Of a stretch of 32,000 nt of DNA, positions 1 to 32,000 are shown piece after piece (position 1 is the first letter of the stretch; every line of letters starts with the position of its first letter). The DNA is taken from positions 60,001 through 92,000 of the forward strand of contig NZ_LT934425.1 in NCBI RefSeq assembly GCF_900232105.1. The letters run 5' to 3'. This stretch comes from Candidatus Kuenenia stuttgartensis. GTDB lineage: Bacteria > Planctomycetota > Brocadiia > Brocadiales > Brocadiaceae. The position numbers and the translations under genes were made by a program. The notes under the pieces are model-generated. The model searched no databases, had not been told where the DNA came from, and saw nothing but the letters and a program-made list of their open reading frames with translations.

Positions 1-401
1 CGATCATCAGGCACTTCCTGAAGGCTATTGACCGGAAGAAGATATCTGGATCCTGAAAGTATATCATACTCGCGAAAGGGCATTTTGCTTAAAAACTGCG
101 GGATTTCTTCAGGTTCATGCTGTCCGTCAGCATCTATGGTCACCAGGTAATCATAATCATTATTTATCGCAAAATTGAACGCATCGATAATAGTTTGCCC
201 ATAACCTAAATTCCATTTATGTCTAATGACATATATGCTCTGTATGTCCTTTAAACTACTACCAATATCATTGGTAGATCCATCGTCCAGCACCAGTACC
301 TCCACGCCGACCTTTTTTACCCTTTGAATAATGTCATAAACATCACTTTCATTGAAAACCGGTATTGCCACTACATTTTTTAATTTTTCATTTTTTCTCA
401 T
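1..401 (-). CDS. Glycosyltransferase family 2, N-terminal part (3' end runs off the window)
   Basis: Missing from the ORF track because the frame reaches the window edge. The reverse complement from ATG (399-401) reads MRKNEKLKNVVAIPVFNESDVYDIIQRVKKVGVEVLVLDDGSTNDIGSSLKD...YLVTIDADGQHEPEEIPQF. It shows the GT-A hallmarks (PxFNE, DDGS, DADGQH) of GT2 / polyprenyl-phosphate sugar transferase-like enzymes. Confidence 0.75.
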   Translation of the reverse strand, partial: MRKNEKLKNVVAIPVFNESDVYDIIQRVKKVGVEVLVLDDGSTNDIGSSLKDIQSIYVIRHKWNLGYGQTIIDAFNFAINNDYDYLVTIDADGQHEPEEIPQFLSKMPFREYDILSGSRYLLPVNSLQEVPDD

Positions 402-610
402 TTCTATCCATTCGTCAATCACATCTGTAACTTGCTACAACCAACACAAACCATTCTTTCCGTCAAAATATGAAACGGTAAAATACGCTTCTTCAGTATA
501 TCGCTTGCTGCGTTTTCGGAGGGCGGTTAAGAATGGCACAATCATCAGGAAGGCAAATATTGGAACTTACTAATAAGTTGAGGTTTTTATAACAACTTCC
601 ACAGTACACA

Positions 611-655
611 GTCGGCAGTCGGCAGTCGGCAATTTGCAATTTGCCGACTGCCGAC
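611..655. terminator. GC-rich intergenic hairpin built from heptad repeats
   Basis: (GTCGGCA)x3 at 611-631, an ATTTGCAAT loop region, then (TGCCGAC)x2 at 642-655. This gives a 14-15 bp perfect stem. It lies between the stop of the 731.. gene and the start of the GT2 gene (both minus strand). No clear U-tract follows on either strand. Confidence 0.4.
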
Positions 656-730
656 CGTACAGCAGAACGGTCAAGTTTTTAGAAATTCAGCGGTAATTTA
701 ATTATAGTGGGGGCTGAAAATCATCGGCCC

Positions 731-1075
731 CTATTTCATAAGGGAATGAATTCTCCTGGTGTCTTGTAATGCTTTTTCCATTGGTACGAGTGGCGTAATT
801 TCTATCTCTGTAAAAAAAGGGAAGAGTGGCAACTTTGCTACAATCTCTTCCACTTCTTCATTCGATTCGGCATCGATAATCGCTGCGGCGCCTCTCCTGC
901 CTGAAAGTTTTCCGCCTGCCACAATCTTTCCTCGCCTCTGATACCGTGAAAAATACTCCCACTCTTTTATCACATACCCCAGAAAATCCTTTACCGGCAT
1001 TTGCGGCATTTGTTTTACTTCAACCTTCAAAAGAAACAACATCTCTTTTTCCCTTTCAATTGTTAAAAGCGCCAT
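731..1075 (-). CDS. Muconolactone delta-isomerase-like small protein
   Basis: The core MLFLLKVEVKQMP...GKIVAGGKLSGRRGAAAIIDAESNEEVEEIVAKLPLFPFFTEIEITPLVP matches the MLFxVxMxV ... G ... D(V/A)xSxEEl ... LPLFP ... PL pattern of the muconolactone isomerase fold. The ORF-track GTG start at 1102 lies inside a foldback repeat. ATG at 1075 or 1042 is more plausible. Confidence 0.5.
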   Translation of the reverse strand: MALLTIEREKEMLFLLKVEVKQMPQMPVKDFLGYVIKEWEYFSRYQRRGKIVAGGKLSGRRGAAAIIDAESNEEVEEIVAKLPLFPFFTEIEITPLVPMEKALQDTRRIHSLMK

Positions 1076-1095
1076 TTTATAAAATACCTTTCTTA

Positions 1096-1232
1096 GTAAC
1101 ACTTTAGTTTTTTGAAAAAGTAGGGGCGAAGCATTTACCCGTTTGAGTATGAACGCATTTATGACAATTTACAACAAATGCTTCACCCCTAAATTGCGAT
1201 TGTTGGGATTTTTCAAAAAACTAAAATGCTAC
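1096..1232. repeat. ~137-bp foldback (MITE/REP-like) element
   Basis: The left arm is gtaacactttagttttttgaaaaa + gtaggggcgaagcattt. The right arm is aaatgcttcaccccta + 17-nt insert + tttttcaaaaaactaaaatgctac. The two nested arm pairs are reverse-complementary. The inner palindrome starts with GTAG. A related half-copy lies at 29598-29623. Confidence 0.55.
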
Positions 1233-1440
1233 CATCCTTATCACATTACTTTGTTAAAATAATATGCAAAACAACCTTAATTCCCTCTATTTAAAAGGAT
1301 TTATGCTTTGAAAAATCCTTGATTAATACCATACAATAAGTAGGATGCCGAACGCAAAGGCATACAAAATATATCACTTTATGAACGGTTTCAGTGGTTT
1401 TTAACAAAGTAATGCTTATCACTTCTCTTTATAATAGCGA

Positions 1441-2184
1441 CTACATTGCCAAACCACCATCGACATTAATTACCTGGCCGGTAATGTATTTTGCATCTTC
1501 AGATAAGAGGAATTTTACCAATTTTGCAACTTCCTCCGGCAAACCAAATCTTTTTACCGGAATCATTTCAATCATCTTTGTTTTATATTCCTGCGGCAAA
1601 ACGTCCGTCATGTTCGTTTCAATAAACCCACAGGCAATGGCATTCACCGTAATATTCGCCTTGCCCACCTCCTTTGCCAATGCCTTGGTAAAGCCAATCA
1701 TGCCGGCCTTGGAGGAAGAATAATTCACCTGACCGGCCATTCCCATAATGCCGCTTACCGATGTTATATTAACAATGCTGCCAGACTTCTGTTTTATAAA
1801 AGGCATTATCAATGCCTTTGAGAAATTGTATACGCTCTTAAGATTGGTATTTATTACGTCATCCCAGTCACTTTCCGACATAAGCGCCAGGAGTTTGTCA
1901 CGGGTGATGCCTGCATTGTTTATCAGAAAATCTACTTTCCCAAATAACTCTTTCACTTCTTTTACCATATCCTTCGCGCCGTTAAAACTCACCGCATCCA
2001 CCTGAAACGACTTCCCTTTCACTCCCAATGTTTCAATTTCCTTCACCAGCGCATTGGCCGCCTCCACATTTTTGCTGTAATTAAAGGCAACATTGCAACC
2101 ATTCTTTGCAAGTTCCCATACAATAGCTTTGCCAATCCCGCGTGTACCGCCAGTTACAATGGCTACCTTGTCCTTGAATTGCAT
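1441..2184 (-). CDS. fabG: 3-oxoacyl-[ACP] reductase (classical SDR)
   Basis: 247 aa. TGGTRGIGKAI cofactor motif, NNAG, catalytic S...YSSSKAG (YxxxK), and a C-terminal ITGQVINVDGGLAM. GGGAGA Shine-Dalgarno sequence upstream of ATG 2184. Confidence 0.9.
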   Translation of the reverse strand: MQFKDKVAIVTGGTRGIGKAIVWELAKNGCNVAFNYSKNVEAANALVKEIETLGVKGKSFQVDAVSFNGAKDMVKEVKELFGKVDFLINNAGITRDKLLALMSESDWDDVINTNLKSVYNFSKALIMPFIKQKSGSIVNITSVSGIMGMAGQVNYSSSKAGMIGFTKALAKEVGKANITVNAIACGFIETNMTDVLPQEYKTKMIEMIPVKRFGLPEEVAKLVKFLLSEDAKYITGQVINVDGGLAM

Positions 2185-2340
2185 AAAAAATCTCCCGTAG
2201 TAATTTGTTTTGTTTAATAAATGATTTCGAAAAACATTACAGGGTATGTTAAAAACATTGATGGAAAACCCTTTTTGAATCTCTGAATTTCAGGCGCATC
2301 CCCATACAAACACCCTCATAACCTGATCGTTATCGATCAA

Positions 2341-2931
2341 TCAACGCCCTTCATTGCTTTTAACCCACTCTAAACCTGAGTCAATTAATAATTTTATTGC
2401 TTTTAACTCTTCCAAAGAATTAAAACGGCATACAGCGCCAACACCATATCCACCCGAAGAAAACCCTTGCCATGAGTAACCACTCTGCGAAAAACCTATT
2501 CTGAATGTGTCTCTCGTTGTAAATGCAACTTCTGTGTTTAGTCTGCGCACAGCCTTCCATTTATTAGACAGACTTATCATATATTCCGCTGCATTGGCCA
2601 CATTTTCAATTTCATCCAGATCAACAAAAACAGTTTTTCTCTGTTCATTCCTTCCTCCCTCATAAACAATAACCTGAAAACCGCTTATTTTTTTATTTGC
2701 ACTGATTGGTTCGTAAGAGACAATGGCCTTAATTTCAACGTATGACCCATAAGTGCCTTCAACCTTGCCCAAATCGACACTTTCTATGACAATTAACGTC
2801 TCAACTTTCGATAGAAAAGCCTCCAATTTTGTTGCAGGTTCATTTGCGGCTGCAATTGTTTCATGCCCCGGAGATATTAAAAAAAAGAGCGTTATTACGG
2901 CATACAAAATAAATATACATTGCTTTTTCAT
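2341..2931 (-). CDS. Hypothetical secreted protein
   Basis: 196-aa ORF with an N-terminal signal-like segment (MKKQCIFILYAVITLFFLISPGHETIAAA). No family recognised. Confidence 0.5.
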   Translation of the reverse strand: MKKQCIFILYAVITLFFLISPGHETIAAANEPATKLEAFLSKVETLIVIESVDLGKVEGTYGSYVEIKAIVSYEPISANKKISGFQVIVYEGGRNEQRKTVFVDLDEIENVANAAEYMISLSNKWKAVRRLNTEVAFTTRDTFRIGFSQSGYSWQGFSSGGYGVGAVCRFNSLEELKAIKLLIDSGLEWVKSNEGR

Positions 2932-3273
2932 AAGCTTTTCTTGTTCAAACGTGCTTTTTATGCCGATTGCAGGTCATTTTTACATAAGCAAAAAGATCCT
3001 TCTGCCAAATCATAACAGGGCTGTGCATATGAAATATTTTTCTTTCCATAACCCCTTTTTCCCTGATAGTATTCTTTCATGCTTTTTATGGGGCAATCAC
3101 GAGGGTTACCCCTACTGTGCGGTAAGCGGTAAATTGGTTTTTTGCATGTTAACAAACTCCATGTATGGTTTTCAATATAAAACAACTATCCCCGATAATA
3201 GCCACAGGTGCGACATCTGGCAACCATGTAAACGTTTCCCTTTCTAAGATAAAATTTATCTACCTGTATAATT

Positions 3274-4647
3274 ATGGAAGATTCTCTTTCAACAATAGAC
3301 GACATTGACTCTTTAAAAACCTTCGTCAGAAAAAAATATTACTATCTTGGGCAAAACAAGCAACAAGAGATATCCCGCCTTATCTTTGAGATTGCAAAAC
3401 GTGAAAAGGTTGGATTTTCACTTGTTTTTGAACAGATTCCCCCACCGCCAAGCCGTTTCTCTTTCATTAAAAGTTATTTGCTGGAACGGCGTTATCCTTT
3501 GCTTCACCAAAATGGGGTCAAAATAAGCCAGACTTTTTGCGACGTCGATATAAATCCCTCCTTAAGGGTTAATCTCACTACGAAACAAATCATCACGCCG
3601 AAACAGTTTTTTGTAGAAGAATCCGTTTTGTCTACCGAAACCGTTCAGCGAATACGCGACAAATTCCCCAACAGTACTTTTACCATGATAGCGTCCTACC
3701 GTGAATACGTGAAGAAGAAAGCATTTACTATTGCCGATTACAACAGAAGGCTGGAAAATTTCTTTATTATACGCGAAAAATTTGACTTTTATAAACACTG
3801 TCCATGTTCAAACAACTCCGCATCGTGCGGATATTTTGTAATGAATTTAGGGAGCGGATGCCCATATGAATGCACCTATTGCTTTCTTCAAAACTATATT
3901 AACTCGCCTGGGATTGTGCTACCGGCAAATATAGAGGATTTTTTCACCGTCTTCAGGAATTTAAAAAAAGACATGCGCCTCGGATCAGGAGAATTAACCG
4001 ATTCCCTTGCATTCGACCACATTACGGAGTATTCGCCTAAAATCGTGAATTTCTTCCGGCAATATCCCAAAAGCACTTTCGAGTTCAAAACAAAAAGCAA
4101 CAATGTGCGCTTGCTCACTTCAGCACCCGGAGCAAAGAATATTATCATTTCATGGTCATTGAATCCGCAAAAGTTGATCGACACCGCAGAGTATTTTACC
4201 GCTTCCCTGGAGGAAAGGTTAGAAGCAGCGCAAGCATGCACAGCGGCGGGATATCGTGTTGCTTTCCACTTTGATCCGATTATCTGCTATAGTGGATGGG
4301 AGACAGATTATGAAGTATTAATCAATACCGTCTTTACCAAAATTGAATCAAACACTATCGCGTGGCTGAGTTTAGGAACATTGCGCATATCGCCTCAATT
4401 AAAAAAAATCATTGAAAACCGGTTTCCCGAAAATGCCCTGCTTGACGAAGAATTATTAACCGGTTTCGACGGAAAATTGAGGTATCCGGCAGAGATAAGA
4501 TCATTTATATACACCACTATGAACTCATGGATACGGAAAAACAACAAAAGTGTTCCCGTTTATTTATGCATGGAGGAAAGAGAAATGCATAGAGACACAC
4601 ATCTCTCCCTTAAACATGAAACAAAACAGACAACGGTAATTTTTTAA
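3274..4647 (+). CDS. Radical SAM protein, spore-photoproduct-lyase-like (SplB/COG1533-type) with a long N-terminal extension
   Basis: 457 aa. CPYECTYC (CxxxCxxC) cluster motif preceded by FVMNLGSGC and followed by FLQNY. The downstream layout (GELTDSLAFD, SWSLNP, FHFDPII) resembles DNA-repair photolyase-type radical SAM enzymes. About 170 N-terminal residues have no recognisable family. Confidence 0.6.
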   Translation: MEDSLSTIDDIDSLKTFVRKKYYYLGQNKQQEISRLIFEIAKREKVGFSLVFEQIPPPPSRFSFIKSYLLERRYPLLHQNGVKISQTFCDVDINPSLRVNLTTKQIITPKQFFVEESVLSTETVQRIRDKFPNSTFTMIASYREYVKKKAFTIADYNRRLENFFIIREKFDFYKHCPCSNNSASCGYFVMNLGSGCPYECTYCFLQNYINSPGIVLPANIEDFFTVFRNLKKDMRLGSGELTDSLAFDHITEYSPKIVNFFRQYPKSTFEFKTKSNNVRLLTSAPGAKNIIISWSLNPQKLIDTAEYFTASLEERLEAAQACTAAGYRVAFHFDPIICYSGWETDYEVLINTVFTKIESNTIAWLSLGTLRISPQLKKIIENRFPENALLDEELLTGFDGKLRYPAEIRSFIYTTMNSWIRKNNKSVPVYLCMEEREMHRDTHLSLKHETKQTTVIF

Positions 4648-4812
4648 AAGAGGGGATGATACATTTCGTGCCAGGGGAAAACCACCGTGAATGGATCTTG
4701 AGGCATTCAGATATTTATGTGCAGATAAGATTACAATGAGTGGAAAACTATTCTGTAATGTGTATTATTATCGGTGCAAAACTTTGTTTAACAGAAGATA
4801 ATATGCAGGCAA

Positions 4813-5900
4813 TCAAGAGGTTTCGACCCGGTTTCTCCCGTTTTTCCTGGATTTGTATAGTGCATCATCTACGGCATTTACCAAGGTTTCTCAGGTTCCA
4901 TATTGCGGAAAAGACGCAATATACTTACGGTCAGTCGATACGTTTGTCCGTAAACAATCGTGCCAAAACAGGTAACTTCAATTGATTTACGAATTCCTTC
5001 TGCTTTTTCTTTTGCCTGCGATACATCTGCTCCCGGCATTATAATTACAAATTCTTAACCACCATATCGTGCCAATACATCTGAAGTTCTTAAAGAATTA
5101 TTTAATATCTTAGAAACTTCCTACAATACCCGGTCGCCAGCCGTATGACCATACGTATCATTAATACTCTTAAAGTGCCATATCCAAAAGAAGCAAACAT
5201 ACAGACTCATAGCGCCTTTTCGTTAAAGCCAATTGTTTTTTCAACATTTCATCAAAGAATCTTATGTACTGAAACCGTAGCTATTCAGCGTAATTTATTA
5301 AACTACCTGAGATCAGAGCACAACTCGTTCCCAAACAGATACTTCACTGTTTTCAATATTCCACTCACAACTGCTTAATTGAGCAATCTTCTGGGCATGG
5401 GCAAGCGTATTCTTGCTTTTACGCCACTCTTCTTACATAAATTTTCGTTCAGTAATATCTGTTATTGCCGCTATATAGACGCTGCTTTCCTCTCTTTTCC
5501 CGACATCAGAAAAAAACAGGGGAATTCCTATGCACAATACCCACGTAATCTTCACATAAGGATAAATAAGGCGAAATTCCGATTTAAATGTTTTCTTGTT
5601 CTTTACTGCATCTGCCCATTCTTTACAATACGCGTGTGAGGTTAATCCCCCCCATGCAGTACGCCCATCCATCCGTTTCCCAGAGATTCATCCGTGGTAA
5701 GCCCTGTAATCTTGCACCATTGTTCATTGACAAATAGAAAATTCCATTCAAAATCAGTATAAAAAATTCCAACCGGCAGAATATTTGTTATTGTGCGAAA
5801 ACGTCTTTCGCTTTCACTGAGTAATTCATTCTTTTGCTTGCACTAAATCAACAAGGATTTCAGTTTATTGATATCCGGGGACAAAGATTCAACATTCTCC
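4813..5900 (-). pseudogene. Decayed PAS-(PAS)-GGDEF diguanylate cyclase gene
   Basis: Minus-strand reading gives ...KEWADAVKNKKTFKSEFRLIYP..ITWV...AAITDITERK (PAS). It then gives RFFDEMLKKQLALTKRRYESVCLLLLD / [50 protein letters not shown]...SFPQYGT*ETLVNAVDDALYKSRKNGRNRVETS*. The GGEEF signature carries an in-frame TAA, and there are further TAG/TGA/TAA stops. Frameshifts are present, one at a C7 run (5647-5653). The second PAS domain is largely missing. Confidence 0.8.
5281..5348. repeat. Dispersed repeat, copy 1 (inside the GGDEF pseudogene)
   Basis: ctattcagcgtaatttattaaactacc (5281-5307) and gagatcagagcacaactcgttcccaaa (5309-5335) recur exactly at 6814-6840 and 6844-6870. cagatacttcact (5336-5348) is the reverse complement of 6888-6900. 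Confidence 0.8.
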
Positions 5901-6068
5901 ATCAAACTGTTTTTTTTTATAAGATGCACTCATTTTTTCCCACCGGACGCAAGTAAACTTCCCACAGCAACGCAAATAATTTCCATGACCATCTGGAAAC
6001 ATTCGCGATGTAAAGGAATACGCACTTCCTGTTTTATTAATGATTATTAAGACCTGATTAATAGAAGA

Positions 6069-6539
6069 TTACATTAAGTGTAAAACAATATATTGATCAC
6101 CATATTTTTCAATATTGTTTACCATTGTTTGTAAATTACTTAAATGTTCTTCTTCCGACTTGAGAATTTCTTCTAAAAGCATTCTGCTTCCATGGTCTTT
6201 TTCGTTAAAACATATTGTTATGCCTTCATTTAATCTTGCAATAGCTTCAACTTCAATATCTCTATTAAGTTTTAACATTTTAACAATATCAAACTGTTTT
6301 TCTTCAGGCAAGGCATGTTTTTGGTTTTTAACTATTTCCCCTAAAAACAATATGCGCCCCGCTAACATTTCAGCATGCTTCATTTCATCTATTGCGTCTT
6401 TTTTAAGCATTTCTGCAAGTTTATTTAGACCCAAATCTTCACACTTTGTATGCTGATCCATATATATGCCTATAGCGCCTATCTCTGCTGTATATACCTC
6501 ACACAACATTTTGTAAACTTTTTCATTCACACTACCCAT
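6069..6539 (-). CDS. bfr: Bacterioferritin / ferritin-like di-iron protein
   Basis: 156 aa. The di-iron and heme-ligand region AIDEMKHAEMLAGRILFLGE matches the bacterioferritin IDEMKHAD..RILFLEG block. A further EE..H motif (SEEEHLSNL) is present. GGAGGA Shine-Dalgarno sequence upstream. Confidence 0.8.
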   Translation of the reverse strand: MGSVNEKVYKMLCEVYTAEIGAIGIYMDQHTKCEDLGLNKLAEMLKKDAIDEMKHAEMLAGRILFLGEIVKNQKHALPEEKQFDIVKMLKLNRDIEVEAIARLNEGITICFNEKDHGSRMLLEEILKSEEEHLSNLQTMVNNIEKYGDQYIVLHLM

Positions 6540-6613
6540 TTTATCCTCCTTTTAATCTCTGGTTTTATTATATAATTCACTTTCTGTTTGTTCTACATTT
6601 CTAACTAGCATTT

Positions 6614-6813
6614 TTATTGAGCAGTATAACCACCATCAATAACCAATTCACTTCCGGTAACAAATTTTGATTAATCCGACACCAGGTAAAGAATTCCATA
6701 TGCAATATCCAGTGGTTCGCCAATATGTACTTATTGGATGTAAACTGTCAAGATGTTCTCTAAAACCGTGTGTTTCTTTACCTGACGCGTCTACTAATGG
6801 TGTCTAAATGTAA
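6614..6813 (-). pseudogene. C-terminal fragment of a short-chain dehydrogenase/reductase
   Basis: Minus strand reads ..TPLVDASGKETHGFREHLDSLHPISTY / GEPLDIAYGILYLVSD*SKFVTGSELVIDGGYTAQ*. This is a typical SDR C-terminus with one frameshift and one in-frame TAA. The N-terminal two thirds are absent, and the fragment ends at the repeat at 6814. Confidence 0.65.
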
Positions 6814-6922
6814 CTATTCAGCGTAATTTATTAAACTACCGGGGAGATCAGAGCACAACTCGTTCCCAAAAACCTTGTACTGAACATAGTGAAGTATCTG
6901 TTTGAGAACGAGCCGTGTATCG
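6814..6922. repeat. Dispersed repeat, copy 2, arranged as an imperfect foldback
   Basis: Same two 27-mers as copy 1. The arm 6846-6870 (gatcagagcacaactcgttcccaaa) is also imperfectly complementary to 6901-6922 (tttgagaacgagccgtgtatcg), with a 30-nt spacer. Confidence 0.75.
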
Positions 6923-6952
6923 TTTAAGCTGAGTAATTATCTTTTATTTGTA

Positions 6953-8668
6953 CCTAAATCCTGCAAACGATTTTCGCAATGCGAAAATCAGTATTTTCCA
7001 CTACCAAGATTGGCAAAAAGCGATAACAGATATCCGTTTTTTAGCAATTGTGGTAGCGCTATTGTACTACTTTAAACAAAAAGACATGGGAAATTGTCGG
7101 AAACGTGCTCTCTGATGCAATGAAAATCAAGATAGGGATGTACTGTCTCCATCTGCGGTATACTTACCACTCTCAAAAGACTAAAAAAACGAAATACAAC
7201 GTCGGTTTTCTACTGAAAAACTACATCCAGTGACATGCGTTCCCACTTTTCCCATTCCTCCTGATGGAGAAATTTCTCCGGCAATTTTAATGTCATCTGC
7301 CGGCTTCTCTCCACCAGTTTCCCTGCCACACGGATTAACCACAGTCTCATCGTCTTTACTTCCCACTGTTGTATCACTCCACCACTGAGCAATCCCATCC
7401 ACTTCAAAAGATTATACGCTAACACCGCACACTGAAATAGCGCAGCATTGGCCAAAAATTCACCCGTACGTATGTGCCCCGCATTCATCTGTCCTTTACT
7501 CTCTTCTATCAAAGTCTCGCAGGTAGCCCTCTTTCCATAACAACGATGCGCTTCCATCGGACTTAACCGCTCCGTTGTAACGTAACAAAAATACTCATAC
7601 ACGGACACTTCTACTAATTTCTTTTCTCTTTTGACCAATTGCCGCACTGCCACAAAACGTCTCGCACGATCCCACCCTGCACATCGATACCAAAATTCAG
7701 CCTGTTCCCATCCTGGCTCCCCTTTCACCTCATTCCATTTCTGCCCTTCAAGCAATCCTTCCAGATTCTTCAGCTTTACCTTAATCAGATATCCCGCCAA
7801 TATTGACTCAAGGTATTCAAGTAATTCTCCGGTAAAAAAACCGCTGTCTCCCCGAAATACCACCCTTACCCCCTTATTCATGTACGCCATACATTCCTTC
7901 ATGAACTCTACTACTCCGTTACTCGTGTAGGCGCTTCCACAGCGGAACCAACTATGTAATACCTCCTTTGTTTCTGCAATAAATGCCATTAAGGGATGAT
8001 ACGCCTTCTGCCCCTTCTTGTGCGGATTATATCCTACCTCTGCACCCTCCTGTTTCCCATATACACCATCTACGGTAGAATCAACATCTATCCATACTTC
8101 GCAAAGAGCACTCCTGAGTTTATGGCCTGATCTCACCGCACGCTTCCATATCTTTCCCCTAAACCGGTGGATCACCCCCGTCAGTTCCACTATATCTCCC
8201 TGACTCGCCAGCTTCATAATACGTCCTATCGTAGTATCTACAGGTACCTCTTTCCACCCGGACATCTTCTTCAATACCTCATCTGTACACACCTTCATCA
8301 CCTCTACCATCGATGTCGCCCCTGCTATCAACCCTATCACTACCATTTGTACCGCATCGACAAACTGATACCGGGCATTTGCTCCACGATCCTTATGGAC
8401 CGCTTCATGGACTCTCTCCCGGAACATCAGCTTACCCATAAAATTCAATACCGGTAAAAGCCCTGCATGTACCGTTAAGCCTTTCCCGCTCATCTCTGCC
8501 TTGATTTTCGGTTGTCTTTTGCTGTATTTTTTTGCTATATTCTTCATCGAAATGGTGAATCTCCTTTCAGGTGTTTTTTGTTATCAATATACCGCCGAAT
8601 ACCTTGGAAATCCTACCATTTCAATCCTATTCCTGCAACAAGGCTTTGCCTTGTTTGCAGGATTTAGG
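6953..8668 (-). mobile_element. Intact IS1380-family insertion sequence (1716 bp)
   Basis: 16-bp perfect terminal inverted repeats: CCTAAATCCTGCAAAC at 6953-6968 and its reverse complement at 8653-8668. Flanking direct repeat TTGTA (6948-6952 and 8669-8673). Single 445-aa transposase ORF. Confidence 0.85.
7210..8547 (-). CDS. IS1380-family DDE transposase
   Basis: 445 aa. The N-terminal ...GLTVHAGLLPVLNFMGKL.., central WIDVDSTV..YGKQEGAEVGYNPHKKG..YHPL, and FRGDSGFF layout are typical of IS1380/DDE_Tnp_1-type transposases. The ORF is full length. Confidence 0.8.
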   Translation of the reverse strand: MKNIAKKYSKRQPKIKAEMSGKGLTVHAGLLPVLNFMGKLMFRERVHEAVHKDRGANARYQFVDAVQMVVIGLIAGATSMVEVMKVCTDEVLKKMSGWKEVPVDTTIGRIMKLASQGDIVELTGVIHRFRGKIWKRAVRSGHKLRSALCEVWIDVDSTVDGVYGKQEGAEVGYNPHKKGQKAYHPLMAFIAETKEVLHSWFRCGSAYTSNGVVEFMKECMAYMNKGVRVVFRGDSGFFTGELLEYLESILAGYLIKVKLKNLEGLLEGQKWNEVKGEPGWEQAEFWYRCAGWDRARRFVAVRQLVKREKKLVEVSVYEYFCYVTTERLSPMEAHRCYGKRATCETLIEESKGQMNAGHIRTGEFLANAALFQCAVLAYNLLKWMGLLSGGVIQQWEVKTMRLWLIRVAGKLVERSRQMTLKLPEKFLHQEEWEKWERMSLDVVFQ

Positions 8669-9086
8669 TTGTATATTATTTCAATTACGTTGGATACTTT
8701 AATTTACTAAACCTAAAAACTTAAGTATTGCCAGATAATATTGTAAAAATTATTTAAACACCAACTTAACAAAATATATAATAATTAACTTTGAAAATCA
8801 AAATATTTTTATGTAATAATTATTGTTAATACACAATATCTAAAAATGTTTTTAAAAGAAAAAATCATGATGATCCCAAAAAACGTATTGGCGATAGGAA
8901 ATGACCTCTTTTAAGGAAGATTGGAGGGTGGATCATAAAAAACGAAAGGAATCGGGCAGTTGGGATGTATATGTTATAGCACGGAAAATCGTTGTAGCCA
9001 CGCTTTACCAATTAGACCTATGAAATAAGTTCTATTAAAAACCTTGTATATTGTACCTGTACCAAATCTTATCTTTAACATCTAAA

Positions 9087-9170
9087 TGCCGAAGAAGGGA
9101 CTTGAACCCTTACGGTGTTGCCACCACTAGAACCTGAATCTAGCGCGTCTGCCAATTCCGCCACTTCGGC
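9087..9170 (-). tRNA. tRNA-Leu (anticodon CAG)
   Basis: Hand-folded from the sense strand GCCGAAGTGGCGGAATTGGCAGACGCGCTAGATTCAGGTTCTAGTGGTGGCAACACCGTAAGGGTTCAAGTCCCTTCTTCGGCA. It has a 7-bp acceptor stem, a CTAGA/TCTAG anticodon stem with loop TTCAGGT, a long variable arm (GGTG/CACC), and a GGTTCAAGTCC T-loop. No encoded CCA. Confidence 0.9.
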
Positions 9171-9553
9171 ATTCGAAAACACTTATTTTATCGAACATCC
9201 CATACGCAGAGATTTTAGGAAATAAAGACGATTAAGTCAAAGGTTTTTCACAAAATGACCTTGCATTGCCATTTGCAATTTGTTATTATTTGCAATCGTA
9301 TGCCTTTAAGTTGTCAATAATTACGATAAAATTTTTTTATCGTAGTGATGAAAATTCATTTTGTCTAATGATTCGTCTCATTTATAAACTTTCCTTATTA
9401 AAGCAGTTATTTTGGTAACATCGCACTCAAATAAAACAAAAACCGTGTTTTATTTCTAATAAATATTATCGTTTCAAAATAAACCTATAGGAAAACATAT
9501 GCATGTGAGAACACTCATAAAACAGAAGCATACTTTGTTTTATTCTAAATAGC

Positions 9554-9997
9554 ATGGAAATTATTGCCAAAAATAGAAAAGCCTTTTATCAATATGAGGT
9601 TTTAGAAAAAATAGAATGTGGGATTGTGCTCACTGGTACAGAAGTTAAATCGTTAAGAAATAAGGATGTTAGTATAAATGATAGTTTTGCGCAATTGGAT
9701 CATGGCGAAGCCTTTCTGTATGAAATGCATATTGGTGAATATAAACAAGGAAATCGCCAAAATCACGAACCCAAAAGGAAAAGAAAGCTCCTCCTTCATA
9801 AAAGGGAAATATCAAAAATAGCAGGAAAAGTACAACAAAAGGGATACACTCTTATACCATTATCAATATATTTTAAAAATGGACTTGCTAAATTAGAAAT
9901 TGCAATAGCACGAGGAAAATCCATGTTTGACAAACGTGAAGACATTAAAAAAAGAACGGTCGAAAGAGAGATTCGCCAGGTAATGAAAAAATTTTAA
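9554..9997 (+). CDS. smpB: SsrA-binding protein
   Basis: 147 aa. IAKNRKAFYQYEVLEKIECGIVLTGTEVKSLR...LLLHKREI...KGYTLIPLSIYFKNGLAKLEIAIARGK is collinear with SmpB. Confidence 0.9.
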   Translation: MEIIAKNRKAFYQYEVLEKIECGIVLTGTEVKSLRNKDVSINDSFAQLDHGEAFLYEMHIGEYKQGNRQNHEPKRKRKLLLHKREISKIAGKVQQKGYTLIPLSIYFKNGLAKLEIAIARGKSMFDKREDIKKRTVEREIRQVMKKF

Positions 9998-10067
9998 CAT
10001 TCATATCAGTTGCTAATTAATAATAGTATTCAAAACATTTTTCAATGAAACAAATGTATCAAAACAT

Positions 10068-10095
10068 AAAAAAGGAGTTTTAAAGCTCCTTTTTC
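10068..10095 (+). terminator. Rho-independent terminator candidate downstream of smpB
   Basis: AAAAAGGAG (10069-10077) pairs with CTCCTTTTT (10086-10094) across an 8-nt loop. The 3' arm runs into a T-tract. Confidence 0.55.
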
Positions 10096-10173
10096 ATTCT
10101 CTTTCTTTAAAACAATTAATTATACAGGTTTTTGCACCTTATAAAACCACACAATTAACGAGAAAGGTAAATT

Positions 10174-10596
10174 ATGCCTTCATCAAGGATAATGATTGTA
10201 GAGGATGAGCGACAAACAGTTGATACATTAAGGGATTTATTTGAACAATACGGTTATGAAACAGAGGTTGCCCTTAATAAAAATGTAGCGATGAATATTC
10301 TCCAGGAGAGAAAAATGGATGTTCTTATAATAAGCGAAATGGTTCAGGACATCCCTGGCATAGAAATTATGTACGATATCAGAAAAACAAACAAATTTTT
10401 ACCAATAATTATGATTTGTGATCAAAAATCAAAGCGCATTGAATCTTCTCTGATGAAGGCCGGCGCAAATATTGTTCTCTCTAAACCTTTAGACCCCATT
10501 ATTGCAGTGCAAACTATCGATAATTTGTTAAAGATGAAATATATCGCCGAAAACATAAAACCTAAAAAACGTAAAACCTCTCTAAAAAAGAAATAA
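10174..10596 (+). CDS. Stand-alone CheY-like receiver domain protein lacking the canonical phospho-acceptor Asp
   Basis: 140 aa. The acidic pocket (IMIVEDE) and the conserved Lys (LSKPLD) are present. The segment aligned to CheY FVISDWNMPNMDG is VLIISEMVQDIPG, so D57 corresponds to Ser54 (AGC 10333-10335). The T87 position is Cys. The tail is Lys-rich. Confidence 0.7.
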   Translation: MPSSRIMIVEDERQTVDTLRDLFEQYGYETEVALNKNVAMNILQERKMDVLIISEMVQDIPGIEIMYDIRKTNKFLPIIMICDQKSKRIESSLMKAGANIVLSKPLDPIIAVQTIDNLLKMKYIAENIKPKKRKTSLKKK

Positions 10597-10631
10597 CTTT
10601 TCTCTCCCAATTTTTCATACCAATACGATTT

Positions 10632-12125
10632 ATGTTTCTATTTCAACGGTTATTGCATTTTTATATGAGAAGTTGCATAATTTTTATTGCCTTATTCACC
10701 TGTTTAACGTTGCCAGTCAAAGTAATCAAGGCTGAACCAACGCATCTCAATGAACAAATCAGGAATATTTTACAGAAATATTTATTAAAAAATGCTCACT
10801 GTGGAATCAGCGTTGTATCTCTAAAAACGAATACACCTGTCGTTAATTACCAAAGCAACGATTTATTCATGGTTGCATCTAATATGAAACTTGCAACAAC
10901 CGCAACCGCATTGGAATATTTAGGGACAGATTTTAAATACAATACCTCCGTTGAAGCAGATGGGAATATAAAGAGCGATGGAACACTTGAAGGCAACATT
11001 ATCATCAGGGGAAGCGGTGATCCAAATCTATCGGGAAGATTTTACAATAACAATATTTTAACTATTCCGAATGCATGGTTACAAGCAACAAAAAATCTTG
11101 GCATACAAAAAATTACAGGGGATATTGTAGCAGATGACTCAATCTTTGACCGCAATTATATCAACGATGCCTGGCCAAAAAACCAATTGCATGAGTGGTA
11201 TTGTGCGCCCACCAGCGGTTTATCATTTAATGATAATTGCATTGATATTATTTTCGTTCCCCGGAATAACGTAAATAAAAAAGTCTCGCTGCTAATTGAA
11301 CCGAACACTTCGTTTGTCACTATCCATAACGAGTGTATTTATACTTCTGAAGAGAAGCAACATGCGTATTCCATTTATCGAAAACCCGGAACAAACGATA
11401 TTTATGTTAAGGGGAAATTTTGGACGAACGCCTCTCAGAAACGGGAGTGGGTAAGTGTGCACAGTCCTTCACTCTATCTTGCAACACTTTTTAAAGAAAT
11501 GCTTAAAAATGGCGGTATATCTGTCTTTGGAATTGCCCGATTAATTAATGAAAACGACCGGATATCATATTCGAATAAACCTATTAAAATTGCCCAAACC
11601 ATTTCCACAATGGAACAATCTATTCACATCACAAACAAACGAAGCCAAAATTTCTATGCCGAACAAATAATAAAAACATTGGGAGCACATATAAAAGGCT
11701 GTGGCAATACAGAAAACGGTTTACAAGTTATTAGCGCTTTCATGAAAAAGTTAGGCTATGACAGTGAAGAGTATAAAATACGGGACGGGTCTGGTTTGTC
11801 AAAAGAAAACAAACTCTCGCCTAATATGATAACCACTCTTTTATCATATATGAATACACACAAACACGGCAAAGTGTTTTGCGACTCACTTCCAATTTCA
11901 GGCATAGATGGCGGACTTCACCGCCGTATGGCATCTCTACAATATAAGGGTAAAATTCACGCAAAAACCGGATACATTGCCGGAGCTTCGGCGCTTTCCG
12001 GTTATATTGATACCTCTAAAGGCGATAGACTTGCATTTTCTATTCTTATTAATAATTTTAAAAGCTTACGCGATGCCAAAAAAGCACAAGACGAGATTTG
12101 CCAATTTTTAGCAGATAATTTATAA
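10632..12125 (+). CDS. dacB: D-alanyl-D-alanine carboxypeptidase/endopeptidase (PBP4, peptidase S13)
   Basis: 497 aa with a signal-like N-terminus. Contains the SxxK motif (ASNMKL), DGSGLSKENKLSP, and the KTG motif (HAKTGYIAGASALSGY), in the order typical of PBP4/DacB. Confidence 0.8.
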   Translation: MFLFQRLLHFYMRSCIIFIALFTCLTLPVKVIKAEPTHLNEQIRNILQKYLLKNAHCGISVVSLKTNTPVVNYQSNDLFMVASNMKLATTATALEYLGTDFKYNTSVEADGNIKSDGTLEGNIIIRGSGDPNLSGRFYNNNILTIPNAWLQATKNLGIQKITGDIVADDSIFDRNYINDAWPKNQLHEWYCAPTSGLSFNDNCIDIIFVPRNNVNKKVSLLIEPNTSFVTIHNECIYTSEEKQHAYSIYRKPGTNDIYVKGKFWTNASQKREWVSVHSPSLYLATLFKEMLKNGGISVFGIARLINENDRISYSNKPIKIAQTISTMEQSIHITNKRSQNFYAEQIIKTLGAHIKGCGNTENGLQVISAFMKKLGYDSEEYKIRDGSGLSKENKLSPNMITTLLSYMNTHKHGKVFCDSLPISGIDGGLHRRMASLQYKGKIHAKTGYIAGASALSGYIDTSKGDRLAFSILINNFKSLRDAKKAQDEICQFLADNL

Positions 12126-12134
12126 ACCATACAC

Positions 12135-12761
12135 ATGAGCGACCACTTAAAAAAAATATATTCACTTTATGCGTACGTTTACGACACGCTCTTCGGAAAA
12201 ATATTCGAACATGGCAGATGCACTGCTCTTAAGATGATGGATATTGAACCACATGATACCATTCTTGAAGTAGGTATTGGTACAGGGTTGTCATTGCCGC
12301 TTTATCCGAAGGGAATCAGTATAATAGGAATAGATTTGAGTGAAGAAATGTTACTGCGGGCAAAGACGAAGAAAATGAAATACACCTTGAATAACGTGCA
12401 CTTATCTACTATGGATGCATCACTACTGGCCTTCAGGAATAATACTTTTGATAAAGTCATCGCATCACATGTTATTACCGTAGTACCGGAACCCATACAC
12501 ACTTTGAATGAAATAAAAAGGGTTTGCAAAAAGGAAGGGGATATTTTTATCTTAAATTACGCCGGTATTGATAATCAGTTCATCTCCCGATTTGAAAAAA
12601 TTATCTCACCCATAAGGGATAAACTCGGTTTAGGAAAACATTTCGATCTTGACTTGTTATTAAAGGAGGCCAGCCTTCCTGTTATGAGTAAACAACAGGT
12701 AAATATTTTTAACGCATGTCAGATAATAAAATGTCGCAATAATACCTCCTCTGAAGCTTGA
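12135..12761 (+). CDS. Class I SAM-dependent methyltransferase
   Basis: 208 aa. Motif I ILEVGIGTGLSL, followed by GIDLSEEML and the acidic loop MDASLLAF..NTFDKV. Substrate not inferable. Confidence 0.7.
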   Translation: MSDHLKKIYSLYAYVYDTLFGKIFEHGRCTALKMMDIEPHDTILEVGIGTGLSLPLYPKGISIIGIDLSEEMLLRAKTKKMKYTLNNVHLSTMDASLLAFRNNTFDKVIASHVITVVPEPIHTLNEIKRVCKKEGDIFILNYAGIDNQFISRFEKIISPIRDKLGLGKHFDLDLLLKEASLPVMSKQQVNIFNACQIIKCRNNTSSEA

Positions 12762-12774
12762 AGGTCATTAATAA

Positions 12775-14073
12775 TTATCTTCCCACGCATAAATAATGAA
12801 AACCCAATTCTTTCATATCCTTAGGTTCGTATATATTTCTTCCGTCAACTATATTTGGACATTTTAAAAGTCTTTTTACTTTTTTAAGATCAAGGTCTCT
12901 AAACTCGTTCCACTCTGTTACAATAACCAGAGCATCACAGTTTTTAACCGCGGAATAAGGATCATCATAATATTTTATCCCTCTAAAGATAGTCTTTGCA
13001 TTATCCATTGCTTCAGGATCAAAGGCATTAATTTGAGCGCCCGCTTCCTGCAATTGCTTAATTAACGTTATAGAAGGCGCATCTCTCATATCATCTGTTT
13101 TTGGTTTAAACGCCAAACCCCATATAGCAATTTTTTTGTTCTTCATTTTGGGGACAAGTATTTGTATTTTTTCAAAAAGAGACCTCTTTTGTTGTTCATT
13201 TACCTCATTAACCGCTGTTAGTATTTTTGCATCAATGCCATTCTCATTCATTATTTGTATCAATGCATTTACATCCTTCGGAAAACATGACCCGCCATAT
13301 CCAATGCCTGCCTGAAGAAACCGTGGCCCTATTCTTGAATCTAATCCAGTCCCCTTCGCAATTTCTTTTATATCTCCACCAACTTTCTCACATAGTTGCG
13401 CTAATTCATTCATAAAAGAAATTCTCGTTGCAAGCATTGCATTACTCGCATACTTAATTAACTCCGCACTCCTTATATCAGTAAACATAATCGGTTTATC
13501 TGTTCTTGAAATACCATTATATATCGATTCCATAATCTTTTTTGCCTTTTCGCCTTGCACGCCTATTACAATTCTGTCCGGGTTGGTAAAATCCTTAATC
13601 GCCTCACCCTCTCGCATAAATTCAGGATTCGATGCCAAGTCAAACCTTATTGCTTTTTTTTGAAACGATTTTACCACTTTTCCTATTTTTTCTAATGTTC
13701 CGACAGGTGCAGTACTTTTATTCACTATAACTTTATACCCATTCATGTATTTTCCAATACTTTCAGCAACCGAAATAATAGCGGAAATATCAGCGCAATT
13801 ATTAAGGTCGGATGGTGTTCCCACCCCAATAAAAATAACGTCTGACTTTTGAATGCCATCTTTAATATTTGTTGTAAAAGTAATCCTCCGCACTCTTGCA
13901 TTTCTTTCCAGCATGTCTTTAAGACCGGGTTCATATATAGGAATGATACCTTTTTTCAAATTATCTATTTTGCCTTTATTAGAATCTACGCATATAACAT
14001 CGTTGCCCATATCTGCAAGACATGTGCCTGCCACAAGACCTACATAACCGCTGCCAATACAACATATTTTCAA
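12775..14073 (-). CDS. ugd: UDP-glucose 6-dehydrogenase
   Basis: 432 aa. N-terminal Rossmann motif MKICCIGSGYVGLV, catalytic GGSCFPKDV, and the UDP-binding C-terminal domain (IAIWGLAFKPKTDDMRDAP). Confidence 0.9.
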   Translation of the reverse strand: MKICCIGSGYVGLVAGTCLADMGNDVICVDSNKGKIDNLKKGIIPIYEPGLKDMLERNARVRRITFTTNIKDGIQKSDVIFIGVGTPSDLNNCADISAIISVAESIGKYMNGYKVIVNKSTAPVGTLEKIGKVVKSFQKKAIRFDLASNPEFMREGEAIKDFTNPDRIVIGVQGEKAKKIMESIYNGISRTDKPIMFTDIRSAELIKYASNAMLATRISFMNELAQLCEKVGGDIKEIAKGTGLDSRIGPRFLQAGIGYGGSCFPKDVNALIQIMNENGIDAKILTAVNEVNEQQKRSLFEKIQILVPKMKNKKIAIWGLAFKPKTDDMRDAPSITLIKQLQEAGAQINAFDPEAMDNAKTIFRGIKYYDDPYSAVKNCDALVIVTEWNEFRDLDLKKVKRLLKCPNIVDGRNIYEPKDMKELGFHYLCVGR

Positions 14074-14202
14074 TTATCGCCCTCCCCGTATTATTTTTGC
14101 CACTATCATCCTTAAAAAGAAAAAGCAGCAAGATAAATGAAATGACATTCATCATTACTGCTTTTTCAATGATCCCAGATTTTAATTCTCTAAACCGTCA
14201 TG

Positions 14203-14931
14203 TTATTGCAAAGGATTATTAATGCGTCTCGTCTTAAAAACATGCCTAGTTTTCCCTATTCTGTACTCGCCATCTACCGACACGATTATTTCTTTTACCA
14301 TACTGTTTACCGATACATTTTCGGATTCACCTTCGGTCAGAATAACATCATACGTCAATGACCAATCTTTTATATCCTTATCGGGATCAACAAATATTGA
14401 TCCGAAATGATTGGTAAGTGAACTAACCTTATCAGTAACAAAGATTATTCTGTAGTTGTTAAGATTAAACATATGTTCCTGAAATACTTTTGGAGACTGA
14501 TGGATTGGTTGACATTCAGGAATTAATTCTGAGATTTTTCCCAGAGGTACCGGACCATCCGTAAAGTTCACATAGTATTCACTCACACGGTATGTTTCCC
14601 CGCCATTTGATCTGTCAACACCATAATAAATTCTTAACTCTATATTAGTATTATTTCTTTTTAAATAGTACAGATCGTGTAGCGGAACATCATACAAAAA
14701 AGTTTTTTTCAAACCGTCCTCTTCCTCCGGAGTAACTATTCTGTATCTCCTGAAAGGTTCTTCTTCACAATATAAGTAATTTGGCGTACCAAACTTCTCC
14801 CGAACTGCATTTTTTGTCAACCATAAGATGCCATCTTCCAAACTCTCTGAAGCATGCAAGCTGCAGACAAAACCAAATATAATACTGCACAAACTAAAAA
14901 CCAAGGCCATCGAACGTATTTTCTTTACCAT
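14203..14931 (-). CDS. Hypothetical exported protein
   Basis: 242-aa ORF with a signal-like N-terminus (MVKKIRSMALVFSLCSIIFGFVCSLHA). No family recognised. Confidence 0.5.
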   Translation of the reverse strand: MVKKIRSMALVFSLCSIIFGFVCSLHASESLEDGILWLTKNAVREKFGTPNYLYCEEEPFRRYRIVTPEEEDGLKKTFLYDVPLHDLYYLKRNNTNIELRIYYGVDRSNGGETYRVSEYYVNFTDGPVPLGKISELIPECQPIHQSPKVFQEHMFNLNNYRIIFVTDKVSSLTNHFGSIFVDPDKDIKDWSLTYDVILTEGESENVSVNSMVKEIIVSVDGEYRIGKTRHVFKTRRINNPLQ

Positions 14932-15238
14932 AATTACGAATTCCTTCCTTAAAATAGAAATATCTTCACTATTTAATACAAAAAAAGCTGTTTTGAGTGG
15001 TCAGACTGCCCTAAAATCAAAGTAAGCCGAAGTATATAAATTATCAATAAATTTGTCAATTAATAATTTAGAAATTAAAATCTCCAATTATTTCAATAGC
15101 AAAAGCGCCACTCATTTAAAATCATTGACAACCAATATTGCAATTGATAGAATTCTGTTTAAAAATTATAAATCTTGAACATACTTGAGTTTATGTCTGA
15201 TATAGTAATATTGTTTAAATTTCTTTCTGGAGTTATCA

Positions 15239-16981
15239 TTGAAAGTTTTTGTTGCTAAAACCGCAGGTTTTTGTATGGGAGTCCGAAGGGCAATGGATAT
15301 CCTGCTCGATGCGGCGAATGAAAAAAATATTGGCGCTAAAGTTTATACGGACGGTCCGTTAATCCATAATCCGCAAGTGCTTGAATATCTTGAAAAAAGA
15401 GACCTTCACATTGTTAATGATGTTACAGACCTCTCGAATAGCACCGTTGTCATCAGAGCGCATGGAGTGACTCCATCCCGAAGAGCGGAAATCGAAAGTA
15501 AAGGCGCAAAAGTATGCGACGCTACCTGTCCGCATGTAATGAGGGTGCAATCTATCATCAAAAAATATGCCGCACAGGGATATTCGACGATAATTGTCGG
15601 CGATAATGGACATGCCGAGGTGGTAGGATTGCTCGGTTATGCCGAGGGAAGAGGGCATGTAGTTGAAAACATGGAAAATATAGAACTACTTCCCCCTATG
15701 GATAAGGTATGCATTGTCGCCCAAACAACGCAAGACAGGCATTTATTTAAGAGGGCTATCGATGAAATAAAAAGACGTTATCCGAATTCAGAATCTTTTG
15801 AAACTATTTGCAGTTCCACCTACAAAAGACAGGATGAAGTAGTGAATCTCTGTAAATCTGTAGATGCAATGATTGTTGTTGGGGGCAGGGGAAGCGCAAA
15901 TACAACACGGCTAGTTACAATATGCGAATCACAGGGAACTCCGACATTTCACGTTGAAACAGACTCAGAAATAGACCTCAATAAATTAAAAGTTTTTAAT
16001 ACCATTGGCGTTACTGCAGGTGCATCAACACCAAATTGGATGATCAAAAGGGTTGTTGACAAAGTAAGAACATACAAGGTCAATAAATACCAAAAAATCT
16101 TATTTGCTACAAAAAGTATCTTTAATTTTTTAATAGGCAGTTGCACGTATGTAGCATTAGGTGCGGCAAGCATGAGTTATTCGTGTGCACTGCTGCTTGG
16201 TGTTCAGCCAAGATTGATTTTTTGCATAATCGCCGCTCTTTTCATTTTTTCAATGCAGGTACTTAATCATTTTGCCAACAAAGAATCCGTGGCACTCAAC
16301 GAGCCGGCGCGGGCAAAATTTTATGAAAAAAAGCAGGTCCTTTTTGTTATTTTAGGCATATTAGGAGCGGCCTTATCTTCAATTCTTGGGCTATACCACG
16401 GCAAATCCATCTTTTTTTGTGTTTTTCTCGCCAGTCTTTTTGGTATTTTTTACCGGCTGCAAATTATACCAAAGAGTTTTTCAGGTTTTATCCGGTACAG
16501 AAGCCTTGAGCAAATACCGGGTTCAAAAGAAATTTTCTACGGCATCGCCTGGGCAGCAAGCACCGCTTTAATTCCTTTTCTGGGTGTACGGAGAGACTTC
16601 ATACCGGCGCTTGCCATTACGGTTGCATTCGCATTCAGTCTCGCTTTTATACGCGCTGTCGTTCTTGATATTCGGGATATTCAGGGGGACCGCATTTTGG
16701 GCAAAGAAACCATTCCTATCGCAATTGGAAAAGAACGCACAAAAAAAATTCTTGTTAGCATTACCCTTTTCATGGCATCTCTTCTTATAGCAGGCACACT
16801 CCTTGGATGGATATCAACGCTGGGATATTTTTTGCTTCCGTGCATAGCTTATGCCTCCGGTTATCAATATCTTTTCCAAAAAAGAATAATAACGGAAGGA
16901 TTGCTGCTGGAAACGATAGCAGATTTTAATTTTATTTTTGCCGGTCTTATGGCGATTTTATGGCAATCTTTAACTTTTTAA
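15239..16981 (+). CDS. ispH: 4-hydroxy-3-methylbut-2-enyl diphosphate reductase (IspH/LytB) fused to a C-terminal polytopic UbiA-like membrane domain
   Basis: TTG start with GGAG 8 nt upstream. Residues 1-~285 are collinear with IspH and include the three cluster cysteines (GFCMGV, DATCPHV, ICSSTYKRQ) and GASTPNW. Residues ~295-580 are hydrophobic multi-span. They carry a DIRDIQGDRILGKETIPIAIG motif (UbiA second Asp-rich motif) and a degenerate first motif, NHFANKESVALNEP. Confidence 0.8.
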   Translation: MKVFVAKTAGFCMGVRRAMDILLDAANEKNIGAKVYTDGPLIHNPQVLEYLEKRDLHIVNDVTDLSNSTVVIRAHGVTPSRRAEIESKGAKVCDATCPHVMRVQSIIKKYAAQGYSTIIVGDNGHAEVVGLLGYAEGRGHVVENMENIELLPPMDKVCIVAQTTQDRHLFKRAIDEIKRRYPNSESFETICSSTYKRQDEVVNLCKSVDAMIVVGGRGSANTTRLVTICESQGTPTFHVETDSEIDLNKLKVFNTIGVTAGASTPNWMIKRVVDKVRTYKVNKYQKILFATKSIFNFLIGSCTYVALGAASMSYSCALLLGVQPRLIFCIIAALFIFSMQVLNHFANKESVALNEPARAKFYEKKQVLFVILGILGAALSSILGLYHGKSIFFCVFLASLFGIFYRLQIIPKSFSGFIRYRSLEQIPGSKEIFYGIAWAASTALIPFLGVRRDFIPALAITVAFAFSLAFIRAVVLDIRDIQGDRILGKETIPIAIGKERTKKILVSITLFMASLLIAGTLLGWISTLGYFLLPCIAYASGYQYLFQKRIITEGLLLETIADFNFIFAGLMAILWQSLTF

Positions 16982-17001
16982 TTCGATAAAGTAAGGCGTG
17001 T

Positions 17002-17700
17002 ATGGAAACATTAAACAAATTTTTCAATCTATTAAAAACAGACATCCGAAAAAGGATGTTAACGGGCTTGTTATTAATCATCCCCATTTACGTAACCTTT
17101 TTTGTTGTAAAATTTCTCTTTAGTTTTATTGGGGGGACTCTTTCTCCACTTATAAAAAAAATATTTCTTTTATTTGATGCTGAGCTGCCAAAAACATCCG
17201 CCGATGAATTTATAATTACGTTCATCGGGCTTATCTTCACATTCGCCTCATTGTATTTTATAGGTGTCTTCGCCGCGAATATTATCGGCAAATCAATAAT
17301 TCATTATTTTGAAAACCTTTTAACAAAAACACCTGTTATTAACAATATTTATTCCACCGTGAAACAGATCGTACACGCAGTAAGCCTCCCCGGCAAACAA
17401 GCTTTCAAACGTGTTATTATACTGGATTTTCCAAAAGAAGGCACAAAAGCAATTGGTTTTGTAACAGGCAGCGTAAAAGAGAACGGCAAAGAAATATTTA
17501 TTAGTGTTTTTGTACCAACCACTCCAAACCCCACATCTGGTTTTTTGATATATACGACAGAAGATGCGGTGATAGACACAAACCTTACCGTTGAAGAGGC
17601 ATTTAAAGCACTGCTATCTGGCGGCGTATTAACTCCTAAACAATTTGCAACAATTTTAAAAACACCGCCCGACACGAAGTCTTCTGAAAAAAATACCTGA
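17002..17700 (+). CDS. DUF502-family membrane protein
   Basis: 232 aa. Two N-terminal TM segments followed by the VFVPTTPNPTSGFLIY signature typical of DUF502/COG2928 proteins. Confidence 0.7.
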   Translation: METLNKFFNLLKTDIRKRMLTGLLLIIPIYVTFFVVKFLFSFIGGTLSPLIKKIFLLFDAELPKTSADEFIITFIGLIFTFASLYFIGVFAANIIGKSIIHYFENLLTKTPVINNIYSTVKQIVHAVSLPGKQAFKRVIILDFPKEGTKAIGFVTGSVKENGKEIFISVFVPTTPNPTSGFLIYTTEDAVIDTNLTVEEAFKALLSGGVLTPKQFATILKTPPDTKSSEKNT

Positions 17701-17742
17701 ACCATTTCACACTACAGGTCATTTATCAAAATCGGCATTTGT

Positions 17743-18179
17743 TTAGCCAACGCTTTTGATAAAATCCAGGTCGTTCAATGCTCCGTGTTTATAAGTGTAT
17801 TGCTCCTTGATTATCTGAATTTCAGACAGCACTACATTGAAAGTCTCAATCAGCCCAGGATCAAAATGCGTCCCGGCGCATTCCCCTATTTCACGCACCG
17901 CCTCTTCTATAGACCATGCCTTTTTGAAGGACGATCTATTGTCAGGGCGTCGAAAACATCGGCTATGGTGATAATCCTGCCAGACAGCGGGATTTCCTCG
18001 CCCCTGAGCTTCTTGGGGTAACCACTCCCGTCCCATTTTTTGTGGTGAGTTAGCGCGAGTATGCATGCTGTCTGGCGCAGAATTCCGGGATGGTTCCCGA
18101 TAATTTCTGCACACATTGCCGGGTGCATACGCATAACCACCCATTCGGTTTCATCGGGCTTACCAAGCTTGAGGAGTAT
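17743..18179 (-). pseudogene. C-terminal remnant of an HD-GYP c-di-GMP phosphodiesterase, 5'-truncated by an IS630-family element and frameshifted
   Basis: Minus strand reads ILLKLGKPDETEWVVMRMHPAMCAEII...ALTHHKKWDGSGYPKKLRGEEIPLSGRIITIADVFDALT. After a 1-nt frame change near 17930-17940 it continues (D)RSSFKKAWSIEEAVREIGECAGTHFDPGLIETF. The upstream HD half is absent. Confidence 0.75.
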
Positions 18180-19300
18180 ATTGTATTGAAAATTAGGTGT
18201 CAATAGCGAAGCAAGTTCTTCTTTATGCTGCGAATGGTTTTTTTGCAAGCAGTCCATTATAGCGTTTTTAAATTTTGCAAACTCTGAATAATACTTTGAA
18301 TATAAGCACTGTTTTTTGACAAATTTCCAAAGCCGCTCAATAAGATTGAGGTTCGGTGAATACGGGGGCAAAAAAACCAACTCAATATGCAACTGTGCTG
18401 CCAGATTCTTAACAACGGTACACTTCTGATAACGGGCATTGTCTAATATGAAGGTAATAGGCATCGCTAAATTTAAACAGGCAGTTTTCCATAGTAAATC
18501 ACAAACACTTTGAGCATCTATGTAAGTCTCATTGGTTATGGTAATCAGTTAATGGGTTATTGCATTCAACGCTCCAAGGACATTCAACCGTTGCCTTCCG
18601 GAAGGCGCTTTGATAAATACACTGGCAAAGCACCAAAGACACCCTAAAAAGGGGCTAACACAAAATGAGCCGCATCAATAAAGAATACGGTTCTTTTCCC
18701 TTCTTCGGCTTCTTTGAGAAAGGGTTCTAACGTTTTTTTTAAAGGCTTCTTGCTCGTCAACATTAACTTTGGAGGGAATTGTGCCTACTTTACGACGGTG
18801 TAAACCAATCTTCTTGAGAAATTTCGCCACTTGTTTTTCACTGCGCTTGAGCCCTGTTAGCTTCTCTATTACGCCAATTGCTTCTTTCATTGTCACGGGT
18901 GGGTGTTCGCGGAAATAATTCTCAATCGTTTGTTTATGCTCGCTGAGTTTACTTTCAGGACGATAAAAATTGATCTCTTTTAATTTCTCTATACCTCCAT
19001 CCTGATATTCTTTGATATACTGGGTAACAACATTAATCGAGATTCCGGTTAATTGTGCTATTTTGTTATACGGCTCTCCTTGACTCTTGAACCACAGCGC
19101 TTCCATCTTTCGTTGCACTCGTGTATGGGGATGATGATATCGTTCATAATTTAATGCTTTTATGTCTTCTTCAGTAAACGCTATTTTTATCATAATCTCC
19201 TCATGGTTCAGGCCAAAAATAACACCTAAAAAAACCATATAATAAAGAATTCCATATATTCGTCCTCTAATACTTATATAGAAATAAAATAGTAAATTTA
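18180..19300 (-). mobile_element. Degenerate IS630-family insertion sequence (transposase in 3 frames plus a stop)
   Basis: The N-terminal HTH part is at 18675-19193 (MIKIAFTEEDIKALNYERYHH...; GAGGAG Shine-Dalgarno). The DDE_3 C-terminus is at 18180-18464 (ILDNARYQK...FLPPYSPNLNLIERLWK). Lesions are a frame change at a T8/A8 run (18732-18739), a frame change at an A5/T5 run (18646-18650), and an in-frame TAA (18549-18551). Terminal repeats were not resolved, so the ends are approximate. Confidence 0.7.
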
Positions 19301-19302
19301 AT

Positions 19303-19760
19303 ATGGTGTCCTCTAAATTCATGTATGGCAAGGAACCACCGGAATGGTTGCTTACAAAGCCTATTCTTTCTCTTTTAGAAACAAAAAATAAGTATCTGGC
19401 ATATAGGAAAATGGTACAAAGTTATTCCAGGGAAGAAACAAAAATATTGGAAGATTTCCGGCATGGTCTTTTTTTGAGTTCCCGGAAGTTGATTGACCGT
19501 ATAAAGTCAAAATATTTGGCAGAGAACTTGATGTTGAAATACCTCAAAAACGGCAAGTATTAAGGGGCACTAACCCTGAAAATATTCACAAGAAAGCCGC
19601 AAAGATTTTAAAATGTGATACAAACAATTTTTTACAATCCGCAAGAGTAAGAGAAGCGAAGGGGGGGGCAAATCTCTATTGTTGACAAATATGTCATTTT
19701 AAAAGATTTGACCCCACAAATGCCACTCATTATAGCAACCTCCTCAATGCATATAGTTAG
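19303..19760 (+). pseudogene. Remnant of a Y1 (IS200/RayT-like, COG1943-type) transposase C-terminal region
   Basis: The plus strand reads ..YGKEPPEWLLTKPILSLLETKNKYLAYRKMVQSY....LIDRIKSKYL.. This resembles the conserved tail (Y.G....P.WL....iL..F......Y..FV ... F...i..ky) of these proteins. The catalytic N-terminus is absent and stops occur further 3'. The assignment is from memory of the family pattern only. Confidence 0.35.
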
Positions 19761-19886
19761 TATCGCCAAAGACTAATAATTTAATTACTTTCTTAGTGAT
19801 TGAGAAGTAATGAAAGTTAAACAAAAAAATGACACTATATACCGGTGTACATAATGCCATTTTATTATGAGGAGATATTGCTTCTG

Positions 19887-20945
19887 TTAATCAATTAATA
19901 CAACTGGCTTTATTAAATCAGCGGGTTTCTCTTTCATTAGCTGTAAAGCCTCTTCTATCTTGTCAAATCCGTAGAATACATGGGTAACTAATTTTCCTGG
20001 ATCTAATCTGCTGTATTTGACCAATTCAATTAATCTTTCCATTCTTACTCTACCGCCAGGAGTTAATCCACCATTAATCGCCTTGTGACCCATTCCTACT
20101 CCCCATGCTTCCCTTGGTATAGGTATGAATTCATCGCCACCAAAGTAGTTAATATTACCAATTGCTCCACCGGCCTTTAGAATTTTTACTGCATCAATAA
20201 GAATGTCACAATTCCCACCAGCTACTATTACTTTATCTGCTCCTCGATTATTAGTCATCTCTAGTACTCGATCTACTACAGATCTCTCTCGATAGTTAAC
20301 TATATCTGTTGCTCCATAGAATTTAGCGGCTTCAATTAAAGCGGGTCTGCTTCCTACACCAACAATTCTTCCTGCCCCCATTAATTGAGCTCCTGCAACT
20401 GACATCAGTCCAACAGGTCCTATTCCTAAAACCACTACTGTATCCCCATATTCTACATTAGCCAATTCCACCCCATGGAAGCCTGTTGTTACCATATCTG
20501 TAAGCATGACTGCTGCTTCTAAAGTAATTCCATCTGGTAAAACAGCTAAATTCATATCCCCATCGTTCACGTGAAAATACTCACTAAATACCCCGTCTTT
20601 AATATTAGAGAACTTCCAGCCAGCCAACATCCCACCTGAATGCTGTCCAAGTCCTGTGTCTTGTAATTCAACACTTCTCCAATCAGGAGTTATAGCAGGT
20701 ACTACCACTCTATCCCCAGGTTTAATATATTTAACCTCGCTACCTACTTCGACTACCTCTCCCACACTTTCATGACCTAACACTAAATTCTTTCTATCTC
20801 CGATAGCACCTTCAATTGTATGTATATCTGAAGTACATGGTGCGAAAGCAATTGGTTTCACAATTGCATCATATGGACCTGCAACTGGTTTTTCTTTCTC
20901 AATCCAACCCACACTACCAATCCCTAACATTGCAAACGCCTTCAT
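19887..20945 (-). CDS. adh: NADP-dependent secondary (isopropanol-type) alcohol dehydrogenase, zinc MDR family
   Basis: 352 aa. Collinear over the full length with the Thermoanaerobacter brockii / Clostridium beijerinckii secondary ADHs as I recall them. Matching blocks: MKxFAMLGI..GWIEKExPVAGxYDAIVxPxAxxPCTSDIHT, LGHExVGEVVEVGSEVK, MLAGWKFSNxKDGVFxEYFHVNDxDMNLAxLP, GIGxVGLMxxAGAxLxGAGRIxGVGSRP, KFYGATDIxNY, LVTHVxxGFDxIEEALxLMKxKPxDLIKxVV. Strong AAGGGGGAA Shine-Dalgarno sequence. Confidence 0.9.
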   Translation of the reverse strand: MKAFAMLGIGSVGWIEKEKPVAGPYDAIVKPIAFAPCTSDIHTIEGAIGDRKNLVLGHESVGEVVEVGSEVKYIKPGDRVVVPAITPDWRSVELQDTGLGQHSGGMLAGWKFSNIKDGVFSEYFHVNDGDMNLAVLPDGITLEAAVMLTDMVTTGFHGVELANVEYGDTVVVLGIGPVGLMSVAGAQLMGAGRIVGVGSRPALIEAAKFYGATDIVNYRERSVVDRVLEMTNNRGADKVIVAGGNCDILIDAVKILKAGGAIGNINYFGGDEFIPIPREAWGVGMGHKAINGGLTPGGRVRMERLIELVKYSRLDPGKLVTHVFYGFDKIEEALQLMKEKPADLIKPVVLID

Positions 20946-21093
20946 TATGATTCCCCCTTGAATAATTAGTTTATATTAATATCCAAAATAGTTTTGATTA
21001 GTATCTATTATAGCTAACTAAAGGGTGAAGGGTATAACTTCTTGAAGAATTTGTCAAGTATGTTTAATCTTTTTTTCACAAACAATTTAGATA

Positions 21094-21261
21094 CTATACC
21101 ACTAAATATTTTGGTGGATTATCACACATGTCATAATGGTTTGGTGATGTCCAGTCTGAGAAAAAACCCTTATCCAAAATATAAATATCCGGTGGCACTT
21201 CATAAACATTTACAAATTCATCTATCGCGATTTCAATATGTTCTTCACAGACCACATACAT
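21094..21261 (-). CDS. Small CxxH/CxxC-family-like protein (Bacillus BA_5709-type)
   Basis: MYVVCEEHIEIAIDEFVNVYEVPPDIYIL...HYDMCDNPPKYLVV. The N-terminal (V/C)CxEH(I/V)E(I/L)A(I/L)DE..... and C-terminal C.NP..Y.V resemble this Firmicute mini-protein family. The second CxxC is degenerate here (YDMC). The ORF extends to 21285, but the family-typical start is the Met at 21261 (GAGGGG upstream). Confidence 0.5.
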   Translation of the reverse strand: MYVVCEEHIEIAIDEFVNVYEVPPDIYILDKGFFSDWTSPNHYDMCDNPPKYLVV

Positions 21262-21369
21262 CCCCTTCACCCCTCTTATCTTCATAATATTTATTTCTTA
21301 GCCCGACTTTACCTAGTTGAGGAAAGAAGAGCACGCAAACTCGCACGGCATAAGGTAGTGAGCACAGTC

Positions 21370-23473
21370 TTAATCCAACTTCGACAAGCAGAAATCGTAT
21401 CTCTTTTATTGCCAATGTGATACGACTTTAGTCCTTCATTTTTCGGCACTACATCTTTGAGTTTTCATGGGTGATTTTATATTTTTTCTGCCTAATGGTG
21501 TATGTTTAATTTGTAGTTTATTGTAAATCGTGTGCTGCTTTTCCGTGGGCGCTGTGCAGGTTCTGACGTCAATAACGCAGCCGTCCTTTGTGTTCATGGT
21601 CGTTGTTACCCTTATATGGGTGGCAAGGATATTACGAATCGTATTCCAATTATAATGAACCCCTGCGGTTCTTAGCTTTTTTAATATCCCGGCAAGTATG
21701 TGATAGGCCAATACAGTGACATGCACGTGGGCAATGGTTGGGGTATCTGTGTGGTGAAAGTTTGGCCGTAAACCAAGGTTGCCTTTCATTGTTTTAAAAC
21801 TTTCCTCAACAGTACTCAACGACCTATGGAGCTTTGATATCTCTTCCCCGCTAAGATCAAGTCGGTTTGTCCGTAATACATACGTGCCTATGGCTTCTTC
21901 CTTTGCTTGCGCCTGAGCATTTTTCTTAAATTTGATATCGGTCGCTTTGCCATCCGTCTGTTCCACTTTGATCGTATATAAATTGCCCACCTTGTAGCGT
22001 TCTTTTAACCGGCCTATCCTCTCTATGATCGTATCATATTTTTTCTGTCTTTTTGGCTTCTCTAATCCTTCTTTTATTGCCGAGAGCGCCTCTTCAAACC
22101 TTTGTTCTTTCAGGGAAAGGATGGACTTCTCTTTTGACTCTTTTGCCTCTTTTGCCTCGCTGTGGCATAAAAGGAATGCCTCTTCTTCAGTACGGACTAA
22201 TTTCATGCCCAACGTTGTTTTCCCGTCTGATAACATAATCTTCTCTTCGTCCGTTTCAGGCCAAAAAGTATCTTCAAAAGATTTCTTGCGCGAGACGACC
22301 ACATATTTATAGCCACTCTTCCTGATAAGCGCAATGTTCTCTTCCGTTGCTATCCCTGCGTCCATAACTATCGTTCTATCATTTGAAAACATACCGTCTT
22401 CTTTTTTTAATCCATCCAAAATATCTTTTAGGGTACCAGGCTCCGACACATTGCCCTCAAAAACCTTGCTCTGCTTGGGAAATCCCTCTTCATCAACGGT
22501 AAGGGATAGCGTAATTAACGGACAATCATTACGGCTCTCTTTTGATTTGTAGCGCCGGGCCACCTTACTCCCTCTTTTGCTACCCTCAAAATAGGTATTT
22601 GTTAAATCATATAAAATCACCGTCTCTTTAAGGGAAAATATCTCTCGCGCCCGCTTTGACAACTCTTGCTCTATGGCGGCATGATTCTCCCAAAGCAAGA
22701 CTGCCGCGCGATGCAGCGCTTTATCATACAGTTTAACCCCTGAGTCCAACAGCTCTCCCGCCCCGCTTGTTTCAGAAAGCCATCGCACGGTATCACGCTC
22801 GCTGCCGGGATGAACCATTCTCCCCACAATGAGCATCTTGGAATAGGCAATCTGGTCATCTGTAAAATCAAGCCCTTGCAATATCTTATCAAACCCGTAT
22901 TCATTCATTTGGCTTATGGCCACGTGTTCGGCGCCTACGGTCTTTGCATCATTTGTTATCAGGGAATTAATATTCACGTGCTCGTATTGAGCAGGTTCTT
23001 CCCCTGCTGATTCACCGCCGGTAATACGTTCTTGCGCCCTGTCCAACCGCTCCTGTCTTATCTGGCTGGCATAATGCCTTGCTTTCGCCTCTATTTCAGG
23101 ATCTTGAGGAAACAACGTTTTTTGATTTGCTAAAAATCCTTCAATGCAATTGGCAAGGGTCTTCCACTTCTCCTCGGGCAGACTAAGCTGCCCAAGGTTT
23201 AAGACTATTTGCTGTCTTGGCCCTGAAGGGGTGCGAATGGATTCGATGAGTTGGTGTTGTATGTAGCTCTTCCCGCCATTCACTTTTTTGATCTTTTCAC
23301 GGATAAACACACCGGTATTTTACCATGTAAGCAATGGCGCCGCAAGCATAAACAATAATATTCAGGCACTACATTAAACGCCGAAAGCAACATTCAACCA
23401 TACCAATAGGTTACGACTATTACATGCTCAATTTCTTGCCTTTTTCAGGATAAATTTGTCGAAGTTGGGTTAA
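21370..23473 (-). mobile_element. Intact IS1634-like (IS4 superfamily) insertion sequence, ~2.1 kb
   Basis: Terminal inverted repeats: TTAATCCAACTTCGACAA (21370-21387) versus the reverse complement of TTGTCGAAGTTGGGTTAA (23456-23473). The last 4 bp (TTAA) are ambiguous with the abutting IS1380 fragment. Single full-length transposase ORF. Confidence 0.75.
21436..23310 (-). CDS. IS1634-family transposase
   Basis: 624 aa. The N-terminus MFIREKIKKVNGGKSYIQHQLIESIRTPSGPRQQIVLNLGQL is typical of IS1634-type transposases. Also present are YDLTNTYFEG (first D region), VMDAGIATEENI (second D) and a C-terminal region with ...RPNFHHT.....HV.V..LAY. Confidence 0.8.
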   Translation of the reverse strand: MFIREKIKKVNGGKSYIQHQLIESIRTPSGPRQQIVLNLGQLSLPEEKWKTLANCIEGFLANQKTLFPQDPEIEAKARHYASQIRQERLDRAQERITGGESAGEEPAQYEHVNINSLITNDAKTVGAEHVAISQMNEYGFDKILQGLDFTDDQIAYSKMLIVGRMVHPGSERDTVRWLSETSGAGELLDSGVKLYDKALHRAAVLLWENHAAIEQELSKRAREIFSLKETVILYDLTNTYFEGSKRGSKVARRYKSKESRNDCPLITLSLTVDEEGFPKQSKVFEGNVSEPGTLKDILDGLKKEDGMFSNDRTIVMDAGIATEENIALIRKSGYKYVVVSRKKSFEDTFWPETDEEKIMLSDGKTTLGMKLVRTEEEAFLLCHSEAKEAKESKEKSILSLKEQRFEEALSAIKEGLEKPKRQKKYDTIIERIGRLKERYKVGNLYTIKVEQTDGKATDIKFKKNAQAQAKEEAIGTYVLRTNRLDLSGEEISKLHRSLSTVEESFKTMKGNLGLRPNFHHTDTPTIAHVHVTVLAYHILAGILKKLRTAGVHYNWNTIRNILATHIRVTTTMNTKDGCVIDVRTCTAPTEKQHTIYNKLQIKHTPLGRKNIKSPMKTQRCSAEK

Positions 23474-24268
23474 CGGTACATGCAGGGCTTTTACCGGTAT
23501 TGAATTTTATGGGTAAGCTGATGTTCCGGGAGAGAGTCCATGAAGCGGTCCATAAGGATCGTGGAGCAAATGCCCGGTATCAGTTTGTCGATGCGGTACA
23601 AATGGTAGTGATAGGGTTGATAGCAGGGGCGACATCGATGGTAGAGGTGATGAAGGTGTGTACAGATGAGGTATTGAAGAAGATGTCCGGGTGGAAAGAG
23701 GTACCTGTAGATACTACGATAGGACGTATTATGAAGCTGGCGAGTCAGGGAGATATAGTGGAACTGACGGGGGTGATCCACCGGTTTAGGGGAAAGATAT
23801 GGAAGCGTGCGGTGAGATCAGGCCATAAACTCAGGAGTGCTCTTTGCGAAGTATGGATAGATGTTGATTCTACCGTAGATGGTGTATATGGGAAACAGGA
23901 GGGTGCAGAGGTAGGATATAATCCGCACAAGAAGGGGCAGAAGGCGTATCATCCCTTAATGGCATTTATTGCAGAAACAAAGGAGGTATTACATAGTTGG
24001 TTCCGCTGTGGAAGCGCCTACACGAGTAACGGAGTAGTAGAGTTCATGAAGGAATGTATGGCGTACATGAATAAGGGGGTAAGGGTGGTATTTCGGGGAG
24101 ACAGCGGTTTTTTTACCGGAGAATTACTTGAATACCTTGAGTCAATATTGGCGGGATATCTGATTAAGGTAAAGCTGAAGAATCTGGAAGGATTGCTTGA
24201 AGGGCAGAAATGGAATGAGGTGAAAGGGGAGCCAGGATGGGAACAGGCTGAATTTTGGTATCGATGTG
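23470..24268 (+). mobile_element. Doubly truncated second copy of the IS1380-family element (799 bp, inverted relative to 7680-8478)
   Basis: Every segment I compared by eye is nucleotide-identical to the reverse complement of 7680-8478. The 260-aa sense ORF and the two antisense ORFs are also identical in the ORF track. It lacks the first ~25 codons and IR (abuts the IS1634-like end) and everything after codon ~291 (abuts the transposon end at 24269). Confidence 0.9.
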
Positions 24269-24603
24269 TGCTACGTCTTAGAATAAATGCTCCAAAAATG
24301 CCCAATTAGTCTCAGAATATTTGAGTCTAATACCCAGCAAATGATTTGAAAAATCTTACCCAGCTACCCCGCCTTTTTTTTATCCTGCGTAAGTATTTCA
24401 CTTGATTTTTTGTTCACGTTAAGAAAAATACATCGTTTACCCCGTTAGAAAGAAGTTCCGTCCGTAAGGCGGAGTAAAGCCTCATTAAATAGTTTGGAAG
24501 GGGTTAAAACCACTTCCAAACTTCCTAACGGCGGTTTACTTCCCAGTTCCCCGTTTTCACGAGGACAAGTTTTGTAAGATTTTTCCGGAACATAAAAAAC
24601 TCA

Positions 24604-24678
24604 GGGCAGGAGGACCGAACGTTGGGAAACTTCATCCTCCTGCCCATTTCCCCCCTATACAAAGGAGGCAGTGCGTGA
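24604..24678 (+). promoter_or_regulatory. Leader hairpin and possible coupled 18-codon uORF upstream of the first transposon gene
   Basis: GGGCAGGAGGA (24604-24614) pairs perfectly with TCCTCCTGCCC (24635-24645). The 5' arm contains an SD-like AGGAGGA 7 nt before TTG (24622). That frame (MGNFILLPISPLYKGGSA) stays open to TGA 24676-24678, which overlaps the GTG start (24675) as GTGA. Confidence 0.3.
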
Positions 24679-25313
24679 ATATTATAGAAAAAATCCACAA
24701 GCATGAAAAGCTTATTGCGACAAAACAGAAGCCATGCTTTTGTCCAAAGTGCAAGAGTACCCATGTCAATTTCACCCTTCATGAATGCAGATATCGGTTG
24801 TTTCACGTTATTATCGACTCCCTTGTTCATACGATAGAATCTTTCCTGGGACGTTGGAAATGTTCCTTGTGCAAGAAGACGTTTACTTCCTATCCTGAGT
24901 ATGCGCTCCCTTACAAGCGGTACGTAAAGGATCACTGTCTCTCCTTCAGTCAGGCTTATGTCAAAGATGATACAGAAACCTACCGGAGTGTCTCCTCTGC
25001 CATCGGATATACTACCCGAACACAGGAAATAGACAACCGCATGCTTGCCTGGTCAACCGTTTGGAGGTGGCTGCGTTTCTTTGGCTCACTGAAATACACA
25101 CTCCGCAACGCCTTTGACCTCATCAGGCAGGCCGACCCCAACTCTCCGGTTTTTCGCCAAATGTTTCCCATTTACCACGGAAAGTATAAAAGCAAACAAC
25201 GAAAAACCTCCCTCGATCAATCGATTCAATTGTTCAGCGCCGAGCCGGAATATCACCGAATTTTTGGGCATTCATTTTTCCCCGAACTGGCAACAAAAAG
25301 CGGCTGGTCTTGA
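24675..25313 (+). CDS. Transposon-encoded zinc-ribbon protein (two CxxC pairs), function unknown
   Basis: 212 aa, GTG start 6 nt after AGGAGG. Contains CFCPKCKS...HEC and CSLCKK, and the C-terminal half is Trp/Arg-rich (WSTVWRWLRFF). It is the first gene of the transposon operon. Confidence 0.6.
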   Translation: MNIIEKIHKHEKLIATKQKPCFCPKCKSTHVNFTLHECRYRLFHVIIDSLVHTIESFLGRWKCSLCKKTFTSYPEYALPYKRYVKDHCLSFSQAYVKDDTETYRSVSSAIGYTTRTQEIDNRMLAWSTVWRWLRFFGSLKYTLRNAFDLIRQADPNSPVFRQMFPIYHGKYKSKQRKTSLDQSIQLFSAEPEYHRIFGHSFFPELATKSGWS

Positions 25314-25351
25314 GTTACAATCACCTCCACACTTAAAAAAGGAGGTGAATT

Positions 25352-26912
25352 ATGAAATCGAAAGACGAAAAATGGGCTTTATTCTGGTGCAATCTTCTGC
25401 ATCCTGTCATCTTCGGTGAGATTGAGAAGGAGCAGACCAACCTTTTTCTGAAAAAACTCTGCCTTCAGGAGGTCGTATTCCCCAACGGAAAGCGGAAAAG
25501 ACCCACTATCTCTACCCTCAGGAGAAAACTCAACCGCTACCGCAAAGATGGATTTCAATCTCTTGCAAGAAAGGCGAGGAGCGACCGTGGCGCATCCAGA
25601 AGGTTTTCTCCTGAAATTATCGACAAAGCCGTTGAACTCAAAAAAGAACAACCACGCCGCAGCGACGATTGCCTCAACCGCTTTCTTGAGAAATACTATG
25701 GGAAAACGATCCCCAAATCCACCCTCTACCGCCATCTCAGACTCGCAGGGGCGACCCGGCTCAAACTCGGCGTCTCACAGCAAAAGGTGCGTATACGCTC
25801 TTAGCCGTGAGCATACCCACGACCTCTGGATTGGCGACTTCCAGGAAGGCCCTTTCGTGCTCGTTGACGGCGAGGCGCTTCCCACAAACCTCTGTCTCTT
25901 TATCGACTGCTACAGCCGTTATGTGGTCGAAGGACGGTATTATCTCAAACAAACCCTCGATATCCTTATCGATTCTCTCATCAGGGCCTGGACTATCCAC
26001 GGCTCGCCCAAAGAACTCTACCTCGACAATGCCAAGGTCTACCACTCTGACGCCCTGCGCTCTGCCTGTTACAACCTCGGCATTAAACTCATCCACAGAC
26101 CACCACGCGACCCTGCTCCCGGCGGACTGGTCGAACGTTTCTTCGGCACCAGCCAGACACAGTTCGAGTCGGAAGTCCGCTCCGGCGACATTATCACCCT
26201 TGATGCCATTAACCAGGCCTTCTCCGCTTACCTTGCCGTTGTCTATCACGCAAGAATCCACTCCGAAACCAATCAATCTCCAAAACAACGCTACGACGAG
26301 GGGCTTACCGTCATCCGACACGTCGATATGGACGCCGCTCTTGCCTTCTTCATGAAACGCATCCCCAGAACCGTTGACAGAACCTTTGCCGATGTCCGCA
26401 TTGATAACCGCTTTTACCGTGTTGACCCCAAACTCAGAGGCGATAAAGTAGAAGTCCGTTACGACCCATACGGCGATCTCAAAAAGGTCTTGATCTATTC
26501 CGCAAACGGTGAATACCTCGGCTCGGGAAATCTCTACCTGCGCGACCAGGGCGCTGAAACTCCAGCCGCCTCACCTTCAAAACCAAAACATAATTACCTC
26601 GACCTTATCACTCAGAAACACAAATCCATTCTCCAGGCTCAGGCCAAAGGCATTGATTACCACCAAATCATCTCCGAACGACCCTGGCCATTCATGGCAT
26701 TCGTCCAGAAACTCGCACTCCTCATGGGACACAAAGGCTCTCTCTCCGCCTTCAGCTCTCATGAACTCGAATCGCTTAAAAAATGCTACAACCGTATCCC
26801 CGCTCTCAACGAATCATTGCTCACGGAGGCATTCCAAAATGCCTCCGTGAAAACCTTACCCTATATCATTCGTGAATTACAAATCGCTTACTCGAAAAAG
26901 GAGGTCTCTTAA
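25352..26912 (+). CDS. Mu/TnsB/TniA-type DDE (rve) transposase, interrupted by a +1 frame change (ORFs 25352-25804 and 25548-26912)
   Basis: The N-terminal HTH region is ..ISTLRRKLNRYRKDGFQSLARKARSDRGASRRF..LKKEQPRRS..STLYRHL. The catalytic core is HDLWIGDF (D), LYLDNAKVYHS (D), GGLVERFFGT (E). The Mu-transposase-C-like beta-barrel region is RTVDRTFADVRIDNRFYRV...VEVRYDPYGDL. The two halves lie in adjacent frames, with the junction near 25785-25804. Confidence 0.8.
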
Positions 26913-26914
26913 CC

Positions 26915-27706
26915 ATGTTTACTTCTCATTTTTCCATGACTACTCAGCCGTTCTCTGAAAGAATCAACACCAGCCTTATCATGAAAGACGAACGCTTTAC
27001 CCAGGGGCTTGCACGACTCCAATACCTCTTACACTCAGGCTCTATCGCCGTCCTCTACGGACAGACGGGAGTCGGAAAATCCACACTCCTCAAACTCTTC
27101 CTCTCACAAATCCCCCAAAACCTGTTTCTCCCCATCTACCTCCATTTTACCCACCTAAAATCATCCAGCCTTCTCTCCTTAATCGTCTCCCAGCTCGGTG
27201 AAATACCAAAACACACCAAAGACCGGCTCTTCCTCCAAATTATGGATAAATCCTTGCGCTCAAATCTCACTCCCATTATCGTTATCGACGAGGCTCATCT
27301 CCTGAAAACCGACGCCATCACAGACCTCAGACTCCTTGTCAGCTCTCCGCTTGATTCTTCCACTCATCTCAAAATCATCCTCTCGGGACAGGAACACCTC
27401 AAATATATCCTCAAAAGAGACATCCATGCCGACTTCGCACAACGCATCTCGGTACATTACCACATTCATCCCCTTACTAAAACTCAAACCGCTGCATACA
27501 TAGACTTCCATCTGAAATCTTCCGGCGCATCCGATAAAATCTTTGACTCAGACGTCAAAGACCTGATCCATGAGTTCTCCGCCGGCATCCCAAGGCAAAT
27601 CAACGCCATTTCCACCGCCTGCCTGATTAACGCTTCCATCAGACAATCACAGAAAATTACCCAGGATATCTTCCATCAGGCTCTTGCTGAAATTCAATCT
27701 TTTTAA
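26915..27706 (+). CDS. AAA+ ATPase, TniB/MuB/ExeA-like transposition helper
   Basis: 263 aa. Walker A YGQTGVGKSTLLK, Walker B IIVIDEAHLL, and a sensor region ILSGQ. Its position immediately after the DDE transposase matches Tn552 / Tn5053 / Mu. Confidence 0.75.
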   Translation: MFTSHFSMTTQPFSERINTSLIMKDERFTQGLARLQYLLHSGSIAVLYGQTGVGKSTLLKLFLSQIPQNLFLPIYLHFTHLKSSSLLSLIVSQLGEIPKHTKDRLFLQIMDKSLRSNLTPIIVIDEAHLLKTDAITDLRLLVSSPLDSSTHLKIILSGQEHLKYILKRDIHADFAQRISVHYHIHPLTKTQTAAYIDFHLKSSGASDKIFDSDVKDLIHEFSAGIPRQINAISTACLINASIRQSQKITQDIFHQALAEIQSF

Positions 27707-27717
27707 GGAGGTCTACC

Positions 27718-28020
27718 ATGGCCCGTCTCTTTTCCCCTCAACTCTTGCGCTCATTACGAAACGATATCCCCATCGATCGACTCATCGCTGATGTCCTCTC
27801 CATACCTCATAAATACTCCGAAGGCTATTTCCGCTTCCTCTGCCCTCTCTGTTCTGAATTTAATTCCGCCACCAACCCAAATACGAACCTCGCCAGGTGT
27901 TTCCGTTGTAAAAAAAACTTTAATACCATCGACATCGTCATGGTAGATTCCAACTCCTCTTTCCCAGATGCTGTCTATCTGCTAAAATCCGTTTTACCTC
28001 AATATATTAATTCCACTTAA
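27718..28020 (+). CDS. Small primase-type (CHC2-like) zinc-finger protein
   Basis: 100 aa. FRFLCPLCSEFNSATNPNTNLARCFRCKKNFNTIDIVM has the spacing of the DnaG/CHC2 zinc ribbon but with four Cys ligands. It is the last gene before the right transposon end. Confidence 0.55.
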   Translation: MARLFSPQLLRSLRNDIPIDRLIADVLSIPHKYSEGYFRFLCPLCSEFNSATNPNTNLARCFRCKKNFNTIDIVMVDSNSSFPDAVYLLKSVLPQYINST

Positions 28021-28052
28021 TCTGAGAATTCCAGGTTCATTTATTGTGGGGC

Positions 28053-28589
28053 TTAGCATCTTAACTCAAACAGCTTTCGCTCTATCTTTGCCTGATTCTC
28101 TGACAACCATGACAAATTATCGTACAGATTGTTCTCGTCAAACCCACGCTTCATATCCAGGACGTCACCCGCAGCATGTATCTGCGCCAGCCTTACTGCA
28201 GACAGTCTTGACCCCTGGCCTATTACCCTTGCCATTACTTGCCAAAGCGCCAGCTTTCCTTCAAAGTCCTTTCCCAATGCCTCTTCTATCCCTAATTCCT
28301 TTGCCACTTGGTACACGCTCCACGCTGCTCCCACAGACAAACCCTCATGGAGTTTCACCGATTCTGACAATGCGCCCAATGCACAGAGATCGTCTTTATG
28401 TGCGAGTGCAAGTCTTATCGCTTCAATCTCCAGGGGAGTGCAATTCGACAGATTCGCAATGGTACGTTTCTTGACCTTCCCATCCTCACGGTACGATTCC
28501 CGCAGAAGGGTAGATCGATAGATTTTTTTACCGGATTTTGACTTGTTCTCTACAATATGCATGTCCACCATTGTACAGATAACAACCAT
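28053..28589 (-). pseudogene. N-terminal stub (178 codons) of a second, different IS1634-family transposase
   Basis: MHIVENKSKSGKKIYRSTLLRESYREDGKVKKRTIANLS... parallels the N-terminus of the 624-aa transposase at 21436-23310 but is divergent. Reading stops where the transposon right end (28058) abuts, before the first catalytic Asp region. Confidence 0.7.
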
Positions 28590-28769
28590 TATCAGTCAAG
28601 TATATTGTCGTATAATAACAATATATTAGTGACTACATATTTATTAAAAATACAGCCTTAACAAACTATGTATTAAGCACTTATGCGTTTTGGCAGGGGT
28701 GAACATCCGATATAAACAAGGTGTTTCCCTCTATCAATCCAATCTCTATACAGAATTTTACATTCTGAT

Positions 28770-29132
28770 TTAACACCTGCTTTTTATCGCCTCTTTATTC
28801 TCTCTGCGAAATCTCGATATCGTACGGTAATCAGGTTTTATACCGGATACTAACCACATGAAGGATAGATTATGATAGCACGCCCTTTCCAGTCTGCGGG
28901 AACTCCTTTCCCCATAGGCATATCCATATACGATTAATTTTAAGAGCGCCCTTGGATGATACTCATGCGCACCGGCTTTATACGCATTGATCTCAAAACC
29001 CATTTCCTGAAGGTCTAAGCTCTCTATAAACGCATCATACGCCCTCACAGGATCTTCTTTTCCCACATAATCTTGTATTACCGGTGGAAAAAGTGTATTT
29101 TGATCTCTATTCCCTATAATATAGCCAAACAA
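28770..29132 (-). pseudogene. N-terminal stub (~120 codons) of an IS1182/IS5-type transposase (DUF772-like N-domain)
   Basis: ..NRDQNTLFPPVIQDYVGKEDPVRAYDAFIESLDLQEMGF...YHPRALLKLIVYGYAYGERSSRRLERACYHNLSFMWLVSG.KPDYRTISRFRREN matches the conserved N-terminal domain of IS1182-family transposases. The catalytic part is missing. Confidence 0.65.
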
Positions 29133-29935
29133 ATATGATTTTAGGAATTTGGCAATAAAATGGCTTTCTAAAAAACAGATTTATTTGACTAAGCATACTA
29201 TACAAGCACGCCCCTTAATTCCCTCTTTATAGAGAGGACTGGGAGGTGTAAATTTTTCGAAAACCTTATTTGTTTGACTATATATGCCATATTCCCCTTG
29301 TCTCCTTAGTTTAATGCAATCATGTGTGATGAAAACAAACCGTAAAATAGGTTTATCTCTTTATTTTACAAGTGGTTATGTTAGCATAAACCATACAGAT
29401 AGTCAAGGGTTTTTTGACTTTAATTTGTTGATTTATAAACACTTACGTCATTTCACCTATGTCTGGCTAAAACCTGCACACAACGACTACCTGGTGAACG
29501 GTTGTTTGGCTGAAGATAGTTTCTTATTCACCTATGTGACCTTTTTAAGCCATAAATGTTTTCATTTGACCCAGTCTGCGGAGCTTTGGAACGAGCGTTT
29601 TTTTCATAGAACTAAAGTGTTACGCTTTTTTAGATGAATCGTAACAGTTTGCTTAACAGATAGAGTGTATTCCCGATTGGGATAGTTCAGCAGCGGCAAT
29701 TCATGGAATTTTTAAAACTAAACTGTTGCGCTGAATCTTATAATTAAACTACAAATAAACCATGAATGAATATAGATAAATACTTTGTATTTCTCTAAAA
29801 CATACCATAGAATGATTAGTCTATTTGTCAGTTTTATTTCATTTTTGCGCTGTCAGTAGTTTTCAGGTTGCCATGTAATACAAGATTGCAGAAATTCAGA
29901 TATTTATTTATAGGAATAAATAGGAGTTATGGATA

Positions 29936-30502
29936 ATGGAAATAGATGTTGGCAAGGGATCAATACTTATTGCTAATCCGCAGGGCACCGATCCGAATTT
30001 TATGCAGACAGTAGTGCTAATATGCGAACATAGCAAAAGAGGGACATTGGGTTTAATATTAAACAAAACATTAGGGAAAAAAGGACAGGAAATATTTGTT
30101 TCTTCTGCCAATACCAAGACAAAGGATAAAGAAATATTTTTTGGAGGCCCTGTCGATACAAACAATATGTTCTATCTTCACGGCAACTTTAAAAATGAAA
30201 CACATAATTGTGTGAAAATATGTGAAGGGGTTTATTTAGGTTCAAATCAAGGATGTTTCAATGCGTTTATGTCTCGTAAAAATGTATCGGATAATATTTT
30301 TCGTCTTTATCTTGGCTGTGCCTGCTGGTCGGGCGGACAGCTTGAATCTGAAATTGAGACGAAGTGCTGGACGGTGGGTACCGCAACTGAAAAAATGGTA
30401 TTCTATCCTAGCCCGGATAATATATGGTGGAACATCTTACGTTCAATCAGCAGTATTGACCCTGAATTTCCCTATGATAATGCGGAACCAATACTGAACT
30501 AA
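29936..30502 (+). CDS. yqgE: YqgE/AlgH-family (UPF0301) protein
   Basis: 188 aa. GSILIANPQGTDPNFMQTVVLICEHSKRGTLGLILNK...FFGGPVDTN..FYLH...GCACWSGGQLESEI is collinear with the family. TAGGAG Shine-Dalgarno sequence 9 nt upstream. Confidence 0.8.
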   Translation: MEIDVGKGSILIANPQGTDPNFMQTVVLICEHSKRGTLGLILNKTLGKKGQEIFVSSANTKTKDKEIFFGGPVDTNNMFYLHGNFKNETHNCVKICEGVYLGSNQGCFNAFMSRKNVSDNIFRLYLGCACWSGGQLESEIETKCWTVGTATEKMVFYPSPDNIWWNILRSISSIDPEFPYDNAEPILN

Positions 30503-30547
30503 AAAACATTAATATTGAAATTCCTAAACGTTCAATTAGGGCGGATT

Positions 30548-30575
30548 GGCACGGACAAACTTGTTTGACCGTGCC
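30548..30575 (+). terminator. Near-perfect palindrome / terminator candidate after yqgE
   Basis: GGCACGGACAAAC tt GTTTGACCGTGCC is a 13-bp stem with one mismatch. A T-run (AATTTTTATTT) follows about 13 nt downstream. Confidence 0.4.
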
Positions 30576-30654
30576 ACCTTGCAACGAATTTTTATTTAAA
30601 ATGTATAAATCCTTATTATTCATCTTTTGAAAACCTTATTTGTGTGACGATAAA

Positions 30655-31107
30655 ATGAAAATTGCCATTGGATCCGACCATGCCGGTTTATGGTTAAAGA
30701 AATCATTTATAGCACATTTTGATAAACCGGAGTACCAGTTAATTGATGTAGGCACATACAGTACAGAACCGGTAGATTATCCTGATTATGCAGAAGCGGT
30801 TGGCAGAAAATTACTAGATGGGAGCGCCGATAGGGGTATTTTGATTTGCTGTAGTGGTGTTGGAGCTTCTGTTGCGGCAAACAAGATTCCTGGTATTCGT
30901 GCCGGGCTTTGCCACGATACCTATTCTGCTCACCAGGGCGTGGAACATGATGATATGAACATACTTGTGCTTGGCGCATGTATAGTAGGATTAAAACTAG
31001 CCATTGAACTCGTCCAGTCATTCTTAGGCGCCACATTTAACGGAGAAGAACGTCACAAGAGAAGAGTAGGGAAAATTGAATCTATTGAAAAACGTTACAA
31101 AGGCTAA
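30655..31107 (+). CDS. rpiB: Ribose-5-phosphate isomerase B (RpiB/LacA/LacB family)
   Basis: MKIAIGSDHAGLWLKK...DYPDYAEAV...ADRGILICCSGVGASVAANKIPGIRAGLCHDTYSAHQGVEHDDMNILVLG is collinear with RpiB. ATG at 30655 is preferred over the upstream TTG of the ORF track (30640). Confidence 0.85.
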   Translation: MKIAIGSDHAGLWLKKSFIAHFDKPEYQLIDVGTYSTEPVDYPDYAEAVGRKLLDGSADRGILICCSGVGASVAANKIPGIRAGLCHDTYSAHQGVEHDDMNILVLGACIVGLKLAIELVQSFLGATFNGEERHKRRVGKIESIEKRYKG

Positions 31108-31151
31108 TTACTTAAATTGTATTGTTTATGCTTCTATGAAAGGGGGGGACG

Positions 31152-31631
31152 GTGAATAATAACGTATTTAAACGTGCATGCCGCAATGTATTATTTATAA
31201 TGATGTTGTTTTTATGCTGTGAAACAACCTATGCCAATGAAATTAGCCGCATTAATCTTGATGATTTGGAAAATATTATTTCTGACAATAAAGGGAAGGT
31301 GGTTCTGGTAAATATGTGGGCAACATGGTGTCCATACTGCAGAAAAGAATTGCCAGGATTTAGCAGTTTACAAAAAAAATACAATGGCAAGATAGAAATT
31401 ATTGGGATTGCTTTCGATGAAAACGGTGATCAAACAGTACCGACATTTTTAAGAAAATGGAACGTAACATATACAAATTATCTTGCAGGGGAGGATCTTA
31501 CTTCAGGATTTAGTTTACTGGGATTTCCAACAACAATTATATACGATACAAACGGAAAAGAAGTTAACAAACACATCGGCTATGTATCAGAACAGGATTT
31601 TGAAAAAGAGATTAATGAAATATTGGAATAA
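31152..31631 (+). CDS. Exported TlpA/ResA-like thiol:disulfide oxidoreductase (thioredoxin fold)
   Basis: 159 aa, GTG start after AAAGGGGGGG. Signal-like N-terminus, VLVNMWATWCPYCRKELP (WCxxC) active site, and the GFPTTIIYD cis-Pro loop. Confidence 0.75.
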   Translation: MNNNVFKRACRNVLFIMMLFLCCETTYANEISRINLDDLENIISDNKGKVVLVNMWATWCPYCRKELPGFSSLQKKYNGKIEIIGIAFDENGDQTVPTFLRKWNVTYTNYLAGEDLTSGFSLLGFPTTIIYDTNGKEVNKHIGYVSEQDFEKEINEILE

Positions 31632-31785
31632 ATCTGATCTGCAGAGATTTTAAATATGAAATTGCTGGAGACGATGTAAAAGGGTTCTTCGCATATAATG
31701 GGATTGATATTGTTGGCGTTGTAAATGCCCAAGGGGCTGTTCCTTGTACAATTAGTTAACCAAAAATCGGGAATGCTCCTGTTGT

Positions 31786-31986
31786 TCAAACTATGTCCCC
31801 CGCTGGCGGGGGTGCAGGGGGTGGACTGTATTTCTCCATCGATTCAACTACCCCTTTTATTATGAAAATAAATTTGACCCTCTTTCCCACGCCCAGCAGA
31901 CTGGTCAGATGGACAATTTTATCCTGTTTCGTGACATGCATTCCCGCAGAACGTAGGAATGAGAAGAAAAATTTATGGCTATTCAT
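31786..31986 (-). CDS. Possible small protein with a Pro-rich C-terminus
   Basis: 66-aa ORF whose ATG (31984-31986) sits 8 nt downstream of a GGGAGG (the reverse complement of the last bases of the window). No family recognised. The C-terminus PPPAPPPAG is encoded by a GC-rich hairpin-forming stretch. Confidence 0.25.
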   Translation of the reverse strand: MNSHKFFFSFLRSAGMHVTKQDKIVHLTSLLGVGKRVKFIFIIKGVVESMEKYSPPPAPPPAGDIV

Positions 31987-32000
31987 ATTATAAACCTCCC

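Follow-up and report, generated by a model that had tools for sequence, protein, structure and literature searches.

IspH, which catalyses the final step of the MEP isoprenoid pathway, is essential and serves as a drug target. Natural fusions of this enzyme to other proteins were described by Rao, O'Dowd, Li, Wang and Oldfield (Chem Sci 2015; PMC4746011), who reported 47 IspH-UbiA "Rosetta stone" fusions from sulfate reducers, classed their UbiA part as PT_UbiA_5 and also recorded IspH-RPS1 fusions in Firmicutes and Fusobacteria. The same authors already discussed whether the UbiA part provides tethering and channelling or is an inactive anchor, and they did not achieve expression of the full-length IspH-UbiA protein in active form. 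The role of IspH's membrane fusion partner has been a standing question since 2015. As for anammox bacteria, the only statement found in a literature search combining anammox with IspH or the MEP pathway is that K. stuttgartiensis uses this pathway (PMC2649909).

Here, we analysed a window of 32,000 nucleotides from Candidatus Kuenenia stuttgartensis that contains one gene of this type, whose features are collected in Table 1. At 98%, the window agrees with Candidatus Kuenenia. Among the known IspH-UbiA fusions, the encoded protein is the ortholog belonging to Candidatus Kuenenia. Its architecture has been known since the work of Rao et al. and is not new: a preliminary description of this DNA had considered the fusion unusual, and while the fusion itself is real, its novelty was overstated, since the published family is widespread in anaerobes. 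The two readings offered there, tethering or channelling into a prenyltransferase and an inactive anchor, are those that Rao et al. had already weighed. The open reading frame is free of internal stop codons, and the TTG start can be taken as correct because the resulting N-terminus, MKVFVAKTAGFCMGVRRA, agrees with the family consensus. The promoter-like site upstream is a candidate only, as sites of this kind are found in the region at the level expected by chance.

Table 1. Positions of the features of the ispH-ubiA locus within the window
Feature	Position	Strand	Basis
Promoter-like site TTGACA-17-TAGAAT, TG upstream, ~85 nt 5′ of the start codon	15125..15153	+	11/12 matches
GGAG ribosome-binding site, 5 nt 5′ of TTG	15230..15233	+	Read from the sequence
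ispH-ubiA fusion gene, 580 aa, TTG start, stop included	15239..16981	+	ORF calling
IspH/LytB domain, residues 1-279, putative HMBPP reductase with [4Fe-4S] cluster	15239..16075	+	Pfam, TIGR00216, AlphaFold2
Cys12, Fe-S cluster ligand	15272..15274	+	C in 90/104, gapped in 14
Cys97, Fe-S cluster ligand	15527..15529	+	Invariant, 104/104
Cys191, Fe-S cluster ligand	15809..15811	+	Invariant, 104/104
Helical linker, residues 280-302, most variable segment	16076..16144	+	AlphaFold2, entropy
UbiA-fold domain, residues 303-580, nine predicted TM helices, N-terminus inside	16145..16978	+	Pfam, AlphaFold2, Foldseek
Non-canonical first motif NHFANKESVALNEPAR, residues 343-358	16265..16312	+	Alignment to chlorophyll synthase
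PGSK, residues 427-430, start of TM5, conserved	16517..16528	+	S429 98/104; K430 K 93, R 11
Second Asp-rich motif DIRDIQGDRILGKETIPIAIG, residues 477-497	16667..16729	+	D477-x2-D480-x3-D484 intact
DUF502 membrane protein gene, 232 aa	17002..17700	+	Pfam E 6e-29

Judged from its sequence, the N-terminal half would be a catalytically intact HMBPP reductase. The Pfam LYTB profile (PF02401) covers residues 3-276 with an E-value of 8.2e-92 (307.7 bits against a cut-off of 24.5), and TIGR00216 (ispH_lytB) scores 285.7 bits, above its cut-off of 187.85. The preliminary description had proposed a complete IspH with its three cluster cysteines, and C12, C97 and C191 are indeed in place; of the catalytic residues, H43, H125, E127, S219, N221 and S263 are invariant among 104 fusion sequences. 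The AlphaFold2 model of this half has the trefoil fold and superimposes on IspH of A. aeolicus (3dnf) with a target-normalised TM of 0.85, and on that of E. coli with a TM of 0.83 and an rmsd of 2.2. The housekeeping genes that flank the fusion are consistent with a primary ispH, and the IspH half would probably be the source of the cell's IPP and DMAPP. Distant members of the family (five loci) also have housekeeping neighbours, which are different in every lineage. At the family loci examined, no isoprenoid, quinone or lipid gene was consistently adjacent, so no acceptor can be proposed from gene neighbourhood.

The C-terminal half is related to UbiA, as the preliminary description had supposed. 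The Pfam UbiA profile (PF01040) matches residues 323-545 (E-value 1.5e-12; 47.8 bits, the gathering score being 34.2), and the AlphaFold2 model of the domain (pLDDT 95.1, pTM 0.92) shows the UbiA fold with all nine predicted helices. Foldseek matched this model to 4tq3, 4od4, 7bpu and 6m31 with TM values between 0.53 and 0.73 (4od4, 0.66/0.73; 4tq3, 0.62/0.67), with AfUbiA, ApUbiA and DGGGPS among the fold matches. Profile and fold searches agree, which speaks against the objection that this domain might be unrelated to UbiA. A profile of the membrane domain searched against all PDB chains gave no match at E≤0.01, the only one being chlorophyll synthase at E 0.36. Lysines and arginines number 17 on the inner loops and 3 on the outer loops of the domain, and this positive-inside distribution locates the loops that bear the motifs on the same side as IspH. 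The nine-helix domain would thereby keep IspH at the cytoplasmic face of the membrane, and IspH would sit on the same side as the active-site loops of UbiA-type enzymes.

The two Asp-rich motifs of the membrane half differ markedly in their state. The second motif, said in the preliminary description to be a good one, has its three aspartates at D477, D480 and D484, starting at nucleotide 16667, and in the anammox clade it is the most conserved segment. Across the 104 family members sampled, which share between 25 and 50% overall identity, D484 is present in all 104, G488 in 102, E490 and T491 in 95 each, D477 in 81 and D480 in 75. The first motif is another matter. Its position reads N343-H-F-A-N347-K-E-S-V351, which does not conform to NDxxDxxxD. 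Here the register was taken from the weak alignment (E 0.36) of NDFYDRDIDAINEPYR of chlorophyll synthase (PDB 9sau) to the family consensus NrladkeaalnePsr, so that H344, N347 and V351 stand where the canonical motif has its aspartates (+1, +4 and +8). None of the three is thus present, as had been claimed, with the correction that the motif had been placed one base off. The degenerate state of the first motif is family-wide and does not reflect local decay in Kuenenia: a canonical NDxxDxxxD is found in 0 of the 104 sequences. Aspartates at +4 and +8 occur together in three of them, and 23, the window protein included, have no acidic residue at any of +1, +4 and +8. For the UbiA enzymes studied, activity depends on the aspartates at +4 and +8. 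What the family keeps in this region is N343 (92 of 104), P356 (82) and R358 (66), and the region varies between lineages. Within the anammox bacteria, N347 is found in 107 of 111 sequences, and the variant loop has an entropy of 0.45 against a domain average of 0.73.

What, then, does the membrane half do? The most likely answer, which we hold with moderate confidence, is that the protein consists of a membrane-tethered working IspH and a non-canonical diphosphate-binding module of the UbiA type, the two apparently docked rigidly to each other. The polar and charged residues preserved in the membrane domain include, apart from N343 and those of the second motif, Y405 (102 of 104), R472 and W438 (97 each) and K430 (93, with arginine in the other 11). 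From the sequence, the domain appears to keep a polar pocket of the kind seen in Mg2+/diphosphate sites, formed by N343, R358, Y405, K430, R472, D477, D480 and the invariant D484. Our best guess is that it would bind an allylic or prenyl diphosphate made from the products of IspH, and would then either i) transfer the group to a membrane acceptor by means of a non-canonical metal site or ii) couple IspH to the membrane's demand for isoprenoids. Soluble synthases normally have to elongate IPP and DMAPP before these can serve as substrates of UbiA-type enzymes, and for this reason direct channelling from IspH to UbiA is not obvious. A role in the non-isoprenoid ether lipids common to anammox bacteria and sulfate reducers was considered and set aside: enzymes of the UbiA type depend for their chemistry on an allylic diphosphate, and nothing points in that direction. 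Donation of electrons from menaquinol to IspH through the UbiA cavity was rejected, by reasoning on redox potential.

The first alternative is that catalysis has been lost and that the UbiA fold only pins IspH to a membrane, for example near membrane-bound consumers of IPP and DMAPP or near an electron-supplying complex. The family-wide loss of the canonical first motif, the sequences devoid of acidic residues at its key positions, the wide divergence of this region between lineages and the lack of conserved partner or acceptor genes nearby would all be in line with such an anchor. Nevertheless, a plain anchor is not expected to preserve D484 without exception, together with Y405, K430, R472, E490 and T491, at 25-35% identity, nor to show the strongest conservation within the membrane half at the second motif, and nine helices enclosing a UbiA cavity are unnecessary for anchoring. 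Moreover, in the anammox bacteria the first-motif loop is conserved above the rest of the domain, which argues against a decaying and purely structural element. We therefore regard the inactive anchor as unlikely. The constraint on the UbiA-like domain indicates that it is functional, but probably in a way unlike the textbook UbiA enzymes.

A second alternative concerns regulation, and it draws on the way in which the two halves are joined. The linker is the most variable part of the protein, with an entropy of 1.59, the two domains having 0.60 and 0.73; AlphaFold2 predicts a helix at residues 283-300, with the pLDDT falling to 72 at residues 281-290. The full-length model reaches a pTM of 0.90, a value not easily attained if the mutual placement of two domains of equal size were not predicted with confidence. 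From the pTM, the IspH and UbiA halves of the model appear to be rigidly docked and not loosely tethered. Also, the UbiA-like domain appears never to occur alone. Among the top 150 cluster representatives of the family, 47 are shorter than 540 aa; 20 of these were inspected, none was a free-standing UbiA-like domain, and every one begins with the tail of IspH and is a fragment of a fusion. Such rigid and apparently obligate coupling, together with a diphosphate-type pocket that is kept while the catalytic first motif is relaxed, would suit a sensor that binds a downstream prenyl diphosphate or a membrane isoprenoid without turnover and tunes IspH allosterically, as a covalent bacterial analogue of the animal UBIAD1-HMG-CoA reductase complex. 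In the latter system, a member of the UbiA family acts as the sensor of GGPP and governs the rate-limiting enzyme of the mevalonate pathway. The complex (PDB 8djk) is among our structural matches, but the match is weak (TM ~0.5) and reflects the shared fold only. Besides, no experiment hints at regulation, IspH is not known to control flux, and the conservation of D477, D480 and D484 matches that in active enzymes of the ChlG/DGGGPS type. Taken together, we consider a purely regulatory sensor improbable.

The fusion is found well beyond Kuenenia. IspH and UbiA are contiguous and in frame at all 25 Brocadiaceae genome loci, fusions of ~580 aa occur across the anammox order, and the in-frame fusion is also present in Scalindua and in other lineages. 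At E≤1e-30, the family comprises 393 clusters at 50% identity; among the top 150 cluster representatives, 103 reach 540 aa or more and have both domains joined, and a profile of anammox and related sequences finds fusions of ~580 aa with E-values down to 1e-121. One cluster, with names from Thermodesulfobacteriota and Desulfovibrionales, belongs to the same family as the anammox fusions, and this is the group from which Rao et al. described theirs. The explanation that separate ispH and ubiA-like genes have been merged through a sequencing or assembly error at a stop codon or in the frame, which the preliminary description had named as a possible refutation, can be dismissed as virtually impossible: the junction is in frame in every relative, including 25 independent Brocadiaceae assemblies, Scalindua and other lineages, the 103 long representatives come from many studies, and the exact protein recurs in the public collection in 31 member sequences on 4 contigs.

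The gene that follows the fusion deserves attention. As proposed in the preliminary description, it encodes a DUF502 membrane protein and starts 20 nt past the stop codon of the fusion. At all Brocadiales loci examined, a DUF502 gene lies 20-125 nt downstream of the fusion while the other flanking genes differ, and this holds also for Scalindua and for an Avalokitesvara-like lineage. No terminator better than chance was found between the two genes in the window, and the DUF502 gene is probably co-transcribed with the fusion. The literature on DUF502 consists of passing mentions that give no function. The DUF502 protein might act, in Brocadiales, as a partner.

Across the anammox order, IspH appears to take this fused form as its standard one, and the fusion also occurs in sulfate reducers, Nitrospinota and candidate phyla. 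For the anammox bacteria, it would put the last step in making isoprenoid precursors at a membrane. Four features appear to be new: i) the canonical first motif is missing throughout the family as sampled, ii) no free-standing copy appears among the inspected short matches of the top 150, iii) the two halves are predicted by AlphaFold2, from the pTM, to be rigidly docked and iv) in all Brocadiales examined, a DUF502 gene comes next after the fusion. The UbiA-like half was seen only fused to IspH, has lost the canonical first Mg2+ motif family-wide and is apparently rigidly docked; it may be something other than an ordinary prenyltransferase. We tentatively suggest, as a possibility well short of probable, that it is a membrane-embedded sensor or gate through which the final MEP reaction is coupled to the isoprenoid status of the membrane, a covalent bacterial counterpart of the UBIAD1-HMG-CoA reductase pair, or else an enzyme with an altered metal site that makes an undiscovered membrane isoprenoid. 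Such an isoprenoid, if it exists, may be common to anammox bacteria, sulfate reducers, Nitrospinota and candidate phyla. In practical terms, the analysis yields residues for mutation (D484, N347, K430 and R472) and a candidate partner gene, DUF502.

How does the Kuenenia protein compare with the known systems? Within the UbiA superfamily, the nearest characterised branch is that of ChlG/BchG and archaeal DGGGP synthase. The Kuenenia domain has in common with it the nine-helix fold (7bpu, 6m31), a second motif of the type D-x2-D-x3-D-R-x2-G-x2-T and the 'N-E-P-x-R' that follows the first motif. In contrast to the Kuenenia domain, these enzymes are not fused to IspH and they possess the aspartates of the first motif. 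Identity to solved structures amounts to 15-19%, and scores lie far below cut-off for BchG TIGR01476 (39 bits against 212.3), DGGGPS NF009512 (37.5 against 278), TIGR02056 (29 against 436) and PRK13591 (55 against 238). The UBIAD1-HMG-CoA reductase complex likewise couples a UbiA-fold protein to an enzyme of isoprenoid precursor synthesis, but the likeness is an analogy only, since there the partners associate non-covalently, the host is a eukaryote and the pathway is that of mevalonate, and UBIAD1 is a canonical active prenyltransferase. As regards other fusions, IspH-RPS1 (NF000907) also carries IspH at the N-terminus of a double-length protein, although its partner consists of soluble S1 RNA-binding repeats instead of a membrane domain; its model aligns with residues 1-282 of the Kuenenia fusion at 325 bits, below the cut-off of 624. 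The closest counterparts are the sulfate-reducer IspH-UbiA fusions, which have the same order of domains, IspH N-terminal and UbiA-like C-terminal, and the same length of ~580 aa. The hosts of the latter are all sulfate reducers according to Rao et al. (PMC4746011), whereas the host here is an anammox planctomycete. The same study refers to 'two DXXXD repeats', while in our sample aspartates at both +4 and +8 are rare and the anammox proteins have an asparagine at +4. Finally, only Brocadiales have the DUF502 gene downstream, which distinguishes their loci from those of the sulfate-reducer fusions.

The ispH-ubiA gene is one reading frame of 580 aa, with a TTG start, GGAG 5 nt upstream of it and zero internal stops. 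Pfam recognises LYTB at residues 3-276 (E 8.2e-92) and UbiA at residues 323-545 (E 1.5e-12, 47.8 bits against a gathering score of 34.2), and the fusion proposed in the preliminary description was thus correctly and carefully read. The protein also passes the NCBIfam IspH equivalog TIGR00216 (285.7 bits versus 187.85); specific UbiA-type NCBIfam models stay far under their cut-offs, the best being PRK13591 (55 bits), BchG/ChlG (39) and DGGGP synthase (37). A sigma-70-like candidate, TTGACA-17-TAGAAT, is a strong match of a kind whose frequency in this region is that of chance.

When the window protein was aligned with 103 full-length cluster representatives of the fusion family (104 sequences), C97, C191, H43, H125, E127, S219, N221 and S263 were invariant, and C12 was cysteine in all 90 sequences covering the position, the other 14 being gapped. 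In that order, with C12 placed first, these nine residues presumably correspond to E. coli C12, C96, C197, H41, H124, E126, S225, N227 and S269. Superposition of the AF2 model gives a target-normalised TM of 0.85 with A. aeolicus IspH (3dnf, 37% identity) and a TM of 0.83 with E. coli IspH (rmsd 2.2 Å). We infer that this half is a working IspH, and it is probably the primary one. The flanking genes are housekeeping in all lineages (tRNA synthetases, purine synthesis, ribosomal proteins), and isoprenoid synthesis in K. stuttgartiensis runs through the MEP pathway (PMC2649909).

In the membrane half (residues 303-580), the second motif, D477-I-R-D480-I-Q-G-D484-R-I-L-G-K-E-T-I-P-I-A-I-G, lies where first reported. 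The first Asp-rich motif, NDxxDxxxD in UbiA enzymes, had also been placed properly, at N343-H-F-A-N-K-E-S-V-A-L-N-E-P-A-R358, with coordinates one base off. Its register is supported by a weak profile alignment with chlorophyll synthase (9sau, E 0.36), in which NDFYDRDIDAINEPYR aligned to the family pattern N-x3-[D/E/N]-x6-N-[D/E]-P-x-R. N343 is kept in 92 of the 104 sequences. Counting from it, Asp never occurs at +1 (0/104), +4 is D in 53, E in 16, N in 9 and S in 8, and +8 is D in 16; three sequences have Asp at both +4 and +8, none has the full canonical form, and 23, the window protein among them, lack an acidic residue at all three positions. In the sample analysed here, only few family members have the two DXXXD repeats that Rao et al. 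2015 (PMC4746011) describe as present. Elsewhere, conservation is high: D484 (104/104), G488 and Y405 (102 each), S429 (98), R472 and W438 (97 each), E490 and T491 (95 each), K430 (93, plus 11 R), D477 (81) and D480 (75). In 111 anammox sequences the first loop has the fixed form L-N-[HY]-F-A-N-K-E-A-[VA]-A-L-[NS]-E-P-[AS]-R-A-K, with N347 in 107, and varies less than the domain does on average (entropy 0.45 versus 0.73). Because of this, and because no sequence is canonical, the alignments indicate that selection maintains the 'degenerate' motif as a trait of the family and that it does not reflect decay in the Kuenenia genome.

AF2 modelled the membrane half with pLDDT 95.1 and pTM 0.92 from the 104-sequence alignment. 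Its nine long helices are preceded by a linker helix (283-300). Foldseek against the PDB matched it to UbiA of A. pernix (4od4, TM 0.66/0.73) and A. fulgidus (4tq3, 0.62/0.67), DGGGP synthase (7bpu and 6m31, 0.53-0.60) and UBIAD1 (8djk, about 0.5), at 14-19% sequence identity. Predicted inside loops carry 17 K/R versus 3 on outside loops, which places the motif-bearing loops on the cytoplasmic side, as is IspH. The full-length model reached pLDDT 94.1 and pTM 0.90; for two equal-sized domains, this pTM implies that a fixed interface is predicted with confidence, and the halves appear to be rigidly docked.

What might such a protein do? On balance, we lean towards an active IspH tethered to the membrane; its partner domain would retain a pocket of the diphosphate/Mg2+ type and bind a diphosphate, allylic or prenyl. 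The UbiA-like domain would either transfer the prenyl group to an acceptor through a non-canonical metal site, with N343, N347, E349 and E355 as candidate stand-ins for the missing aspartates, or merely couple IspH to the membrane. A pure inactive anchor is unlikely, since conserved charges are buried in the membrane domain, and a regulatory sensor, analogous to UBIAD1-HMGCR, would be somewhat less probable still. An artefactual merging of ispH and ubiA-like genes is practically excluded, because both parts are contiguous and in a single frame in 25/25 Brocadiaceae loci and the best 120 of 1334 relatives (E≤1e-10, profile search of 5.8 billion proteins) are nearly all ~580 aa with both Pfam domains, under the names Brocadia, Scalindua, Wunengus or Brocadiales. 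The C-terminal half is 98% identical in Candidatus Kuenenia sp., 89% in K. hertensis and 71-78% in Brocadia, Wunengus, Loosdrechtia and other Brocadiaceae MAGs, versus 80-83% for the IspH half across Brocadiaceae. These matches assign the window to an anammox bacterium of the genus Kuenenia.

Searching 1.84 billion cluster representatives with the membrane-domain profile, without a word index, gave 393 clusters at E≤1e-30. In 103 of the 150 listed, the protein reaches 540 aa or more and its UbiA-like part spans roughly residues 266-577. Of the other 47, all shorter, 20 were inspected, and each starts with an IspH C-terminal tail (VTAGASTPNW..., MVVVGGKxSANT...), marking them as fusion fragments and not free-standing genes. 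With no free-standing member found among the matches inspected, the fusion appears obligate for this UbiA-like subfamily within the sample. Named members belong to Brocadiales (including Candidatus Avalokitesvara), Nitrospinota, Candidatus Edwardsbacteria, Thermodesulfobacteriota, Desulfovibrionales and 'Deltaproteobacteria'.

Features of the window and of one related locus
Feature	Coordinates	Strand	Remark
Spore photoproduct lyase (radical SAM) family	3274-4647	+	457 aa; Pfam SPL E 2e-25
Transposase gene	7210-8547	-	
Peptidase_S13 and UbiE-like pair	10632-12761	+	within ~3 kb of fusion
Divergent protein	14203-14931	-	242 aa; signal-peptide-like N-terminus; no Pfam match
Sigma-70-like candidate	15125-15153		
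ispH-ubiA fusion	15239-16981	+	
First motif	16265-16312	+	
Second motif	16667-16729	+	
DUF502	17002-17700	+	Pfam E 6e-29
Disrupted region	17743-19331	-	mobile element
Chimeric ORF	17907-18464		DDE_3 transposase C-terminus + HD_5/HD-GYP-type domain
Transposase N-terminus	18675-19331		HTH_23
Transposase gene	21436-23310	-	
Transposase gene	23500-24309	+	
Transposase gene	25548-27706	+	
Peptidase_S13 and UbiE-like pair, locus L035	9323-11391	-	distant metagenomic locus

As previously noted, the gene for the DUF502 membrane protein starts 20 nt past the fusion's stop codon. It lies directly 3' of the fusion in every Brocadiales locus examined (the window, and relatives' loci L001-L026 and L030-L033), including those of Scalindua and an Avalokitesvara-like lineage (UbiA part 58% and 49% identical), where all other neighbours differ. 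This constancy supports a functional or transcriptional link within Brocadiales, and DUF502 may be an operon partner; it is absent beside the distant members examined outside the order, and the literature searched gave no function for it. Just past DUF502, the split transposase and HD pieces seem to reflect an HD-domain gene interrupted by an IS insertion. Transposase genes are dense in the window (full-length DDE_Tnp_1_4, DDE_Tnp_1, a truncated DDE_Tnp_1_4 copy and an rve/Mu-transposase-C protein, which with the following AAA_22 ATPase looks like a two-gene transposition module). Upstream of the fusion, the divergent protein recurs at 83-97% in L001-L003, Kuenenia-level relatives, and did not turn up in the remaining Brocadiaceae loci. 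The Peptidase_S13 (D-Ala-D-Ala carboxypeptidase) and UbiE-like methyltransferase pair also lies within ~3 kb of the fusion in L035 (UbiA part ~35% identical), at 44% and 42% identity, and may be residual synteny or coincidence. The lyase-family product, in a non-sporulating planctomycete, probably acts in DNA repair or is some other radical-SAM enzyme.

Rao et al. 2015 (PMC4746011) identified 47 IspH-UbiA fusions, 'all in sulfate-reducing bacteria', and classed the UbiA part as PT_UbiA_5 of unknown function. In their proposal this domain brings IspH to the membrane, and IspH supplies a prenyltransferase of the UbiA type; they could not express an active full-length fusion protein. The literature searched contained neither later work on the fusion nor mention of it in anammox bacteria. 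The window protein is a new, anammox member of this family, and since the architecture was described in 2015 its novelty is low; the remaining interest lies in the obligate-looking fusion, the family-wide non-canonical first motif, the predicted rigid docking and the Brocadiales DUF502 link. For the lipid-biosynthesis clusters of K. stuttgartiensis, Rattray et al. 2009 (PMC2649909) reported striking synteny with those of the sulfate reducer Desulfotalea psychrophila. The distribution of the IspH-UbiA family pairs anammox and sulfate-reducer lineages in the same way, which hints that membrane-lipid genes have been shared or exchanged between them.

Follow-up and report, generated by a model that had tools for sequence, protein, structure and literature searches.

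We found that positions 24,269 to 28,058 of the window (the whole 32,000-nucleotide stretch of DNA that was analysed) hold one full-length copy of a discrete, multi-copy mobile element, 3,790 bp long on the + strand with TG...CA termini, whose end bases are identical in eight Kuenenia copies. Our preferred reading, to which we give a probability of about 0.75, is an IS-like four-gene transposon from an unnamed family of the Mu/Tn552/Tn7-Tn5053 superfamily, with the mechanism and accessory roles proposed below. The evidence supports a real, uncharacterised variant of the known Mu/Tn552/Tn7 (TniA/TniB) superfamily, in a family that is widespread and unnamed.

Element boundaries and end sites

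Seven further copies, L070-L076 from Ca. Kuenenia stuttgartiensis CP049055.1 and JASNYJ01, match the window copy along its full 3,790 bp with identities of 99.87-99.95%, and the similarity breaks off exactly at 24,269 and 28,058, which bears out to the base the transposon delimited in the first-pass annotation. Equivalent end points were found in 27 relatives, the ends also delimit multi-copy relatives in three other genomes, and stand-alone contigs of 3.4-4.4 kb in many assemblies consist of the element alone; the proposed ends are thus kept at the boundaries of other copies. All four genes lie on the + strand with intergenic gaps of 38, 2 and 11 bp and an AAGGAGG upstream of every start codon, as expected from the packed operon described earlier, and the G+C content is indeed higher in the element (0.474) than in the window once the IS cluster is set aside (0.375). 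Within the element we found no TnsA, resolvase, TniQ, cargo or phage genes, in line with the earlier remark that TnsA, resolvase and cargo are absent.

Upon examining the termini, the imperfect inverted repeat of ~27 bp was recovered, with 18 of the 27 terminal bases pairing (chance ~7.5e-5 for a random 27-mer pair from the window). Its left copy, a putative terminal transposase site (TGCTACGTCTTAGAATAAATGCTC; 24,269-24,292, + strand), was recognised by its inverted-repeat match to the right end, and a direct repeat of the terminal motif with an AGTCYCA core (TAGTCTCAGAATATTTGA; 24,307-24,324, + strand; 12 of 18 positions) forms the left subterminal site. The right end (28,013-28,058, - strand) comprises a subterminal site at 28,013-28,030, which overlaps the ORF4 stop codon, and the terminal site and inverted repeat at 28,037-28,058, so that each element end carries two related sites. 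A second site ~25-40 bp inside both ends is also present in elements from Planctomycetota, D. suflitae and MFD MAGs. The left-end core T[G/C]CTA[C/A]GTC[C/T] is kept across the family, and T[G/C]CTA[C/A]GTC...TAGCA termini are kept in relatives from Planctomycetota, Desulfobacterota and other phyla.

Additionally, we observe an array of four A(C/T)CC(C/T/A)GC repeats in one orientation at the left end (24,332-24,388, + strand; starts at 24,332, 24,358, 24,366 and 24,382), which had not been picked up in the first-pass annotation. In 10 of 11 complete elements and three of four left-end fragments, clusters of two to five ACCCCGC-type repeats are situated ~30-125 bp inside the left terminus; L013 and L016 are without a clear array, and none of the right ends examined carries such repeats. 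Counted from the repeat tables, these repeats are ~60-fold enriched at the left end relative to the rest of the elements. Between the array and ORF1 lies a structured leader (24,491-24,645, + strand) with two strong hairpins (24,491-24,522 and 24,604-24,645) and an RNA fold z-score of -3.7 against shuffles; it is specific to the Kuenenia-type element, and an Rfam search with it returned no match.

Gene products and the frameshifted transposase

The gene order first read from the letters (double-CxxC protein, DDE transposase, AAA+ ATPase, primase-type zinc protein) agrees with the profile matches. The transposase region (25,352-26,912) carries the Pfam domains HTH_32, rve and Mu-transpos_C, so that the DDE transposase with a Mu-C-like barrel was correctly recognised; its split by a +1 frameshift had been missed. 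In an ungapped alignment of all eight Kuenenia copies, the frameshift site reads TCTTAGC (25,799-25,805, + strand; ancestral TGGAGC, +1 nt). The N-terminal part of 150 aa with HTH_32 (25,352-25,804, + strand, frame 2) stops at the in-frame TAG thus created, and the catalytic part (25,803-26,912, + strand, frame 0, with the listed ORF beginning at 25,548) holds the rve DDE core, the Mu-transpos_C barrel and a C-terminal extension of ~80 aa. The catalytic residues, in fused numbering D162 (25,836-25,838), D225 (26,025-26,027) and E261 (26,133-26,135), occupy columns that are invariant among transposase homologues. Among solved structures the transposase profile best matches ShCAST TnsB (4e-25), with IstA of IS5376 weaker (4e-7), and hhalign gives 98% probability against Tn402 TniA; on these profile comparisons, the protein groups with TnsB/TniA.

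The frameshift is common to all eight Kuenenia copies examined, including two with clean target duplications, and the remaining three genes of these copies are intact. An intact variant from another sample (L078/P0030; 98.8% identity) reads KVRIRWSREHTH at the site, and homologous transposases elsewhere are each encoded by one uninterrupted ORF (518-520 aa). Any mobility of the window copy would depend on supply in trans or on low-level +1 recoding at UCU-UAG-C, which, judged by known bacterial cases, is a poor slippery site.

The AAA+ ATPase (26,915-27,706, + strand; 263 aa) has a Walker A motif at G49-K55, a Walker B motif at D125-E126 and an AAA_22 match (5e-21). Among solved structures MuB matches best (5e-11, over nearly the full length), followed by ShTnsC (5e-8) and VchTnsC (8e-6), and hhalign gives 90% probability against TniB; profile comparisons thus place it with MuB/TnsC/TniB, as the TniB/MuB-like assignment had it.

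ORF1 (24,675-25,313, + strand; 212 aa) belongs to the DUF6431 family, PF20020 being matched by all 24 aligned family members (best E 1.2e-7), and the family comprises 587 clusters at 50% identity. It combines a four-cysteine zinc ribbon (C23/C26/C63/C66) with an STVWRW motif, and the four cysteines as well as T128, V129, W130 and W132 of the motif are invariant in the family. We read it as a zinc ribbon plus a helix-turn-helix with STVWRW as the putative recognition helix; distant homologues carry DUF6431 together with a recognisable HTH_28/HTH_23. At 33-44% identity, ORF1 shows the lowest conservation in the quartet, and its predicted structure is poor (pLDDT 61), with no informative match in a fold search from the model. 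The first-pass annotation had also stated that no TniQ-sized protein is present, a weak argument given that type V-K CAST TniQ is only ~170 aa, and ORF1 was therefore compared directly with TniQ. The family reached an hhalign probability of 0.2% against Tn402 TniQ, and no member matched Pfam TniQ even at E<=1, so that no relationship of ORF1 to TniQ is detectable.

ORF4 (27,718-28,020, + strand; 100 aa) is a stand-alone DnaG-primase-type zinc-binding domain (C42, C45, C61, C64), as had been proposed. It matches Pfam CHC2/Zn_ribbon_DnaG, with the Zn_ribbon_DnaG match above the cut-off, as well as the profile of 1d0q (6.6e-4), and its AF2 model (pLDDT 92.5) superposes on 1d0q in Foldseek with a TM of 0.73 and an rmsd of 2.3 A. 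Of the quartet it shows the highest conservation (55-66% identity), and it is kept at the same position in ~30 independent loci across phyla.

The same four-gene order recurs in ~40 loci of more than 20 genomes from several phyla. Three-gene DUF6431-DDE-AAA cassettes, whose genes correspond in order to the first three here and whose transposases are ~30-35% identical, are found in Cupriavidus, Mycobacterium, Streptomyces, Syntrophomonas, Ignavibacteriales and Clostridium sp. JS66, but neither the primase-type zinc protein nor the ~80-aa extension is present in them, their transposases measuring 426-483 aa versus 518-520 aa in ORF4-bearing elements. Judging by their multi-copy state, these relatives transpose without ORF4, which is thus not universally required. 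All NCBIfam IS models score below their cut-offs against the element (IS21 model, 41 bits versus 160), and IstB_IS21 is unmatched. As the first-pass annotation had supposed for the two small zinc proteins, we found in the literature no named family with roles for both, and a single preprint, on a three-gene relative only, describes that cassette as a 15-copy repeat of unexplained nature (bioRxiv 10.64898/2026.08.16.744336).

Insertion sites, proposed mechanism and alternatives

The element moves into many unrelated sites, usually with a 6-bp duplication. Target duplications flank 27 of 35 copies in four genomes (6 bp, n = 22; 7 bp, n = 3; 5 bp, n = 2), which replaces the 5 bp anticipated earlier with mostly 6 bp (range 5-7). 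The sites are varied, including integrases, IS transposases, McrBC, RHS, a P-type ATPase and CorA; a logo of 22 sites is weak, roughly S-N-T-A-S-S and bendability-like, and beyond it the 27 duplication-bearing sites, in unrelated genes, have nothing in common. In one genome copies lie 2.9 kb and ~11-15 kb apart, which argues against strong target immunity of the MuB/TnsC type. Six of the eight Kuenenia copies have no target duplication and mismatched flanks. The window copy has no duplication because flanks were exchanged between copies; this absence had not been picked up before. The hexamer cttcac is both the left flank of L075 and the right flank of L070, and such split duplications indicate that the exchange came after true insertions. 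Two frameshifted copies, L072 and L073, occupy unique sites and are flanked by clean duplications of 6 and 5 bp, respectively, so the frameshifted form has been mobilised at least twice.

By analogy with Mu, Tn7 and Tn5053, the transposase would bind the paired end sites, cut each 3' end at its terminal CA and insert the ends into target DNA at positions staggered by 6 bp, while the DNA-bound ATPase would capture the target with weak sequence preference and pass it to the transposase. Given the lack of TnsA and of a resolvase, the expected primary product would be a Shapiro-type joint, presumably resolved by host replication, repair or recombination; both a replicative and a non-replicative course are compatible with these data. 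The two zinc proteins may direct target selection or have a regulatory part, as the first-pass annotation had proposed. ORF1 may bind the ACCCCGC array and thereby set the level of operon expression, the asymmetry between left and right in the transpososome, or both, although other partners of the array (the N-terminal domain of the transposase, ORF4 or a host factor) are equally plausible, as is a promoter function. ORF4 would work with the extra transposase C-terminal segment, present only in ORF4-bearing elements, and may contact single-stranded DNA or forks, either at the target or at the strand-transfer joint.

Several other readings were weighed against this one. There is a negligible probability that the quartet is only part of something larger, be it a Tn7-like island, a transposable prophage or an IS21-family element: rve, Mu-transpos_C and AAA domains do occur in all such elements, but the shared boundaries in eight copies and 27 relatives, the stand-alone contigs, the absence of phage genes and the IS21 model scores speak against it, and the boundary analysis refutes it. 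We consider it doubtful, if conceivable, that the Kuenenia lineage is dead, its copies being relics spread by duplication or recombination and the window copy debris in an IS graveyard. The frameshift common to all eight copies examined, the six copies without duplications and the fact that the sole full-length transposase from an NCBI Kuenenia record in the protein search is an assembly artefact (P0033) favour such an end; the near-identity of the copies, their three intact genes, the clean duplications of L072 and L073 and the split duplication of L075/L070 argue otherwise.

The accessory roles could also differ. It is unlikely that, in a Tn552/IS21-like manner, transposase and ATPase suffice, with ORF1 only an operon repressor and ORF4 a dispensable passenger or regulator. 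The multi-copy relatives without ORF4, the low conservation of ORF1 and the placing of the array inside the end sites and ahead of ORF1, as would befit a promoter or operator, are consistent with this, but ORF4, unlike passengers, is the most conserved protein and fixed in position, and DUF6431 stays with the transposase-ATPase pair even in relatives of ~30% identity, which suggests a core role. A Tn7/Tn5053-like scheme with two pathways, in which ORF1 is a divergent TniQ-type selector recruiting the ATPase and ORF4 is another selector, with replication forks as one possible target, appears quite improbable. A zinc ribbon plus a putative HTH as in TniQ/TnsD, a size near that of type V-K TniQ, the ShCAST TnsB and ShTnsC matches and the many insertions in mobile or defence genes would fit it, but against it stand the negative TniQ comparisons and the weak logo over unrelated genes, and the IS/integrase bias is equally expected from selection against harmful insertions.

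Comparison with known systems

Besides its likeness to the three-gene cassettes, the element shares parts with five known systems. With Tn552 of Staphylococcus aureus (p480, p271, BinL) it appears to have in common a DDE transposase followed by an ATPase of ~270 aa and TG...CA ends. According to Rowland and co-workers, Tn552 reportedly also has two directly repeated transposase sites per end and 6-7-bp target duplications, both features of the present element. In contrast to Tn552, it has no resolvase, res site or cargo, its inverted repeat pairs at 18 of 27 bases versus ends of ~116 bp, and it carries two extra zinc proteins. IS21 (IstA, IstB) resembles it in IS size, in the pairing of a DDE transposase with an AAA+ helper, in multiple terminal repeats and in the IstA match, but differs by the sub-threshold NCBIfam score, the unmatched IstB_IS21 model and the two extra genes.

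Tn5053/Tn402 (TniA, TniB, TniQ, TniR) share the homologues of TniA and TniB, whereas the element lacks a TniQ homologue, the TniR resolvase and res-site targeting, and duplicates 6 rather than 5 bp. Tn7 and the type V-K CRISPR-associated transposons share the TnsB and TnsC matches, and type V-K elements (TnsB, TnsC, TniQ) also share the lack of TnsA, a configuration for which cointegrate-type products are expected, and would thus be expected here. They differ in their Cas genes, TniQ, attachment-site targeting and cargo, whereas the present element duplicates 6 bp and has no more than two sites at each end. Finally, unlike bacteriophage Mu (MuA, MuB), the element is not a phage, duplicates 6 rather than 5 bp and gives no evidence of strong target immunity, but its ATPase has MuB as best solved match, its transposase has the Mu-type C-terminal barrel, and its asymmetric left-end cis element may be likened, by analogy, to the Mu enhancer/operator.

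Gene layout and boundaries of the element

We find that the element has sharply defined ends and that these recur in its other copies. Seven sibling copies in Kuenenia (L070-L076) align with the window exactly over 24269-28058 (forward strand, 3,790 bp), gapless and at 99.87-99.95% identity, and diverge directly outside. When 185,579 species genomes were searched with the transposase's catalytic half, 66 loci emerged, and copies were compared in three genomes that each carry many identical ones, namely a Planctomycetota chromosome (10 copies compared, element of 4,065 bp), Desulfoferrobacter suflitae DRH4 (9 copies, 4,321 bp) and the deltaproteobacterial MAG MFD02416 (8 copies, 3,693 bp). In these three genomes the shared block starts with T[G/C]CTA[C/G]GTCC and finishes with ...GAC[T/G]TAGCA, which are the termini of the window element (left TGCTACGTC..., right ...GCTTAGCA). 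The ends are conserved in Kuenenia as well as in the three other genomes, and the boundaries 24269 and 28058 are confirmed. The two ends agree at 18 of 27 positions (chance approximately 7.5e-5, from random 27-mers of the window), in line with the imperfect inverted repeat of ~27 bp proposed in the first-pass annotation, whose description of the four-gene order, ends and compactness was accurate.

All genes of the element lie on the forward strand and were assigned with Pfam. ORF1 (24675-25313, 212 aa) has a weak DUF6431 match and is followed by the transposase, which is divided into an N-terminal ORF with an HTH_32 domain (25352-25804, 150 aa) and a catalytic ORF in a different frame with rve and Mu-transpos_C domains (25548-26912, 454 aa). 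The AAA_22 ATPase (26915-27706, 263 aa) and ORF4, with a Zn_ribbon_DnaG (CHC2) domain (27718-28020, 100 aa), complete the set, the genes being separated by 38, 2 and 11 bp. Two features read at first pass also hold, as AAGGAGG stands upstream of each start codon and the G+C content of the element is 0.474 versus 0.375 for the window minus the local IS cluster. The ends enclose no more than the four genes. None of these matches a TnsA family in Pfam, and a recombinase gene is absent from 24269-28058 and from the related elements that we looked at, as expected from the earlier view that TnsA and a resolvase are lacking. Candidatus Kuenenia assemblies contain many loci that encode exactly this 100-aa ORF4 protein.

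The transposase-ATPase core and its zinc-binding partners

Single-sequence PDB searches of the four proteins were uninformative, and family profiles were required. The window transposase matches rve and, at 40.1 bits against a cut-off of 21.7, Mu-transpos_C (Pfam), and the catalytic residues D162/D225/E261 are invariant in the family alignment. The profile of 19 family members finds ShCAST TnsB best (4e-25); further TnsB chains, retroviral integrases and IstA of IS21 come next, and in hhalign the profile pairs with Tn402 TniA of plasmid R751 over the catalytic core and barrel (98% probability). For the ATPase, in which the Walker A and B motifs are invariant, MuB is the best profile match over nearly the full length (5e-11), followed by ShTnsC (5e-8) and VchTnsC (8e-6), and hhalign against TniB gives 90% probability. 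Its best NCBIfam match, an ExeA-like PEP-CTERM-associated ATPase, lies far under the cut-off of that model. The named NCBIfam insertion-sequence models are not reached either, including IS21 (41.5 bits versus 160), IS481 (80.7 versus 224), IS3 (46 versus 160) and ISNCY_2 (32 versus 250), and IstB_IS21 is absent among the 14 Pfam hits of the ATPase. Because the core homology is clear and no NCBIfam IS model accepts the transposase, we place the element, on sequence homology, in the Mu/Tn552/Tn7-Tn5053 superfamily and outside all its named families. The Mu/Tn552 affiliation suggested at first pass is therefore upheld by the Mu-type barrel, the MuB/TnsC/TniB-type ATPase and the TG...CA ends with repeated putative sites, and neither the literature searched nor the NCBIfam IS models yielded a named, characterised family with assigned roles for the small proteins. 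Our literature search for such a family returned one preprint, which deals with a three-gene cassette, and nothing further.

ORF4 scores 26.3 bits against the Zn_ribbon_DnaG/CHC2 cut-off of 24.9 (Pfam), and its family profile matches, at 6.6e-4 and along the whole length (residues 1-91), the zinc-binding domain of Bacillus DnaG (1d0q). The structure model has a pLDDT of 92.5 and superposes on 1d0q with a TM-score of 0.73 and an rmsd of 2.3 A (Foldseek). The predicted zinc ligands are C42, C45, C61 and C64, a C4 rather than a CHC2 arrangement, and the protein lacks the catalytic and helicase-binding domains of a primase. Profile and model together identify ORF4 as a predicted free-standing primase zinc-binding domain. 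It is the best conserved of the four proteins, at 55-66% identity versus 33-44% for ORF1, and its 961 homologues lie mostly on element-sized contigs.

DUF6431 (PF20020) is matched by all 24 aligned ORF1 family members, at best with 1.2e-7; relative to the cut-off of 26.6 bits, the window protein reaches 21.4, which is under it, and the relative at locus L021 reaches 28.9. The family has four invariant cysteines in two CxxC pairs and an invariant T-V-W-x-W within an STVWRW motif, which by its sequence appears to be of the kind found in IS-type helix-turn-helix domains, and in distant homologues HTH_28 or HTH_23 scores right after the zinc ribbon. A profile search of 1.8 billion representatives returned 587 clusters, all of small stand-alone proteins, and an ORF1 profile searched against PDB sequences found nothing. 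We also considered ORF1 as a TniQ protein. Alignment of the family with Tn402 TniQ gave a probability of 0.2% (hhalign) and none of the 24 members had a Pfam TniQ match at E<=1, and we set this identity aside on these sequence-level tests, the structure model of ORF1 being poor (pLDDT 61) and its fold search returning noise.

The family is large, with at least 1,500 transposase homologues, 961 ORF4 homologues and 587 DUF6431 clusters in several bacterial phyla and possibly an archaeon. One full-length transposase homologue (P0086, 61% identity) is assigned to a Candidatus Methanophagaceae (ANME-1) archaeon, which could reflect transfer into archaea or a binning error. Three-gene relatives, with transposases 30-35% identical, occur on Cupriavidus, Mycobacterium and Streptomyces plasmids and in Syntrophomonas and Ignavibacteriales genomes. 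In them, as in the window element, a DUF6431 gene is followed by one for a DDE transposase (426-483 aa) and one for an AAA_22 ATPase; a primase-type protein is absent, and RefSeq gives these relatives only generic names. A 2026 preprint describes the same three-gene cassette in Clostridium sp. JS66, where it is present 15 times and is treated as a repeat of unexplained nature that gave rise to a deletion (bioRxiv 10.64898/2026.08.16.744336). The transposase of the four-gene subfamily is ~80 aa longer at its C-terminus than that of the three-gene relatives.

Additional genes are seen in some elements. The D. suflitae element contains, between the left end and ORF1 but on the opposite strand, a 202-aa gene with a SEC-C motif and TPR repeats (L021:4233-4841, reverse strand). 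This gene, possibly a passenger, makes up most of the element's excess length over variants of 3.7 kb. The Planctomycetota element has a 97-aa ORF without a Pfam match (L037:7921-8214, forward strand) between the ATPase and ORF4. On the Streptomyces chartreusis plasmid L069, a 92-aa ORF (5275-5553) lies between the transposase and ATPase of the three-gene relative, and a TnpB-type gene (OrfB_IS605 and Cas12f1-like TNB, 6883-8085) stands just downstream of it.

The division of the Kuenenia transposase, a point absent from the first-pass annotation, is a frameshift. A TAG at 25802-25804 closes the HTH part, and from 25803 the reading continues in the +1 frame with the catalytic part. In relatives the transposase is one protein of 518-520 aa, with ...KVRKRW(T/S)RDHTHDLW... 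over the junction. An uninterrupted version is seen in the Logan contig L078, which shares 98.8% identity with the window element: it has CGC TGG AGC here, hence KVRIRWSREHTH, and its product is an intact protein of 519 aa (P0030). The window copy and its seven siblings have CGC TCT TAG C, a three-base change with one additional nucleotide and a stop at the junction. An apparently intact 519-aa protein from NCBI (P0033) was considered as a compensating mutation and rejected. It derives from the same locus as the window in an older assembly (L077; GCA_900232175.1, OCTL01000041.1), where single-base homopolymer indels at window positions 25193, 25210, 25246 and 25748 scramble part of ORF1 and yield P0033; because the difference consists of four homopolymer-length indels, which are probably long-read assembly errors, we judge P0033 to be an assembly artefact. 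The frameshifted form was mobilised, since two copies with clean duplications carry it, either in trans or by read-through. A possibility raised by the sequence is that the Kuenenia transposase is made by +1 recoding at UCU-UAG-C, the one point in its favour being that omission of the U of UCU-U-AGC gives exactly the ancestral length. Programmed frameshifting as a family trait was rejected, because the transposase is one uninterrupted ORF in all relatives beyond this Kuenenia lineage.

Element ends, target sites and recombination among copies

Each end carries a terminal site and a related second site ~25-40 bp inside, with an AGTCYCA core, as putative transposase sites. Just inside the left pair, and at the left end only, A(C/T)CC(C/T/A)GC is clustered, repeated 2-5 times in a single orientation and often as ACCCCGCnnACCCCGC. 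In the window, the ACCCCGC-type repeats are at 24332, 24358, 24366 and 24382, all in one orientation. This array was found in 10 of 11 complete elements and three of four left-end fragments examined, and by our count from repeat tables it is ~60-fold enriched over the rest of the elements. The motif is stable while the proteins have diverged to 35-60% identity, which implies a conserved reader of the array. The invariant ORF1 helix is our candidate for this reader, with the N-terminus of the transposase, ORF4 and a host factor as alternatives, and the left ends of the three-gene relatives, when compared, were too divergent to assign one. In the Kuenenia element, the 407-bp leader before ORF1 contains two strong hairpins (24491-24522 and 24604-24645; z = -3.7). 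In the second, GGGCAGGAGGA pairs with UCCUCCUGCCC, a Shine-Dalgarno-like and an anti-Shine-Dalgarno-like sequence ~15 nt upstream of the real Shine-Dalgarno sequence, and this hairpin may block read-through expression. An Rfam scan of the element gave no match.

Direct target repeats flank 27 of 35 copies, with 22 of 6 bp, three of 7 bp and two of 5 bp; the 5-bp duplication that had been expected thus gives way to one of mostly 6 bp (range 5-7). Rebuilt empty sites lie in genes for tyrosine integrases, IS1634-like and IS4-like transposases, McrBC, an RHS protein, a P-type ATPase, CorA and a lipoprotein, as well as in intergenic DNA, and the target logo of 22 aligned sites displays only a weak S-N-T-A-S-S. 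Site choice is loose, because the insertion sites are diverse and the logo is weak. Specific targeting of IS elements would fit the Kuenenia copies, in which approximately 12 of 16 flanks lie inside other IS elements (IS1380, IS110, ISL3, IS1634); in the three other genomes mobile-element genes hold only ~6 of 27 insertions and the sites share no common sequence, and we set such targeting aside. The IS-rich flanks in Kuenenia probably reflect survivorship or selection rather than targeting. Strong target immunity of the Mu/Tn7 kind is likewise doubtful, because copies lie close together in one genome, namely two head-to-head copies ~2.9 kb apart (L005, 1-1723 and 4604-8296) and three copies ~11-15 kb apart within ~30 kb of contig_6040 (L054, L004 and L010), all in MFD02416. 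Such head-to-head and clustered copies are unexpected if the ATPase gave Mu/Tn7-like immunity, though rearrangement could have juxtaposed them.

The window copy has no target duplication, as its left flank ends in ...GATGTG and its right flank starts with TCTTAA. On the left, a truncated IS1380-family transposase gene runs from 23500 to ~24268 (forward strand) and on the right there is an IS1634-family N-terminal fragment at 28053-28589 (reverse strand), both assigned with Pfam/NCBIfam. The IS cluster around the element also includes a full-length IS1634-family gene (21436-23310, reverse strand, 624 aa) and, on its right side, a DUF772 (IS5-type) fragment (28770-29132, reverse strand), and a further complete IS1380 copy lies at ~6938-8670 of the same window. 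Among the eight Kuenenia copies, duplications are intact in two only, L072 (CCTGGG, within an IS110 gene) and L073 (CCGAG). The left flank is common to L071 and L074, the right flank is common to L076 and the window copy, and CTTCAC stands on both the L075 left flank and the L070 right flank, which combine into one IS110 gene. Flank swaps of this kind are the hallmark of copies that, once truly inserted, either recombined with one another or went through intramolecular replicative events. On the Ca. Kuenenia stuttgartiensis record CP049055.1, L075 (~1.85 Mb) and L070 (~3.15 Mb) are in opposite orientation and hold half of one CTTCAC duplication each, which suggests a ~1.3-Mb inversion through recombination between these two copies.

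Proposed mechanism and comparison with known transposons

Overall, this is a discrete multi-copy element with 6-bp duplications, loose sites, a core of TnsB/TniA-type transposase and MuB/TnsC-type ATPase, and an asymmetric left array. By analogy with the established behaviour of its superfamily, the transposase would cut at the terminal CA and transfer the resulting 3' ends to target DNA that the ATPase, with ATP bound, keeps in place. The 5' strands would remain attached without TnsA, and without a resolvase the joint would be completed by host replication, repair or recombination, as in Mu and type V-K CAST. By reading the left-end array, ORF1 would control expression and/or make the two ends asymmetric, and ORF4 and the transposase C-terminal extension could engage single-stranded or fork DNA, their interaction being proposed because the two co-occur.

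A more far-reaching reading, to which we give roughly three chances in ten, is that the zinc proteins are obligatory transposition factors and have roles without counterpart in Mu, Tn7, Tn5053, Tn552 or IS21. ORF4 would dock on the extended transposase C-terminus, read single-stranded DNA or forks and couple strand transfer to replication or to fork targets, the DUF6431 protein would read the strand-oriented, left-only ACCCCGC iterons for asymmetry or autoregulation, and the Kuenenia transposase would possibly be made by +1 recoding at UCU-UAG-C. The family is abundant and small enough to reconstitute, and its two accessory proteins are so far unstudied in transposition. To establish what the primase zinc domain does in a transposon, and how clean simple insertions arise without TnsA or a resolvase, would add a new solution to a well-defined problem and would also assign DUF6431 a function. 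These elements drive visible rearrangements in Kuenenia, and deletions in Clostridium according to the preprint (bioRxiv 10.64898/2026.08.16.744336). Annotators can recognise such elements by their defined ends, 6-bp duplication and four-gene signature.

Transposons with a transposase and an AAA+ ATPase (Mu, Tn7, CAST, Tn5053, Tn552, IS21) provide the best-understood models of target choice and the basis of programmable insertion tools, and the known families each bring their own accessories, such as TnsA, TniQ/TnsD, TnsE, resolvases and Cas effectors. The core of the element is well known, and its accessory set and left-end array are undescribed in the literature searched. Tn7-like elements have the TnsA endonuclease, whereas the window element does without it, and Tn5053/Tn402 and Tn552 have a serine resolvase and a res site, in contrast to an element without a recombinase gene. 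Tn7-like and Tn5053-like elements select targets with TniQ/TnsD, to which the ORF1 family shows no sequence relation. Finally, Mu, Tn7 and Tn5053 duplicate 5 bp of target whereas the window family mostly duplicates 6 bp, and the duplication of Tn552 is 6-7 bp.
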